A DNA stretch of 54,326 nucleotides, taken from NCBI GenBank assembly GCA_964532805.1, contig CAZHKX010000002.1, positions 1 through 54,326 on the forward strand, written 5' to 3'. The notes beneath the pieces are model-generated. The model saw nothing but the letters and a program-made list of their open reading frames with translations. It made no database searches and had not been told where the DNA came from. A program made the translations under genes and the position numbers. The stretch's first letter is position 1. Every line of letters starts with the position of its first letter. This document shows, piece after piece, positions 1-54,326 of the stretch. The stretch is from an uncultured Clostridia bacterium. Lineage in GTDB: Bacteria; Bacillota; DTU025; MWDF01.

Positions 1-60
1 AAGGCTTCACATCAACCTCTTAAGTCCCAAGCCTTATGCGGTTGCCAAAGGGCATATAAA

Positions 61-90
61 GAGCCTGATCACAATGATCAGGCTCTTTTC
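61..90 (+). terminator. Rho-independent terminator-like hairpin; either the terminator of an off-window upstream gene or the attenuator of a leader truncated by the window edge
   Basis: GAGCCTGATC (61-70) / GATCAGGCTC (76-85) form a perfect 10-bp stem with a 5-nt loop, followed by TTTTC. It lies 22 nt upstream of the ATG at 112. Confidence 0.5.
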
Positions 91-111
91 ATAATCCATA
101 GGAGGTATCAC

Positions 112-633
112 ATGTCTTCCAACAGGACCAGCCAGCTTACCATATCGGCTATGTCCATAGCCCTAGCGCTAGTCATCCCGAGGCTTCTGCATTCGGTGCC
201 GAACGCCGGAACGCTCTTCCTTCCGATGCATTTCCCTATTCTGATGGGAGCATTCTTCCTCGAGCCGGGCTATGCTCTCATGGTAGGCCTGATTACTCCC
301 GCCTTGAGCACCGTCATAACTGGCATGCCGCCGGCATTTCCAGTGCTTCCCTTCATGATGGCTGAACTTGCGACCTATGCGCTTGCGGCGAGCATGCTTT
401 CAAGAAAGCTGAAGCTCGACAGGACGATATCCCTTGTGGGAGCCATGGTGCTTGGACGGGCCGCAGCTTCAGTAGCTGTGTGGGTCCTAGTCGTAGCATT
501 CGGGGCGAAGCTTCCCTCGGCATGGAAGTTCTTCCTTGCGGCGTTCACGGGAAGCCTGCCAGGCATTGCGATACAGCTTGCCCTCATCCCTTCAATCGTA
601 TCGGTGGTGCAGAAGGGCAGATCCTCAAGGTAG
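112..633 (+). CDS. ECF-transporter S-component-like integral membrane protein (substrate unknown)
   Basis: 173-aa ORF with a GGAGGT RBS 6-7 nt upstream. About 6 hydrophobic helices. LPMHFPILMGAFFLEPG and GMPPAFPVLPFM motifs resemble ECF S components. Confidence 0.55.
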   Translation: MSSNRTSQLTISAMSIALALVIPRLLHSVPNAGTLFLPMHFPILMGAFFLEPGYALMVGLITPALSTVITGMPPAFPVLPFMMAELATYALAASMLSRKLKLDRTISLVGAMVLGRAAASVAVWVLVVAFGAKLPSAWKFFLAAFTGSLPGIAIQLALIPSIVSVVQKGRSSR

Positions 634-656
634 CGGATACACATATGCATTAATGC

Positions 657-695
657 GACAGGGGGCTATCGAAGGATATGCCCCCTGTCCGCTTT
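657..695. terminator. Bidirectional terminator hairpin between convergent genes
   Basis: GACAGGGGGC (657-666) / GCCCCCTGTC (680-689) form a perfect 10-bp stem with a 13-nt loop, then CGCTTTC. It sits between the stops at 633 (+) and 696 (-). Confidence 0.6.
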
Positions 696-1583
696 CTATC
701 TCTTCTTCAGCTTGAGCGCCTCTAACTGCTCCCTGCTCCAGGAGGGGGGGTCGAACAGCAGTTTCGGATTCTCCATATAGTGCTTGAAGACCTTCAGCGA
801 GTTGCCGTAATAGGTGCCGTCGGCCAGCCTGTCGTCCAAGGTGAGATATATGTCGAGCACGCTTGCAGTCCTTCCCTCCCCGCTCCTTGCGTCTGTCACG
901 GTGGCCTTCTTGATCTTGCCGATCGCCATGATGATGCCGCTGTTGCCCCAGTTGAACAGGTGGTGGAACACCCCGTCTATGCCGATGCTGCCCAGGTTCG
1001 TCACAAGGGCGGTGCTGTATGACGGGTCGGTGTCTATCATGAAGCCCGGAAGCATGTTGTGTGCGTCCAGCAGCTTATAGGCCCACATGAAGGCCCCGAT
1101 GATGGGCTTCGGCAGCTTCATGAGGAAGTCGATCTCCTTTTCGGAGCTGCTTCCGGCATCGCTCTTGCTTTCGACGATATAGGCCCTCATCTTCCGGGAT
1201 ATGTCCTCCAGTGTGTCCTCAGGTCTGAACCTGGCCTTCACAAGGCCCTCTACCCCCTCGTCCGACAGCTGCTTCTTAGCCACCAAGCTGAACGATATCT
1301 CGTTTCTCTGGTAGAAGTCGTGCCCGGACACGAAGGTGTTCAGAAGGGGCCTTTCCACCACGGTCCGCAGATAGGCTGCTATTATCAGATGAAGCACGGT
1401 CACCCTGTCTTCGGGTGCCTTGCCCCTGTTTCTGTCAAGCAGCATGGAGATGGCTTCGTCCATAAGCAGGGTGTCCTTGTAATAAAGGCAGGACTCGTCC
1501 CTGGTGACGCAAGTATAGGTTAAAACTCTCTTGAAGCTTGGCACCTTGAAGTAGGTCCCGTCGGGGCGGTTTCGAAACAGCAT
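696..1583 (-). CDS. 2-oxoacid dehydrogenase E2 catalytic-domain-like (CAT-fold) acyltransferase family protein without a lipoyl domain, paralog A
   Basis: The C-terminal LTLDDRLADGTYYGNSLKVFKHYMENP aligns to the E2 motif S.DHR.iDGa....F. TNLGSIGIDG...GIIMAIGKI aligns to the E2 SNLG...aILavG. The start was moved to the ATG at 1583 (MLFRNRPDG), which has a GGGAGGT RBS 8 nt upstream and matches the paralog N-terminus. Confidence 0.6.
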   Translation of the reverse strand: MLFRNRPDGTYFKVPSFKRVLTYTCVTRDESCLYYKDTLLMDEAISMLLDRNRGKAPEDRVTVLHLIIAAYLRTVVERPLLNTFVSGHDFYQRNEISFSLVAKKQLSDEGVEGLVKARFRPEDTLEDISRKMRAYIVESKSDAGSSSEKEIDFLMKLPKPIIGAFMWAYKLLDAHNMLPGFMIDTDPSYSTALVTNLGSIGIDGVFHHLFNWGNSGIIMAIGKIKKATVTDARSGEGRTASVLDIYLTLDDRLADGTYYGNSLKVFKHYMENPKLLFDPPSWSREQLEALKLKKR

Positions 1584-1663
1584 GGCAGATACCTCCCGCA
1601 TCCTTCATGGCTCCATTATAGTTTCCGTATCCGCGGCCTGTAATCCTTCGCGCCGGCAAGGAC

Positions 1664-1696
1664 ATAAAAAAGCCCGGTAGCTTGAAGCCCCCGGGC
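1664..1696 (-). terminator. Rho-independent terminator between the two E2-like paralogs
   Basis: On the minus strand: GCCCGG-13 nt-CCGGGC followed by TTTTTTAT. Confidence 0.5.
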
Positions 1697-1724
1697 GTCG
1701 CCTTATACTCCCCCGCACCTTCTG

Positions 1725-2609
1725 TCAGTCCTTCAAGTCCAGCTCCCTTATCTGCCCCTCAGTTAGCGCCGCCTGCTCTAGAAGCTGTCGGGGGTGCTCA
1801 ATGAAGTCCTTGAAGAGCTTCAGGGAGTTTCCATAGTAGACCCCGTCTGCCACCCTGTCGTCCAGGGTCATCTTCATGTCTATCACGCTGGCTATCTTCA
1901 TGTCTCCGGACCGCGTCTCGAAGATAGGGGCCTTCTTAAGCTTACCCACGGAGATGAATATCGAGCATGTCCCCCAATTGTAGAGGTGATGGTATATCGA
2001 ATCCATCCCGATGCTTCCGAGATTGGTGAAGAAGGCGGTCGAGTAGATGGGGTCCGTCTTCATCATCGCCCCCGGCAGGAGGTTATGATAGTCGAGGAAG
2101 CGATACAGCCACATGAACGCCTTGATGAAGGGCCTGGGAAGCGCCATCACTATGTCTATCTCTTTTTCGGTCGTATTGCCCGCCTCGCTCTTGCCGCGGG
2201 ATACGGCCTCCCTTATCTTCCTTGTGACATCCAGCAGAGAATCCTGCGGCTTCAGGGGAATCCTCACGAACGACTCCATGCCCTCGTCGGTTATCTCCTT
2301 CTTGGTCACGAAGCTGAAGATTATCTCGTTTCTCCTGTAGTACCTCTGGCCTGCCACGAATGTGTTCAGTATGGGCCTCTGCGCGACGGTGCGAAGAAGG
2401 GAGGTCAGTATGACATGGAAGAGGTTGATCCTGTCTTCCGGCTGCTTGCCCCTGTTTATCTCAAGCAGCATCGCTATGGCCTCCTCCATATTGAACCTGT
2501 CGGTACAGTACAGGACAGATTCGTCTCTCGAGGGGAACATATAGGGGTTGAGCTTCTTGTAGTTGGGGACCCTCATCGCCTTGCCGTCCGCCCTGTCCCT
2601 GAAGATCAT
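1725..2609 (-). CDS. 2-oxoacid dehydrogenase E2 catalytic-domain-like acyltransferase family protein, paralog B
   Basis: 294 aa, colinear with paralog A along its whole length (MIFRDRADG..., TNLGSIGMDSIYHHLYNWG, MTLDDRVADGVYYGNSLKLFKDFIEHP). Confidence 0.6.
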   Translation of the reverse strand: MIFRDRADGKAMRVPNYKKLNPYMFPSRDESVLYCTDRFNMEEAIAMLLEINRGKQPEDRINLFHVILTSLLRTVAQRPILNTFVAGQRYYRRNEIIFSFVTKKEITDEGMESFVRIPLKPQDSLLDVTRKIREAVSRGKSEAGNTTEKEIDIVMALPRPFIKAFMWLYRFLDYHNLLPGAMMKTDPIYSTAFFTNLGSIGMDSIYHHLYNWGTCSIFISVGKLKKAPIFETRSGDMKIASVIDMKMTLDDRVADGVYYGNSLKLFKDFIEHPRQLLEQAALTEGQIRELDLKD

Positions 2610-2839
2610 GAGCCTACCTCCGATGCGTAGCTATTTTAAGCATATCAAAGCAATTATACATCATAAGGGCGAAACGGACAGAAGTGGCGCATCCGGCAAG
2701 CTTAAGAAGGCCTAGATGCCGCATCATCCGCATTTGAGACGCTCTAAGCCCGGGCGTATTTGGGGCAGGGGTATCTGCACAGCTTATTTGCACTACAATA
2801 CTGTCCCGGTCATTGATAAAATAGTAAAGGAGTTGCGAC

Positions 2840-2880
2840 GGCGCGGGCATCGTGTCTTACGGCCCGCGCCGAGATTTTCC
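2840..2880 (+). terminator. Terminator-like hairpin immediately upstream of the HAD/gpmI RBS (possible leader attenuator)
   Basis: GGCGCGGGC (2840-2848) / GCCCGCGCC (2862-2870) form a perfect 9-bp stem with a 13-nt loop, then GAGATTTTCC. There is no + strand gene upstream for it to terminate. Confidence 0.35.
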
Positions 2881-2892
2881 AAAGGAGGAAAG

Positions 2893-3714
2893 ATGCCTTA
2901 CAGGATGCTAGTCACAGACCTGGATTTCACGTGCCTTAACGAGGCGCATGAGATTCCGGAGGGCAACCTGCTTGCGGCAAGGCGTGCCGTCGAAGAGGGG
3001 ATAATCTTCACCGTAGCTACGGGAAGGGGAAAGGCCGCCGCCGACAAGATCGTCAGGACGCTGGGGCCGAACGCCCCGGTCATCCTACAGAACGGCATGA
3101 ACATATATGATTTCGGTACGGAGAGGATGATAGCGGAGCACCTCATAGACACCGACGTCGCCATCAGGTCCGTCATCTGGGCCCAAGAACGCGGCCTGAT
3201 ACCGGTCCTTTCCATGGACGACAGGCATTACGTGGCGAACAGGGACCACCCAAGGATCTTCGCGCTTGAAAGGCTCGAAGGCGTGCCCACCGTGGAGACC
3301 GGCGACATGGCCGGATTCCTGATGGATGCAAGAGAATCGGTCAGGGTGGCGAATGTCCTATACATCTGCACCGAAGAGGAGCGCGATTCCCTTGCCCAGG
3401 AGGCGTCGGCCGCCTTCCCTGAGGTCAAGGTGATAGTCTCCGGCCCTCCTTTCGTGGAGTTTCTGAACAGGGACGCATCGAAAGGGCACGCGCTTAAGGA
3501 GATATGCGAGATAATGGGCATAGACCTGAAAGATGTCGTCTCCGTGGGGGATGCGCCAAACGATGCCGAGATGTTAATGGAATCCGGCATGTCCTATGCC
3601 GTGGCCAACGCAGAGGAAGAGATCAAGAGGATAGCGAAGAAGACAGCGGCCAGGACCAACTCGGAGGCGGTCCTCCCCGAGATATTATGGGACGCGTTCG
3701 GCATAGCCGTCTGA
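2893..3714 (+). CDS. Cof-type HAD-IIB family hydrolase (sugar-phosphate phosphatase-like)
   Basis: Start moved to the ATG at 2893 (AAAGGAGG RBS). HAD motif I is LVTDLDFTCL and motif IV is SVGDAPNDAEML. Length is 273 aa. Confidence 0.8.
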   Translation: MPYRMLVTDLDFTCLNEAHEIPEGNLLAARRAVEEGIIFTVATGRGKAAADKIVRTLGPNAPVILQNGMNIYDFGTERMIAEHLIDTDVAIRSVIWAQERGLIPVLSMDDRHYVANRDHPRIFALERLEGVPTVETGDMAGFLMDARESVRVANVLYICTEEERDSLAQEASAAFPEVKVIVSGPPFVEFLNRDASKGHALKEICEIMGIDLKDVVSVGDAPNDAEMLMESGMSYAVANAEEEIKRIAKKTAARTNSEAVLPEILWDAFGIAV

Positions 3715-3746
3715 CGCCCCCGCCTATAGAAACGGAAGGTGATCTA

Positions 3747-5282
3747 ATGAACGCAGGCAAGAAAGTGATGCTAGTCATAATGGACGGCTGGGGCGTACCC
3801 AAGAAGCTCGCCGACAGCGCCATAAACCCCGTCAACGCACCCAACGTCACCCATTATTCCGACCTTAACGCATACTGCACGCTACCCGCCCACGGAGGGG
3901 CGGTAGGCCTTCCCGACGGCCAGATGGGCGGCTCCGAGGTGGGGCATCTGTGCCTCGGCTCCGGAAGGATAGTCCCGCAGGCGCTCGCCTACATAGACGG
4001 GCTTGTGGAAAGCGGCGAGTTCTATAACAACAAGGTGCTCCATGATGCATTCGACGCGGCAACGGGCTCGGGCGGCGCAGTGCACCTTATGGGCCTGCTC
4101 TCCCCCGGAGGGGTTCACTCCCATACAAGGCACGTCGAGGCGCTTGTCAGGTTTGCAAAGGCCAGGGGCGTCAAGGAGCTGTTCATACACGCTTTCCTTG
4201 ACGGAAGGGACGTGGCCCCCAGAAGCGCAAGGGACCAGGTCGCAGACGTGGAGGCAATGCTGAAGCGCGAGGGCCTTGGCAGAATCGCCACCGTATCCGG
4301 CAGGTATTATCCCATGGACCGCGACAACAGGTGGGACAGGGTTAAGAAGGGCTGGGACGCGATGGTCCTCGGAAGAGGAAGGATAGCGGCCCACGCGACC
4401 GAGGCCATAGAAGCATCCTACCAGGAGGGGGTAAGCGACGAGTTCGTAGTACCCACCGTCATCTTCAACGACGGCGCCGCTATCGGCACGGTCAAAGACG
4501 GCGACTCTGTCATCTTCTTCAACTTCAGGGGCGACCGCGCAAGGGAGATCACAAGGGCCTTCAACGAGCCCGGCTTCAACGCCTTCGAAAGGGAGGCCTC
4601 CCCGAAGGTGCACTATGTGTGCTTCATGGACTATCTGAAGGAGCCGGGATACAAGATAGCATTCTCTCAGCCGGACACTGCTGACGGGCTTTCGGAGACG
4701 CTGTCGAGGCACGGCTTAAGGCAGCTGCACACCGCCGAGACGGAGAAGTTCGCCCATGTCACTTACTTTTTCAACGGCGGAAGGGAGGAGCCGTTCGAAG
4801 GGGAGGACCGCATCATGGTCCCGTCCCCGAAGGTGGCGACCTATGACCTGAAGCCCGAGATGAGCGCGCATGAGGTGGCCGAGACAGTAGTTGAGGCGCT
4901 CAGGTCGGAGAAGTACGATTTCATAGCCGTCAACTTCGCAAACTGCGACATGGTTGGCCACACGGGAGTATATGAGGCGGCGGTCCAGGCGGTGCGCACA
5001 GTTGACTTCTGCGTGGGAAGGGTAGTGGAGAAGGCGAAGGCCATGGGCTGGACTGTCATGATAACGGCGGACCACGGCAACGCCGACGAGATGAAGGACC
5101 CGGCGACCGGAGAGATGTCGACCGCGCATTCATTGAACCCGGTGCCCTTCATCGTCATCGGGGAGGATTACTCGAAGCTAAGGTCCGACGGAAATTTCGG
5201 CGATGTCGCGCCGACGATACTGGAGGCCTTCGGAATAGAAAAGCCGGCCGCGATGGCCGGCAGAAGCCTGGCGATTAGATGA
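3747..5282 (+). CDS. gpmI: 2,3-bisphosphoglycerate-independent phosphoglycerate mutase
   Basis: Start at the ATG at 3747 (MNAGKKVMLVIMDGWG). Motifs GGSEVGHL, NFANCDMVGHTG and ADHGNAD are present. Length is 511 aa. Confidence 0.95.
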   Translation: MNAGKKVMLVIMDGWGVPKKLADSAINPVNAPNVTHYSDLNAYCTLPAHGGAVGLPDGQMGGSEVGHLCLGSGRIVPQALAYIDGLVESGEFYNNKVLHDAFDAATGSGGAVHLMGLLSPGGVHSHTRHVEALVRFAKARGVKELFIHAFLDGRDVAPRSARDQVADVEAMLKREGLGRIATVSGRYYPMDRDNRWDRVKKGWDAMVLGRGRIAAHATEAIEASYQEGVSDEFVVPTVIFNDGAAIGTVKDGDSVIFFNFRGDRAREITRAFNEPGFNAFEREASPKVHYVCFMDYLKEPGYKIAFSQPDTADGLSETLSRHGLRQLHTAETEKFAHVTYFFNGGREEPFEGEDRIMVPSPKVATYDLKPEMSAHEVAETVVEALRSEKYDFIAVNFANCDMVGHTGVYEAAVQAVRTVDFCVGRVVEKAKAMGWTVMITADHGNADEMKDPATGEMSTAHSLNPVPFIVIGEDYSKLRSDGNFGDVAPTILEAFGIEKPAAMAGRSLAIR

Positions 5283-5678
5283 TCACGCCAGGCCTAGGCT
5301 AAGCTTGCCGATGGTCTGCATGGTGCCGGGCTTGAAGGTCGCGCTCCTGAAGGCGTGCCTCATGGCCATCACCATAAGATAGTGCGTCATTATGGACCTT
5401 TCGACCGGCTTGCGGTGCTCGAGCTCCATGGCAAGGGATGCGTCGGGCAGATAGAGCTCCAGGTCCTTTATGCCAGAGGAGAAGGCGGACTGCATGGCAA
5501 GCCTCACGGCGTCTAGCCTAGCCGACCTAAGGTTGGGCCTTCCGGACGATATTGGGGCGACTTCCTCCGAAAGCGTGTTGCCGTCCTGGTCCACTATCAA
5601 AGACCATGTGTTTACGGTGCCGTCCGGCCCTATGAAAGCGTCGGTATAAGCGCTGGCCTTAACCGGAATCCTTGACAT
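5283..5678 (-). CDS. Hypothetical 131-aa protein, candidate SOS-regulon member; weak RNase H-like sequence pattern
   Basis: The ORF has a GAGGTG RBS 6 nt before the ATG at 5678 (MSRIPVK...). A consensus promoter containing a LexA box lies directly upstream. YTDA...NLRSARLDAVRLAMQSA...LYLPDAS loosely follows the RNase H fold pattern, but with non-canonical catalytic positions. Confidence 0.5.
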   Translation of the reverse strand: MSRIPVKASAYTDAFIGPDGTVNTWSLIVDQDGNTLSEEVAPISSGRPNLRSARLDAVRLAMQSAFSSGIKDLELYLPDASLAMELEHRKPVERSIMTHYLMVMAMRHAFRSATFKPGTMQTIGKLSLGLA

Positions 5679-5705
5679 CGTCATCACCTCGCAGTCTCTG
5701 ATATA

Positions 5706-5733
5706 ATTATACCGAACATATGTTCTATGTCAA
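5706..5733 (-). promoter_or_regulatory. Near-consensus sigma-A/sigma-70 promoter
   Basis: The minus strand reads TTGACA (5733-5728) - 16 nt - TATAAT (5711-5706). The ATG at 5678 is about 28 nt downstream of the -10. Confidence 0.7.
5713..5726. promoter_or_regulatory. LexA operator (Firmicute Cheo/SOS box)
   Basis: CGAACATATGTTCT contains a perfect GAAC-N4-GTTC palindrome (5714-5725), matching the CGAACN4GTTCG consensus. It occupies the spacer of the minus-strand promoter. It also lies just downstream of a plus-strand extended -10 (TGATATAAT, 5699-5707). Confidence 0.7.
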
Positions 5734-5760
5734 TAAGCAAGGGGGTGTTTTGTACCCAAA

Positions 5761-7218
5761 ATGGACCTAGACAACATCTACGCTCCACTGTTCCAGGCGC
5801 TGAGGAAGCACGCGGACATGGACCCTTACCAGTTCCATGTGCCGGGTCATAAGGCGGGCAAAGCCTATCCCAAGGAGATATTCGAGTGGCTGAGGGACTA
5901 TGCCATGAGGATAGACCTGACCGAGCAGCCCGACATCGACTGCCTGCTTGCTCCGTCAGGCCCGATAAAGGAGGCCCAGGAGAACGCCGCCAGGGTGTTC
6001 AAGTGCGACAGGACCTTCTTCCTTACCAACGGAAGCACATCGGGCGTGCAGGCGATGCTTCTTACCAACTCGGGGCCGGGAAAGAAGATAATAATGCCTA
6101 GGGATGCTCACATGTCCGCCTTCAGCGGCCTTGTGATGTCCGGGGCCCAGCCGGTCTTCGTGTACCCTGACGTCGACCCTAAGTGGGGCGTGACTAGGGG
6201 AGTCCCGTTCGCCGAATACGAGAAGGCGCTTGATGCCCACGACGACATATGCGCCTGCTATATAACCAGGCCCAACTACTACGGCATGTGCCCCGAGATA
6301 AAGCAGGTGGTTAGGCTCTGCCACGAGAAGGGCATACCTGTCCTGGTGGACGAGGCGCACGGGGCCCACATAGGATTCCATTCCGAGATGCCCGATTCTG
6401 CGCTAGAGTCAGGGGCCGACTACGTCGTCCAGAGCGCCCACAAGACCCTTCAGGCATACACTGGCGGCTCATGGATGCACCTTCAGGGATCTCTGGCAGA
6501 CGCGGACAAGGCGTCCAGGATGGTGGCCCTGCTGCTGTCTACTAGCCCCTCGTACATCATAATGGCGACGCTCGACCTAACCGCATACCTTATGGGGGAA
6601 AGCGGCAGGGAGATCGTGGACAGGCAGTACAGGCTAAACAAGGAGTTCAGGAGAGAGGCCTCCAGGCTCAAGGGCATAAGGATAATAAACGACACGATCA
6701 TTGACCCGCTCCGGATCACGGTATCGGGCTCGGACCTAGGACTTTCCGGAATTGAGCTCGACAGCATATTGAGAAACGAGTATAGAGTGTGCGCAGAGAT
6801 GGCAGACCTTGAGAACGTCGTCATAATCCAGACCGTGGCCGACGACGAGGTTACGATGAAGGCCCTTCTCGACGCGCTGAAGGACATAAGCACCAGGTTT
6901 AAGGCCGACCCCTCGAAGCGCTCCAGGCTGGGAAGGCAGGTCGCGGCAACCATGCTGGCGATGCAGCCGAGCCCGGTGAGGATGACGATGAGGGAGGCCG
7001 CCTTCAAGGAGAGCGACACTGTGCCTCTCACCCAGGCCGTCGGCTACGTCGCATCGGAGACCGTCTCGGTATATCCCCCGGGGATACCGACCATACTTCC
7101 GGGCGAGGAGATAACAGCAGAGAAGGCGGTCCTTATAATAGACCTTGCGCGCTCGGGCTATTTCATCAAGGGGCTAAGAGGCTCGGAGGATTTCGGCATC
7201 AGGGTCGTAAGGCAGTAG
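5761..7218 (+). CDS. PLP-dependent Orn/Lys/Arg decarboxylase family protein (B. subtilis YaaO-like)
   Basis: 485 aa. PLP-lysine motif SAHKTL. It occupies the same position upstream of tmk as yaaO in Bacillus. Confidence 0.85.
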   Translation: MDLDNIYAPLFQALRKHADMDPYQFHVPGHKAGKAYPKEIFEWLRDYAMRIDLTEQPDIDCLLAPSGPIKEAQENAARVFKCDRTFFLTNGSTSGVQAMLLTNSGPGKKIIMPRDAHMSAFSGLVMSGAQPVFVYPDVDPKWGVTRGVPFAEYEKALDAHDDICACYITRPNYYGMCPEIKQVVRLCHEKGIPVLVDEAHGAHIGFHSEMPDSALESGADYVVQSAHKTLQAYTGGSWMHLQGSLADADKASRMVALLLSTSPSYIIMATLDLTAYLMGESGREIVDRQYRLNKEFRREASRLKGIRIINDTIIDPLRITVSGSDLGLSGIELDSILRNEYRVCAEMADLENVVIIQTVADDEVTMKALLDALKDISTRFKADPSKRSRLGRQVAATMLAMQPSPVRMTMREAAFKESDTVPLTQAVGYVASETVSVYPPGIPTILPGEEITAEKAVLIIDLARSGYFIKGLRGSEDFGIRVVRQ

Positions 7219-7245
7219 GCCGGCCATGCCGCTTAGGAGGGCATT

Positions 7246-7896
7246 ATGTTCATAACATTCGAAGGGCCGGACGGCTGCGGCAAGTCGACACAGGCAAGGC
7301 TTCTGGCCCAGTCGCTGGAGCAGATGGGCGTTGACGTGCTGCTGACTAGGGAGCCGGGCGGGACCGAGATAGGCCGCAAGGTAAGGCAGATAATCCTCTC
7401 CCACACCTCAGAGGGCATGGGGCCCGAGGCGGAGGCCCTGCTTTATGCCGCTGATAGGGCTCAGCACGTATTCGAGGTGCTTAAGCCGGCCCTTTCCGCC
7501 GGCAAGGTGGTAATATCGGACAGGTTCGTGGATTCAAGCTATGCCTACCAGGCAGTTGCACTGAACGTGGGGATGGGGGCCGTGAAGGCCGCAAACGACA
7601 TCGCCGTGGCAGGCCTGAAGCCGGACCTGACCATACTGCTGGACGTGGACCCCCAGACCGGAATAGGCAGGGTACGGCGCTCAAGGGCCGGCTCCAACGC
7701 CGAGATAGACAGGATAGAGGCCAGGGACCTGGATTATCATGCGAGGGTCAGGAGGGCTTATCTCGACATGGCGGCAGGTGAGCCGAGAAGAATCAGAGTC
7801 GTTGACGCGGCGGCGAACTCGGCCGAGGAAGTCAGGGCTGAGGTCCTGGACATAGTCCTGGGCGCGATGGGCATGAGGCAGGAAGGGTGCAGGTGA
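7246..7896 (+). CDS. tmk: Thymidylate kinase
   Basis: FITFEGPDGCGKSTQ P-loop, DRF..S..AYQ motif, GGAGGG RBS. Confidence 0.95.
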   Translation: MFITFEGPDGCGKSTQARLLAQSLEQMGVDVLLTREPGGTEIGRKVRQIILSHTSEGMGPEAEALLYAADRAQHVFEVLKPALSAGKVVISDRFVDSSYAYQAVALNVGMGAVKAANDIAVAGLKPDLTILLDVDPQTGIGRVRRSRAGSNAEIDRIEARDLDYHARVRRAYLDMAAGEPRRIRVVDAAANSAEEVRAEVLDIVLGAMGMRQEGCR

Positions 7897-7897
7897 T

Positions 7898-9010
7898 ATG
7901 AGATCTGAGGGCTTCCTTCTGGAGGCAAAGGCCTTAGACCTGCTCGAAGGCGACATCGCCAGAGGGGAGGTCTCTCATTCATACCTCCTGTGGGGTCCCA
8001 GGGGCATAGGCAAGGCCGAGCTTGCCGAAAGGTTCGCCACGGCCGTCAACTGCACCGGGACGCGTAAAGGGCCGCTCGGCTATTGCGGGAAGTGTCCCAG
8101 CTGCACGAAGATGAAGGAAGAAGTGTTCGTGGACTTCAATGTGAAGCGGCCAACGCGTTCGGTAAGGAAAGAGAGGGGAGCCGAGGTAAGGTCCTCGAAA
8201 GCCTCCATAAAGATAGACGACGTCAGGGAGATGATCGCAGACATCTACATCAAGCCCAATGAGGCGAAGAGGAAGTTTTGGGTCATCGAAGACGTCCACA
8301 CGATGGAGGAACGCATGCTCAACTCCCTGCTAAAGGTGCTTGAAGAACCTCCGGGAGATTCTGTGATCGTGCTTACTGCGCCCTCCCCGGACGACCTTCT
8401 TCCCACAGTGATCTCCAGGTGCCGGCAGGTCAAGCTTCTGAGGCCCTCGCCTGAAGCGGTGAAAGAATGGCTGTCGGACAGGCTCGGCATAGGCGCCGAG
8501 GAGGCGTCATACCTTGCACGGGCATCGGAATCCCTGCCCGGAAGGGCTCTTGCCATGGGGACCGATAGCTGCTACGAGCCTCTGAGGAAGGCCCTACTGG
8601 ACGAGCTTCTTGAGGCGGCGAAGGCCGGCGGGCCCTTTGCAGCCCAGGCGGCGGCTGACAACATACAGGGCATAGGGGCCCTTGCCCTTGATGAGGGGCT
8701 CCCCGGCGCATCGGGACCGGCGGACCCGGACGGGGAGGCGGGGCGCCTTGCCTCCGGAGGCGGTATAATAGAATTCGTGGCGGCATTCCTGAAGGACCTG
8801 GCGTACATCGCGCTCGGCTACCCTGAGGATGCCGTAATCAACTGCGACAGGACGGCAGAGCTTGCCGAAGCGGCGAAGGAAGCGGACGGTGAGACGTGGC
8901 TTAGGAGGGCGGACAGGGCCGACAAGCTGGCTACGGCCGCCTGGGCGAACGCGAACTTCCGACTGGCCCTGGATGAGGCCACGTTCCTGGTCGCCGGACA
9001 CTCTATCTGA
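7898..9010 (+). CDS. holB: DNA polymerase III delta-prime subunit
   Basis: SHSYLLWGPRGIGK AAA+ P-loop-like motif, CGKCPSC zinc module, SRC motif (ISRCRQ). Located after tmk. Confidence 0.85.
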   Translation: MRSEGFLLEAKALDLLEGDIARGEVSHSYLLWGPRGIGKAELAERFATAVNCTGTRKGPLGYCGKCPSCTKMKEEVFVDFNVKRPTRSVRKERGAEVRSSKASIKIDDVREMIADIYIKPNEAKRKFWVIEDVHTMEERMLNSLLKVLEEPPGDSVIVLTAPSPDDLLPTVISRCRQVKLLRPSPEAVKEWLSDRLGIGAEEASYLARASESLPGRALAMGTDSCYEPLRKALLDELLEAAKAGGPFAAQAAADNIQGIGALALDEGLPGASGPADPDGEAGRLASGGGIIEFVAAFLKDLAYIALGYPEDAVINCDRTAELAEAAKEADGETWLRRADRADKLATAAWANANFRLALDEATFLVAGHSI

Positions 9011-9024
9011 AAGGATGCCTGAAT

Positions 9025-10347
9025 TTGGTTAAGATAACTGGAATCCGGTTTAAGAGGGCGGGGAAGATCTACTTCTTCGACCCGGGCGATTTGGAGCTCA
9101 AGGTAGGGCAGAAGGCCATCGTCGAGACCGTAAGGGGAGTCGAGATGGGAGACATCGTCATCTCCGGCAAGATGGTGCAGGAGGAGGACGTAGTCCAGCC
9201 GCTCAAGAAGATCATGAGGGCGGCTACCGAGGAGGATCTCAGGCATGCCCAGGAGAACTCGGCGAAGGAGCCCAGGGCGCTTGAGGTATGCCACGAGAAA
9301 GTAAGGGCGCACAACCTTCCGATGAAGCTGGTCGGAGCTGAGTACACATTCGACAACAGCAAGATAATATTCTACTTCACGGCCGAAGGCAGGGTCGACT
9401 TCAGGGAGCTTGTGAAGGACCTTGCCTCTGTCTTCAAGACGAGGATAGAGCTTAGGCAGATAGGCGTAAGAGACGAGGCGAAGCTGGTGGGAGGGCTGGG
9501 CCCCTGCGGGCTTCCCATGTGCTGCACTACCTGGCTCGGAGACTTCGACCCGGTGTCCATCAAGATGGCCAAGGAGCAGAACCTGTCCCTGAACCCGGCC
9601 AAGATATCGGGCATCTGCGGAAGGCTCATGTGCTGCCTGAAGTACGAATCCGGCATGTATGACAACGATGCGCGCCAGGCAAGAAGGCGCGAGCTTGCGG
9701 CGAAGTCAGAGCAGGCCATATGCGCGGGCGAACCCCCTGCCGAGGAGGCTGCGGTCTGCATAGGCTGCGAGCAGTTGATCCCCGGTCCGGTTGTGGCCCT
9801 TGAAGATGAGGAGGGCGTCCTGGTCGCAGAGACCGAGGAGCCGAGAGGCGGAGACCCTGCGCCGGTGGCACCTATTATAGCAGCGCCTGTGCCCGTTCCT
9901 ATGCAGCCGAGGCCGCAGTCGCAGCAAGCACCCTGGAAGAGGGAGAGATCCCAGCATAATCGCACCAATGAGGCACCGAGGGAACAGGGCAGGATCGGAG
10001 GCGGCGATGAAAGGCCGCAGCCCGCACCGGCAAGAAGGCCGCAAGTGCAGGCCAGGCCCGCCGCGGGCGAAGCTGACAGGGCATCATCCCATATGAAGCC
10101 GGAAGGCCGCCCGGACCGGGCCGCACAAAGGGAGCCAGTTCCTGAAAAGCAGGCCAAGCAGGGCTGGCAGGAGTTCCAGCCCAGGGAGAAGCAGGCGACG
10201 GCGCCTCAGGGCACAGAGGCGAAGCCCGCAGGACCTGCGCAGGATGCGGCGGACAAGGGGGCCAACTTCAAGAGCAGGAGAAGAAGGCATGGGCACAGAA
10301 GGCCGGACGGACGCCCCGACGGGGGAAGCCCTCCTGAAACCAAATGA
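9025..10347 (+). CDS. ricT: PSP1 domain protein (YaaT/RicT-like) with a long basic low-complexity C-terminal tail
   Basis: TTG start at 9025 with an AAAGGA RBS. The PSP1 core is present (FDNSKIIFYFTAEGRVDFRELVKDLA, CGRLMCCLKYE). Residues from about 215 to 440 are P/A/Q/R/E-rich. Confidence 0.8.
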   Translation: MVKITGIRFKRAGKIYFFDPGDLELKVGQKAIVETVRGVEMGDIVISGKMVQEEDVVQPLKKIMRAATEEDLRHAQENSAKEPRALEVCHEKVRAHNLPMKLVGAEYTFDNSKIIFYFTAEGRVDFRELVKDLASVFKTRIELRQIGVRDEAKLVGGLGPCGLPMCCTTWLGDFDPVSIKMAKEQNLSLNPAKISGICGRLMCCLKYESGMYDNDARQARRRELAAKSEQAICAGEPPAEEAAVCIGCEQLIPGPVVALEDEEGVLVAETEEPRGGDPAPVAPIIAAPVPVPMQPRPQSQQAPWKRERSQHNRTNEAPREQGRIGGGDERPQPAPARRPQVQARPAAGEADRASSHMKPEGRPDRAAQREPVPEKQAKQGWQEFQPREKQATAPQGTEAKPAGPAQDAADKGANFKSRRRRHGHRRPDGRPDGGSPPETK

Positions 10348-11059
10348 GAGGCTTGACGACCTACAGAGGTCGGGCCTGAGGATAATCCAGGAGCCGACGG
10401 GAAACAGGTTCTCCACCGATGCGGTGCTCCTGTCGTCATATTGCGCAGCTAAGGGCAGGGACCGGGTCGCAGACCTCGGCACCGGCACAGGGATACTCCC
10501 CCTTCTCATTTGGGCCAAATGGAAGCCTGAGAGGATAACCGGGGTGGAGATAGACCCCCAGACGGCGGACATGGCATCAAGGAGCGTGCTGGCGAACAAC
10601 CTTGAAGGCTGCATCGACATAGTCAACGCCGACCTCAAGGATGCGCCTCAGATGCTCGGGAAGGCGAAATTCACGCTGGTGGTGTCAAATCCCCCCTACA
10701 TAAGGGCGGGGGAGGGGATGCAGGGCCTATCATCGAGAAGGGCGCTGGCCAGGCATGAGATAGGGTGCACCATCGATGACGTTGCCGAGGCGGCAGCCGC
10801 CCTCCTGGTCCCGAAGGGAAGGTTCGCCCTCGTGCACAGGCCCGACAGGCTCTGCGACATCATGGTGGCCCTCAGGGCAAACGGGCTTGAGCCCAAGGCG
10901 ATGAGGACGGTCCACAACACGGCCGGCGACGTGCCGTCCATGGTCCTTGTGACAGCAGTGAAGGGCGCAGCCAGGGGGCTTAAAGTATCCAAGCCTCTGG
11001 TGGTATATGATGAGCAGGGGAAATACACGGCAGAGACGGAAGCGATATACTTCGGATAA
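10289..11059 (+). CDS. SAM-dependent N6-adenine methyltransferase, YabB / tRNA1(Val) m6A37 methyltransferase-like
   Basis: Probable start is the ATG at 10289. DLGTGTGILPL is SAM motif I and VVSNPPYI is the N6-MTase motif IV. It overlaps the PSP1 tail by 59 nt. Confidence 0.8.
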   Translation: MGTEGRTDAPTGEALLKPNERLDDLQRSGLRIIQEPTGNRFSTDAVLLSSYCAAKGRDRVADLGTGTGILPLLIWAKWKPERITGVEIDPQTADMASRSVLANNLEGCIDIVNADLKDAPQMLGKAKFTLVVSNPPYIRAGEGMQGLSSRRALARHEIGCTIDDVAEAAAALLVPKGRFALVHRPDRLCDIMVALRANGLEPKAMRTVHNTAGDVPSMVLVTAVKGAARGLKVSKPLVVYDEQGKYTAETEAIYFG

Positions 11060-11060
11060 G

Positions 11061-11088
11061 CTAAGGCCCCCGTTGACGGGGGCCTTAG
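11061..11088. terminator. Strong hairpin between convergent genes (no clear U-tract)
   Basis: CTAAGGCCCCCG-TTGA-CGGGGGCCTTAG forms a perfect 12-bp stem. Confidence 0.5.
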
Positions 11089-11095
11089 TCAATCC

Positions 11096-11341
11096 CTACT
11101 TGATGGACTTAATGGATGCCAGACAGTCCTGACATATGTTCTTGCCCATCACGCTTCTCATATCGTCCGCATTCCCGCAGAAGATGCAGGCGGGCTCGTA
11201 TTTCTTGAGGATTATCCTCTCTCCGTCGACGAAGATCTCGAGCGCGTCCTTCTCGTTGATGTTCATCGTCCTTCTAAGCTCGATGGGGATTACCACGCGA
11301 CCCAGCTCGTCGACCTTCCTTACTATGCCGGTTGATTTCAT
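11096..11341 (-). CDS. abrB: AbrB/SpoVT-family transition-state regulator with a C-terminal CxxC...CxxC module
   Basis: The N-terminus MKSTGIVRKVDELGRVVIPIELRRT is nearly identical to B. subtilis AbrB. The C-terminus CIFCGN-x13-CQDC resembles clostridial AbrB homologs. It occupies the same position before metG. Confidence 0.85.
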   Translation of the reverse strand: MKSTGIVRKVDELGRVVIPIELRRTMNINEKDALEIFVDGERIILKKYEPACIFCGNADDMRSVMGKNICQDCLASIKSIK

Positions 11342-11381
11342 GATTACACCTCCGTTGCCTTGTTGCAGTTTACACAGATGA

Positions 11382-11975
11382 TTACAGAGCGGCCTTTGCC
11401 CAGCTGTCGTCCAGCTTAAGGGCCGACATCAGGGAGGTTACGATAGCCTCAGCCTGAGAGATTGCAGTTTCCTGGGTATAAGCGGTTATTATAATCGCCC
11501 TCCGGTAATCGGTCAGGAGAGTATGTATCCTGACCTGGGAGGTCGTCGCTGCCTTGTTGCGCACTATGAAGCGTATGCCGTCTATCCCCTCTGCGCTCAC
11601 GAACCTTGCGCCGCTCGCCATCGGGCTGCTGTCGCTGTAAAGGCTCATGGCAACGGCATCAAGGGCGCCCGGCGTGAACGAATCAAGCACTACCGCCGAG
11701 ATTTCGATGATGGGGCCGGCTGATGATGCCAGATATAGCTTCCGAAGGCCATATGCATCCTTGGCCTCGTAAACGGTGAAGTCCTGGTCCTGTGGAAGCG
11801 TGAAGGCGAAGCCGGAAGTGTGCTGTATCCCGAATAATTCGCCGGACTTCGTAAGCTTGGCCTGTGTTAGAATCGATGTAGACTTAACAGAGGCTGATAC
11901 GCCAACAGCAAAAGCAAGCGTAAGAACCGCCGCTATCAGGAATGCCGCCCTTGACCTGCTCGATAATCTGTACAT
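11382..11975 (-). CDS. Hypothetical secreted protein
   Basis: Start moved to the ATG at 11975 (AAAGGAG RBS 8 nt upstream). It has an N-terminal signal peptide (MYRLSSRSRAAFLIAAVLTLAFAVGVSA). Confidence 0.5.
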   Translation of the reverse strand: MYRLSSRSRAAFLIAAVLTLAFAVGVSASVKSTSILTQAKLTKSGELFGIQHTSGFAFTLPQDQDFTVYEAKDAYGLRKLYLASSAGPIIEISAVVLDSFTPGALDAVAMSLYSDSSPMASGARFVSAEGIDGIRFIVRNKAATTSQVRIHTLLTDYRRAIIITAYTQETAISQAEAIVTSLMSALKLDDSWAKAAL

Positions 11976-12260
11976 TGATACACTCCTTTGTCCTGTGGTG
12001 AAATCTACCATATAATGAATTGATTTTTCAATATGAAACACAACAATAAAGGATTACAAAAATTGTGGCTATCCATACATATATTTACAAACGAAATATT
12101 CTGCGGCATCATCGCCCGGCACAAGCCATGTAAGGCAAAAATCCTGTATATTTGACAGTTAAGGGCGATGAAACTAACATATAAATATTGTGGCGGGCCA
12201 CAACCGATGAGGCCCGGCCCCTATTTTGACGGAGGCGGAGGACGCCCCGGGAGGTATCCC

Positions 12261-14252
12261 ATGGAGAACAAGGCATTCTACATAACGACGCCTATCTACT
12301 ATGTGAACGATTTGCCTCATATAGGCCATTCATACACGACCATAGCCTGCGACGTCATGGCAAGGTACAAGAGGCTCGCCGGATTCGACGTCTACTTCCT
12401 GACCGGTACCGACGAGCACGGTCAGAAGATAGAGAGGATGGCCGAGTCCAAGGGGATAGACCCGAAGCAGTACTGCGACGGGATAGCGGGGGCCTTCAGG
12501 AGGCTGTGGGAGCGCCTTGACATATCCAACGACGGCTTCATTAGGACCACCGACGACGAGCACGTCGAAAGGGTGCAGAAGATCTTCAGGAGGATCTACG
12601 ACAACGGCGACATATACAAGGGCAAGTACGAGGGATGGTACTGCACGCCGTGCGAATCCTTCTGGCCTGAGGGCCAGCTTGTCAACGGCAACTGCCCCGA
12701 CTGCGGCAGGAAGGTGGAGTGGACCGAGGAGGAGGCCTACTTCTTCAGGCTTTCGAAGTACGCCGACAGGCTCCTGAAGCTCTATGAGGACAGCCCGGAT
12801 TTCATACAGCCGGCATCAAGGAAGAACGAGATGATCGCCTTCATAAAGGGAGGCCTTGAGGACCTCTGCGTCTCCAGGACCACGTTCAAATGGGGCATCC
12901 AGGTCGACTTCGACCCCGGCCACGTCGTCTATGTGTGGATAGACGCCCTCTCCAACTACATAACCAAGCTGGGCTTCCCCGATGAGGCGGACGGCCTGTT
13001 CGCCAGGTACTGGCCCGCAGACTTCCACGTCGTGGGCAAGGAGATAGTCAGATTCCACTCCGTTATTTGGCCGGCGCTTCTTATGTCGATGGGAGTGGAG
13101 CTACCGAAATCCGTCTTCGGCCACGGCTGGTGGACCGCCGAGGGCGAGAAGATATCCAAGTCGAAGGGGAACATGATCGACCCAGGCAAGTATATCGACG
13201 AGTTCGGCTCCGACCAGATCAGATACTTCGTACTAAGGGAGATATCCTTCGGCCAGGACGGGGACTTCTCGAGGCTCAATTTCCTTCATAGGACGAACGC
13301 CGAGCTTGCAAACGACCTCGGAAACCTGTTAAGCAGGGCGACTGCGATGATAGGCAAGTTCTTCGACGGCTTCGTGCCGATCCAGGGCGAGTTTGCGGAC
13401 ATCGACCGCGAGTTCGAGCCCCTGGCCGCTGAAGTCCTCGAGAACTACAAGGCCGCCATGGACAGGATGGACTTCCAGGGCGCATTCGCCGAGGCCCTAA
13501 GGCTCGTCGGGCGCGCCAACAAGTACATAGACGAGACCGCCCCTTGGATCCTTGCCAAGGACGAATCTGGCAAGGCCCGCCTGGGAACCGTGCTCTACAA
13601 CGTGGCCGAGACCTGCAGGGTGGCAGCCATACTGTTCTCGCCTGTGCTCACCAAGGGAGCCCCGCAGATCTGGTACCAGCTGGGCCTGGACGGAACTCCC
13701 GAGGAGGCCGGCCTTTCGGCGGCGAAGTGGGGAGGTCTGGTGCCAGGCACCGAGGTAAGGCGCGGAGAGCCCGTCTATCCCAGGATAGACGTCAAGGCGG
13801 TTCTGGAGAAGGACGCAGCCGAGAAGAAGGCGAAGCTCGAAGAGGAAGTGAGGCAGAAGGCGGTGCCAGCCCCCAAGAAGGCAGAAAGCGCAGCACCAGC
13901 CCCGGCTCCGGACGAGCCCATGCCTTTGATTGCCATAGACGATTTCGCGAAGATCGAGCTGAGGACGGCCGAGGTAGTCGCCGCGGAGCGCATAGAAGGC
14001 TCGGACAAGCTTCTGAAGCTGCAGGTGAGCGTGGGCGGAAAGCCCAGGCAGATAGTGGCCGGCATCGCAAAGCACTACAAGCCTGAGGAGCTCGTCGGCA
14101 AGTTCATAGTGCTAGTGGCGAACTTACAGCCGGCGAAGCTTAGAGGCAATGTCTCGGAGGGGATGCTCCTTGCGGCGTCGACTCCCGATCATTCGGAGCT
14201 GGCCGTGCTCACAATAGACAGGCCCGTGCCCAGCGGAAGCCGCGCCAAGTAA
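12261..14252 (+). CDS. metG: Methionine--tRNA ligase with a C-terminal tRNA-binding (EMAP/Trbp111-like) domain
   Basis: Start at the ATG at 12261 (GGGAGGT RBS). HIGH motif (PHIGHSY), KMSKS motif (KISKSKG), Zn knuckles CTPC...CPDC. The C-terminal FAKIELRTAEVV...GMLLA is the tRNA-binding domain. Confidence 0.95.
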   Translation: MENKAFYITTPIYYVNDLPHIGHSYTTIACDVMARYKRLAGFDVYFLTGTDEHGQKIERMAESKGIDPKQYCDGIAGAFRRLWERLDISNDGFIRTTDDEHVERVQKIFRRIYDNGDIYKGKYEGWYCTPCESFWPEGQLVNGNCPDCGRKVEWTEEEAYFFRLSKYADRLLKLYEDSPDFIQPASRKNEMIAFIKGGLEDLCVSRTTFKWGIQVDFDPGHVVYVWIDALSNYITKLGFPDEADGLFARYWPADFHVVGKEIVRFHSVIWPALLMSMGVELPKSVFGHGWWTAEGEKISKSKGNMIDPGKYIDEFGSDQIRYFVLREISFGQDGDFSRLNFLHRTNAELANDLGNLLSRATAMIGKFFDGFVPIQGEFADIDREFEPLAAEVLENYKAAMDRMDFQGAFAEALRLVGRANKYIDETAPWILAKDESGKARLGTVLYNVAETCRVAAILFSPVLTKGAPQIWYQLGLDGTPEEAGLSAAKWGGLVPGTEVRRGEPVYPRIDVKAVLEKDAAEKKAKLEEEVRQKAVPAPKKAESAAPAPAPDEPMPLIAIDDFAKIELRTAEVVAAERIEGSDKLLKLQVSVGGKPRQIVAGIAKHYKPEELVGKFIVLVANLQPAKLRGNVSEGMLLAASTPDHSELAVLTIDRPVPSGSRAK

Positions 14253-14253
14253 C

Positions 14254-15021
14254 ATGAGGATATACGATTCCCATTGCCACCTGGATGACAGCGCGTACGA
14301 CGCAGACCGCGCCGAACTCCTTCAGAGGGCCGAGGAGGCCGGAGTAGCTAGGGTATTGAATCCCGGCTACGACATCAGATCCAGCACGGATGCCTTGGCG
14401 ATGGCAACCTCATACGAGATGGTAAGGGGCGCAGTCGGCATCCACCCGCAGAAGGGCGAGGAGCATAACAGGGAAAGCTATTGCCTCCTGGAGGAGCTGG
14501 CGGTGACCGGAAAACCTGCTGCCATAGGCGAGATAGGGCTTGACTACTACTGGATGAAGTCTCCAAAGCAGGCGCAGCACGAGGCCTTCGTCTGGCAGCT
14601 GGAGCTTGCGGAAAGGCTCAGCCTTCCGGTGATAGTCCACAGCAGGGACGCGGCGCAGGAGACTTTCGACATCGTGAAGGCTTATCGGCATAAGCTTGCC
14701 GGGCTCATCATGCACTGCTATTCGGGAAGCTGGGATATGGCCTTGGAGTACGTGAAGCTTGGATGCCTCTTATCACTTGCCGGGCCTGTGACTTTCAAGA
14801 ACGCGAGGAAGGCCCACGAGGTGGCTGCGAAAGTGCCCCTCTCGCACTTGCTCACAGAGACAGACGGACCTTATCTAGCGCCCGAACCGCACAGAGGGAA
14901 GAGAAACGAGCCCGGATACACAAGGCTCGTCGTGGAGCGGATTGCAGAGATAAGGGGTCTGGAAGTGGAAGCTGTGGCGGAAGCGACTTATGAAAACGCT
15001 GCGAAGATATTCGGCGAATAG
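14254..15021 (+). CDS. tatD: TatD-family metal-dependent DNase/hydrolase (YabD-like)
   Basis: DSHCHLDD, EIGLDYYW, VHSRDA and TETDGPYL motifs. Located after metG as in Bacillus. Confidence 0.9.
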   Translation: MRIYDSHCHLDDSAYDADRAELLQRAEEAGVARVLNPGYDIRSSTDALAMATSYEMVRGAVGIHPQKGEEHNRESYCLLEELAVTGKPAAIGEIGLDYYWMKSPKQAQHEAFVWQLELAERLSLPVIVHSRDAAQETFDIVKAYRHKLAGLIMHCYSGSWDMALEYVKLGCLLSLAGPVTFKNARKAHEVAAKVPLSHLLTETDGPYLAPEPHRGKRNEPGYTRLVVERIAEIRGLEVEAVAEATYENAAKIFGE

Positions 15022-15037
15022 GGAAATATCAGCCAGC

Positions 15038-15071
15038 AAGGCCCGGCGGCATGATGATGCGGCCGGGCCTT
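15038..15071. terminator. Bidirectional terminator hairpin
   Basis: AAGGCCCGGC / GCCGGGCCTT form a perfect 10-bp stem with a 14-nt loop, then TCCCTT. It sits between convergent tatD and glpX. Confidence 0.55.
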
Positions 15072-15075
15072 TCCC

Positions 15076-16074
15076 TTACAGCAGGTGCTCCCTTCCCGTG
15101 CCGCTTCGCACTGTCTTCCTGCTCATGTCATGTATGGTCATGATCTTTCTGATGGTGCCGGTCCTGTAGCGCATGGTCAGGGATTCCGTGGTGGCCTTGT
15201 CGCCCATGTAGCGGACGCCTTTGAGCATCTCGCCGTCAGTCACTCCGGTGGCTGAGAAGATGAGGCCGTCCCCTCTTGCGAGGTCTTCCGCCGCGAACAC
15301 CCTCTCCAGGTCCGTGAAGCCGGCATCAAGGGCCCTTTGTCTCTGATCTTCGTCCGGTATGTACATCTTGCACTGTATCTCACCTCCGAGGCATCTCATC
15401 GCGGCAGCCGTGATGACGGCCTCGGGGCCGCCTCCCGAACCCAGCAGCATGTCCACACCGGTATCAGGAAGCGCCGTTGCTATCGCGGCGGCGACATCGC
15501 CGTCCTGGATTATCTTTATCCTCGCCCCGCAGTCCCTGATCTCCCGGATGAGGGGCTCGTGCCTCGGCCTATTCAAGACCACGACGGTCAGGTCGCGCAC
15601 CTTCTTGCCGAGATTGGCGGCGGCCACATGAAGGTTGATCTTCACAGGCTCGTTGATGCTGATGCCCTCCTTGGCCTGAGGGCCCACCGCAATCTTATGG
15701 GCGTAGAACGTAGGAAACTTCATAAGAGAGCCCTTGCTCGCCGCGACAAGCACCGATATGGCGCCGGGCATCCCGTTTGCCACAAGGGATGTCCCTTCCA
15801 CGGGATCGACGGCGATGTCGACTTCGACGGCATCCCCGCCCATTCCGACCTTCTCCCCGTTATAGAGAATAGGCGCCTTGTCCTTCTCGCCCTCGCCTAT
15901 GATTATCGTGCCGTTGATCCTCACAAGGTCGAGCATGCCCCTCATCCCGTCGACGCCTGCTGCATCCACCGCGTTCTTGTCCCCGGTTCCCATGAACCTG
16001 CCAGCCTTCAAGGCCGCGGTCTCTGTTACTCTTACCAGCTCAAGGAGTATTTCCCTCTCCCTGTCGTGTATCAT
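15076..16074 (-). CDS. glpX: Class II fructose-1,6-bisphosphatase
   Basis: 332 aa. The N-terminus ELVRVTETAALKAGRFMGTGDKNAVDAAGVDGMR and the DPVEGT motif are typical of GlpX. Confidence 0.9.
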   Translation of the reverse strand: MIHDREREILLELVRVTETAALKAGRFMGTGDKNAVDAAGVDGMRGMLDLVRINGTIIIGEGEKDKAPILYNGEKVGMGGDAVEVDIAVDPVEGTSLVANGMPGAISVLVAASKGSLMKFPTFYAHKIAVGPQAKEGISINEPVKINLHVAAANLGKKVRDLTVVVLNRPRHEPLIREIRDCGARIKIIQDGDVAAAIATALPDTGVDMLLGSGGGPEAVITAAAMRCLGGEIQCKMYIPDEDQRQRALDAGFTDLERVFAAEDLARGDGLIFSATGVTDGEMLKGVRYMGDKATTESLTMRYRTGTIRKIMTIHDMSRKTVRSGTGREHLL

Positions 16075-16242
16075 AGGAGGATACCTCCGGCCGCGCTCGC
16101 CCCGCGCGGCGTTATATTGGTGTATCTATTGGCGGCAGAGGCCGGCGATTCCTCCAAAGGGCTTGCCGGCAAACCGCAAATTTGACACCGTGAGTGAAGT
16201 TGGCATATCTTTTATCTATGGAATCGACGGACGGAGGGACTT

Positions 16243-17070
16243 ATGCAGACTGAGAGGACTAAGAGGCTCTTTGCCATAATCCTGCCGCTGATGCTGGTAG
16301 CAGTGTCTTCGGTGGTGCTCGGCAGCACCGGCGTGGAAGACGCCGTGGAAGGGCCGATGCTGCTTAACGCGAACATCAGTGCGAGCGTGGACCCAAGGTG
16401 GCTGACCCAGGACCGTTTCTCTTACCTGGAGAGGAAGGAAGCAGCCGAGTACATGCCGGGGTTCACGTTCAGAAGATATCACAACGGGGCTATACTCCAG
16501 GCGGACCTGATGACCTATACCTGCGAGACCGCATACACCACCAAGAGGGTGGCGGATTCTTCCCTCGAGCAGGGCAAGACCAAGATAGTGAAAAGGGGCG
16601 AGCTCGGCGTGCTCGTCAAGACTGTAGTCGAGACCAGGATAGGCCCCAAGCTGGTATCCAAGGTCAAGGTGGCGGAGCAGAAGCTTAAGGATCCTGTGCA
16701 GCAGGTGGTGCACTACGGCACGAAGCCGCCTCTTAAGAAGCTTGCGACCAAGTCAGGCACCTATTACTACAGGAAATCCTTCATGGTCACAGCCACGGCA
16801 TATGAGCCGAGCGAGGTGTCATGCGGGATATACGCCGACGGCTTCACATCCATCGGGCTAAAGGCGGGTCCGGGCATCATCGCGGTGGACCCGAAAGTGA
16901 TACCATTAAGAAGCAAGGTCTATGTCGAAGGCTATGGCTACGCTATAGCAGGAGACGTAGGCGGCGCCATCAAGGGCAACAGGATAGACGTGTGCTTCAA
17001 CACCGTCAGGGAGGCCCTGAACTACGGCAGAAGGCGGGTCAGGATCTACATACTGGAGGATCCTAAGTAG
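16243..17070 (+). CDS. YabE-like cell-wall protein with G5 and 3D (MltA-like) domains
   Basis: N-terminal TM/signal. G5-like segment (KIVKRGELGVLVKTVVETRIGPKLV...VVHYGTK). The C-terminal 3D domain is VTATAYEPSEVSCG...DVGGAIKGNRIDVCF. Confidence 0.8.
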   Translation: MQTERTKRLFAIILPLMLVAVSSVVLGSTGVEDAVEGPMLLNANISASVDPRWLTQDRFSYLERKEAAEYMPGFTFRRYHNGAILQADLMTYTCETAYTTKRVADSSLEQGKTKIVKRGELGVLVKTVVETRIGPKLVSKVKVAEQKLKDPVQQVVHYGTKPPLKKLATKSGTYYYRKSFMVTATAYEPSEVSCGIYADGFTSIGLKAGPGIIAVDPKVIPLRSKVYVEGYGYAIAGDVGGAIKGNRIDVCFNTVREALNYGRRRVRIYILEDPK

Positions 17071-17100
17071 CAAACCCCGCAGAATCGGCAGGAAACAGAC

Positions 17101-17922
17101 ATGCATCACAGGGAATGGAACCACGGGACGAGGCTTGGGCAGAACTTCCTTAAGGATATGGGCATAGCATCCCAGATAGTGGCCGCGGCGACGGCTTTGC
17201 GGCCGACAATCGCGGTTGAGATTGGCCCCGGCAAAGGGGCCATCACTTTTTCGCTCGCGCGGCAGGTGGAAAGGCTCACGGCCATAGAGAGGGATGAAGC
17301 CCTCGCGGCAAAGATTACAAGGGAGACCGCCGAGCTGGGAAACGTCGAGGTCCTGGAGGACGATGCCATGAGGGTCGACTTCAGAGGGCTGATCGGCGGA
17401 TCTGGCGAGGGGGCGGTCCTGGTCGCAAACCTGCCCTATTACCTTTCTACTGATATGCTAAGGAAGGCCTTCCAGGAGGCCGCGTTCAAGCGCATGGTGT
17501 TCATGCTGCAGCTTGAGGTCGCCCGAAAGGTGTGCGCCTCTGCCGGGCAAGATGGCTACGGCCCGCTTGCGGTGGCAAGATGGGCAAACCATGACGCCGA
17601 CATCCTCTTTGAGGTGTCTCCACGCGCATTCGACCCTGTGCCAAGCGTAAAATCCGCAGTAGTGATGATAAAAAGGGTGGAGCCCAGGTCCTCCCTTACT
17701 TATGACAGGCTCATGAGATTTACGGATGCCGCCTTCATGGCCAGAAGGAAGAACATCAAGAACGCGCTTCTGGGAAGTCCCCTGAGGCCCGAAGCAGGCA
17801 CCTTGGCGGATGCCCTTGCTGAAGCTGGCCTTTTGGGCACCGAGAGGGCGGAGGAGATCCCACAGGAGAAGCTAGCCTGCCTTGCCAAGCGCCTTACCGA
17901 GGAGCCTCCCGCGATAAGCTAG
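17101..17922 (+). CDS. rsmA: 16S rRNA (adenine1518/1519-N6)-dimethyltransferase
   Basis: LGQNFLKD, EIGPGKGAIT and ANLPYY motifs. Confidence 0.9.
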   Translation: MHHREWNHGTRLGQNFLKDMGIASQIVAAATALRPTIAVEIGPGKGAITFSLARQVERLTAIERDEALAAKITRETAELGNVEVLEDDAMRVDFRGLIGGSGEGAVLVANLPYYLSTDMLRKAFQEAAFKRMVFMLQLEVARKVCASAGQDGYGPLAVARWANHDADILFEVSPRAFDPVPSVKSAVVMIKRVEPRSSLTYDRLMRFTDAAFMARRKNIKNALLGSPLRPEAGTLADALAEAGLLGTERAEEIPQEKLACLAKRLTEEPPAIS

Positions 17923-18743
17923 TTCAGGAACCCATAGGTCGCGAAAGACAGCACCCCCAGGCTGGACAACATGGACAGGAGGAAAGTCAGCTCCGCGAAC
18001 CTCCTGTTGTTGATGCCCATCTGCTCGGCGACGGCATCCATGTTGCTGAGGATGTTTCTCACCCTTCTCTTGGTCAGGAGCATGAGCAGGAAGTTGATGG
18101 CGTTCATCAGCATGATGAACAGAAGGGTGAACATCAGCATAGGCCACGAGGCGCTTTTCGAGACGAGCCAACCATAACCTGCTATCAATGCCGCCGATCC
18201 CGTCACAAGGCGTGCCAGCGTGAGCATCCTGCCCGGCCTGAAGAACCTGGAGGGGCTCTCGCTGCTATGATCCGCCGCTGCCAGCTCATGTGAATAGTAG
18301 ATCTCAAAAGCCGCCAATGATAGCTGCCAGGCTGCGAACAGCCCAGCGCAAACTCCGATAAGGCTGATGTTCAGATACCCTGCGGTAAGAAGGCAGAGGA
18401 CTGTAAGGATCGAAAGGGCTGCATGCAACAGTATATAATTGGACTTCGGGTTTCTAACCCTAAGCTTCCTTCCGGTTAATGCCTCCCAGGAATCCTTGGC
18501 CCTCTGGTCGAGGCAGGCAGCGGCGTTCTCATACCAGAGCAATCCCTCTCGCACCCTGCCCTCCGCGAGGTACCCCTCATCGGCATGGGTGGTAAGTAAG
18601 TCCCCCAGCTCCCGCATGCTGTCAACATCGCCTGACTGTGCGAGCTTCTTAAGCAGCTTTTCTACTTCACTGCCCGCCTCCGGCGTTATCATCGGGGTGT
18701 TCGTTGCCTGCGACGGGCCTTCGCCATGATAACCTAACCTCAT
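17919..18743 (-). CDS. Hypothetical membrane protein with an N-terminal Sel1/TPR-like segment
   Basis: AAGGAGG RBS. The soluble N-terminal ~90 aa includes GDVDSMRELGDLL...GLLWYENAA, followed by about 5 hydrophobic helices. Its end overlaps the rsmA stop by 4 nt (convergent). Confidence 0.5.
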   Translation of the reverse strand: MRLGYHGEGPSQATNTPMITPEAGSEVEKLLKKLAQSGDVDSMRELGDLLTTHADEGYLAEGRVREGLLWYENAAACLDQRAKDSWEALTGRKLRVRNPKSNYILLHAALSILTVLCLLTAGYLNISLIGVCAGLFAAWQLSLAAFEIYYSHELAAADHSSESPSRFFRPGRMLTLARLVTGSAALIAGYGWLVSKSASWPMLMFTLLFIMLMNAINFLLMLLTKRRVRNILSNMDAVAEQMGINNRRFAELTFLLSMLSSLGVLSFATYGFLN

Positions 18744-18977
18744 CCTGCCTCCTTGGATAGCCGATTTGCCCTCTGCCGCCTGTCATCGGCGTATCGCCTG
18801 CGGAGGGTTCGGCAAATGGGTCTATGAATGCTCGGCATCTTTGTAAACATATGTAAGCTTAGCCGCAGAAGAATGGATTCCTGCACCTTGATGCGGGTAT
18901 TTTCTGGACAGGCTATGCTTATGCGCATAGGATATTCACACAATATGCGAAAACTAAGGAAATTATCGCGAATTCTA

Positions 18978-19006
18978 TTGACTTAATGAAAACCGATTCG
19001 TATAAT
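18978..19006 (+). promoter_or_regulatory. Consensus sigma-A/sigma-70 promoter of the amino-acid ABC transporter operon
   Basis: TTGACT (18978-18983) - 17 nt - TATAAT (19001-19006), 44 nt upstream of the ATG at 19050. Confidence 0.75.
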
Positions 19007-19049
19007 CATAAATACTTTACTGAATATTAATGAATCGGAGGAGAAATAG

Positions 19050-19781
19050 ATGAAGAAGACTCTGGCAATCATAGCGATCATCGCTGCGTTCGCCCTTATG
19101 ATGGGCGGGGCCCAGGCGGCCAACAAGGTGCTAAAGGTGGGAAACGACCCTGCATTCCCGCCGTTTGAGTCGACGACCGACAAGGGCGAGATCATCGGAT
19201 TCGACATCGACCTCATAAAGGCGGTAGGCGCTGCGGCAGGATATGACGTGCAGATAATGGCAGTCGCATGGGACGGAATAATCCCCGGCCTTATCGCAGG
19301 CAACTACGATGTGATCGTATCGGCGATGACGATTACCGCCGAGCGCGCCCAGTCCGTCAACTTCTCGGACCCCTACTTCGAGGCGAGCCAGGTTATAGTC
19401 ACCACCAAGAAGAACAAGGTCCTCAACACCCTTGATGAGCTTACCGGCAAGAAGGTGTCCGTGCAGCTTGGAACCACCGGAGACTTCGTCGTGACCGACG
19501 AGGTGAAGAACGCCACGGTCAAGAGGTTCGACCTGGCCCCCCTTGCGGTTCAGGAGCTTCTTAACGGCGCAGTCGATGCGATGGTCATAGACGAGCCCGT
19601 CGCGAAGGCATATGTGCAGCAGTTCTCGAACCTGCAGTACGGCGCGAAGTGCACAGAGGAGCTTTACGGCTTCGCGATTTCGAAGAAGAACACCCAGCTT
19701 CTCGCCGACCTCAACGCCGGCCTCAAGAAGGTCAAGGCTGACGGCACATACGACAAGATATTCGCTAAGTGGTTCAAATAA
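19050..19781 (+). CDS. Polar amino-acid ABC transporter substrate-binding protein (family 3)
   Basis: Signal peptide, then LKVGNDPAFPPFE...GFDIDL...SAMTIT.ER...V.FSDPY, which is typical of family 3 binding proteins. Confidence 0.85.
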   Translation: MKKTLAIIAIIAAFALMMGGAQAANKVLKVGNDPAFPPFESTTDKGEIIGFDIDLIKAVGAAAGYDVQIMAVAWDGIIPGLIAGNYDVIVSAMTITAERAQSVNFSDPYFEASQVIVTTKKNKVLNTLDELTGKKVSVQLGTTGDFVVTDEVKNATVKRFDLAPLAVQELLNGAVDAMVIDEPVAKAYVQQFSNLQYGAKCTEELYGFAISKKNTQLLADLNAGLKKVKADGTYDKIFAKWFK

Positions 19782-19800
19782 TATAGCAAAGGGCCTTTAA

Positions 19801-19850
19801 GCTGAGCCGCCGGGTCCGAAAAGGCCCGGCGGCTCAGCGTTGTCTGTTGC
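19801..19850 (+). terminator. Intercistronic hairpin (partial terminator or mRNA stabiliser) between the binding-protein and permease genes
   Basis: GCTGAGCCGCCGGG (19801-19814) / CCCGGCGGCTCAGC (19825-19838) form a perfect 14-bp stem, followed by GTTGTCTGTTG. Confidence 0.6.
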
Positions 19851-19921
19851 ATATATTGAGCATAACCTGTATGATTATTTGAACGTGGCACATTATTATT
19901 CCACATGATACGGAGGTCCCG

Positions 19922-20581
19922 ATGTTGGATTTCTCATTCATACCGAGGATTTTCCCCAGCCTTCTTAATGGAGCTTTCGTGACGCTGTGGCTGACCGCCG
20001 CGGCTGTCAGTGTGGGGTTCATCATCGGCTCTTTCATGGGCGTGATGGCTTCAGGAGTCAACAAACCCCTGAAGTTCGTATCCACGGTATATATAAACGT
20101 CATAAGGGGGACGCCCCTTCTGGTCCAGATATTCCTCGTGTACTTCGGAATACCGGCCCTACTTGGAAGGTCCATGCCGTCGAGCCTTGCCGCCATCATG
20201 GCGCTGAGCTTCAACTCCGGCGCTTATGTCGGGGAGATCGTAAGAGGCGGCATCAACTCGATAGACAGGGGGCAGTACGAGGCCTCGTTCTCCCTCGGGA
20301 TGAACAGGAAGCAGACGATGCTTCACGTGGTCTTCCCCCAGGCGTTCAAGAGGATCGTGCCGATGCTGGGAAACGAGTTCATAGCGATGCTTAAGGACTC
20401 GTCGCTAGTCGCCGTCATATCCATGGAGGAGCTGCTGAGGAAGGGGCAGCTTGCCGTCACGAGGACATTCAGGCCGTTTGAGGTGTACATAGTGATAACC
20501 CTGATGTACCTAGTGATGACATACTGCATATCGCTTCTTGTGAAGTGGAGCGAAAGGAGGCTTGCCACCGATGAAAGATAA
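19922..20581 (+). CDS. Amino-acid ABC transporter permease (His/Glu/Gln/Arg/opine family)
   Basis: 219 aa, about 5 TM helices. [15 protein letters not shown] and EAA-like loop ([27 protein letters not shown]). Confidence 0.9.
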
Positions 20582-21317
20582 CATTATCGAAGTCCGCGGC
20601 CTCCATAAGAAGTTCAAGAGGATAGACGCCCTCAAAGGCGTGGACATAGACATCGAGAAGGGGAAAGTCATGGTCCTAATCGGACCCTCCGGATCGGGCA
20701 AGAGCACGCTGCTTCGCTGCATGAACCTTCTGGAGAAACCTACCGCCGGGGATGTGATGTTCGAGGGCAGGAAGATCAACGACAAACACGTCGACATAAA
20801 TGAAGTCAGGCGCGAGATGGGCATGGTCTTCCAGAGCTTCAACCTTTTCCCGCACCTCAGGGTCATAGACAACATAGCCCTGGCGCCAATCAAGGTAAGG
20901 GGCATGAGCAGGCAGGAGGCCCAGGATTCGGCCATGGAGCTACTGAAGAAGGTCGGCATCCCGGAGAAGGCCCATGCCTATCCGGCACAGCTTTCAGGCG
21001 GCCAGCAGCAGAGGGTTGCTATAGCCAGGGCGCTTGCCATGAAGCCTAAGGTCATGCTGTTCGACGAGCCGACCTCCGCCCTGGACCCGGAGATGATAGG
21101 CGAGGTCCTGGACGTGATGAAGCAGCTTGCCTACGACGGGATGACGATGGCCATCGTCACCCATGAGATGGGCTTTGCCAGGGAAGTCGGTGACATGGTC
21201 ACATTCATGGACGAGGGCCTTATCGTAGAGCAGGCCGAGCCCGAGAAGCTGTTCGCCTCGCCCGAGAATCCAAGGACCAGGACGTTCCTCAGCAAGGTTC
21301 TCACCTCGAGAGGATAG
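20571..21317 (+). CDS. Amino-acid ABC transporter ATP-binding protein (GlnQ-like)
   Basis: ATG at 20571 with an [35 protein letters not shown] and FDEPTSALD motifs. Confidence 0.9.
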
Positions 21318-21331
21318 ATTAAGGACAACAA

Positions 21332-21381
21332 AGCCGCCTTTGGTTGGAAGCTTGAAGCTCCCCCAAGGGCGGCTTTCTCTT
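21332..21381. terminator. Bidirectional terminator hairpin
   Basis: AGCCGCCTTTGG / CCAAGGGCGGCT form a 12-bp stem (one G-U pair), followed by TTCTCTT. It lies between convergent genes. Confidence 0.55.
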
Positions 21382-21434
21382 GCACAGGTTGTACTGAGTT
21401 GCCATGAGCCTTGAGTTTCAGGCGCGTTCGGCCG

Positions 21435-22313
21435 TCAACTGGCCCTCCTCTCAAGCTTAAGCGCCTTGAACAGGGCAGTGGCCCCCGCTGTCGGCCAGAG
21501 GCCGAGGAGGAAGTATAGCGGCAGCAGGAGGCCGGGATATGAGTAGGTGGCGACGTCGGCCCCCTCCTTCAGGGCCAGGAATGCGGCGAAGCCCAGTACG
21601 AGCTTCATAAGCTGCGAGATGAAGGGGCCATCCGCCTCCGTCCTGATGGACCTGACATGTATGCGGTAGCCGAGGGACATGCCGCCGATTATCCCAATTA
21701 GGCCTATGTAGTCCTCCCCTCCTTTGGATAGGGATGGTACAAGCGCATACGCCAGAAGCGATGCTCCGGAGACCAAGAAGGCGAAGGTCGCAAGGCCACC
21801 CTTAAGATGCCTTTCGGCTAGCGTAAGTGCCATAACCACGGTAATCGAGGTCAGCGCGCCACCGAGCCATCCCCAGAGCACCTGCAGGGGGAAATGCACC
21901 CCGCCATATATCCTTGTGAAGCCGATAAGAAGGATAAGGGCGGCGGATAGGACCCAGAACCATGCCCTTCTGAAGCGGAAGGACGCGGCAGTCCAGAATG
22001 CCATCGAGTTGAAGGCATGCCCTGAAGGCATCCCGCTTCCGATAGCGGAATCCAGGAAAGCCTCGCTCACGTGCATCGAAGCTTCCACCTGGAAGGGCCT
22101 CAGCGCGTTAACCATTCCCTTTGCTATGTCTGTGGCGACGCCGCCGGAAAGCACCGACATGCCGATGTAGTAGCCTGACTTCCGGTTGATGCACCAATAG
22201 ATGACGGGCACTGCAATCAGGTAGAACTTGGTGGAGCCAAGCTGGGTTATGTAGAACATCAGATTGTCCAGCAATGGCGAGGCGATTGACCTTAGTTGTA
22301 GGATCAGTTGCAT
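21435..22313 (-). CDS. PAP2-family membrane phosphatase with extra C-terminal TM helices
   Basis: PAP2 motifs KGMVNALRP, PSGHAF and RIYGGVHFPLQV. Start taken as the ATG at 22313 (AAGGAGGT upstream); the ATG at 22331 is also possible. Confidence 0.75.
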   Translation of the reverse strand: MQLILQLRSIASPLLDNLMFYITQLGSTKFYLIAVPVIYWCINRKSGYYIGMSVLSGGVATDIAKGMVNALRPFQVEASMHVSEAFLDSAIGSGMPSGHAFNSMAFWTAASFRFRRAWFWVLSAALILLIGFTRIYGGVHFPLQVLWGWLGGALTSITVVMALTLAERHLKGGLATFAFLVSGASLLAYALVPSLSKGGEDYIGLIGIIGGMSLGYRIHVRSIRTEADGPFISQLMKLVLGFAAFLALKEGADVATYSYPGLLLPLYFLLGLWPTAGATALFKALKLERRAS

Positions 22314-22355
22314 AGGCACCTCCTTAGGCATGTGCTTAAGTCTAAGATACTACCA

Positions 22356-22499
22356 GGCAAGTCCCCGCAGAAGGGGTGAATGCTCAAAGCCAGCGCACAT
22401 CAGGAGCGGTGAGGGTGAAGCTTCCGGCCACATCGTGTGTGCCGGTTCAACCGTCGTCGGCTTGAACGCAGGCATCTCCCCTGCACAGGCGGTCTTGCC
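22356..22499. ncRNA. Candidate structured RNA or leader (unclassified); a GC-rich rod-like imperfect hairpin
   Basis: GGCAAG (22356-61) pairs with CTTGCC (22494-99). Further colinear pairings are GCAG..GGGG..TGC with GCA..CCCC..CTGC and TCAAAGCC with GGCTTGAA. The apical hairpin is CCGGC-12 nt-GCCGG. The segment is GC-rich, unlike the AT-rich segment 22500-22600 next to it. Confidence 0.2.
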
Positions 22500-22608
22500 A
22501 AATCCGCAGGTATAGTATATGATTTGCATCAAGGTACTCGGTATACAACAAACAGAGATTGCTATTTTTGCATCGCGAAGTACAATCGAAAACAATCGGA
22601 GGATTGCC

Positions 22609-23535
22609 TTGGTTTTATCTATCGGTGACGTCATGCTGGATATATACATAGACGAGCCGTCGGAGCTGAACAGGGACACCGACACTCCCGGAAGGACTGC
22701 ATTAAACTGGGGGGGCTCCGCCGCAAACTTCGCGGTTTGGGCTTCTAGGCTTGGCCTTGTTAGTGCGATATCGGGTCGAGTAGGCGCGGATTTCGTCGGT
22801 GAAGCTGCGATAGCCGATTTCGAAAGGGAGAATGTCCTGCCGCTTCTAGCCCGTGATTCAGCCCTTCCCACCGGCACGGTCGTAGTAAGAAGCAGGAGGG
22901 GCTCAGGCCGCGAGATGATATGCGACAGGAAGGCGAATGCGGCATTCTCCGCTGCAGACCTTCCCTTGGATAAGATCAGGGGCGCGAAGTGGGTTCACAT
23001 CTCAGGCTACACCGTTATTGAAGAGGCGCCGAGAGCTGCGGTAAAAGCGGCGATCGCAGCCGCTTCAGATGGCGATGCCGTAATCTCGGTGGACCCCGGC
23101 TCGTGTTCGCTTATCGGAAGCATGGGCGTCATGAGATTCATGGATGCGGTCCGCGGCGCCTCGCTTATTATGCCCAACCTGGAGGAGGCGGAGCTGCTTA
23201 CAGGAGAGGAAGAAGTCCAAAAGATGCTTGATGCGCTTCTTGAAAGCTTCCCCTGCGCGGTAATCAAGCTCGGAGCCGATGGAGCCGCCTATGCAGACAG
23301 TCAGGGAGAGCGCGGCAGCAGGGCCGCATTCCCCGCAGTTGCCGTGGACGTAAATGGAGCGGGGGATTCTTTCGCCGCCGCTTTTGCCGCGGAGTATCTG
23401 GAAAGAGGGGACATCGGCCGTGCGACGGAGGCCGGATGCGCTCTGGCGGCATGCGTCGTAGGCGCAAGCGGGGCAAGGCCGACAGTGGGTCTTGATTCCT
23501 GGAAGTCAAGCTACGGAAGGAGGGGACGCTCATGA
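22609..23535 (+). CDS. PfkB-family carbohydrate/nucleoside kinase
   Basis: TTG start at 22609 (GGAGG RBS 6 nt upstream) gives MVLSIGDVMLDIY. The C-terminal VNGAGDSFAAAF is the PfkB signature. Confidence 0.75.
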   Translation: MVLSIGDVMLDIYIDEPSELNRDTDTPGRTALNWGGSAANFAVWASRLGLVSAISGRVGADFVGEAAIADFERENVLPLLARDSALPTGTVVVRSRRGSGREMICDRKANAAFSAADLPLDKIRGAKWVHISGYTVIEEAPRAAVKAAIAAASDGDAVISVDPGSCSLIGSMGVMRFMDAVRGASLIMPNLEEAELLTGEEEVQKMLDALLESFPCAVIKLGADGAAYADSQGERGSRAAFPAVAVDVNGAGDSFAAAFAAEYLERGDIGRATEAGCALAACVVGASGARPTVGLDSWKSSYGRRGRS

Positions 23536-25232
23536 GGCATCGCAGGGCTCTTTCGATAATAGCGCTGATTGCGGCGTGCATTGTCCTGATGCAGCTTGTT
23601 CCGGCTGCGGCTCTTAGCGCCGAGGGCGACACCCCGGAAGGACCGGGCATACCTCCTGAAGGCTGGTCCAGGGAGACGATGCTATGCGAATACTCAAGGC
23701 TGACGGGTGCATTCTCCGCAGGAATATCGGGGAAGACGGTGCTTATCGCCTATTCTGACGGCGAGTACGATTGGCTGAGGGTGGTCGCAAGGGCATTCGA
23801 GCTGACGAAGGACGGCCCGCAGCTTCTGTGGCAGAAGGACGTATCCCAGCAGCAGACGCACAATATCACCCCTACGGTGGTGAGCTCGGCGTCGGGCGGT
23901 TTCCATGTCCTTTGGGTCGAAAGGCCCAACCAGGACGACTACAGCATCAGATACTCTAAGCTTGGCCCGGACGGAACAGCCGTGATCGGCGACACGCTCC
24001 TTGAGACTGCAGGAGGCCCTATTAGGGATATAGCGGCGGTGGAGCTTTTTGACGGTTCGCTTGCGATTGCCTGGTCTGACTGGAGGGGGCGCACGCTCGA
24101 GATAATCAAGGGGCGGGTGACCTTCGGGGGCGGATCGGCCCGGCTTTCGGGATTATCGAACCTTGCCCGCGCTGAGGTGGATAAGGCCATGTCGAACCCG
24201 CGCATGGCATTCGAGAGGGCATCGGGAAGCCTTGTGCTTGTGTGGGTCGAAAGCGGCTTCGAGGAGGCAAACATCTATGCGGCGGGGATCGACCCGGAAA
24301 CCATGGAAGTGCTCGGATCCGAGCTTCTGGGAAGCTTCACCACGGCATCAGGGGGCTATCCCACCGTCGCGGCAGGCGGCCCTGGAGAGGTCTATATAGC
24401 ATGGCCTCAGGATATCAACATCAAATCGCTTACGGCCATAAGGACATCCGACATCATGATGGCCAAGCTCGTGGACGGAAAGCCGGTATGGTCGGGCAAG
24501 ATCGTGGAGCTTCCCGAGGATCAGACGGCCCCGGCGCTTGCCTTCGACGGCGCGGAGCCTTTCGCCGCATGGCACGATTACTCCGAGAGGAGCCCTCACA
24601 CCTGGGTGAGGAGACCGTTTGCAGACGATGCGGCCTACAGGCTCGACTATAGCCTGATGGCGGGCATGAGGCCGGTGGCCCTGATGACTGACGACGGCCT
24701 TGCAGCCGTAATCTACGAGAGGTTCACGGGAGACGGCCCGAGGCAGGCATTTCTCATGTCGCAGGTGAACCCGGCCGTGATAACGCCCCTTTACATCATG
24801 GGCATCGATGAGGCGGCACCTGCAAGGCATGTGGCCTTCACGATGGCGCTCTCCTTCCTGTATGCCGGCATGAACGTCATGGTAAACATAGGGGCGCTGA
24901 TGCTTGGTATGGGCATGCTCTGGCTGATGAAGAAGGCAGGAATCAAGGACAGCCTGAGAAACCGCCCCGAACTCATGGCGGCTGCAATGATCCTGTTCCT
25001 GATGCTGCTGCAGGGGACGCCGCTGTTCGTGTCGCTTCCTGAGATATATGGAGCTGACTTCCACATCATAGCGTCGCTCGCTGCGGCTGTCGGAGCGTTC
25101 TTCCTGATGAGGCTGGGCAGGTCCGAATGGTGGCTCGACTCATTGATGCAGCTTGTATTCATGTGCGTGTGGCTGTTCTTCCAGCAATACGCCCTTCTCA
25201 TACCAGGCATCCTGAAAGTGGGGTTGAGGTAG
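23532..25232 (+). CDS. Hypothetical membrane-anchored protein: signal peptide, beta-propeller-like ectodomain, C-terminal multi-TM domain
   Basis: The start overlaps the pfkB stop (ATGA). At least 6 repeats of a hydrophobic-W-x-D/E blade-like motif occur (FHVLWVERP, LAIAWSDWRG, LVLVWVESG, VYIAWPQD, PFAAWHDY). There are 4-5 C-terminal hydrophobic helices. Confidence 0.5.
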   Translation: MRHRRALSIIALIAACIVLMQLVPAAALSAEGDTPEGPGIPPEGWSRETMLCEYSRLTGAFSAGISGKTVLIAYSDGEYDWLRVVARAFELTKDGPQLLWQKDVSQQQTHNITPTVVSSASGGFHVLWVERPNQDDYSIRYSKLGPDGTAVIGDTLLETAGGPIRDIAAVELFDGSLAIAWSDWRGRTLEIIKGRVTFGGGSARLSGLSNLARAEVDKAMSNPRMAFERASGSLVLVWVESGFEEANIYAAGIDPETMEVLGSELLGSFTTASGGYPTVAAGGPGEVYIAWPQDINIKSLTAIRTSDIMMAKLVDGKPVWSGKIVELPEDQTAPALAFDGAEPFAAWHDYSERSPHTWVRRPFADDAAYRLDYSLMAGMRPVALMTDDGLAAVIYERFTGDGPRQAFLMSQVNPAVITPLYIMGIDEAAPARHVAFTMALSFLYAGMNVMVNIGALMLGMGMLWLMKKAGIKDSLRNRPELMAAAMILFLMLLQGTPLFVSLPEIYGADFHIIASLAAAVGAFFLMRLGRSEWWLDSLMQLVFMCVWLFFQQYALLIPGILKVGLR

Positions 25233-25233
25233 C

Positions 25234-25434
25234 ATGAAGCTCAGCAGGACCGCGACTACGGTTATGTTCTTCATAGGGACGATACTTGTCCTGACGGCCA
25301 TGGTCTTCCTCTACGGGTATCTGACTGGGGGAGGCGAGACAGGCAGGAGGTACCTGCCGTTCTACTATCCCCTGGCTGGCCTTCTTCTCGTAATGGCGGC
25401 GGCTTTCGCGCAGGGCCGCCGTAACGGGGATTAG
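25234..25434 (+). CDS. Small 2-TM membrane protein
   Basis: 66 aa with two hydrophobic helices. It starts 1 nt after the preceding stop. Confidence 0.4.
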   Translation: MKLSRTATTVMFFIGTILVLTAMVFLYGYLTGGGETGRRYLPFYYPLAGLLLVMAAAFAQGRRNGD

Positions 25435-25440
25435 TAGCGC

Positions 25441-26373
25441 ATGGGCCGGCTTGGCTGCCTGGCAAGGGCTAAGGTGAACCTTACGCTCGACATACTGTCC
25501 AGAAGGCCTGACGGCTTCCACGACATAGAGAGCGTGGTGCAGACGCTGTCGCTTGCAGATGAGGTGCATCTTGAGAAGATCCCCGCTGCAGGGGGCATCA
25601 GCTTAAGGGCAGAAGGGGATTTCAGAGTGCCCGAAGGGGCAGGAAACCTCGCTTACAGGGGGGCGGAGGCCTTCATGGAGGCACTTTGCGCAAGGGACGG
25701 AAGGGATGCCCGCTTCGGAGCTAGCTTAAGGCTTGTGAAGAGGGTGCCGGCTGAAGCGGGGCTGGGCGGGGGAAGTTCTGACGCTGCTGCTGTGCTCCAT
25801 CTTATGAACGAGGCCGCGGACAGGCCCTTCGGTATGGAGGAGCTTGCGAGCATGGCGGGCAGGCTGGGTTCAGACGTGCCATACCTGCTTTCCGGAGGCC
25901 TCGCCCTCATTGAAGGCAGGGGAACCGAGGCGGAAGCGCTTGACGGGGCGGACATGGGCGGCCTGGGCATACTTCTGGCAAAGCCCGCCGAAGGGCTGTC
26001 TACAGCAGCGATGTACGCCGCATGGGACATGCGGGCGGAGCGCTCCGGAAAAGCTGGCGGCCCTACCCGCTCACGGCGTTTCATCGGCCTGCTAGGATCG
26101 GGAGACATCGGCGGCGCGCTCGGATGCGCGGGCAATGATTTCGAAGATGATGCAGAGCGGCTGTTGCCGGAAATTGCAGGAATCAAGGCGGCGATGCTCT
26201 CCAGGGGCGCTTCGGTAAGCTCTATGAGCGGATCGGGCTCGGCGGTGTTCGGAATTTTCGGGAGCTTATCAGAGGCTGAAGGCGCAGCTTCGGCGATAAA
26301 GGAGATGTTCGGCGGCGCATTCGTCGCCGCAGTGAGGGCGAACGGACGGCGCGGGGTACCGATGATAGGGTGA
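25441..26373 (+). CDS. ispE: 4-(cytidine 5'-diphospho)-2-C-methyl-D-erythritol kinase
   Basis: KVNLTLDI and the GHMP motif PAEAGLGGGSSDAAA. Confidence 0.9.
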   Translation: MGRLGCLARAKVNLTLDILSRRPDGFHDIESVVQTLSLADEVHLEKIPAAGGISLRAEGDFRVPEGAGNLAYRGAEAFMEALCARDGRDARFGASLRLVKRVPAEAGLGGGSSDAAAVLHLMNEAADRPFGMEELASMAGRLGSDVPYLLSGGLALIEGRGTEAEALDGADMGGLGILLAKPAEGLSTAAMYAAWDMRAERSGKAGGPTRSRRFIGLLGSGDIGGALGCAGNDFEDDAERLLPEIAGIKAAMLSRGASVSSMSGSGSAVFGIFGSLSEAEGAASAIKEMFGGAFVAAVRANGRRGVPMIG

Positions 26374-26383
26374 GGTGATCGTA

Positions 26384-27088
26384 ATGAATGGGAGCAGGAT
26401 AATGCTGAACATGGACAACTACAAGCCTCTAAGGGAGATCGTCTTCGAGGCGATGAGGGAGGCCATAGTGTCAGGAAGGCTCGCCCCCGGAGAAAGGCTT
26501 GTAGAAATCAAGCTTGCCGACGAGATGGGGGTATCCAGGACGCCGGTGCGCGAGGCCATAAGGAAACTCGAGCTGGAAGGCTTCGTCATCATGATGCAGA
26601 GGAAGGGAGCCTACGTCGCCGGACTGTCCCCGAAGGAGATAAGGGATGTCTTCGAGATAAGATCGACCCTTGAGAGCCTGGCAGCGCGCCTTGCTGCCGA
26701 GCGTATAAGCGAATTGCAGCTTGAACAGCTAAGAAGGCAGCTTGCCGACATAGAGGCCAAGATAAAGACCCATGAGCTGGAAGCGGTTGTGAAGTCGGAT
26801 ATCATCTTCCACGACATCCTCTTCAACGCATCAGGGAACGCAAGGCTCGTGACGATGCTTTCAAACCTCAGGGAGCAGATACACCGCTACCGCTCCATGT
26901 CGCTTTCATATCCCGGCCGCATGCTGATAGCCATGGACGAGCACAGGGCAATCGTGAAGGCGATAATTGCCCACGACCCGGAGGCGGCCGCGAAAGCAGC
27001 CCTGATGCACATGGAGAGCGCCGAGCACAGCCTCATCGAGGTTATGAAGAAGGTCCACATGTCAATAAACGATGAAAGAGAAGTGTGA
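26384..27088 (+). CDS. GntR-family transcriptional regulator (FadR/FCD subfamily)
   Basis: wHTH segment LAPGERLVEIKLADEMGVSRTPVREAIRKLELEGFV, with a helical FCD-like C-terminus. The ATG at 26384 has a GGTGAGGTG RBS. Confidence 0.85.
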   Translation: MNGSRIMLNMDNYKPLREIVFEAMREAIVSGRLAPGERLVEIKLADEMGVSRTPVREAIRKLELEGFVIMMQRKGAYVAGLSPKEIRDVFEIRSTLESLAARLAAERISELQLEQLRRQLADIEAKIKTHELEAVVKSDIIFHDILFNASGNARLVTMLSNLREQIHRYRSMSLSYPGRMLIAMDEHRAIVKAIIAHDPEAAAKAALMHMESAEHSLIEVMKKVHMSINDEREV

Positions 27089-27092
27089 TCAT

Positions 27093-27860
27093 ATGGCCGA
27101 GATGATGGAAGCGGTCCTTCTTGCGGGAGGCGTCAACAAGGGAAAGCTTGCCGAGTGTTCGAGCGAGCGCTGGGAAGCCCTGATAGATATCAACGGAAGA
27201 CCGATGGCGGCATATGTGGTCAAGGGGATGCTCGACAGCGGCATCATATCCCGCGTCATTATAAGCGGCCCCGAGGAACTCAAGGGAGCCCTGTCTGAGT
27301 TCGGCGACAAGGTGGTCCTGGTGAAGCCCGGTGAGAACCTCTTAAACAGCCTTCTTAACGCGCTGTCGGAGGTTAAGGGCGACAGGGCGATAATCGGCAC
27401 CGCCGACATCCCCCTGTTAACGGGGGAGGCCGTCAGGGAGATGGCCGAAGTCTGCGATAGGCAGAAGGCCGAGGTCTACTACGCCCTGGTCTATAAGGAT
27501 GATTATGACAGGGCGTATCCCGGAGGGGAAAGGACATATGTAAGGCTCAGAGACGGCATCCTGACCGGGGCGAATATTTTCCTTGCGTCCAAGGAGGCGA
27601 TACTTGCCCGCAAGGACATAATCTCAGACATGTATGCGAAGAGGAAGAATCCGGTGGCGATGGCTATATCCTTAGGCCTTGGCCCTATCATGCTCTTCAA
27701 GCTTGTCACCGGCAAAGTCTCCGTTAAGGAGATAGAGGCGATTGCAAGAAGGTCGTTCAAGCTGGAAGGCCGTGGGGTGAGGATAAGAAACGCGTCTGTC
27801 GCGATGGACGTGGACAAGCCATCCGACCTAGAGCTTGCGAAGAAGAACGCCAGATGGTGA
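27093..27860 (+). CDS. MobA-like NTP-transferase domain protein
   Basis: AVLLAGGVNKGKL nucleotide-binding loop and IGTADIPLL. The start (27093) is uncertain. Confidence 0.6.
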   Translation: MAEMMEAVLLAGGVNKGKLAECSSERWEALIDINGRPMAAYVVKGMLDSGIISRVIISGPEELKGALSEFGDKVVLVKPGENLLNSLLNALSEVKGDRAIIGTADIPLLTGEAVREMAEVCDRQKAEVYYALVYKDDYDRAYPGGERTYVRLRDGILTGANIFLASKEAILARKDIISDMYAKRKNPVAMAISLGLGPIMLFKLVTGKVSVKEIEAIARRSFKLEGRGVRIRNASVAMDVDKPSDLELAKKNARW

Positions 27861-27887
27861 TGCTTATTTGATTAAGGAGGACGGATT

Positions 27888-28271
27888 ATGAAGAAGATTG
27901 CGGTAAGCACGGACAGGGGCCCCAAGGCCATAGGTCCGTACAGCCAGGCGATAAAGGTGCCCGGGCTAATGTTCATATCGGGGCAGACGCCATTGGACCC
28001 GGCCACAGGGGAAGTGGTCGGAACCGAGATCAACGCTCAGACCGTAAGGGTCCTTGAGAATGTGAAGGGGATAGTCGAATCGCAGGGCCGCACGATGGCG
28101 GACGTGGTCAAGACGACAGTCTTCCTTAAGGATATGAACGACTTCGCGGCCATGAATAAAATATATGCGGGTTATTTCCCGGAGCCTGCCCCTGCAAGAT
28201 CGACCATCCAGGTCGCAAGGCTGCCGAAAGACGCCCTGGTAGAAATCGAAGCGATAATTGTACTGGAGTAG
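27888..28271 (+). CDS. ridA: RidA/YabJ-family reactive-intermediate deaminase
   Basis: PKAIGPYSQA...FISGQ...PARSTIQVARLPKDALVEIEAI. AAGGAGG RBS. Confidence 0.9.
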   Translation: MKKIAVSTDRGPKAIGPYSQAIKVPGLMFISGQTPLDPATGEVVGTEINAQTVRVLENVKGIVESQGRTMADVVKTTVFLKDMNDFAAMNKIYAGYFPEPAPARSTIQVARLPKDALVEIEAIIVLE

Positions 28272-28391
28272 AAACAAGTAATAAACACCAGCTAAAGGCC
28301 GATATCCTTCACTTTGGAAATAGAAGGATATAATTGCCAATTAGTAGAAATATACAAGCACCTACCAAGGTACTACAGCGGAGGTGCTTTC

Positions 28392-28676
28392 ATGGACATC
28401 ACTGACGTACGAGTCAGGAAGGTTGTCACAAATTCCCGAATGAAAGCCATCGCGACCATTACATTCGATGATTGCTTCGTAGTTCGCGACATCAAGGTCA
28501 TCGATGGCCAGAACGGCCTATTCGTGGCCATGCCCTCGAGGAAATCCGCAGACGGCCAGTTCAGAGACGTAGCCCACCCTATCAGGCAGGATTTCAGGGA
28601 CGTAATCGAAAGCAAGATTATAGACGTCTTCAAGAATCTGCCGGACGAGACTCCGGAGGAGGTGGAAAGGGCTTAA
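28392..28676 (+). CDS. spoVG: Regulator SpoVG
   Basis: ATG at 28392 with a GGAGGTG RBS. The sequence MDITDVRVRKV...MKAIATITFDDCFVVRDIKVIDGQNGLFVAMPSRK is typical SpoVG. Confidence 0.9.
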   Translation: MDITDVRVRKVVTNSRMKAIATITFDDCFVVRDIKVIDGQNGLFVAMPSRKSADGQFRDVAHPIRQDFRDVIESKIIDVFKNLPDETPEEVERA

Positions 28677-28726
28677 CGGATAATGCAATGTGCCTGTCCG
28701 CTGTGGTAGAATTTCAATGCTCCTGT

Positions 28727-28800
28727 TGGGGAGTCGCCAAGCGGTAAGGCACGGGACTTTGGATCCTGTACCGCAGGTTCGAATCCTGCCTCCCCAGCCA
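28727..28800 (+). tRNA. tRNA-Gln (anticodon UUG), CCA encoded
   Basis: Manual cloverleaf. Acceptor stem TGGGGAG/CTCCCCA. The D-arm TCGCCAAGCGGTAAGGCA is identical to E. coli tRNA-Gln. Anticodon stem CGGGA/TCCTG with loop CTTTGGA. T-arm GCAGG-TTCGAAT-CCTGC. Discriminator G followed by CCA. Confidence 0.9.
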
Positions 28801-28811
28801 GATGTATGAAC

Positions 28812-28840
28812 AAGCCGCCCTTGCGGGCGGCTTAATAATT
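28812..28840. terminator. Terminator hairpin after tRNA-Gln
   Basis: AAGCCGCCC-TTGC-GGGCGGCTT forms a 9-bp stem, followed by AATAATT. Confidence 0.5.
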
Positions 28841-28860
28841 CGGTAACTGGCTCTGCCTTT

Positions 28861-29358
28861 TTATCTCGAAAGGATTTTCGCTACAGGCGTTACGAGCAGA
28901 AGGACGCTGACAAGCCTTAGAAGCTGCATTATCGCCACGACAGGGGCGTTGGCGTTCATCTCCGCCGCCACCGACGAAAGTTCCGTCATTCCTCCGGGGG
29001 TTGAGCTGAAGATCGCGGTCATTACATCGAAGCCGAAATAGTGGTGCAGGATGAGTGCTATCGCGAAACCAGCCGCAAGAAGCACCCCTATCATGAGGGC
29101 AGCCGGCACGAAAAGCGACTTCAGCTGCTGCATAGTGATATTCCTCAGGCCGAAACCGAGAATCGCGCCTAGGATCACCTGTACTGCAGGCTTCGATATC
29201 TCAGGCAGGCGTCCGAGGTCGACCTTGAGAAACGATGCCGCGGCAACGGCCACCATAGCTCCCATCATGGCCCCGGAAGGGATTTTGAGCCTGTGGCCTA
29301 TGTATCCTCCCGCTGTGGCTACGGCCAGCGTTTTCAGCACCGAAATCAACTGCAGCAT
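28861..29358 (-). CDS. AbrB-family (putative ammonia-monooxygenase-like) membrane transporter, half-size
   Basis: 165 aa with about 5 TM helices. GGYIGHRLKIPSGAMMGAM and STPGGMTE motifs are typical of the membrane AbrB/AidB-regulated family. Confidence 0.65.
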   Translation of the reverse strand: MLQLISVLKTLAVATAGGYIGHRLKIPSGAMMGAMVAVAAASFLKVDLGRLPEISKPAVQVILGAILGFGLRNITMQQLKSLFVPAALMIGVLLAAGFAIALILHHYFGFDVMTAIFSSTPGGMTELSSVAAEMNANAPVVAIMQLLRLVSVLLLVTPVAKILSR

Positions 29359-29465
29359 GAGCAGAACCTCCCCCGACTGGAATACATCCTATATTATCCC
29401 ACTTTGTGCGCCTTACTGAGAGCGTTTCCTGCTAACTTGGATCAGGTGAGCCGAAGTGCATGAAG

Positions 29466-29494
29466 AAGGCGGCAAAGATAATCCCTGCCGCCTT
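29466..29494 (-). terminator. Putative terminator downstream of the peroxiredoxin gene
   Basis: AAGGCGGC / GCCGCCTT form an 8-bp stem with a 13-nt loop; the T-tract is weak. Confidence 0.3.
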
Positions 29495-29513
29495 GGACCG
29501 ATGCCCTATATGC

Positions 29514-30125
29514 CTATTCGTCGAAAGCTTCCTTCACGCTCCACACCTTCCAGACGTTTCCCACTAGGTCCGGGGATGGCTTCAACGTCTTCTTCCCTGG
29601 CTTCCAACCTGAAGGCATCGCCTCGGTGCCCTTTGAGGCGCGCACGTGCTGGAAAGCCTTAACCTGCCTTATCGTCTCGCTTACGTTTCTGCCGACTGGG
29701 GGAGTAAGCACCTCGAAACCCTGGACATTCCCGTCAGGATCGATTATGAAGCGGCCACGGGTCTCGATGCCGTCTTCCTCCGAGTAGATGCCGTACAGTT
29801 TCCCTATCTCACCGCCTGAATCGGAGAGCATGGGGAAGGGGATGTCCCGCCCTATCATCTTCGACAGTTCATGGTCGTTCCACATCTTGTGGACAAAATG
29901 GCTGTCTACGCTGCATGAAAGAATCTCAACCCCGAGGCTCTGGAACTCATCGAATTTCTCGGCAACTGCCGAGACCTCGGTCGCTCAGACGAAGGTGAAG
30001 TCTCCCGGATAGAAGCAAAGGACTACCCATTTGCCTTTGTACTCAGATAGGGTGACGTTCGCAAACTTCCCTTTGATGAACGCGGTAGCTGTGAAATCAG
30101 GGGCCGGCTTTCCAACCTTGATCAT
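29514..30125 (-). CDS. prxU: Selenocysteine-containing peroxiredoxin (AhpC/Prx family, PrxU-like); the UGA at 29985-29987 is read as Sec
   Basis: Two track ORFs (29985..30281 and 29514..29885) are in the same frame and separated only by one TGA. That TGA falls on the peroxidatic Cys of FYPGDFTFV-[TGA]-ATEV. The ATG at 30125 has an AAAGGAGGAG RBS. The downstream part [11 protein letters not shown]...[10 protein letters not shown] is typical Prx. See the SECIS feature. Confidence 0.75.
29958..29987 (-). promoter_or_regulatory. UGA codon plus bacterial SECIS-like hairpin
   Basis: On the minus strand: UGA, then 11 nt (GCGACCGAGGU), then CUCGGC-AGUU-GCCGAG. This is a perfect 6-bp stem with GU in the apical loop (29973..29958). 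Confidence 0.65.
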
Positions 30126-30376
30126 CTGCCTTATCTCCTCCTTTGGACCCTCAGCCGAGGCTTCCGGTTGTATTGCTGCAGTTCGCGGTCTCTTTTCAGG
30201 CCTTGAGCATCCCGCCCTGAACTCCTCCGGCATCTCTCGACCTCCTTTCAGAAAGGCTTGATTGCCTAATATGTACTTCAATTTTGTTTGAGCTTTTCCT
30301 TCCAGAGGCTTCCTTTAGGTGACGCACCAGCCTTCCTCGACGTTATAATGCATAGTAAACAAGCCAGTGCATACAG

Positions 30377-30823
30377 ATGGAGGAGATCTCTTTGGACGAT
30401 ATCGAAAAGAACGGAAATCTAAACGCCGAGGAGCAGCAGGCTCAGGCAAGTCCCGAAGCAAAGGAAGCGCTTAAGGCAACCGGAGCTGCCCCGCAGGGAG
30501 CCTACCAGAAGGAGCCGGAGGCTATCATAAACAAGGTTGCAAGGCACTTCCGCCTCTCGAACCTCATATACCTGTTGGGCGTGATACAGATGGCAGGCGG
30601 CGCAGTGCTGGGAGTGGTGCTATTCTTCGTAAGCTTGGCCGGATCCAGGGGCTATGGCTACTATTATTACGGGATCCCCAGGTTCTCTGGCATATTCAGC
30701 TCATTGCTCGCAGGCCTATTCATCTTCCTCGCCTTTGTGGTGAGCGGAGCCATGACTATGGGGTTCGGCAAGCTTGTCCAAGCCGCCGAGATATATATTC
30801 AGAGGCGGTCAAGGAAGGCCTGA
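30377..30823 (+). CDS. Hypothetical membrane protein (acidic N-terminus, 3 TM helices)
   Basis: 148-aa ORF with hydrophobic helices. There is no clear SD. It is followed by a strong terminator. Confidence 0.4.
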   Translation: MEEISLDDIEKNGNLNAEEQQAQASPEAKEALKATGAAPQGAYQKEPEAIINKVARHFRLSNLIYLLGVIQMAGGAVLGVVLFFVSLAGSRGYGYYYYGIPRFSGIFSSLLAGLFIFLAFVVSGAMTMGFGKLVQAAEIYIQRRSRKA

Positions 30824-30845
30824 TATAACCGAACTGAGATGATAA

Positions 30846-30880
30846 GGAATAGCCGCCCGGCAGAGGCGGCTATTCCTTCA
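30846..30880. terminator. Bidirectional terminator hairpin
   Basis: GGAATAGCCGCC / GGCGGCTATTCC form a perfect 12-bp stem with a 7-nt loop, followed by TTCAT. Confidence 0.6.
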
Positions 30881-30899
30881 TAAGCGAGGCAGTCGTCCG

Positions 30900-32138
30900 C
30901 TAGGACATTATGCGCTTCTCGCCTGTCAGAGCCCTGATCTCGCTTATCTCCTGCGAGACTTCCAGGGCACCTTTGTATGCGCCCTCTGCGTCGCGCACTG
31001 CGAAGTATCTGATGTAGACCATCATCCCCCGCATGTTGATCCAGAAATCCTCGTGGTCCTTGGCGCCGGACTTGAAATCGTTTAATATCTGCTCCACAAC
31101 AGCCATGCTCTTCGGCGGATGGCAGTTCTGCACAAGCCTTCCGATTATGGTCTTGTTCCTTGGGAAGATCCTCTCCTTGGAATTCGAGAAGTACCTTACC
31201 ACGTCGTTCTCGTCTATGAACGTGATATCCACGGGCATATGGTTCAGCATTAGTTCGGTCTGCTCAGGGGTCAGGAAGCCCGTCCCGAGGTTCACGGAAT
31301 GAGATATGCCGGCTGCCTCGTAACCGCCTTCTTCAGCGTCCTCGCCGATCGCCACCCTTGAAGGCTTCCACTTCGCGACAGGCTCAACTAGGCAATAGCC
31401 CAGCTCGTCGCTCTCCTTCTCTACTCTTACCCAGTCATCCTCGGTAAGGGCGTTGGTAATCATGGGGAACAGGATGTTCCTTTCTTTGAAGATCATATCT
31501 GTGACCTTCTGCGTAGCCTCGGAGGCGACTCTGATGGCCTCGGGGTTTCTTGCGATGAGGAGAGTCTTAGCCCCCTTGATGAGGGCTCTTATCTCGTCAT
31601 GCACGCCCCACATGACCTTGGGAGGAGCGGTGATGCCGGCTTTCTCCAGGAACGGGAACACGAGGTTCTCCTTCCTAAGGTAGTGCTTGTCCACATCGGC
31701 AAGCCCGTTCAAGGCCTCCAGCAGCTGGTAGCCGTTCGCCTCCGAATGGTCGGCGGAATATGCCTTGAGTGCAGGGACTAGCTTTTCGGCTATCAAGCTT
31801 TCGATGGCCTTGTTCTCGTTTTCCAGCTGGTTTAGGGGGTGCCCGGGGGTATTAAGCGCGCTCTTGGGAATGTGGATGTCTTCGATCGAAGTGCCCATGA
31901 TCGCGGCGTGTACATCGCACATCCTGGTTATCTCCTCAACCGGCATCCCCTCTGATACGAGCTTCGCCTCGATTGCGGCGATCTCTTCGGAGCTTACTCC
32001 TGCGAACAGGGCCTTGAACTCAGCGGTAACCTCTTCCTTCGACCTTCCGCGGTGCAGGTCCATGATAAGCCTCTGAAGGTGGTGCTGCCTTGCGGGGTCA
32101 AGCTTTCCTCCGGCTTCGTTGTGTATCATCTCGCTCAT
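30900..32138 (-). CDS. DUF438 / hemerythrin-like / PAS domain protein (putative O2/NO/redox sensor)
   Basis: 412 aa. N-terminus L..LI.DLH.G.S.EEV..EF (DUF438-like). Central HHE-type segments (CDVHAAIMG, VMWGVHDEIR). PAS-like C-terminus (ITFIDENDVVRYFS...R.......CHPPKS). Confidence 0.65.
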   Translation of the reverse strand: MSEMIHNEAGGKLDPARQHHLQRLIMDLHRGRSKEEVTAEFKALFAGVSSEEIAAIEAKLVSEGMPVEEITRMCDVHAAIMGTSIEDIHIPKSALNTPGHPLNQLENENKAIESLIAEKLVPALKAYSADHSEANGYQLLEALNGLADVDKHYLRKENLVFPFLEKAGITAPPKVMWGVHDEIRALIKGAKTLLIARNPEAIRVASEATQKVTDMIFKERNILFPMITNALTEDDWVRVEKESDELGYCLVEPVAKWKPSRVAIGEDAEEGGYEAAGISHSVNLGTGFLTPEQTELMLNHMPVDITFIDENDVVRYFSNSKERIFPRNKTIIGRLVQNCHPPKSMAVVEQILNDFKSGAKDHEDFWINMRGMMVYIRYFAVRDAEGAYKGALEVSQEISEIRALTGEKRIMS

Positions 32139-32176
32139 ATCTCTCTCCTCCTATGTGAATCCAATCTCGTGGAAAT

Positions 32177-32201
32177 ATATCCTACCGATATAGTAGGATA
32201 T
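32177..32201. repeat. Perfect 9-bp inverted repeat (possible operator or weak terminator)
   Basis: ATATCCTAC-7 nt-GTAGGATAT, located between the helicase stop (32248) and the DUF438 gene start (32138). Confidence 0.4.
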
Positions 32202-32247
32202 AGTTTCTTAAGAATCGGTAATATATATTACGGAGCGAGAAAATTCG

Positions 32248-35200
32248 TCATCCTATGGAAGCGGTCATAGCAATCGACGTGAAATCAGCAGGCATAGGAC
32301 GGTCAAGATGCCACCTGATACTTACCGGGCGATCCCCCTGGGCATCGACGAACCTTGCCGGGCCAAGGTATTTGTAGGGCATAGGCTTATTGAACTCGCC
32401 TGATTTTGTTTCCCTTACGAATAGCAGCACCTTACCGTTAATCCCGTCGCGCGACATGTACCTGGCGGCAGTATTGCTCTGCCTGGAAACAGTGCTTTGT
32501 GTCTGCCAGTGGAATAGGCTCGGGCTTATCGCGTAGTCCTTATACATTGTTGTCGGTGAGAAGCTCTTCTCATCTTTAAAAAGGTTAATAAGCAGGATAT
32601 CGGTGTCTAGCTCCTTAATGTGAAGCACACCTTCGCGGAAGTCAGGCTTCGATTTATCTGTGTACCTTCCTAATGCGGCCAATATCTGATCCCGCGTGTA
32701 GCTGCAGTGCAGATCGAGCGGGCATGTGTATCCGAGATCGAGTCTCTCGTCCACGAAAGTAATCCTGTCCCGGATGATTCTCAGGATCCCTGCTGCCTCA
32801 TCCTTCAATCCAGGATAATCTCCTAGCATCCCCAGGGCGCTTGCAGCATCCAGAAAACCCAAATCTGCTGGAGGGCGACCCCAGAGAGTGTAGTTAAGCA
32901 TAAGCAGCATGCGATTCTCTTCTGCTGTGAAAGAAGCCTCGTGTCTTCTATCGAGCACTGTAAGCGCAAAGTCGATTAATCTCCTCGAGTCACACTGCTG
33001 CAGACGAAAGAGGGCATTTCTCAGCTTGTCTTCGTCGTACGATGCTGAAGGCTGTGCAGGCAGAAGTCCCGCTTCACGACAGAAAGAGGAATACGTTCCC
33101 TTACTGTAGATGTCGGCAAGGCGTACGTTCGGATGGTCTGCGATGAACTCCTCAAGCGAAGGCGCCTTCCCCGCACCTTTATAGGTCCCAAGAGCCCTAA
33201 CGATATACTTCTTGTTCACGATGGCTCCCTGGATGTTGTCGAGCACGTGCTCCTGTGCGACTTTCTCCAAGCTTATGCTGCAGCCTCTCGGCAATGAGGG
33301 GAAGCCTTCCGAGACCTCCTCCTTTAGAGTGTGCCTTGTCCTCGAGAGCAAGGCGCGAAACTTGCTTTCGAAATCGTATTGAGAGTTTGCAGCACCGATA
33401 AAATCAAGCACAGTGAGCTCTGACTTCCCCTCGTATAGCCTTAGTCCCCTTCCAAGCTGCTGAAGAAATATGGTCAGGCTCTCTGTGGGCCTAAGCAGGA
33501 GTATCGTATTAACAAACGGTATATCGACTCCTTCGTTATAAAGGTCGACTGTGAATATGAATTTGATGTCACCATTTCTGAGCCTTCCTACTGTGGCCCC
33601 TCTTTCCTGTTGTGTCGACTTGCCCTCCAGCACCTTAGACATAATTCCGCTTCGGTTAAAGACGTCTGCCATGAATTCGGCATGCCTTAAGCTGGCGCAG
33701 AAGCCGAGCCCTCTAACATTTTCCAGGTCCGCGACATATTTCTCCACGGCATCTGCTATCAGCCTTGCCCTTGCTCCATCTCCTGTATAGATTCTCTCAA
33801 GCGTGCCGGCATCATACCTTCCCCTGGCAAACCTGACATCTCTCAAGTCCACGCTGTCTGCTATTCCGAAGTATTGAAATGGAACAAGAAGCTGCCTGTT
33901 GATGGCCTCCGGCAGCCGGATCTCAACTGCCATGCGCCCATCGAAGAACTCCTGGCAGATGTCCCTGCCGTCCATCCTCTCGGGAGTCGCCGTGAGGCCA
34001 AGAAGGATCTTCGGCTTGAAGTGAGCCAGTATTTGCCTGTAGCTGCCGGCAGCCGAATGATGAAACTCGTCGATGACGATGAAGTCGTAGAAATCCGGGG
34101 GGAGCGCTTCGCATAGCTGTTTCGAATTAATGCTCTGTATAGATGCGAAAAGATGATCGTAGGATGATAATTCAGCTTCCCCATAATAAAGCTCACCGAA
34201 GTTCTGGTCCAGCAGAACGTTTCTGTAGCAGCGAAGGCTTTGGTCAAGGATGTCTTTTCTGTGTGCGACGAAGAGAAAACGGCAACGAGAGCCCGGGTTC
34301 TTGGCAGTGAAGGCTTTGTAATCAAACGCGGAGATGACCGTCTTGCCGGTGCCTGTAGCAGCAACTAAGAGGTTGCTAGTCCTTCCGTGGATCACTCGTT
34401 CCGCCTCTAAGCGTTCGAGCACCTGTTTTTGAAACGGGAACGGTTGAATGACAAACAGGGGCTCATACACCATTCCGTCGCCTCTAGCCTCGGCTTTAAG
34501 GGCGGAGAGCAGCTTTCCTCTGTCAGATTCTGAGTAGCTTTGGAAGTCGGGATCGTTCCAGTATGTCTCGAAAGCGGCGTTAACCCCGGTGACGATATGT
34601 GGAAGGTCGTCGCTTGCTGCCTTCATGTTCCACTCGAGGCCGGATCCAAGGGCGGGGCCGCTAATGTTGGATGAGCCTATGTAAGCAGTGTCCATGCCGC
34701 TGGACCTGTGGAAGATGTAGGCTTTGGCATGAAGTCTGGTGGACCTTGTGTCGTAGTTCACCTTGAGCTGGGTATTACCGATTTTCATGAGCTCATCTAT
34801 GCACTTTATCTCGGTGGCGCCCATATAGCAGGTTGTTATTACACGTATCTTCCCCCGCTCTGAAAGGCGCCTCAGCTCGTCGATTATTAGCCTTAAGCCG
34901 CTCCAGCGAATGAACGAGACGAGTAAGTCCACGGAATCTGACGTAGCTATCTCCTTGCGCAGCTGACTTGCAAGAGAAGGCTCGCTTCCGGACCCCGTGA
35001 AGAGTGCAGAGACGGAGAGAGGCGTATCGGGTCTGTGGACCTTGCCGTCTGGAAGGGCGTAACGGCGTACGGCCCTGTTGAGCACAGCAAGGAGCTTCTC
35101 CATCTTATCGTCTATGAGCATGTCTAAGAGGCCTTCGTCGCCGGAGGCCGCAGACAGGCGACTGATTATGTCGTTGCAGATTGCAAGCTGCGCCTTCTCC

Positions 35201-35421
35201 GCGTCTTTGAAAGGGGCCTTCTCCCCGATGATTATGAGGCCTTTTCTGATGGAATTGCGCATATACTGCGACAAGACATCTGCCGAGGAGGGTGCGGAGA
35301 TCGCCTCTCTGACAATTTCGAACTCGCTGGCGTCGACTCTACTGAGGGACTCCTCAAGTGCCCTTGTTATCATCTCGTCATATATGCCTTCACAAATGGC
35401 CGGAACTTGGCAGCGATCCAT
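32248..35421 (-). CDS. Fusion protein: PLD-family (single HKD) nuclease + SF2 (ResIII/DEAH-type) helicase + DUF3427-like C-terminal domain
   Basis: 1057 aa with a GGGAGTG RBS. HKD motif HAKAYIF-x13-GSSNIS (aa 231-254). Walker A VAATGTGKT (aa 353-361). DEFHH (aa 451-455), LGLTATP, and helicase-C motif QQLGRGLR. The C-terminal ~250 aa carry FHWQTQS, LLFVRE and PYKYLG motifs. Confidence 0.85.
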   Translation of the reverse strand: MDRCQVPAICEGIYDEMITRALEESLSRVDASEFEIVREAISAPSSADVLSQYMRNSIRKGLIIIGEKAPFKDAEKAQLAICNDIISRLSAASGDEGLLDMLIDDKMEKLLAVLNRAVRRYALPDGKVHRPDTPLSVSALFTGSGSEPSLASQLRKEIATSDSVDLLVSFIRWSGLRLIIDELRRLSERGKIRVITTCYMGATEIKCIDELMKIGNTQLKVNYDTRSTRLHAKAYIFHRSSGMDTAYIGSSNISGPALGSGLEWNMKAASDDLPHIVTGVNAAFETYWNDPDFQSYSESDRGKLLSALKAEARGDGMVYEPLFVIQPFPFQKQVLERLEAERVIHGRTSNLLVAATGTGKTVISAFDYKAFTAKNPGSRCRFLFVAHRKDILDQSLRCYRNVLLDQNFGELYYGEAELSSYDHLFASIQSINSKQLCEALPPDFYDFIVIDEFHHSAAGSYRQILAHFKPKILLGLTATPERMDGRDICQEFFDGRMAVEIRLPEAINRQLLVPFQYFGIADSVDLRDVRFARGRYDAGTLERIYTGDGARARLIADAVEKYVADLENVRGLGFCASLRHAEFMADVFNRSGIMSKVLEGKSTQQERGATVGRLRNGDIKFIFTVDLYNEGVDIPFVNTILLLRPTESLTIFLQQLGRGLRLYEGKSELTVLDFIGAANSQYDFESKFRALLSRTRHTLKEEVSEGFPSLPRGCSISLEKVAQEHVLDNIQGAIVNKKYIVRALGTYKGAGKAPSLEEFIADHPNVRLADIYSKGTYSSFCREAGLLPAQPSASYDEDKLRNALFRLQQCDSRRLIDFALTVLDRRHEASFTAEENRMLLMLNYTLWGRPPADLGFLDAASALGMLGDYPGLKDEAAGILRIIRDRITFVDERLDLGYTCPLDLHCSYTRDQILAALGRYTDKSKPDFREGVLHIKELDTDILLINLFKDEKSFSPTTMYKDYAISPSLFHWQTQSTVSRQSNTAARYMSRDGINGKVLLFVRETKSGEFNKPMPYKYLGPARFVDAQGDRPVSIRWHLDRPMPADFTSIAMTASIG

Positions 35422-35520
35422 GGAATCACTCCCGGAAAAGAATGGGCAGCACCATTATAACACCGTCAAGCAGGAATTATCATGTTAGGATTCTAGTCGC
35501 AGGATATCGCCGCATGGTGT

Positions 35521-35880
35521 CTACTCAGAATCCGCCTTGCTCCCCGAAAGTGAGCGCGCGGCTGCGAGCGACCACAGCATGGAAGACTTCGTCTCGTTCG
35601 CCGCCGCAAGCCCGATGAAGCGCAGGAATGCCAAGAAAAGCGACAGGCTCCGAAAAAGCGCAAGCACAGCGTAGGAGATGATAAAGCAGATAATCGAATA
35701 GGCGACGGAGAATGGCACCAGCGGCAACGCCCAAGGAGATATTCTTCCGTAACCCTTCTCTGCCTCGGGATCTTTTTCCTCTGCCTTCTCGGGTTTTGAG
35801 GCGGACAGGAGACCGATAAGGTCAAAGGCGATGTTCATCGCGAAGAATGCGACAACAAGGTTTAGAGAGTACCTGCTCAT
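35521..35880 (-). CDS. Small 3-TM membrane protein, immediately upstream of and co-oriented with the PLD-helicase gene
   Basis: 119 aa with an AAAGGAGG RBS 5 nt upstream. Hydrophobic helices are separated by a charged KPEKAEEKDPEAEK loop. Confidence 0.45.
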   Translation of the reverse strand: MSRYSLNLVVAFFAMNIAFDLIGLLSASKPEKAEEKDPEAEKGYGRISPWALPLVPFSVAYSIICFIISYAVLALFRSLSLFLAFLRFIGLAAANETKSSMLWSLAAARSLSGSKADSE

Positions 35881-35988
35881 AAATGCCTCCTTTCTAAGGT
35901 GCCAAGGCGATTGTGCCGACTGCTATGCAGGCTGCCTGACAGGCTAAGCCGGGACTTTGCCATTATTTTTTTGGTTTTGGAGGATTTG

Positions 35989-36011
35989 TATTTGAACTGA
36001 TATTTCAAATA
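35989..36011. repeat. 8-bp inverted repeat in an AT-rich divergent intergenic region
   Basis: TATTTGAA-7 nt-TTCAAATA. Confidence 0.25.
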
Positions 36012-36172
36012 TACAGCATAAGTGAACATTTGTCAAGCAAAAACGCAGTTCAGGGCACTATTAATAATGATTAACCCCTGTCGAGGGGGATGTTGAAAAC
36101 TATATTCGGCAAGTGGAAAATTATTCGCTTGTATGCAATAATTATTGTATATATCGTCTCGCGAGGTGCGGA

Positions 36173-37147
36173 ATGGACAGAGAAGGCTTCCTGAAATATC
36201 TCAAGGGCAAAGGGCTTGATGATGAAGCGGCATCAAGGCAGATGTCCATAGCGGACCATCTGGATACTATGCTCTCCTCAAGGAACGGTCCTCCTGGAAC
36301 AGGATGCGGAAGGAAGGCGGCATCAAGCCTCATCGAGTCGCTTCTTGAATCCGGGCAGGATTCATATGAGAACATGCTTGCCATACTTAGGTACGGCTAT
36401 TTCACGAAGAACGATGAGATCTATAAGACCGCCTTCATGTACCTTGACGGCGCGGAGGCGCTGGACGGCATGTACTATAAGCTTGAGGAAGTGGCAGGAT
36501 CCGAGGAGCGGGACCGCATATTCGGCATGATAGGGCCGATAACGCTGGGCACATCATTCAAGGACAAGGCAGCCGCGACAAGGACTGTCGTTGCCGAGGT
36601 GAAGTCATCGCTGAGCCCTCAGCAAAGGAAGAAACTGTATAACGCAAGCTTCAGGCATCTGGATGATTCCCATTACCTCCCCGACAGGCAAGCTTATGAG
36701 AAGATAGGGGACATCGACGCCTACATAGAGGCGAAGAGGCTGGATTTCGTAAAGGAGCTCGAAGGCCATATGGCCGAGGGCAAGCTTTTCTTCGGGCAGG
36801 AGGTCACCCCAGAGGTAATCGAGCACGTCAAGTCCGACCCCGAGATCGCCTTCGGCAGGAGGGCGGGAAGCGACCTGTTCGTGACTAAGATCCCCTTCAG
36901 GACAAAGCAGTGGCTCTCCGAGAAGGACCCTAAGAAGAAGAGGTATCTCTACTGCCATTGCCCGTGGGCCAGGGAATCCATCCTATCGGATTTGGGCCCG
37001 GTGGACCCGGAGTTCTGCAACTGCAGCGCAGGCTTCCATAAGAAATCATGGGAGGTCATTTTCGGAAGGAAGCTTGATTGCGAGGTCTTAGAATCAGTCC
37101 TTGCTGGAGATGACAGGTGCAGGTTCAGGATAAGCCTGCCGATATAG
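36173..37147 (+). CDS. Hypothetical protein with a Cys-rich C-terminal module
   Basis: Start taken at the ATG at 36173 (GAGGTG upstream). The C-terminus carries CHCPW-x21-CNCSAGF-x17-C-x14-CRF, suggesting a metal or cluster site. Confidence 0.45.
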   Translation: MDREGFLKYLKGKGLDDEAASRQMSIADHLDTMLSSRNGPPGTGCGRKAASSLIESLLESGQDSYENMLAILRYGYFTKNDEIYKTAFMYLDGAEALDGMYYKLEEVAGSEERDRIFGMIGPITLGTSFKDKAAATRTVVAEVKSSLSPQQRKKLYNASFRHLDDSHYLPDRQAYEKIGDIDAYIEAKRLDFVKELEGHMAEGKLFFGQEVTPEVIEHVKSDPEIAFGRRAGSDLFVTKIPFRTKQWLSEKDPKKKRYLYCHCPWARESILSDLGPVDPEFCNCSAGFHKKSWEVIFGRKLDCEVLESVLAGDDRCRFRISLPI

Positions 37148-37189
37148 TGCGTCGGTCCAACGCCAGGTTCAACAGCATGAATAGACGAT

Positions 37190-37232
37190 AAGCTGCCGGA
37201 ACACCCGAAAGGTCCCGGCAGCTTCTTCTTTG
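37190..37232. terminator. Terminator hairpin between convergent genes
   Basis: AAGCTGCCGG / CCGGCAGCTT form a perfect 10-bp stem with a 15-nt loop, followed by CTTCTTTG. Confidence 0.6.
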
Positions 37233-37244
37233 CGTGCTAAACGA

Positions 37245-37952
37245 TCAGACAGGAATCGAGGTGTCGTCTATCATGCCGTCCTCGTAAATCACCTTGACGC
37301 TTTCGATGAAAACGCCGAAGGTGCCATCATATGGGTAGAAGAGCTGGGATTCAAGGCAGGGGGCGAACCATTGCGAGGCATATTCCTCAAGTTCCAGCTC
37401 CCCGACCAATGTGCCGTTAACCTTCATGGTCACGCTGTCGCCCTTCTTCTTAAGCTCATATACGTTCCTGCCGTCTCTTATTAGGCCAGGCATGGGTTCC
37501 TCGACGGGCATGATCATGAACAACCCTGTCGCCTCATAGTAGGCATGGGCTTCGCCCTCAAGCCCGACTTCGATGCCCTCCAGGCAGAGGAAGCTTTCTG
37601 CCGAGGAGAGGAGCGGTCCGTCGGCCATGTCCAGCCCGAAGAAGGCCTCATGATCCTCGTCTGCGTAAACCCAGAAGCGCACTATGTAGGTGAAATCCCC
37701 GCTGAACCTGAAGGGGCATGTGACGGCCTTCCCTCTCATGGAAAGCCCCTTATCCGCGAAAGAGTAACTTCCGGTGACGGCAGGCGAGGCAGAGGAGACT
37801 GATAAGAACCAGTCCTCCATATACCAGGCCCCCTCGTCATTCTCCAGGTCTCCCTCCTCCCTGAAGCTGAAGAAATATGTAGTAGTGCATCCGGAAAGAA
37901 GAAGTGCCGCGAGGATGGATACTACCGCCAGCGCCGCAACCCTCCTGTTCAT
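37245..37952 (-). CDS. Hypothetical lipoprotein
   Basis: ATG at 37952 (GGGGGTG RBS 6 nt upstream). Signal peptide with lipobox LLLSGC. The mature part is beta-rich. Confidence 0.6.
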   Translation of the reverse strand: MNRRVAALAVVSILAALLLSGCTTTYFFSFREEGDLENDEGAWYMEDWFLSVSSASPAVTGSYSFADKGLSMRGKAVTCPFRFSGDFTYIVRFWVYADEDHEAFFGLDMADGPLLSSAESFLCLEGIEVGLEGEAHAYYEATGLFMIMPVEEPMPGLIRDGRNVYELKKKGDSVTMKVNGTLVGELELEEYASQWFAPCLESQLFYPYDGTFGVFIESVKVIYEDGMIDDTSIPV

Positions 37953-38095
37953 CAAAAACACCCCCAGATATTTCTGATCTGTAGCGGTGATGATATTCAA
38001 CGCCCCGTAACTTATTTCCTTTATTGAATGATTTTATCTGGCGAAAGAGCCGGAAATACAGCTAAAAGCGCCTAAGGAAAACGGACGCGCCTCCG

Positions 38096-38104
38096 TGCTA
38101 TAAT
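38096..38104 (+). promoter_or_regulatory. Putative extended -10 promoter upstream of glmU
   Basis: TGCTATAAT (TGn + TATAAT) about 100 nt upstream of the glmU ATG. There is no good -35. Confidence 0.35.
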
Positions 38105-38205
38105 ATTCTGCGTTGCCCGGAAATGAAGGAATCCGCGCTGAAGGCATAGAAGTCGTTAAGTGCGGGTAAGAAGAGGCCCCGGCCTCTATATGGAGGAATG
38201 AAGTC

Positions 38206-39606
38206 ATGCCATTCGCAGGGCTTATCCTGGCTGCTGGGATGTCAAAGCGCATGAAATCCTCGCTGCCCAAGGTTCTGCACAAGGTCAACGGCCTTACCGT
38301 AATCGACCACGTCATCGCGAACCTCCAAAAGGCCGGCTGCGATAGGATAGCGACAGTCGTAGGCCACATGGGGGAGGCCCTTACCGAGCATATCGAAGGA
38401 AGGTCCGAAATCTTCTGGCAGCATGAGAGGCTAGGCACCGCCCATGCGGTCATGCAGGCCAAGGAGCTTCTCGAAAGCTACAGGGGGACCATACTGGTAT
38501 TCCCGGGCGATGTCCCCGCCACCAGGCCATCCACAATAAGAAGGCTCATAGACGCCCACGCGTCCGGAGGCTACGCCGCCACCGTGCTCAGCATGGAGCT
38601 TGACGACCCCGCCTCATACGGCAGGATTGTGCGCGACGCCTTCGGGGAGTTCACCGACATAATAGAATACAGGGACGCAAGCGATGCCGTAAGGCAGATC
38701 AGGGAAGTATCCACCGGCATAATCGCCTTCGAATCTGAGGCGCTATCGGATGCTCTCCGCTATATAGGAAACGACAACGCCCAGGGCGAGTACTACCTCA
38801 CCGACGCGATAAAGGTTCTCTACCAGGCGGGACATCCCATCGGAGCGGTGGTCCTGGAGGACCCCGACGAGGGGATAGGCATAAACAGCAGGCAGGAGCT
38901 GGCCGAGGCGCAAAGGATCCTGGGCGCAAGGAAGCTCTCGGAGCTGATGGCCGCAGGCGTGACCGTGGTATCCCCGGCCAACACCTTCGTGGAGGAGGAA
39001 GTGGAGGTGGGGCAGGACACCGTGCTTCATCCCTTCACCATACTTTACGGAAGGACCGTAATCGGCCCCGGATGCGACATAGGCCCCGGCACTACGATAG
39101 AGTCGTCGGCAGTCGAGCAGGGCTCGGAGGTATGCCACTCATACTTGAGGGACTGCAAGGTGGGACCGTCCTGCAAAGTGGGCCCCTACGCTTACATAAG
39201 GCCCGGCACCGTGCTGGGAGAGGGAGCCAAGGCAGGCTCCTTCGTGGAGATAAAGAACTCCAACATAGGCGCGGGCTCCAAGGTGCCCCATCTCTCTTAT
39301 GTGGGCGACACGGACATGGGTTCGGGCGTGAACATCGGCTGCGGTACGGTTGTTTGCAACTATGACGGTTTCAGGAAGCACAGGACAGTCATCGAAGATG
39401 GCGCTTTCGTCGGATCCAACACAAATCTCGTAGCCCCGGTGAAGGTGGGGCGCGGCTCCTACATCGCGACAGGCTCCACCGTGACAAGGGAAGTGCCCGA
39501 GGGCGCGCTTGCAGTGGCAAGGGCGAGGCAGGAGAACAAGGAAGGCTGGGTCGAAAGGAAGAAAACTCAGGTAAAAGCCGAGAAGGAAAGCCAGGGGGGA
39601 AGATAG
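38206..39606 (+). CDS. glmU: Bifunctional UDP-N-acetylglucosamine diphosphorylase / glucosamine-1-phosphate N-acetyltransferase
   Basis: [20 protein letters not shown], with C-terminal left-handed beta-helix hexapeptide repeats (IG.G..I....V..GS.V). GGAGGAA RBS. Confidence 0.95.
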
Positions 39607-39607
39607 G

Positions 39608-40555
39608 ATGGTCGCATGCCACAGGAAGCTCAAACTCATAACGGGGACGTCCAATACGCCGCTGGCGCAGGAGATAGCTGACGCACTGGGGACTCCGCTC
39701 GTAAAGAGCGCAGTTACCCGCTTCTCGGACGGGGAGATCAGGGTGCAGATCTTCGAGACTGTAAGAGGGGCCGATGTCTTCATCATCCAGTCGCTCGGAA
39801 ATCCCGTGCACGACAACCTGATGGAGATGCTCATCATGGCAGATGCGCTGAGGCGCGCCTCGGCAAGGTCCATCACCGCAGTTATACCCTATTACGGCTA
39901 TGCAAGGCAGGACAGGAAGTCCTCCTCCAGGGAGCCCATCACGGCGAAGCTCGTGGCGAACCTCCTGGTCACAGCAGGCATTACCAGGGTGCTGACCCTC
40001 GATCTGCACGCCCCCCAGATACAGGGCTTCTTCGACATCCCAGTGGATCACATGCAGGCAGCGCCCCTTCTTGCCGACTACATGAAGGACATCGGCCTCA
40101 CAGGCTGCTCGGTAGTCTCGCCTGACGTCGGTGGGGTGTCGCGTGCAAGGGCGCTTGGCGAAAGGATAGGCGGGACTCTTGCCATCATAGACAAGAGGCG
40201 CCCCAGGCCCAACGTATCCGAAGTCATGCACATAATCGGCGACGTAGAGGGGAAGCCCTGTGTACTGGTGGATGACATCATAGACACCGCGGGCACCATG
40301 TGCCAGGCCGCGGATGCGCTCATAGCCGCGGGCGCAAGCGAAGTGTACGCTCTCTGCTCCCATGGAGTGCTCTCGGGCCCTGCGATAGAGCGCATTAACG
40401 CATCGAAGATCCAGCAGCTCATCATAACCAACAGCCTTCCCAGGGACAACCCGGCCCCCTGCGACAAGATCAAGGTGCTATCGGTGGGCCGCATGATGGC
40501 AGAGGCCATAAGAAGGATCTACGAGGAGCTTTCGGTCTCCATCCTGTTCAACTAG
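39608..40555 (+). CDS. prs: Ribose-phosphate diphosphokinase
   Basis: [21 protein letters not shown] and [12 protein letters not shown] motifs. Confidence 0.95.
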
Positions 40556-40564
40556 GAGGCCCTG

Positions 40565-41164
40565 ATGGGAAAATGGCTTGTGGCGGGCCTCGGCAACCCC
40601 GGAAGCGCATATGAGACCACGAGGCACAACATGGGCTTCCTTGCGGCAGACCTAATTGCCCGCCGCATGAAGGGGCGCTTCGTGCGCACGCGCTGGAACG
40701 CCTCTGCGGCCAAGTGCGAGTTCGCCGGGGAGCAGGTGGTCGTCCTTAAGCCCCATTCCTTCATGAACCTCTCCGGAGGCCCCGTCGCCGCCGCCATGCG
40801 CACGCTTGGCATAGACGCCACCAGGCTCATAGTGGTCTACGACGACATGGACCTAGACCCGGGGAGAATCAGGGTCAGGCCCTCAGGAAGCGCCGGGGGC
40901 CACAAGGGGATGAAGTCCATCATCGGCATAATAGGCACTGAGCAGTTCACGCGCGTAAGAATCGGGATAGGCAGGCCCCCGGCATATGCCGAGACCATCG
41001 ATTTCGTGCTGCAAAGACCTGACAGGCAGGAGGCGAAGCTTCTGTCAGAGGGTATAGCCGCCGCCGCCGAGGCCATCGAGGAGATAATCCTGTCGGGGCC
41101 CGCGGAGGCCGCCTCAAAGTTCAACGGGGCAGGAAAGCCCAAGGCTGAAGGGGGCACTGAGTAA
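40565..41164 (+). CDS. pth: Peptidyl-tRNA hydrolase
   Basis: LVAGLGNPGSAYETTRHNMGF and GGHKGMKSI motifs. Confidence 0.95.
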   Translation: MGKWLVAGLGNPGSAYETTRHNMGFLAADLIARRMKGRFVRTRWNASAAKCEFAGEQVVVLKPHSFMNLSGGPVAAAMRTLGIDATRLIVVYDDMDLDPGRIRVRPSGSAGGHKGMKSIIGIIGTEQFTRVRIGIGRPPAYAETIDFVLQRPDRQEAKLLSEGIAAAAEAIEEIILSGPAEAASKFNGAGKPKAEGGTE

Positions 41165-41331
41165 GCATCCCCGGCGCGGCCGGGCGCAAATCTACAGAAT
41201 AAAGGGCCATACGTCAGGGGAGGTTCGGGCACCCCTGGCGCCTGCGGCGTTTCATTCGGCAGGTTTTCCAAGCTGGCGCGAATTCCATGCGGGTGGCGCC
41301 CATCATCCGGGCAAGGCGACAGGAGGCGGAC

Positions 41332-44300
41332 ATGTCCAGGCTGACAGAGCAGATAAGATCGACGAAGGAGTTCACTGACCTTCTCGCCGCGGCAGGACCC
41401 GCAAGAAAGGGCGCCAAGGTCCGCCTTACGGGCCTTTCCGGCTCCCAGAAGGCGTTTGCGCTATCCGCCCTGGCAGAGGCGGAAGGCGCCCTTGCCGTCA
41501 TGACCTTCAACCAGACCGAGGCCGACAGGCTTCAATCCGACATGAGGGCCTTTCTGGGAAGCTCACTTCCGGTATTTGAGTTCCCGTTCAAGGACCTGCT
41601 TCCGTACGAGGAGGCTGCAGCGCCCATAGAGCTAACCGCAAAGAGGATCGCCGCCCTGTCCGCCCTTTCAAGAAGGCAGCCTGGCGTCTACATCTTCGCG
41701 GCCAGGTCAGCTTCCTACCGCCTTATGCCGCCAGAGGACTTCCTGCCCCTTCATGTGACGCTTAGGCCGGGCATGAGCATAGATCCGCTTGAGGTCATGG
41801 CTAAGCTCACATCCCTCGGGTATGAGAGGGTGGACAGGTGCGAATCCGAGGCCCAGGCCAGCTTCAAAGGCGGCGTCCTCGACATATTCCCTGCAGGCGC
41901 AGAGTTTGCCGTAAGGGCGGAGTTCTTCGGTGATGACATAGAATCCCTAAGAAGCTTCGACCCCGAGACGCAGCGCTCGACCGGAAGGCTCGAGGAGGCG
42001 GTGATCGCCCCGGCAAGGGAGATGTGCGTCGGCGGGCGGCGGCTTGATGACGGCTTGGGAAGAATCGCCGCGGCGCTTGAGAGGGCCAAGGCGGATGCCG
42101 AGGGGTTCGAGGATCCCGCATCAAGGCTCGCTGCGGTGGAGAGGCTAGCCGAAAGGGTCCAGAGGCATCTGGCAAAGCTGAGGGAGCATGGGAGCTTCGA
42201 CAACGACGAGCAGTACATCGGCTACTTCTTCGAGAAGCCGGCATCAATACTCGACTACTTGGGAGACATGCTGCTCGTGGCAGATGAGCCCGAGCGGGCA
42301 CACAACAGCCTGAGAGGATACGACCGTGACGCTTCCGAGACATATGCGTCGTTTGCGGGGCAGGGACTGGTTCTTCCCGGCAACTTGGGCGCGCACCTGG
42401 GCGCGGGGTACGTCGAGATGAGGGCCCAAGGGGCAAGGAGAATCGAGCTTACGGCAGCGCCTGCTCAAGAGGAGGGTCCGTTCGAGGCGGTCGAGGTCAT
42501 GATGAGCATGCGGGAGCCGTCGTTTAAGTCCGGCGACTTCCAGGGCATGGTCAAGGAGGCCGATAAGTCCAGGAGGAAGGGCTTCGCGGTGGTGGTGGCC
42601 GCCTCTACGGCGGAGAGGGCCGAAAGGCTAAAAGCGGCGTTTCTGGACGAGGGGGCCCCGGTCCTAAGGCAGGACTGGGAGCACCTTGAGCCGGCCCGCG
42701 GCACGATAAGGGTCACGGTAGCCGACATCTCCTCCGGCTTCATTTCGAACCCGGCAAGGCTTGTGCTTCTCACCGATACGGAGTTCTTCGGCGCCGCGAA
42801 GAAGAGGAAGAGCTATAAGCAGTTCGCCGAAGGCTCGAAGATATCAAGCTACAAGGACCTTTCGCCTGGAGACTTCGTCGTGCACCGGGACCACGGCATA
42901 GGAAGGTATCTGGACATGAAGCCCATGGAGTCGCTTGGGGTGATACGCGACTACATGTCAGTGGAGTATGCCGGCGGAAGTATGGTCTACATCCCTGTGG
43001 AGCAGGTAAGCATCCTGCAGAAGTACATAGGAAGCGAGGAGACGGCGCCCAAGCTCAACAAGCTGGGCGGGATAGAATGGGCCAAGGCCAGAAGCCGCGC
43101 CGGCAAGGCCGTGATGGAGATAGCCGAGGAGCTGGTGCGCCTCTATGCCGCAAGGCTTTCGGCAAGCGCCAAGCCCTGCGGGCCGGACGGGCCCTGGCAG
43201 GCGGCTTTCGAGGACCGCTTCCCGTACGATGAGACCGAAGACCAGATGGAGGCCGTCAAGGCTGCGAAGCTCGACCTCGAGAAGGACCATCCGATGGACA
43301 GGCTCGTGTGCGGAGACGTAGGCTTCGGCAAGACCGAGGTGGCGCTGAGGGCCGCGTTCAAAGTCGCCGCTGAAGGCAGGCAGGTGGCGGTGCTTGCCCC
43401 CACGACGATACTCTCCTACCAGCACTTCAACACTTTCAAGGAGCGCTTCGACGGCTTTCCCGTAAAGGTGGCGCTGCTGTCGAGGCTGACGAAGCCCGAG
43501 GAGGAGAAGAGGATTCTCAAGGAGATGGAAAGCGGCCTTGTTGACATCGCGGTCGGAACCCACAGGCTGCTTTCAAAGGATGTGAAGTTCAGGGACCTCG
43601 GCCTTCTTGTAGTAGACGAGGAGCAGAGGTTCGGAGTCGAGCAGAAGGAGCGCCTTAAGATGATGCGCACCGACGTGCACGTCTTGACGCTTACAGCCAC
43701 CCCCATACCCAGGACCATGCACATGTCGATGGTCGGGGCAAGGGACATGAGCCTCATCGGCACCCCTCCTGAAAACAGGTTTCCGATAAGGACCTACGTC
43801 ACAGAGCACGACGACAAGATGATCAGGGAGGCCATACTAAGGGAGATCGACCGCGGCGGCCAGGTGTTCTACGTGCACAACAGGGTCAGGAACATCAACA
43901 TGGTCGCAGAGGAGCTGGCAGCGCTCGTCCCCGAGGCGAGGATAGACGTAGCCCACGGGCAGATGAACGAGGAGCGGCTCGAGGGGCTCATCATGAGTTT
44001 CTTAAGGCACGAGTTCGACGTGCTCGTCTGCACGACGATAATCGAGGCGGGCATAGACATGCCCAACGTGAATACCCTTATCGTCAACGATTCGGAGAGA
44101 TTCGGCCTTGCGCAGCTATATCAGCTCAGAGGAAGGGTCGGCCGCTCCAGCAGGGTGGCCTATGCATACCTCACATACAAGAGGGACAACATACTCTCGG
44201 AGGCTGCGGACAAGCGCCTTTCGGCCATCAGGGAGTTTTCGAACCTGGGGTCCGGCTATCGCATAGCCATGAGGGACCTGGAGATAAGAGGCGCTGGAAA

Positions 44301-45171
44301 CCTGCTCGGCCACGAGCAATCCGGCCACATATCCTCAGTCGGCTTCGAGATGTACTCGGCGATGCTGGAAGATGCCGTAAGGGAGCTCAAGGGCATTGAG
44401 CCCGCCTACGTGCCGGCGCCCGTCTCCATCGAGCTTCCCTTCAGCGCATACATACCCTCAAGCTTCATCACGGACCAGGCGGAGAAGATCGAGGCATACA
44501 GGAAGGTCAACGCGGTTCTTCAAAGGCAGGATGCGCTGGATCTGGCAGAGGAGCTCCAAGACAGGTTCGGAAGGTTGCCTGAAGAGGTGGCGAACCTCAT
44601 CGCCGTCGCCGAGATAAAGGCCATGGCAAGGGAAGTGGACGTCGCGAGCATAGGCATCGAGGCAGAGGACAGGTCGGGCGAGGCCATGATCGCGGTCAGG
44701 TTCGCCGAGGGCAGGCATTTCCAGAACCTGGCAGACGGCGAGAGGATGGCGAGGATGTTCCCCGGCCTGATGCCTATACCGATGTCGAGGACCGCACCGC
44801 TGCTTATGAGATACAGGGAGCTTAAGTCACCTGCCATAATAGACAACCTCAGAAAGCTCATGGAGGAGATTGCCCGCACTAAGCTTCGCGACCGGCTATT
44901 CTCCGAGAAGGTGGAACAGGGGGAAAGGCCTGAGGCGGCAGCCAAGAAGGCGATGCTGGAGTCGGGGATAATAATCCCAGAGGGGATGTCAGCGGAGAAT
45001 ACTGCAAAGAAGCAGAGGCAGGCTCCACCGCCCAGGCCTGCGCGCTACGACGAGGAGCCGCTTAAGCCTGTGGGGCAGATGAAGGCACCGGAGCTTTACA
45101 ACAGGAAGCTTGCGATAGCCGGAAAGAAGGGGCCCGACGGGGCAGAGTCGGGCAAGAAGCAAGGCAAATAG
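41332..45171 (+). CDS. mfd: Transcription-repair coupling factor with a ~100-aa K/A/P-rich C-terminal extension
   Basis: ATG at 41332 (AGGAGG RBS). GDVGFGKTEVA, VVDEEQRFGV and QLRGRVGRS motifs, plus a CarD-like segment (GDFVVHRDHGIGRY). Confidence 0.95.
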   Translation: MSRLTEQIRSTKEFTDLLAAAGPARKGAKVRLTGLSGSQKAFALSALAEAEGALAVMTFNQTEADRLQSDMRAFLGSSLPVFEFPFKDLLPYEEAAAPIELTAKRIAALSALSRRQPGVYIFAARSASYRLMPPEDFLPLHVTLRPGMSIDPLEVMAKLTSLGYERVDRCESEAQASFKGGVLDIFPAGAEFAVRAEFFGDDIESLRSFDPETQRSTGRLEEAVIAPAREMCVGGRRLDDGLGRIAAALERAKADAEGFEDPASRLAAVERLAERVQRHLAKLREHGSFDNDEQYIGYFFEKPASILDYLGDMLLVADEPERAHNSLRGYDRDASETYASFAGQGLVLPGNLGAHLGAGYVEMRAQGARRIELTAAPAQEEGPFEAVEVMMSMREPSFKSGDFQGMVKEADKSRRKGFAVVVAASTAERAERLKAAFLDEGAPVLRQDWEHLEPARGTIRVTVADISSGFISNPARLVLLTDTEFFGAAKKRKSYKQFAEGSKISSYKDLSPGDFVVHRDHGIGRYLDMKPMESLGVIRDYMSVEYAGGSMVYIPVEQVSILQKYIGSEETAPKLNKLGGIEWAKARSRAGKAVMEIAEELVRLYAARLSASAKPCGPDGPWQAAFEDRFPYDETEDQMEAVKAAKLDLEKDHPMDRLVCGDVGFGKTEVALRAAFKVAAEGRQVAVLAPTTILSYQHFNTFKERFDGFPVKVALLSRLTKPEEEKRILKEMESGLVDIAVGTHRLLSKDVKFRDLGLLVVDEEQRFGVEQKERLKMMRTDVHVLTLTATPIPRTMHMSMVGARDMSLIGTPPENRFPIRTYVTEHDDKMIREAILREIDRGGQVFYVHNRVRNINMVAEELAALVPEARIDVAHGQMNEERLEGLIMSFLRHEFDVLVCTTIIEAGIDMPNVNTLIVNDSERFGLAQLYQLRGRVGRSSRVAYAYLTYKRDNILSEAADKRLSAIREFSNLGSGYRIAMRDLEIRGAGNLLGHEQSGHISSVGFEMYSAMLEDAVRELKGIEPAYVPAPVSIELPFSAYIPSSFITDQAEKIEAYRKVNAVLQRQDALDLAEELQDRFGRLPEEVANLIAVAEIKAMAREVDVASIGIEAEDRSGEAMIAVRFAEGRHFQNLADGERMARMFPGLMPIPMSRTAPLLMRYRELKSPAIIDNLRKLMEEIARTKLRDRLFSEKVEQGERPEAAAKKAMLESGIIIPEGMSAENTAKKQRQAPPPRPARYDEEPLKPVGQMKAPELYNRKLAIAGKKGPDGAESGKKQGK

Positions 45172-45222
45172 CCGGATCTGCCGCAACATGTGGCGGCTGA
45201 CGGCCATGGAACGGAGAGGCAA

Positions 45223-46758
45223 ATGGCAAAGGGGAAGATAAGGATAGCGGGTATGGGGCCGGGGCCGGCTAACATGCTGCCGCCTGCGGTGATGGATGAG
45301 ATCAATGAGTGTGACATAGTGTTCATAAGGACTTTGCGGCATCCGGCCGCGGCGCTTTTCTCAGGGCTTATGAACCTGGAGAGCTTCGACGCGGTCTATG
45401 ACTGCTCTGAAAGCTTCGATGCCGCCTACGAGAAGATGGCGGCAAGGGTGGTGGAGGAGGCCGAGTCGGGCCTGGACGTGGCATACGTGGTCCCGGGAAG
45501 CCCGTCTGCAGGCGAGGTCTCGGTGGGGCTTGTGATGAGGAAGGCCGAGTCGCTAGGCATTCCCGTGAGGACGGTGCAGGGCATGAGCTTCATAGACGCC
45601 TGCTGCCTTGCGGCCGGCTGCGACAGCCTTGTGGACGGAATCGCCGTTATAGGGGCGTTCAGGCTGGATGCGCAGTGGCCCGAGTCCTCGACCGGGCTTA
45701 GGATGCCCTTTCCCATACCTCTTCTCATCGGGGAAGTATATGACAGGATGATGGCAGGGGAAGTGAAGCTAGCCATAGCGGAGGCCTACGGAGACGAGCA
45801 CGAGGTGAAGGTCATCACAGCCGCGGGCGACATGGCATCCATGTCGGTAAGGAAGGTCCCCGCCTACATGCTGGACCGACTGGAGGGGCTGGACCATCTG
45901 ACATCCGTCTTCGTCCCGGTCGCGGCAGAGCGCGAGAGGGCGCGTCCGAGCGGCTGGCCCGCAGACAGGCTAGTAGAGATAATGGCAAGGCTAAGAGGCG
46001 ACGACGGCTGCCCCTGGGACAGAAAGCAGGACCTTCAGAGCCTAAGGCCCTATGTGCTTGAGGAAGCCTACGAGGTGGCCGAGGCGATTGATGAGAAGGA
46101 CATGGACCACCTCTGCGAGGAGCTGGGAGACCTTCTCCTCCAGGTCGTGTTCCAATCCCGCATAGCCCAGGAGGACGGCTACTTCGACTTCCTGGACGTG
46201 GTGGACTCCATATCCGAGAAGCTCATAAGGCGACATCCGCACATATTTGCCGATGTCGAAGCGGACACGGCGGAGAAGGTGCTGAGAAACTGGGAATACA
46301 TCAAGCAGCAGGAGAAGGCCGATAAGGCTGCGAAGAGGGGGGGCGCATCAGAGGGCGAGGAGCCTCCGTCGCTTCTGGACGGCATCGCAAACGCGCTTCC
46401 GGCGCTGTGGTACTCCGCCAAGATGCAGGACAAGGCGGCAAGGGTGGGCTTCGACTGGAAGAACCCCGAGCAGGCGATGATCAAAGTCTTCGAGGAGACC
46501 GAGGAGGTTAAAGAGGCGCTGTCCGGCCCGAAGGAGCTGCTTGAGGAGGAGATCGGAGACCTTCTGTTCGCCGTCGTGAATGTGGCAAGGCTTGCGAAGG
46601 TGGATGCGGAGGCCGCGATGAAGAGGACTGCCGGCAAGTTCAGGAGGCGCTTCATGTACATCGAGGCGAAGGTGGCCGGCATGGGAGAGCGCATGGAGGA
46701 TATGGGGCTTGAGCGGCTGGACGCCCTGTGGAACGAGGCCAAGGCTGCGGGGATTTAA
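45223..46758 (+). CDS. mazG: YabN-like fusion: tetrapyrrole (SAM) methylase-like domain + MazG nucleoside-triphosphate pyrophosphohydrolase
   Basis: N-terminus IRIAGMGPGPANMLPP. The MazG repeats are EEAYEVAEAI...EELGDLLLQV and EETEEVKEAL...EEIGDLLFAVVNVAR. Confidence 0.85.
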   Translation: MAKGKIRIAGMGPGPANMLPPAVMDEINECDIVFIRTLRHPAAALFSGLMNLESFDAVYDCSESFDAAYEKMAARVVEEAESGLDVAYVVPGSPSAGEVSVGLVMRKAESLGIPVRTVQGMSFIDACCLAAGCDSLVDGIAVIGAFRLDAQWPESSTGLRMPFPIPLLIGEVYDRMMAGEVKLAIAEAYGDEHEVKVITAAGDMASMSVRKVPAYMLDRLEGLDHLTSVFVPVAAERERARPSGWPADRLVEIMARLRGDDGCPWDRKQDLQSLRPYVLEEAYEVAEAIDEKDMDHLCEELGDLLLQVVFQSRIAQEDGYFDFLDVVDSISEKLIRRHPHIFADVEADTAEKVLRNWEYIKQQEKADKAAKRGGASEGEEPPSLLDGIANALPALWYSAKMQDKAARVGFDWKNPEQAMIKVFEETEEVKEALSGPKELLEEEIGDLLFAVVNVARLAKVDAEAAMKRTAGKFRRRFMYIEAKVAGMGERMEDMGLERLDALWNEAKAAGI

Positions 46759-46800
46759 GAAGGGTTGATGGGCGAAGGGCAGTAAGCTGAGTGAATGATG

Positions 46801-46840
46801 GCGGGGAGGGCTGGTGATGCCCTCCCCGCATTGTTTTTTG
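46801..46840 (+). terminator. Rho-independent terminator
   Basis: GCGGGGAGGGC-7 nt-GCCCTCCCCGC forms a perfect 11-bp stem, followed by ATTGTTTTTTG. Confidence 0.8.
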
Positions 46841-46851
46841 GGCAGCTACTG

Positions 46852-47649
46852 TTATAGAGCCATATCCCGCCTGCTGAAGATTGCAATCCCGGCCGAATAC
46901 GCCGCAATCGCTATCGCCAGAAGCACGAGCCCCTGCACTGCGACGGAAGAGCCTCCCATTATCGCATCTGCGTCATAAAGGGAGAATATCGTGAGATTCT
47001 TAAGCCAGCTGAGCTTCTCCCCGACGTTCGAGAGCATATGGATGACATAGAAGCCCAGAGGGATGCTTGTGATGAGGGCGGATGACACCTTCGCCTCGTC
47101 GAAGGAGCATGAGCACAGGAAGCAGATGCCGGAGATGGCCAGGAAGAGAAGGAGCGCGTTATAGTTGAGCTTGACGTATTTGTCCAGCTCCAGAAGGCCC
47201 GGGAAGCTCGCCTCGCAGAAGGCGAAGCCGCCTGCCGCCACGACGCCAAACAGCAGGAGCAGGCTTAGGACGGTGAATGCCGCCTGGGTGGATGCTATTC
47301 GCGACCTCTTCACGGGACAGGCCAGAAGATATGCCATGGAGCCCCTGTCGACGTATCTGGACACCAGCCTTCCGGAGATTATGATGCAGTAGATCATGGG
47401 GAACATGAAGATTATGAAGCCGTAGTAGTAGCTTGCCATGAACTCGGTGAGCGTGCTTCCGAGGTCGTCGAAGCCCATCGCGGACAGAAGCTGCTTCGGC
47501 ATCGCCGACAGAAGGTCGTTCATAGCATCCATGCTTGTAGGGTCGTACATCATCGAGATGACTGACATGTACATCAGCATGATGGAGAGTATGACGACGA
47601 ATAGGAACCAGTTCGACTTCAGATCGTGCTTGAGAAGGGCCTTAATCAT
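46852..47649 (-). CDS. ABC-2-type transporter permease
   Basis: 265 aa with 6 hydrophobic helices. Its start overlaps the end of the upstream ATPase gene by 8 nt. Confidence 0.7.
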   Translation of the reverse strand: MIKALLKHDLKSNWFLFVVILSIMLMYMSVISMMYDPTSMDAMNDLLSAMPKQLLSAMGFDDLGSTLTEFMASYYYGFIIFMFPMIYCIIISGRLVSRYVDRGSMAYLLACPVKRSRIASTQAAFTVLSLLLLFGVVAAGGFAFCEASFPGLLELDKYVKLNYNALLLFLAISGICFLCSCSFDEAKVSSALITSIPLGFYVIHMLSNVGEKLSWLKNLTIFSLYDADAIMGGSSVAVQGLVLLAIAIAAYSAGIAIFSRRDMAL

Positions 47650-48556
47650 TTGATGCGCCCTCCTTCCCGTAATATTTCAGGAAGGCGTCCTCAAGGCTCT
47701 TCGTCCCCGGGTACAGCCCCCTTATGTCGCACTGCGCAAGCGCCCTTAGAAGAGCGTTGTAGTCCTTGCCGACTATGATCTCCGCCTGGTTGTGCCTACC
47801 TGAAGTCACCTCGAAGCCCATCGAGGCGAGCTTACGGATGTCCGCCGGATCGTTAAACAGGACGATGTAGCTGCTCCTCTGCTCCGCCTTAAGCTTCGAT
47901 ATCTCCTCGATGGCAGCCAGCCGCCCCTCTTTCAGAATGGCCGCCCTGTCGCAGGTCCTGTCCACTTCCTCGAAGTTATGGGAGGACATGAGGAACGTCT
48001 TGCCCTTCTTTTTCTCCTCGAGGACCAGGTCTATGAACATGTTCTGCATCAGGGGGTCAAGCCCGCTTGTGGGCTCATCGAGGATGTATGCCTTAGGCTC
48101 GTGCATGAAGGCCGCGACAATGGCGATCTTCTGCTTAGTCCCCTTGGACATCCTCCTTATCCGCTGCTTCATGTCGAGGTTGAACATGGAGGCGAGCTCG
48201 GCGGCCTTTCCCATGTCCTTCCTGCCGCGCATCTCCATGAGAAACCTGAGGAAGGAGGCGCCGCTCATGTCGTCGAACAGCGATATCTCCCCAGGTAGGA
48301 AGCCCAGCGACTGCTTGATCCTTGCGGCATCCTTCCAGCAATCCATGCCGTCTATGCTGCAGGTGCCGGACTGCGCCCTCATGAAGCCCATGAGAAGCCG
48401 TATGGTCGTGGTCTTGCCCGAGCCGTTCGGGCCCAGGTAGCCGAACGCCTCGCCCTGCTTCACGGAGAAGTTAAGGCTGAAAACCCCTTTTCCGCCCTTG
48501 TAAGCCATAGAAAGGCCGCTAGCCTCTATCAAAAGCATCGCCTCCCGGTGGTCCAA
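47642..48556 (-). CDS. ABC transporter ATP-binding protein (ABC-2/exporter type)
   Basis: GPNGSGKTT, MSKGTKQKIAIVAA and LDEPTSGLD motifs. The start is ambiguous: TTG at 48556, or ATG at 48538, which has an SD only 2 nt away. Confidence 0.85.
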   Translation of the reverse strand: MDHREAMLLIEASGLSMAYKGGKGVFSLNFSVKQGEAFGYLGPNGSGKTTTIRLLMGFMRAQSGTCSIDGMDCWKDAARIKQSLGFLPGEISLFDDMSGASFLRFLMEMRGRKDMGKAAELASMFNLDMKQRIRRMSKGTKQKIAIVAAFMHEPKAYILDEPTSGLDPLMQNMFIDLVLEEKKKGKTFLMSSHNFEEVDRTCDRAAILKEGRLAAIEEISKLKAEQRSSYIVLFNDPADIRKLASMGFEVTSGRHNQAEIIVGKDYNALLRALAQCDIRGLYPGTKSLEDAFLKYYGKEGASND

Positions 48557-48727
48557 GCATTCTACAAGCGTATTCTACATCCAAAGCATCGATTCAGGTT
48601 CGCTTTCGCAGAAACATTGATGCGGGTCGTGCAATATGTCAAAGTTGGCCCTTCGGGCGCTATAATAATAGGACAGGCGGTCTGGCGTGATACTGCAGAG
48701 GACGATGATGGCCGTTGCGGAGGCGGG

Positions 48728-49615
48728 ATGATTTTCTCCAGGGGCAAGGATAGACGGGCTCAAAGGGCAAGGTACAGCGCGGTGGCCAAGGGCCGACCGG
48801 CGATGGCTGCAGTAGGCGCCATCGGGCACTTCCTTGCGGCCCCTTTCATAATGCTGGCAGCGATATTCGCCTCGGCAGTAGTGCCAGCAAGAAGGCATGT
48901 GGTATCGGTGATTCTGATGCTCATGCTTGCGGTGGGCTTCTCATGGGCGGGAAGCAGCGTGGTCGACGGCTGGATGGACAAGAACCTAGCCTCGCTCGGA
49001 AGATATGGCGAGGCCCTCATGGAGATAAGGGAGATACCGTTCTCAGATGTAATAAACCTTGAGGCGATAAGGGCAGGCGTAGATCCCGCGCTTGTTGCGG
49101 CGATGATATCCCAGCAGAGCGCCTGGCAGGCGGAGAACCTCTCCTGGAGGGGAGGAAGGGGCCTTATGAATGTGACGCCCTCCATATGGCGCCAGTTCAA
49201 CCCCAATGCGGCCTGCACAGGGGAGCATGCTCCGCCCAAATGCAGCGCGGACTGCATCTTCGATGTGGAGGACAATATTAGGACGGGGGCATCCTATCTT
49301 CGCAACATCATCGACATGTACGGAGGAAGGGTCACTGTGGCACTTGCCGCATATGCCAGCGGTATAGACTACGTGGAGGCATATGAGGCGTCCGGCTCGG
49401 CGGGGGAGCCTCCCGCGCCGGCGTTCAGCGAATACTACGGCACCTTAAGGCAGGTGCTGACATTCTGGCGCGAGGCAAGGTCAAAGGGCGGCTCCGATGA
49501 TGTGGCCGCGGCATTGAGGCTAATGAGCATAAGGCGGATCTCGGGCTATGTGGCGCTCGGCCTTGCGGCGCTGCTTCTGGTATGGTCGGCGGCAAGATAC
49601 AGGCGGGAGGCGTAG
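48728..49615 (+). CDS. Membrane-anchored SLT-domain (lytic transglycosylase family) protein with Gln at the catalytic Glu position
   Basis: Probable start is the ATG at 48728 (GGAGG upstream). There are 2 TM helices. The SLT motifs are AAMISQQSAW (canonical ..QES.F), GGRGLMNVTP (canonical GLMQ) and AAYASG (canonical AYNAG). Confidence 0.65.
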   Translation: MIFSRGKDRRAQRARYSAVAKGRPAMAAVGAIGHFLAAPFIMLAAIFASAVVPARRHVVSVILMLMLAVGFSWAGSSVVDGWMDKNLASLGRYGEALMEIREIPFSDVINLEAIRAGVDPALVAAMISQQSAWQAENLSWRGGRGLMNVTPSIWRQFNPNAACTGEHAPPKCSADCIFDVEDNIRTGASYLRNIIDMYGGRVTVALAAYASGIDYVEAYEASGSAGEPPAPAFSEYYGTLRQVLTFWREARSKGGSDDVAAALRLMSIRRISGYVALGLAALLLVWSAARYRREA

Positions 49616-49622
49616 GAATAAG

Positions 49623-49925
49623 GTGGCAGACCCGAAGGTGAGGGCCAAATGGGAGAAGGCGGGCTATGTCATAAGCATAGCCATAATAGTCATATGCCTG
49701 GCCGGTATAACTATATCGTCCATGTGGCGCCTTTCTCAGATCAAGAAGGAGACAGCGGCACTTGAGCTGGAGCTTTCCTACTGGCAGGACAAGCTTGCCG
49801 ACATTGAGGAGCAGATAAGGCTGGCCACGGAGGATGAGACCATAGAGCGCATCGCAAGGGAGAAGCTCGGGCTTGTAATGCCGGGGGAGACGGTCTACCT
49901 GCCGAAATCGGAGGATGACCTCTAG
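49623..49925 (+). CDS. divIC: Septum formation initiator (FtsB/DivIC family)
   Basis: GTG start proposed at 49623. Single TM (YVISIAIIVICLAGITI), a coiled coil, and the C-terminal ERIAREKLGLVMPGETVY signature. Confidence 0.75.
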   Translation: MADPKVRAKWEKAGYVISIAIIVICLAGITISSMWRLSQIKKETAALELELSYWQDKLADIEEQIRLATEDETIERIAREKLGLVMPGETVYLPKSEDDL

Positions 49926-49954
49926 TTGTTCGGAAGTTGATACAGCATCATAGT

Positions 49955-49983
49955 TTGACTGCTTGCATATTATAAAGTATAAT
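49955..49983 (+). promoter_or_regulatory. Consensus sigma-A/sigma-70 promoter upstream of the S1-domain gene
   Basis: TTGACT (49955-49960) - 17 nt - TATAAT (49978-49983). Confidence 0.75.
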
Positions 49984-50030
49984 TTTCTGAAACGCGTATA
50001 AATATTGAAGCTTCCTGGAGGACTCTCTGA

Positions 50031-50438
50031 ATGGTGCCTGCCGTTGGTGAAGTGTTAAGTGGCAAGATAACGGGTATTACCAAATTCGGTGCCTTTGTGG
50101 ACATCGGAAACGGCCGAACGGGCATGGTGCATATATCCGAGATCGCAGACGAATATATAAACGAGATTACCGACCACGTGCACATCGGCGACATAGTTAA
50201 CGTCGCCGTGATCACCATAAACGGGGACAAGATAGGCCTTTCGATCAAGCAGACCCTGCCGAGCTTCGTGGCAAGGCAGGAGGCCAGGAACAGGGCGAGG
50301 GATGCGGCCTCGGCGGCGAACTTCGAGGATAAGCTCGCAAAGTTCATGAAGGACAGCGACGAGAGGCACTCGGACCTAAGAAAGAGCCAGGACTCGAAGA
50401 GGGGCGGCCGCGGCAGCCGAGGAAGCAGGATGTTCTAA
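50031..50438 (+). CDS. S1 RNA-binding domain protein (YabR-like)
   Basis: GEVLSGKITGITKFGAFVDIGNGRTGMVHISEIADEYI...GLSIKQ forms the S1 domain. The C-terminal tail is basic RGG-like. Confidence 0.9.
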   Translation: MVPAVGEVLSGKITGITKFGAFVDIGNGRTGMVHISEIADEYINEITDHVHIGDIVNVAVITINGDKIGLSIKQTLPSFVARQEARNRARDAASAANFEDKLAKFMKDSDERHSDLRKSQDSKRGGRGSRGSRMF

Positions 50439-50442
50439 CAGC

Positions 50443-50470
50443 GGGGCGCCGAGTGGCGCCCCTTCTTTTT
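50443..50470 (+). terminator. Rho-independent terminator
   Basis: GGGGCGCC-GAGT-GGCGCCCC forms an 8-bp stem, followed by TTCTTTTT. Confidence 0.75.
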
Positions 50471-50479
50471 GGAGGTTTC

Positions 50480-51052
50480 ATGCCAGTGGCTTTGGAGTGC
50501 GACAGCTTCATATGCGGCAAGGGCTCCGATTGCGAGGTCGTGGCAAGGCAGCTGGGAAGGACACCGGACGGCATGATTGGCGCATCCGCCAGGTGCTCGT
50601 TCGGAGCCCCCACTGCGGTGCTATGCTCGCCTGTTGTCGCAAGGGGGGCTAGGGGCGGAGATGGCAGGATGCCTGCCGAACCTTTCCCGACCCTATACTG
50701 GCTGACCTGCCCGTTTCTGAAGGAGAGGGTGGGAAGGCTTGAGGGCGGGCAGGCGTTTCTGGACATAAGGAAGATGATAGCAGAGGATGCGCAGTTCGAA
50801 GCCGGGCTTAGAAGGGCGGCGGACGAGTATAGAAGGATTAGAAGGAGGCTCTACGAGGAGCTTCCTGAAGGGCTAAAAGGGCTAATCGGCGAAAAGGCCG
50901 CGAAAGACCTGCTGGCCTCGGGCCCCGGTGGCGTCAAGGACTACAGGAATATCAAGTGCCTCCACATACACCTTGCCAACTTCATCTCCGGCATGAAGGA
51001 TCCCGTTGGGGAGGAGGCTGCAAGGCTCATCTCCTGCATGGAGGGCAGATAG
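50480..51052 (+). CDS. DUF501 domain protein
   Basis: ATG at 50480 (GGAGG RBS). The hallmark PFPTLYWLTCPFL and the GGVKDYRNIKCLHIHLA motifs are present. Confidence 0.75.
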   Translation: MPVALECDSFICGKGSDCEVVARQLGRTPDGMIGASARCSFGAPTAVLCSPVVARGARGGDGRMPAEPFPTLYWLTCPFLKERVGRLEGGQAFLDIRKMIAEDAQFEAGLRRAADEYRRIRRRLYEELPEGLKGLIGEKAAKDLLASGPGGVKDYRNIKCLHIHLANFISGMKDPVGEEAARLISCMEGR

Positions 51053-51134
51053 AAAGGGGGATGCCGATGAAAACATCCCCTGAATCCAGATAGTGCTATC
51101 AGAGGGGGCGCCCAGGCGGGATGCCCCTTTGCTA

Positions 51135-52250
51135 TTACCTGTCCAAGACCTTCACGATCTCATAATCCAGGCTTCCGATGCCCATCTCCGCAGCCCTCGT
51201 AAGCTGCACCCTCCAGTCGGAACCGGGAGCCACGCGCGCGAACTTGTCGTCGCCGCAGCACATACCGTGCGCGACGCTGCCATGCTCGCCGGCCGCCTCG
51301 TTTACCATGTCGGCGGCGGCCATATCTATGGCTACGGGGTCGATAGAGGCCATGATCCCCAGGTCGGGCACTATGGGGACGTCGTTGTTGCCGAAGCAGT
51401 CGCACTGCGGGCTCACATTGAGTATGACGTTGAAGAAGGCTGCCTTGCCCGCCTTCCCAGTCAGGGCGCCCGCGGCGTACTCAGCCATCTTTCGCTGAAG
51501 GGCTGAGGCGCTGTCATCCCAAGCGAACTTGATCGTCCTTACCGGGCACATGGCGAGGCAGTCTCCGCAGCCTATGCACTTATCCCTGTCTATCCACGCC
51601 TTGTTTCCCTCGGTGAAGAAGATTGCGTCCGCCGGGCAGTGCCTTGCGCACCTTGCGCAGCCCGTGCAGCCCTCCTGCCTGACCATGGGTTTGACGTGCG
51701 AATGCTGCATGAGCTTGCCTGCCCTGGAGGCGCAGCCCATGCCCAGGTTCTTTATAGTGCCCCCGACTCCGGTCGAGGTATGCCCCTTGAAGTGGGAGAT
51801 GACCACCAATGCAGTTGAATGGTAGATCGATGAAGCGATCTTCGCCTCTTTGACCTCGGTCCCCTTGACGGGCACTGAGACGTAGTCGCCGCCCATTAGG
51901 CCGTCTCCGACTATGAAGGGCGCGCCTGCTGTCTCAAGGGTGAAGCCGTTTAGGCTTGCGTTTATATGATGGCCCACGGCATTGTTCCTATGGCCGCTAT
52001 AGAGCGTGCTGGTGTCAGTAAGAAACGGGTGAGCGCCAGCAGCCTTTATCTTGTCCACGACACGCCTTACAAGCTGTGGCGAGACGAAGCTGAGGTTCCC
52101 GTATTCGCCGACATGGAGCTTGATTGCCGTGAAATCGCCCTTTACAAGCAACTTCTTGAGGCCCACTGCCTCGCAGAGGGCGTCCATCTTATCCAGGAGG
52201 TTCACATCGGGATTGGTCCTTGCGCTTGAGAAATAGACTTTGCTAGACAT
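51135..52250 (-). CDS. DUF362 domain protein with an inserted 2x[4Fe-4S] ferredoxin-type motif
   Basis: ATG at 52250 (GGGGGT RBS). The N-terminus VYFSSART...IKLHVGEYGN is DUF362-like. It carries CTGCARCARHCP and CIGCGDCLAMCP motifs. Confidence 0.75.
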   Translation of the reverse strand: MSSKVYFSSARTNPDVNLLDKMDALCEAVGLKKLLVKGDFTAIKLHVGEYGNLSFVSPQLVRRVVDKIKAAGAHPFLTDTSTLYSGHRNNAVGHHINASLNGFTLETAGAPFIVGDGLMGGDYVSVPVKGTEVKEAKIASSIYHSTALVVISHFKGHTSTGVGGTIKNLGMGCASRAGKLMQHSHVKPMVRQEGCTGCARCARHCPADAIFFTEGNKAWIDRDKCIGCGDCLAMCPVRTIKFAWDDSASALQRKMAEYAAGALTGKAGKAAFFNVILNVSPQCDCFGNNDVPIVPDLGIMASIDPVAIDMAAADMVNEAAGEHGSVAHGMCCGDDKFARVAPGSDWRVQLTRAAEMGIGSLDYEIVKVLDR

Positions 52251-52388
52251 CCATTTACCCCCGATAGTCAAAATATCGTGCACGATAGGAAGGTTATAAG
52301 CAGATTATAGCAAATATTAGACTTGATAAAGGCAACGTGCGGCCCTGCCGGACCATTCGTAAAGGCAGCCGGCTGCGGGGAGGGTAAA

Positions 52389-52832
52389 ATGAGAAAGGCA
52401 TTAATAATCGCAGCTATAGTGGCACTTGGGGCGATGATGCTGGCCGTGCCGGCTGAGGCGGCGCTTCCGGGGCAATTCTCGCTCAGCGCAAACGGCGGCT
52501 ATATGTTCACCTACGGGGAGCTTGAGCTCGAATATAAGGAGGGCGTAGGGGCAATCGGGCTTAATGTCGGCTCCAACGGCCTTCTTCTCGAGGTGGGCGT
52601 GCCCATCAAGTACTTCATACCCATGAGCGATACGCTAAGCTTCTATATCGGAGTCAATCCCGCCGCGCTCATCTACTTCGCAGGTCCGACCGTGGAGTTC
52701 GGCATAAAGGCGGGCCCGGGCATCGAGTTCAGGTCCGGCATGCTCAAGCTGGCAGCGGAGATAGGCTACAGCTATTCGGTGAGCACAAGCCACGGCTTCT
52801 ACGCGAAGGGCGGCGTCGGCATCGCATTCTAA
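52389..52832 (+). CDS. Small beta-barrel outer-membrane-protein-like protein, paralog 1
   Basis: ATG at 52389 (GGGGAGGG RBS). Signal peptide ...AVPAEA. Amphipathic beta-strands alternate, with an ELELEYK motif and a C-terminal ...GVGIAF (terminal Phe). Confidence 0.6.
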   Translation: MRKALIIAAIVALGAMMLAVPAEAALPGQFSLSANGGYMFTYGELELEYKEGVGAIGLNVGSNGLLLEVGVPIKYFIPMSDTLSFYIGVNPAALIYFAGPTVEFGIKAGPGIEFRSGMLKLAAEIGYSYSVSTSHGFYAKGGVGIAF

Positions 52833-52877
52833 GAACAACCGGCTAAAACAAAACCAATTATGTGGGAGGTATAAGCA

Positions 52878-53348
52878 ATGAGAAGGTCAGTCCTAACGGC
52901 AATCCTTGCAGTCATGATCGTACTTATGGCAGCGTCCGCCTCGCTTGCGCAGCATCAGATCACGCTGGGCGCAAACGGAGGCTACACTTTCTCATGGGCG
53001 GAGCTCGAGCTTGAGTACAAGACGAACGACCTCGGTTTCGGCGCCCAGTTCGGCTTCGGATACGGCAGGGTTGAGATCGCCGGCTTCGGCAGGTATTACT
53101 TCCCGTTAAACGAGCTTGTGAACCTTGCGCCTGAGTATGAACTGAACCTTTACGCTGGCGTCACCCCGTCGGTGCTTCTTGACTTCATACCCAGCTTTGC
53201 GGCGGGCTTCGGCTTGAAGGTGGGCCCTGGCATTGACTTCAGGTGGGATCATCTTAGAATCGGAGCCGAGCTCGGCTACAGATTCGATACGATCTGGGGC
53301 ATCAGCCATGGCTTCTACACCAAGGCGGGCATCGGCTACAGGTTCTAG
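52878..53348 (+). CDS. Small beta-barrel outer-membrane-protein-like protein, paralog 2
   Basis: Signal peptide ...SASLAQ, ELELEYK, KVGPGIDFRW, C-terminal ...GIGYRF. Confidence 0.6.
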   Translation: MRRSVLTAILAVMIVLMAASASLAQHQITLGANGGYTFSWAELELEYKTNDLGFGAQFGFGYGRVEIAGFGRYYFPLNELVNLAPEYELNLYAGVTPSVLLDFIPSFAAGFGLKVGPGIDFRWDHLRIGAELGYRFDTIWGISHGFYTKAGIGYRF

Positions 53349-53415
53349 CATAGGCTATCGGGAGGGCGCGGGGCCGCAGGGTCTCCGCGCCTTACCATTA
53401 TAGTGGAGGTACGGC

Positions 53416-53856
53416 ATGAGAAAGACGCTTGTCCTGCTAATTGCAATCATGGCAGTCGCTTTGGCCTCTATAAGTGCATCCGCGGCTGTGCCCGGGGAGT
53501 TCACGCTGAGCCTGGGCGGAGGCTATCCCATAACCCTCGGAGAACTTGAACTTGAGTACAAGAACGGCCCTTGGGCTGGAGGCATCCACACCACTTTCGT
53601 GGGATCGGGCATAGAGATGGGTATGTTCGGCAGGTATTACGTGCCCCTTGGGAAAGGTTTCAGTTTCTATGCCGCGCTCAACCCATCGATGGTGATCACA
53701 TTCAACCAGGGCGTCAGAGGGATAATAAAGGCAGGGCCCGGCTTCGATTTCAGATGGCAGCATCTCAGGGTAGGAATCGAAGGCGGCATATTCTACATCT
53801 TCGGCGCGAGCACCCCGATGGGATACGGAAAGGTTAGCATAGGATATATATTCTAG
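53416..53856 (+). CDS. Small beta-barrel outer-membrane-protein-like protein, paralog 3
   Basis: Signal peptide ...SISASA, ELELEYK, KAGPGFDFRW, C-terminal ...SIGYIF. Confidence 0.6.
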   Translation: MRKTLVLLIAIMAVALASISASAAVPGEFTLSLGGGYPITLGELELEYKNGPWAGGIHTTFVGSGIEMGMFGRYYVPLGKGFSFYAALNPSMVITFNQGVRGIIKAGPGFDFRWQHLRVGIEGGIFYIFGASTPMGYGKVSIGYIF

Positions 53857-53897
53857 GTAATGGTCCGTACTGGATTGTTACACGGAAGTGAATGAGA

Positions 53898-53930
53898 AGT
53901 CCCGCCTCAGAAAGGGGCGGGACTTTGTTA
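53898..53930. terminator. Terminator hairpin between convergent genes
   Basis: AGTCCCGCC-9 nt-GGCGGGACT forms a 9-bp stem, followed by TTGTTAT. Confidence 0.6.
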
Positions 53931-53950
53931 TCTAACAGGTCTTGCCTGTT

Positions 53951-54325
53951 CTATGCCCTCCTCCAGAACGTAGCGCAACCCTTCTTGTCTTCGATGTTGA
54001 ACCGGATGATGCGCTCAAGAAGATCATAATCCACAGGCTTGGTCCATGGGATGCGGAACGTCATGGATCCGTGATCATAGCCGGATTTGACTATCTCCTC
54101 AGAGAAGCGGTCGATTCCCGCTTTCTCGGGCGTGACGGATAAGTGCTTCTTCGAAGTGCTGAAGCCGACGATGAATGTCCCGTGGTCAGTGAACATGGGC
54201 TGACTCCAGGCAATCTTCGGCGACAAGCCGGGGAAGCTGCGCTGAACCCATTCGAGGATCTCCTCTATTCGGGTTCTGTTGCCCCCATCTTCGATTTCGG
54301 CTAGTGGTTTAGCGAAGCTCTCCAC
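53951..54325 (-). CDS. DUF1801 / YdhG-like domain protein (N-terminus at the window edge, possibly incomplete)
   Basis: IEEILEWVQRSFPGLSPKIAWSQPMFTDHGTFIVGFSTSKKHLSV is typical of the family. The ORF runs to within 1 nt of the window end, and the first codon is GTG. Confidence 0.6.
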   Translation of the reverse strand: MESFAKPLAEIEDGGNRTRIEEILEWVQRSFPGLSPKIAWSQPMFTDHGTFIVGFSTSKKHLSVTPEKAGIDRFSEEIVKSGYDHGSMTFRIPWTKPVDYDLLERIIRFNIEDKKGCATFWRRA

Positions 54326-54326
54326 A

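Follow-up and report, generated by a model that had tools for sequence, protein, structure and literature searches.

The gene studied here lies on the minus strand of a 54,326-nt stretch of DNA (the window). Its housekeeping genes, spoVG-like, glmU, prs, pth, mfd, yabN, metG and gpmI, make the window a region in the style of Bacillota, and its larger ORFs also include sugar kinases and a GntR regulator. A single reading frame holds two ORFs, 29985..30281 and 29514..29885, which are parted by one TGA codon (29987..29985). There are 33 sense codons, and no more, between the TGA and the next ATG downstream of it, and translation through the TGA places it in the motif PGDFTFVU, i.e., PxxxTxxU. Taken from the family-typical start ATG at 30233..30231 to the stop codon TAG at 29514..29516, the frame constitutes a gene, prxU, of 239 codons plus the stop (29514..30233, delimited by translation, the family profile NF040737 and tblastn), and the UGA is its codon 83. 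A Shine-Dalgarno sequence, AAGGAGGT, can be read directly at 30240..30247, 6 nt 5' of this start. Further inside the gene, the ATG at 30125..30123 has a ribosome-binding site of its own, AAAGGAGGAG, at 30144..30135. An earlier note on this DNA had described the frame, the single TGA, the 33 codons, a hairpin behind the UGA, the ribosome-binding site of ATG 30125 and a product of 203 aa; all of these were found again when the sequence was re-read.

The gene stands alone, between that of an AbrB-family membrane protein and that of a small membrane protein, and one of the neighbouring proteins was matched on only three short Logan contigs. A scan for sigma-70 consensus promoters upstream of prxU found none. 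On the other side, 21 nt past the stop codon, begins a possible intrinsic terminator (GGCGGCA, an 11-nt loop, TGCCGCC and UUCUUCA; 29461..29492, minus strand), a weak candidate picked out by eye. The consensus terminator scanner did not report it, probably because its loop is larger than the 8 nt that the scanner allows. Throughout the window, a scan for other frames interrupted by TGA yielded prxU as the only convincing case. The remaining in-frame TGA candidates look like out-of-frame noise in a sequence of 57% GC.

The product of the gene was assigned by profile searches. NF040737 (peroxi_PrxU) is an equivalog model of NCBIfam with 233 positions and a curated cut-off of 270 bits; against it, the 203-aa protein, scored with Cys put in for the UGA, obtained 389.5 bits, and the 239-aa form obtained 401.4 bits and covered profile positions 2–232. 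The score against the AhpC equivalog TIGR03137 was 202.6 bits, under its cut-off of 272. In Pfam, the protein matched AhpC-TSA (1.5e-39) together with a 1-cysPrx_C tail, and the best matches among solved structures were peroxiredoxins of the Prx1 type (5.6e-51). Alignment with these PDB chains pairs the UGA with the peroxidatic Cys of FTFVCPTE, so the proposal that it takes the place of the catalytic Cys agrees with the structures as well as with the Cys found there in other relatives. The solved structures have their resolving Cys in VCPAGW or VCPANW, where prxU reads AMPSGW and the consensus of the PrxU family in homolog alignments is TPSGW; the resolving-Cys site is thus empty, as had been claimed. 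Membership among the AhpC/typical 2-Cys peroxiredoxins was rejected on the TIGR03137 score and on the missing C-terminal VCP resolving Cys. At the level of an equivalog, the gene is an ordinary member of a selenoprotein family that is already known and curated and is very widespread.

At least 597 stretches that encode relatives of prxU came out of a scan of genomes, one per species. The best 80 of them, which are 65–85% identical to prxU and were fetched from named genomes, span Bacillota, Desulfobacterota, Spirochaetota, Chloroflexota, Nitrospirota, Calditrichota and other phyla. With prxU itself included, the catalytic codon is TGA in 81 of 81 sequences. The recurrence of this TGA and of the hairpin behind it in 80 of 80 relatives goes well beyond chance. 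Synteny with the prxU region at the nucleotide level is lacking in the closest relative among the genome representatives, which is 85% identical. In a minority of relatives (P0104, P0105, P0112, P0116 and P0119), the column of the UGA holds Cys, and the codon, checked in the DNA of Cys-form relatives, is TGT or TGC. A column in which TGA is matched by Cys in homologs classically marks a selenoprotein. The inspection of this column in orthologs, which the earlier note had recommended, returned TGA in every close relative of the set and TGC or TGT in the Cys forms.

Most close homologs in the databases print 'W' at this column, and a few print Cys. The 'W' could be taken to favour a genetic code in which TGA is recoded (code 4 or 25), so that the residue would be Trp or Gly. 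The underlying DNA was checked for one such entry (P0007) and reads TGA, a stop under code 11; the 'W' is an artefact of the gene caller. In the window, TGA also ends 6 of 16 well-defined genes, among them gpmI, in which the profile match reaches within 3 residues of the TGA stop, and prxU is the only gene with an in-frame TGA. Catalysis would, besides, be lost with Trp or Gly as the peroxidatic residue. Reassignment of TGA is refuted by the stop-codon usage in the window, and we give hardly any weight to a recoded residue. Gene callers were also seen to split homologs of prxU, leaving a fragment of 82 aa, and such fragments serve as representatives in a library clustered at 50% identity. The claim that ORF callers break up this gene is thus borne out by both kinds of entry, the fragments and the 'W' printed for TGA.

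The TGA might also be suspected of having arisen as a mistake in sequencing or in assembly. A contig from an independent sample (SRR21848550) is 99.78% identical to the window over 29892..33070 (3.2 kb) and carries the same TGA, followed by the same hairpin. Together with the conservation of the codon across the family, this independent sample refutes an error, the chance of which we regard as negligible.

A further alternative is that the catalytic Cys codon, TGC or TGT, mutated to TGA and left a pseudogene in two dead fragments. Such a view would accord with the two pieces given by ORF lists and gene callers and with the Sec machinery not being seen within the 54-kb window. Against it, the 80 best relatives, across phyla, all share the TGA, and the 33 codons that follow the TGA, up to the next ATG, are conserved Prx sequence. 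In comparisons with seven relatives, pN was 0.05–0.16 and pS 0.7–1.0 (saturated), with similar values upstream and downstream of the TGA. The pN values, far under pS on either side of the codon, argue against decay, and the low pN downstream indicates that this part of the gene is held in frame by selection. Additional stops or frameshifts, by which decay was to be recognised, were absent, and relatives conserve the UGA or a Cys codon. The hairpin behind the UGA, with its compensatory changes, speaks against a pseudogene as well. At the level of the family, the conserved TGA, the purifying selection and the covarying hairpin effectively refute the pseudogene, and for this locus we consider it very improbable.

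The hairpin was first noticed as CUCGGC-AGUU-GCCGAG at 29973..29958, 11 nt past the UGA, and it was found as described, in the form of a SECIS. One extra U-A pair lengthens it to 7 bp (29957..29974), with a stem of 29974..29968 paired with 29963..29957 and the loop AGUU at 29967..29964, in which the G is 29966 and the U 29965. A 56-nt stretch folds with -21.6 kcal/mol (z = -2.56), and 3 of 200 shuffles folded equally well. To follow the element through the family, 72 nt around the UGA were aligned in 81 sequences (the best 80 relatives and prxU). Conservation of the hairpin in orthologs had been named beforehand as a point on which the reading could fail; all 81 sequences keep it, 98.6% of the cells form standard pairs, and 4 of the 7 stem pairs show compensatory changes in which both sides have changed. 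None of 500 shuffles reached these values of pairing and covariation, and sliding the 3' partner, as a control, lowered pairing to 41–71%. RNAalifold, run independently, yielded the same hairpin. Only the apical 7-bp hairpin was kept in the model, the lower stems of prxU's own fold being poorly conserved. The loop is AGUU or GGUC, and its G and U are invariant in the 81 sequences.

The peptide encoded over the hairpin, S-A-V-A-E, is itself conserved, and the invariant G-U of the loop are the first two bases of the Val codon. For this reason, only covariation at synonymous sites counts as independent evidence of a SECIS. Such covariation is seen at alignment columns 30 and 39, the third positions of the codons for Ser and for the second Ala, where AU occurs 45 times, GC 29, UA 5, CG once and GU once, with no unpaired case. 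A search against Rfam, over the 54-kb window at the gathering threshold and over 29850..30100 with E values up to 10, returned no SECIS-type match; for an element as short and gene-specific as this one, no curated model seems to exist. Conservation and covariation of the hairpin support its action as a bacterial SECIS.

The Cys-form relatives served as a control in four cases, in which 3/7, 3/7, 6/7 and 7/7 of the hairpin pairs are kept. In the two most distant Cys forms, with 3/7 pairs, the hairpin has been lost; the two nearest to the Sec clade still have it, with 6/7 and 7/7 pairs and with changed loops. This small control is suggestive of a recent conversion from Sec to Cys in the hairpin-bearing forms. 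Since two Cys forms still have the hairpin, its presence by itself is no proof of Sec decoding.

The last observation bears on another reading, in which the gene is intact and the UGA is not, or is no longer, decoded as Sec, either because the machinery was recently lost or because a near-cognate tRNA (Trp or Cys) reads through at a low level. Conversions from Sec to Cys clearly occur in the family, with the hairpin kept in two Cys forms, and within the 54-kb window we found none of selA, selB, selD and tRNA-Sec, the only tRNA being tRNA-Gln. However, the SECIS is perfect (7/7 pairs) both here and in a sister strain, and prxU shows no decay relative to the 85%-identical relative; a gene left without the machinery would have no use and would be expected to gather damage soon. 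We therefore judge this reading improbable. Sec use in the family is also supported by one relative (L052), in which a tRNA-SeC gene lies directly upstream of prxU.

The locus is thus best explained as an intact prxU gene whose product is a peroxiredoxin of the Prx1/AhpC class, with a thioredoxin fold and with Sec as its peroxidatic residue, a reading to which we assign a probability of about 0.92 from comparative sequence analysis. The family score, the conserved TGA, the covarying hairpin and the purifying selection all support the original suggestion of a Sec-peroxiredoxin of the PrxU kind. On this reading, the UGA at 29985..29987, identified as the selenocysteine codon from its conservation and from the alignment of Prx structures, would be used for Sec insertion in the source organism. 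The further proposal of the earlier note, that the organism possesses the Sec-insertion machinery, has indirect support.

Where the protein begins is a separate question. The earlier note had started it at ATG 30125, the in-frame codon of Met37 (30123..30125), which is the start of the Prx domain and gives a product of 203 aa with Sec47. This ATG and its ribosome-binding site are real and conserved, but the gene probably extends beyond these 203 aa, as the form typical of the family has 239 aa. Most homologs of prxU are 236–240 aa long. The other in-frame ATG, at 30233..30231, lies 108 bases upstream of ATG 30125, has an equally strong ribosome-binding site and is followed by 36 conserved codons. 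In tblastn, 79 of the 80 relatives aligned from query residue 1 or 3 to residues 232–239, the remaining one (L079) aligning over 31–239. In 75 of 77 relatives, the upstream start has a Shine-Dalgarno match of at least 4 nt before it; some loci use GTG or TTG as this start. According to these comparisons, the gene probably starts at ATG 30233 and encodes 239 aa with Sec83.

The N-terminal extension added in this way, of about 36 aa, bears the motif EEFKxGCxRP, which is present in the family profile and in all relatives examined, and prxU has it too. Its first part is a conserved peptide of 12 residues (30198..30233), recognised by homolog alignment, with the TGC codon of Cys9 at 30209..30207. 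All 94 of the homologs aligned have Cys9, and conservation of Pro12 reaches at least 90%; counted by locus, a Cys upstream of the Prx domain occurs in 78 of 78. Residues 13–36 (30126..30197) form a linker that varies in length and sequence among relatives and is probably disordered, as judged from this length variation and from the model of a homolog. In most loci, the extension is 34 to 41 codons long, always in frame and free of stops.

Within the linker lies the internal Shine-Dalgarno sequence AAGGAGG (30143..30137). An internal Shine-Dalgarno match of at least 5 nt was found in 76 of 77 loci, versus 5.8% of control positions within genes, and the internal start codon is ATG in 76 of 77 relatives, with Met at least 90% conserved in the alignments. 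Codon choice differs as well, GAG and GAA being used 96:27 in the six codons before the internal ATG and 306:665 in the rest of the gene. The internal start site is also present in the Cys-form relatives. The family thus seems to keep two in-frame initiation sites. Both conserved ATGs are preceded by a Shine-Dalgarno sequence of their own, so that a short isoform lacking Cys9 may be made, and it is possible that two isoforms, of 239 aa and 203 aa, are produced. The form of 203 aa with Sec47 in the earlier note has the same size as the PrxU of Eubacterium acidaminophilum as purified, which is reported to be a protein of about 22 kDa and 203 aa with Sec47, that is, the short form.

The extension also qualifies the proposal that the protein is a 1-Sec enzyme. 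It is correct that the usual resolving-Cys site is empty, but a 1-Sec enzyme is not established, because the N-terminal extension, which had been omitted, bears the invariant Cys9. The designation would apply to the short isoform only. A view of the extension was obtained from the AF2 model of P0105, a long homolog of the Cys form (mean pLDDT 85.5), in which the Prx domain is confident. The mean pLDDT over residues 1–10 is about 69, and residues 3–5 form a strand; the linker residues 14–32 are below 50. A survey of N-terminal and C-terminal Cys residues in the library at 50% identity returned mostly gene-caller fragments and eukaryote-type peroxiredoxins.

The following mechanism can be proposed, in which the decoding and peroxidase steps are drawn from established bacterial Sec decoding and peroxiredoxin chemistry. 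The SECIS hairpin would recruit SelB-GTP-Sec-tRNA(Sec) to the ribosome, and the UGA at 29987..29985 would be read as Sec. The selenolate of Sec83 would attack the hydroperoxide and become a selenenic acid, to be reduced by a thiol. In the long isoform, the likeliest first thiol would be Cys9 on the flexible N-terminal arm, since the C-terminal resolving Cys is missing, Cys9 is invariant and the linker is predicted to be disordered; a disordered arm of about 25 residues would make the Cys of GCxRP a tethered resolving thiol. This role of Cys9 is suggested by the sequence comparisons and by the homolog model. A Cys9-Sec83 selenenylsulfide would then form and be reduced by thioredoxin or a similar redoxin. 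Thioredoxin is suggested as the final reductant by the family name. The neighbourhood offered no hint of the reductant in the form of conserved neighbours, as 147 flanking ORFs formed 130 clusters, the largest of which has 3 members. The short isoform, made from the internal Shine-Dalgarno sequence and Met37 and lacking Cys9, would work as a 1-Sec enzyme. Extended to the family, a tentative and rather doubtful proposal is that both Sec-form and Cys-form PrxU comprise a long isoform with Cys9 as tethered resolving residue and a short isoform of the 1-Sec type, the ratio of which would set recycling. In the searchable literature, we found neither an N-terminal resolving Cys arm nor dual initiation described for Sec-peroxiredoxins.

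The Sec-peroxiredoxin family is already known and has a named, curated model, and prxU adds one member to a large family with at least 597 matches in species-representative genomes. What is carried forward from this analysis is the corrected model of 239 aa from 30233, the caution on the 1-Sec designation, the Cys arm and the two starts. Neither the N-terminal arm with its invariant Cys nor the second conserved start is specific to the window; both are features of the whole family. Because generic ORF callers cut prxU in two or print Trp at its catalytic site, many database entries are broken or wrong. Once the PrxU signature is recognised, the gene model can be put right, with the upstream start included. 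An intact prxU would also be a marker of selenocysteine use, and of a need for selenium, in the uncultured Bacillota-like host.

Several known systems can be compared with prxU. Concerning the hairpin, the loop G-U lies 22–23 nt from the U of the UGA, and many relatives have the loop GGUC, which is also the loop of the E. coli fdhF SECIS, with G23 and U24 essential. Unlike SECIS elements such as that of fdhF, the prxU stem is short (7 bp) and has no conserved bulged U. The hairpin starts about 11 nt past the UGA and has a G in its small apical loop, in keeping with the published description of the bacterial SECIS as a stable stem-loop that follows the UGA directly and includes a G in a small apical loop (PMC1088965).

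As for the protein, it shares the fold and the active-site motif with typical 2-Cys Prx/AhpC proteins, such as Salmonella AhpC (1yep) and human Prx2 (1qmv), at E values of 1e-43 to 1e-51, and by analogy would share their thiol-dependent peroxidase chemistry. It differs from them in the peroxidatic Sec and in having (T/M)PS in place of the C-terminal VCP with the resolving Cys, and PrxU proteins also have the additional N-terminal Cys peptide and a distinct C-terminal tail of 10 residues. Peroxiredoxins with the motif TxxU are among the experimentally verified families of bacterial selenoproteins (PMC9312934; PMC13188914), and sequenced genomes of Desulfotignum and Desulfobacterium have been noted to contain PrxU genes (PMC4046663), a further sign of the family's presence there. 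The PrxU of Eubacterium (Peptoclostridium) acidaminophilum was reported by Soehling et al. (2001, Biol Chem 382:979, as cited in PMC9312934 and PMC13188914). With this protein and the NF040737 family, prxU has in common the domain of the Prx1/AhpC type, the Sec in PxxxTxxU and the absence of the C-terminal resolving Cys; its score is 120–130 bits over the cut-off, and it shows no difference in kind, coming, in contrast to the E. acidaminophilum protein, from an uncultured Bacillota-like genome. Finally, the seleno-peroxiredoxin CLOST_2406 of Clostridium sticklandii, with Sec at position 84 of 240 aa (PMC3091704, Table 2), shares the long architecture of prxU (239 aa, Sec83) when the two are compared by length, from which it follows that the published annotation uses the upstream start.

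Two in-frame starts are kept across the prxU family (related loci L001-L080 and L084-L088), and in the window both lie within positions 30123..30247 on the minus strand. The upstream start has an SD of its own, and the internal ATG, which corresponds to Met37, is preceded by a strong AAGGAGG lying inside the coding sequence. This internal SD was found in 76 of the 77 prxU loci, compared with about 6% of control in-gene positions. Codon choice is also shifted locally, with a GAG:GAA ratio of 96:27 at the internal SD region vs 306:665 in the remaining gene. Together, these features suggest that the gene yields both a 239-aa and a 203-aa isoform.

The catalytic site is wrong in most database entries of the PrxU family (protein matches P0001-P0120 and P0121-P0270). 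A code-4 gene call turns the TGA into Trp, and many of the 50%-identity cluster representatives are C-terminal fragments of 95-150 aa that begin past the Sec codon.

Two Cys-form PrxU relatives (L086:1821 and L087:602, with TGC/TGT) retain a SECIS-like hairpin, with 7/7 and 6/7 pairs, respectively, and altered loops (GAUC and GGUA). These hairpins may be fossils from a recent Sec-to-Cys conversion. In Peptoniphilus-type Cys forms, the hairpin is lost. In one related locus, from a Sediminispirochaetaceae MAG (L052), a tRNA-SeC with anticodon TCA (153-242, minus strand) is directly upstream of prxU (458-1180); of the 60 loci scanned, no other has this arrangement.

Upstream of prxU and on the same minus strand, 30900..32138 encodes a protein of 412 aa in which DUF438, hemerythrin and PAS_10 domains are combined, a possible sensor of O2, NO or redox state; a small membrane-protein ORF (30377..30823) lies between the two genes on the opposite strand. 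In the 1057-aa product of 32248..35421 (minus strand), a PLD-like nuclease domain is joined to a ResIII/helicase core and to DUF3427. The protein resembles an enzyme of the defence or restriction type, and its gene sits amid a region otherwise devoted to housekeeping. The plus-strand ORFs 23532..25232 (566 aa) and 36113..37147 (344 aa) matched none of the NCBIfam models with an E-value cut-off of 1e-5. As listed, the gpmI ORF (3504..5282, plus strand) carries about 80 surplus N-terminal residues; since the profile match begins at residue 82-86 and the listed ORF overlaps the preceding one (2716..3714), the real start is probably further downstream.

In the N-terminal extension of PrxU (30198..30233 in the window, minus strand), the Cys of the EEFKxGCxRP motif is invariant, being present in 94/94 homologs. 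The linker that tethers it is variable and probably disordered. This Cys is a candidate resolving residue in place of the absent C-terminal one; no description of the extension was found in the searchable literature. Short Cys-rich N-terminal extensions also occur in further Prx1-type lineages (P0135, P0208, P0213, P0246 and P0261), among them MDCCKD..., MSCMNDCGCDQ..., MGCCENQCDE... and MCNDCNCEN.... Because several other lineages have them, N-terminal Cys peptides may be a recurring solution within this superfamily.

Follow-up and report, generated by a model that had tools for sequence, protein, structure and literature searches.

What does the 1057-aa open reading frame in this window (the whole 54,326-nt stretch of DNA analysed) encode, and is it a defence system that still lacks a name? 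The original prediction described a fusion of a PLD nuclease, an SF2 helicase and a DUF3427-like module, preceded by an unassigned N-terminus and carried on a variable insert. The reading frame is intact, starts with ATG and carries every listed motif at the residues given for it. Its product is highly likely to be a SauUSI-family type IV restriction endonuclease, a single polypeptide dependent on both ATP and DNA modification and working without a methyltransferase. The gene is an ordinary defence gene of a characterised, very common family, and no new system. Its parts are as follows.

32248..35421, minus strand: complete gene for a very probable SauUSI-family type IV modification-dependent restriction endonuclease (1057 aa, ATG start, ORF intact)
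35047..35421, minus strand: N-terminal helical domain, aa 1-125, absent from SauUSI (AF2 model, homologue conservation)
34498..35046, minus strand: PLD/HKD nuclease domain, aa ~126-308 (Pfam PLDc_2 and RE_NgoFVII; catalytic H231, K233, N252, E263)
33367..34449, minus strand: SF2 DExH helicase-like ATPase (translocase) core, aa ~325-685 (Pfam ResIII and Helicase_C; aligns to the SauUSI ATPase)
32755..33366, minus strand: alpha-helical coupler from ATPase to recognition domain, aa ~686-889 (AF2 model, SauUSI alignment)
32251..32754, minus strand: SRA-like target recognition domain (DUF3427 core), aa 890-1057 (Pfam DUF3427, stand-alone AF2 model, Foldseek)

All four predicted Pfam assignments scored above their curated cut-offs (PLDc_2 27, ResIII 22.5, Helicase_C 23.5, DUF3427 27.7), giving the order PLD/HKD nuclease, SF2 DExH ATPase, helical coupler and C-terminal DUF3427. 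The nuclease domain is matched by PLDc_2 at residues 162-288 (34.6 bits) and by the RE_NgoFVII PLD model at 154-258 (25.6 bits), and is modelled by AF2 with a pLDDT of 85-92. Its HKD motif consists of HAKAYIF (231-237) and GSSNIS (249-254), separated by 11 residues (238-248) and not by the 13 first counted. H231, K233, N252 and E263 align to SauUSI H119, K121, N139 and E150, the residues picked for alanine mutagenesis by Xu 2011 (PMC3141236). ResIII covers residues 325-482 (126.5 bits) and Helicase_C 564-661 (48.2 bits), with the ATPase motifs VAATGTGKT at 353-361, DEFHH at 451-455, LGLTATP at 474-480 and QQLGRGLR at 654-661. Conservation of the HKD and Walker residues, proposed as a check, is complete: H231, K233, N252, E263, K360 and D451/E452 are invariant in 78/78 homologues, and the Walker A GTGKT, DEFHH, TATP (477-480) and QQLGRGLR motifs are likewise invariant. 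The coupler (aa 684-886) is all-helical in the AF2 model, where pLDDT lies mostly at 73-93 beyond about residue 730; its sequence can be aligned to the SauUSI coupler (residues 618-805, domain boundaries after PMC7913695) up to query residue 780. DUF3427 matches residues 899-1046 (65.4 bits, profile positions 124-274 of 280), a region including FHWQTQS (970-976), LLFVRE (999-1004) and PYKYLG (1015-1020).

The original prediction saw no known function for DUF3427 and placed the architecture outside the named defence systems, and neither view stands. This architecture received its name and characterisation in 2011, as SauUSI (Xu 2011, PMC3141236), and its crystal structure has been solved (7CLG). 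SauUSI (S. aureus USA300 SAUSA300_2431) is an ATP-dependent type IV endonuclease with S-5mC-N-G-S and 5hmC sites as its targets. The proposed PADLOC check gave 820 bits (E 5.9e-247) for the type IV model PDLC03659 (mREase_IV), spanning aa 124-1049, or model positions 10-937 of 945, and 271 bits for the SauUSI-specific model PDLC03658. With SauUSI itself as query, PDLC03658 gives 2223 bits and PDLC03659 gives 269 bits, which makes the two sister models of one family. A PDB sequence search returned 7CLG first (E 1.6e-81), followed by a type I R subunit (1.6e-25), and Foldseek with the full-length model also ranked 7CLG first (E 3.8e-34 over 975 columns) and RadD second (1.8e-11), although this model is mediocre (pLDDT 72.6, pTM 0.43) and its RecA2 part (aa ~500-700) is poorly modelled. 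SauUSI is thus the best match in both sequence and fold. The two proteins share an identical domain order, the catalytic H/K/N/E, all ATPase motifs and the pocket Asp and Trp, and both lack a cognate methyltransferase; their overall identity is 28%. CglI/NgoAVII, DISARM DrmC and Mokosh, the precedents first invoked, are much less closely related, with ~15-17 bits for the PADLOC MkoB and PLD_Helicase models and no match for DrmC. A further relative is the group of DUF3427-PD-(D/E)XK fusions (McaZI, BwiMMI, EfaL9I, YenY4I), which restrict the 5hmC phage T4gt and sit in defence islands (Lutz et al. 2019, PMC6765204). They have the DUF3427 modified-cytosine-binding domain in common with this protein but carry PD-(D/E)XK instead of PLD, lack a helicase/ATPase and reverse the domain order.

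Three functional suggestions of the original prediction, namely a stand-alone, modification-dependent type IV-like enzyme, DUF3427 as its target-recognition domain and dimerisation implied by a single HKD motif per chain, agree with what has been shown experimentally for SauUSI (PMC3141236, PMC7913695). If the published SauUSI-type mechanism (PMC3141236, PMC7913695, bioRxiv 10.1101/2025.10.16.682607) carries over, two chains would dimerise through their N-terminal PLD domains, with both HxK motifs (H231/K233) building the nuclease site. The base flipped by the C-terminal SRA-like domain would be a modified cytosine, with 5mC and 5hmC the likeliest candidates, and residues D962, W972, L944/I945 and H934 would form the pocket that receives it. 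Base recognition would then switch on the SF2 DExH ATPase via the helical coupler, and the motor would translocate along double-stranded DNA, driven by ATP and carrying the nuclease along. Cuts would fall near or between modified sites, and repeated cycles would shred the DNA, while host DNA would be spared for want of the recognised modification. The identity of that modification and its sequence context are, like the dimer, extrapolated from SauUSI.

The family is broad. More than 8000 clusters match the 1057-aa protein at E<1e-30, and the protein belongs to a long (~1040-aa) PLD-helicase-DUF3427 subfamily, that of PADLOC PDLC03659 mREase_IV. Full-length homologues in this subfamily are 47-51% identical over 98-99% coverage, N-terminal domain included, and form thousands of clusters across Bacillota, Actinomycetota, Bacteroidota, Pseudomonadota and Spirochaetota, named in databases as 'DUF3427 domain-containing protein' or 'DEAD/DEAH box helicase'; none is biochemically characterised in the literature we searched. 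This clade differs from the rest of the subfamily in nothing substantive, apart from a Tyr-to-His replacement at pocket position 934. Many SauUSI-like genes have a linked NUDIX gene, which lies directly upstream in S. aureus and also stands beside several members of the long subfamily; none adjoins the gene here or in its clade. Homologue neighbourhoods are variable and often defence-related or mobile. They include DUF2130 with an AAA_11/12-DUF2726 helicase, an AbiU/AIPR protein, an HNH gene, a GIY-YIG gene with a PLD-helicase-HNH_repeat gene, HEPN, integrase, IS transposases and R-M methylases.

Around the gene itself, the described setting was confirmed, with spoVG (28314-28676) and tRNA-Gln (28727-28800) on one side and glmU-prs-pth-mfd from 38206 onward on the other. 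The claim of a variable insert holds only with a qualification: three related genomes (L001, L022, L023) share the segment with its gene order unchanged, with an orthologue 84% identical in protein and a 2.2-kb S41-peptidase indel as the sole difference among them. The whole segment from 28.8 to 38.2 kb has a GC content of 0.529 against 0.58-0.59 in the flanks. The gene has a GC of 0.522 and a GC3 of 0.61, compared with 0.59-0.60 and 0.74-0.79 in core genes, and this GC3 difference points to horizontal origin. Its GC had also been called heterogeneous; every 60-nt value counted by hand was confirmed, but the scatter (sd 0.061) matches that in mfd (0.057), so the heterogeneity is sampling noise and the lower mean the real signal. 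Substitutions against the L001 orthologue fall 146/77/531 over the three codon positions, a third-position bias that indicates purifying selection. A scan of the larger ORFs across the 54-kb window detected no DNA methyltransferase, in line with the original prediction; the methyltransferase-fold matches there are an MTS/PrmA-type small methyltransferase, an rRNA adenine dimethylase and a tetrapyrrole-methylase/MazG fusion.

Could the same family and machinery serve another target, such as glucosyl-hmC, N4-methylcytosine, 6mA or another hypermodified base, with the N-terminal domain as an added regulatory or sensing input? We consider this unlikely. The recognition domains of the two proteins are ~17% identical in a structural alignment, where the HMMER match is insignificant on its own, and with 28% identity overall the specificity of SauUSI is not transferable with confidence. 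Within the predicted flipped-base pocket (H934, L944, I945, D962, W972), His934 replaces Tyr-831, the proposed methyl-group contact of SauUSI, and a loose regex finds the pocket position variable among more distant representatives. However, D962 (SauUSI D858), which would hydrogen-bond specifically to cytosine, and W972 (SauUSI W868), the stacking residue, are invariant in 78/78 homologues; position 934 is Tyr in 66/78 and His in 4/78 close homologues, and one pocket change need not shift specificity. The suggested structural check of the C-terminus, modelled alone (AF2 pLDDT 76.6, pTM 0.77), placed 7CLG first (TMq 0.60) and exclusively SRA-fold readers at ranks 3-17 (AbaSI, SUVH6, MspJI, UHRF1, TagI, KRYPTONITE); its structural neighbours are all 5mC/5hmC readers. 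The same alternative draws on the extra ~110-125-aa N-terminal domain, of which SauUSI keeps only an equivalent of the last helix. AF2 predicts helices at 13-27, 43-68, 71-93, 96-101 and 108-119 (pLDDT 55-88); the family motif G-[IL]-Y-E-Q-V-I-N reads GIYDEMIT here, and G12, Y14, L50, N83 and L110 show little or no variation among homologues, one actinobacterial included. Residues 1-150 have no Pfam match, in line with the unassigned N-terminus of the original prediction, the domain has no known relatives and no PDB sequence match with E <0.3, and a profile search hits only the starts of this family's proteins or their fragments. In some family members of comparable length the alignment begins only at residue ~125, a hint that the N-termini can be exchanged. 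Under the favoured reading, our guess is that the domain serves regulation or adds dimer contacts.

Two further readings would take the protein out of type IV restriction, and both are very improbable. A housekeeping DNA-repair or recombination helicase-nuclease is hinted at by homologues named 'putative DNA repair helicase RadD', by an ATPase core similar to RadD and XPB and by the stable position between housekeeping genes in all four clade genomes. Yet the NCBIfam RadD model gives 103.6 bits against a cut-off of 720, the similarity being confined to the ATPase core, and RadD itself lacks both the PLD nuclease and the SRA-like domain. The shifting, frequently defence-related or mobile homologue neighbourhoods and the low GC3 also speak against repair, as does a nonsense-inactivated allele of this family's gene circulating in a gut lineage; sauUSI in S. 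aureus RN4220 is likewise inactivated, so loss of the gene is evidently tolerated. The other reading, a restriction subunit of a type I/III or CglI/NgoAVII-like system that cuts unmodified DNA with its methyltransferase encoded elsewhere, finds some footing in the names of the matching Pfam families ('ResIII', 'RE_NgoFVII'), in weak matches to type I and type III R-subunit models and in homologue P0005, which adjoins two DNA methyltransferase genes. These matches are 117 bits for the EcoAI-type R model (cut-off 550), 21 for hsdR (cut-off 284) and at most 74 for PADLOC REase_I and REase_III, compared with 820 for the type IV model. The window yielded no Mod or HsdM/S gene, and the protein has its own SRA-like modified-base reader, which those systems lack. 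NgoAVII and CglI do resemble it in combining a PLD-family nuclease and an SF2 translocase in ATP-dependent restriction, but they consist of two subunits and have a B3-like DNA-binding domain and a cognate methyltransferase, neither of which was found here; they cut unmodified sites, and their domain arrangement differs from that of SauUSI (Tumuluri 2021, PMC7913695).

Upstream of this very probable type IV endonuclease gene lie two smaller features.

35454..35483, minus strand: candidate promoter of the restriction gene with an extended -10 element, TGTTATAAT (consensus scan, prediction only)
35521..35880, minus strand: 119-aa membrane-protein gene, 99 nt upstream of the restriction gene on the same strand, with orthologues in L001 and L023

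The small gene lies where the original prediction placed it, and it is real but probably no part of the restriction system. Its L001 and L023 orthologues are of equal length, and the L001 copy is 61% identical with codon-position changes of 36/21/64. Hydropathy suggests 2-3 transmembrane segments, and the protein has no match in Pfam, PADLOC or NCBIfam. The gene has a GAAAGGAGG ribosome-binding site and, by consensus scan, a candidate TTGACA-17-TATATT promoter of its own at 36036-36008. The proposed co-occurrence check showed conservation within the immediate clade only, the gene being absent beside the nine other homologue lineages examined. The candidate promoter of the restriction gene reads ATGATA-18-TATAAT with an upstream TG in the consensus scan, and its TGnTATAAT block is kept in L001, where the spacer has otherwise diverged.

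The restriction gene (32248..35421, minus strand) is an intact ORF with an ATG start that encodes 1057 aa, as originally predicted. Every quoted motif was found at its predicted residues, although the HKD spacer is 11 residues long and not 13 as claimed. The motifs are located as follows:

HAKAYIF, residues 231-237
GSSNIS, residues 249-254
VAATGTGKT, residues 353-361
DEFHH, residues 451-455
LGLTATP, residues 474-480
QQLGRGLR (helicase core), residues 654-661
FHWQTQS (C-terminal part), residues 970-976
LLFVRE (C-terminal part), residues 999-1004
PYKYLG (C-terminal part), residues 1015-1020

The Pfam search confirmed the proposed domains, with PLDc_2 (34.6 bits vs cut-off 27), ResIII (126.5 bits), Helicase_C (48.2 bits) and DUF3427 (65.4 bits vs cut-off 27.7) all exceeding their curated cut-offs, and gave no assignment to residues 1-150. 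The PLD/HKD nuclease domain is N-terminal and contributes a single HxK...N...E catalytic set per chain, the SF2 DExH ATPase region is central, and a coupler at aa 684-886 is predicted by AF2, with good confidence, to be all-helical. Relative to the orthologue in L001, a related genome (84% protein identity), substitutions were distributed 146/77/531 by codon position, which argues that the gene is under purifying selection.

To which family does this protein belong? PADLOC-DB recognized it as a "Type IV methyl-directed restriction enzyme" with model PDLC03659 (820 bits, E 5.9e-247), aligning aa 124-1049 to model positions 10-937 of 945, and a second type IV model, PDLC03658, scored 271 bits. 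SauUSI, the type IV enzyme of S. aureus, whose sequence (953 aa) we took from L012, a publicly available contig of that species, itself reaches 2223 bits with PDLC03658 and 269 with PDLC03659; we therefore read the two models from these scores as sister branches of one family, with the window protein in the PDLC03659 branch. A cluster look-up of 945-aa short forms, made for the origin of PDLC03659, returned uninformative names. The best PDB sequence match was again SauUSI (7CLG, E 1.6e-81 over aa 152-780), in an alignment that spans its ATPase and enters its coupler (query up to residue 780 vs SauUSI up to 664).

The structural predictions agreed. A full-length AlphaFold2 model built on 78 homologues (pLDDT 72.6; reliable for the PLD, RecA1 and coupler regions and the C-terminal domain, poor for RecA2) matched 7CLG by Foldseek with E 3.8e-34 over 975 columns. 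The C-terminal domain modelled alone (aa 890-1057, pLDDT 76.6, pTM 0.77) returned the SauUSI recognition domain as its top Foldseek match (TMq 0.60), and the later ranks through 17, after which the list breaks sharply, consisted exclusively of the SRA-fold 5mC/5hmC readers AbaSI, SUVH6, MspJI, UHRF1, TagI and KRYPTONITE. This domain composition agrees with the published SauUSI layout of PLD nuclease (1-191), linker, SF2 DExH ATPase, coupler (618-805) and SRA-fold domain (806-953, DUF3427) (PMC3141236; PMC7913695).

Residues implicated in SauUSI function are likewise retained. H231/K233/N252/E263 align to SauUSI H119/K121/N139/E150, which Xu et al. picked as conserved catalytic residues for alanine mutagenesis (PMC3141236), while D962 aligns to D858, a proposed hydrogen-bonding partner of the flipped cytosine, and W972 to W868, which is proposed to stack on that base. 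All six residues are kept in 78/78 homologues, as are Walker A K360, D451/E452 of DEFHH, TATP and QQLGRGLR, so that the HKD and Walker motifs are invariant across the aligned homologues. L944/I945 align to SauUSI F841/I842, a position that varies among the 78 but remains hydrophobic. The gene thus encodes a type IV restriction enzyme of the SauUSI family and, within it, of the abundant long subfamily (about 1040 aa). The original prediction was right in its functional inference of a modification-dependent, type IV-like enzyme, and wrong in calling the architecture uncharacterised, since the same architecture was published for SauUSI in 2011 and 2021. There is little here that is scientifically new.

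The family is large and widespread. At E<1e-30, at least 8000 clusters matched in a word-indexed search, the best 120 of them being typically 1038-1075 aa long and 47-51% identical at 98-99% query coverage; an exhaustive search of 50%-identity representatives gave 3686 at E<=1e-30 and more than 150 below 1e-178. The exact window protein sequence had no record in the contig collection. Peptoclostridium, Hymenobacter, Pseudoalteromonas and Arthrobacter carry full-length members on megaplasmids or chromids, and such members also occur in three contigs of human faecal origin labelled "Bacteriophage sp.". We examined nine other homologue lineages and found that their neighbourhoods all differ and are frequently defence-related or mobile, with no fixed housekeeping context:

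DUF2130, AAA_11/12-DUF2726 helicase and AAA_14-DUF4143, with variable flanks
two DNA methyltransferases and a toxin-antitoxin-like gene
IS21 and Y1 transposases
separate HNH and GIY-YIG genes and a PLD-helicase-HNH_repeat gene
HEPN and integrase
HIRAN and type I fragments
AbiU/AIPR protein, in Nocardioides

This is the pattern expected of a defence gene and not of a housekeeping helicase.

A DNA-repair helicase of the RadD type came next in the full-model Foldseek search (1.8e-11), but the RadD equivalog NF053632 scored 103.6 bits against a cut-off of 720 and covered the ATPase core only, and the variable defence contexts of the homologues also speak against it; RadD is excluded as a family assignment. 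A classical type I or III R subunit, or one of the NgoAVII/CglI type, is excluded as well. A type I R subunit was the runner-up in the PDB sequence search (E 1.6e-25), yet the EcoAI model reached 117 bits vs a cut-off of 550 and hsdR 21 vs 284, the protein carries a modified-base reader domain, and a scan of the larger ORFs in the 54-kb window turned up neither a specificity gene nor, in line with the original prediction, a DNA methyltransferase. RE_NgoFVII matched the PLD part only (25.6 bits, aa 154-258). Whereas NgoAVII/CglI systems divide R and N between two subunits, bind DNA through a B3-like domain and come with a cognate methyltransferase, the window protein is a single polypeptide in which no B3 domain was found. 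The one alternative still alive, that the same machinery reads a different modification or bears an added regulatory layer, is in our estimate improbable. Among the models of other PLD/helicase defence proteins, Mokosh MkoB (17 bits), PLD_Helicase (14.6) and Zorya ZacB (19.7) gave no significant full-length match, NCBIfam phospholipD_antiphage (NF042964) scored 20.9 vs a cut-off of 1100, and DISARM DrmC was not among the PADLOC/NCBIfam model matches of the protein.

For the SauUSI-type enzyme, we propose a mechanism by homology to the work of Tumuluri 2021 (PMC7913695) and Shaw et al. 2025 (bioRxiv 10.1101/2025.10.16.682607). Two chains would be held as a dimer through their PLD domains, as inferred from the SauUSI crystal structure and from each chain having just one HKD motif, so that two HxK motifs would build the nuclease site. 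The SRA-like domain would flip a modified cytosine into its pocket, and recognition would turn on the DExH motor via the coupler. One or both motors would then move along double-stranded DNA, extruding a loop and taking the nuclease with them, until a distal modified site, a preferred sequence or a DNA end triggers the cut; repeated cycles would shred the DNA. That DNA with 5mC or 5hmC is cleaved at the expense of ATP, and that methylated plasmids or phage are restricted, is known for SauUSI only. For the host, a Clostridia lineage that is uncultured and comes from the gut or the environment, a SauUSI-type enzyme leads to the prediction that DNA with cytosine methylation, such as DNA prepared in dcm+ E. 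coli, would be restricted, which matters for transforming this lineage or its relatives, and that its own genome is free of the corresponding cytosine methylation. For annotation, proteins of this architecture now filed under "DUF3427 domain-containing protein", "DEAD/DEAH box helicase" or "RadD" should be named SauUSI-family type IV restriction enzymes.

The window protein differs from SauUSI in three respects, the first being an N-terminal helical domain (aa ~1-125) that makes it about 100 aa longer; SauUSI keeps the equivalent of the last helix only. AF2 predicts five helices in this domain, its family motif is G-[IL]-Y-E-Q-V-I-N, and G12, Y14, L50, N83 and L110 are nearly invariant, an actinobacterial homologue included. 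It has no Pfam relative, and a 19-sequence profile against PDB sequences gave chance-level matches only (E 0.35 or worse). Against a 5.8-billion-protein set, the N-terminal profile returned short proteins only; the one that we opened comes from the first half of a gene of this family in which an in-frame TAA, at the codon equivalent to Ser169, cuts the reading frame in two, and a stand-alone form of the domain was rejected since this protein is half of a pseudogene. In that search, with one short match opened, the domain was found in no other architecture, and it was detected only at the front of proteins of this family.

In the homologous locus L019 (2162-5287; also in L018 and L020), an in-frame TAA replaces the conserved Ser codon and splits the gene, so that the allele reads DMLV*FVKWSGL where the consensus is DMLVSFIKWSGL. 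Its gut-metagenome lineage was found in 31 blocks of the collection. The inactivated allele circulates widely, resembling in this the sauUSI nonsense allele of S. aureus RN4220. Several family representatives of normal length (~1040-1090 aa), e.g., P0157, P0168, P0217, P0222, P0231 and P0244, align to the window protein only from residue ~125-131. They appear to carry a different N-terminal domain of about 100-130 aa, which suggests that family members may exchange or vary this part of the protein as a module.

A second difference lies in the pocket, where the window protein has His934 in place of SauUSI Tyr-831, the proposed methyl-group contact. Among the 78 aligned homologues the residue is Tyr 66 times, Trp 7 times, His 4 times and Phe once; a regex survey of 150 distant representatives was too loose to be relied on and does not enter these counts. 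It is a speculative thought, and an unlikely one, that the N-terminal domain gates the nuclease or senses a phage or host signal, and/or that the His934 pocket of this clade reads a modification other than 5mC/5hmC; if true, the family's most abundant branch would have an undescribed regulatory layer or specificity. The residual interest of the gene lies in this conserved N-terminal helical domain of the dominant ~1040-aa subfamily, as all biochemical work to date was done on the shorter SauUSI, and in the practical prediction on cytosine-methylated DNA given above.

A third difference concerns gene linkage: sauUSI of S. aureus adjoins a NUDIX gene, whereas no NUDIX gene adjoins the window gene, which is flanked by a 119-aa membrane-protein gene and a DUF438-hemerythrin-PAS gene. 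In four lineages unrelated to one another, S. aureus among them, the SauUSI-like gene has a gene for a NUDIX/MutT-like pyrophosphohydrolase as its immediate neighbour, downstream in three and upstream in S. aureus. In four homologous loci the NUDIX genes are:

L013, 10140-10526
L015, 10137-10505
L019, 5287-5679
L021, 2634-3026

The linkage was reported in at least 60 genomes (Xu 2011, PMC3141236), and deletion of the NUDIX gene leaves restriction unaffected (Monk 2012). We therefore dropped it as a new observation; a linked NUDIX gene is frequent in the SauUSI family and does not define it.

The restriction gene is placed at a junction that is otherwise conserved, spoVG-glmU adjacency being canonical in Firmicutes (B. 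subtilis-type gene order). The landmarks are:

28314-28676, spoVG
28727-28800, tRNA-Gln
35521..35880 (-), small membrane-protein gene, 119 aa, 99 nt upstream of the restriction gene
from 38206, glmU-prs-pth-mfd

The segment between tRNA-Gln and glmU measures 9.4 kb, as predicted. Its description as a variable insert holds in that it interrupts the canonical adjacency, but it is not variable among the nearest relatives: the related genomes L001 (an uncultured Clostridia MAG with ~82% nucleotide identity), L022 and L023 carry the segment genes in the same order. L001 (14572-16775) and L022 have a 2.2-kb insertion with a gene for an S41-family peptidase (480-498 aa), which is missing from the window (30821-30851) and L023; it is the sole indel in an otherwise collinear 21-kb stretch. 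The hand-counted GC values of 60-nt lines were correct, but the heterogeneity read from them is noise (sd 0.061 vs 0.057 in mfd), and we rejected it as a sign of mosaicism given the same scatter in mfd. Mean composition does differ, with GC 0.522 and GC3 0.61 in the restriction gene against 0.59-0.60 and 0.74-0.79 in core genes, and GC 0.529 in the 28.8-38.2 kb segment against 0.58-0.59 in its flanks; the lower mean is compatible with an old horizontal acquisition.

The small membrane ORF is equally long in L001 and L023, shares 61% protein identity with the L001 copy with third-position-biased changes, has 2-3 hydrophobic segments as suggested by hydropathy, and is preceded by a strong ribosome-binding site and its own predicted promoter, TTGACA-17-TATATT. 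These features indicate that it is a real gene. It received no family assignment (Pfam, PADLOC, NCBIfam) and was not found beside any other homologue examined outside the immediate clade, so we do not count it in the system; the proposed co-occurrence was thus not borne out, and, with conservation in the immediate clade only and a promoter of its own, it was rejected as a partner. The restriction gene, too, appears to have its own extended -10 promoter, predicted as TGTTATAAT at 35462-35454, a block that is conserved in an L001 spacer that has otherwise diverged.

Directly downstream, at 30900-32138 (-), lies a gene for a DUF438, hemerythrin and PAS_10 protein of putative O2/NO/iron-sensing architecture. 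It sits beside the restriction gene in all four related genomes and in no other homologue context, and was rejected as a partner on the same grounds as the small membrane gene. The 109-nt spacer between the restriction-gene stop and the start of this gene contains a perfect 10-bp inverted repeat, TATATCCTAC ... GTAGGATATA (window 32176-32202), which could be an operator or a weak terminator.

The ORF at 29514-29885 (-), 123 aa, matches the C-terminal part of peroxiredoxin only (AhpC-TSA positions 81-122 of 124, plus 1-cysPrx_C), and the L022 gene is likewise called in two pieces of 82 aa and 123 aa; this is probably a disrupted or frameshifted peroxiredoxin gene common to the clade. Of the AbrB-duplication membrane-protein profile, the 165-aa ORF at 28861-29358 (-) covers just the second half (positions 157-313 of 314); it is a half-size member and is conserved in L022. 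Between the membrane gene and glmU are two ORFs, 36113-37147 (+) of 344 aa and 37245-38000 (-) of 251 aa, neither with a family assignment apart from a sub-threshold DUF6144 at the C-terminus of the former; their counterparts in L001 and L023 are ORFs of 324 and 235 aa.
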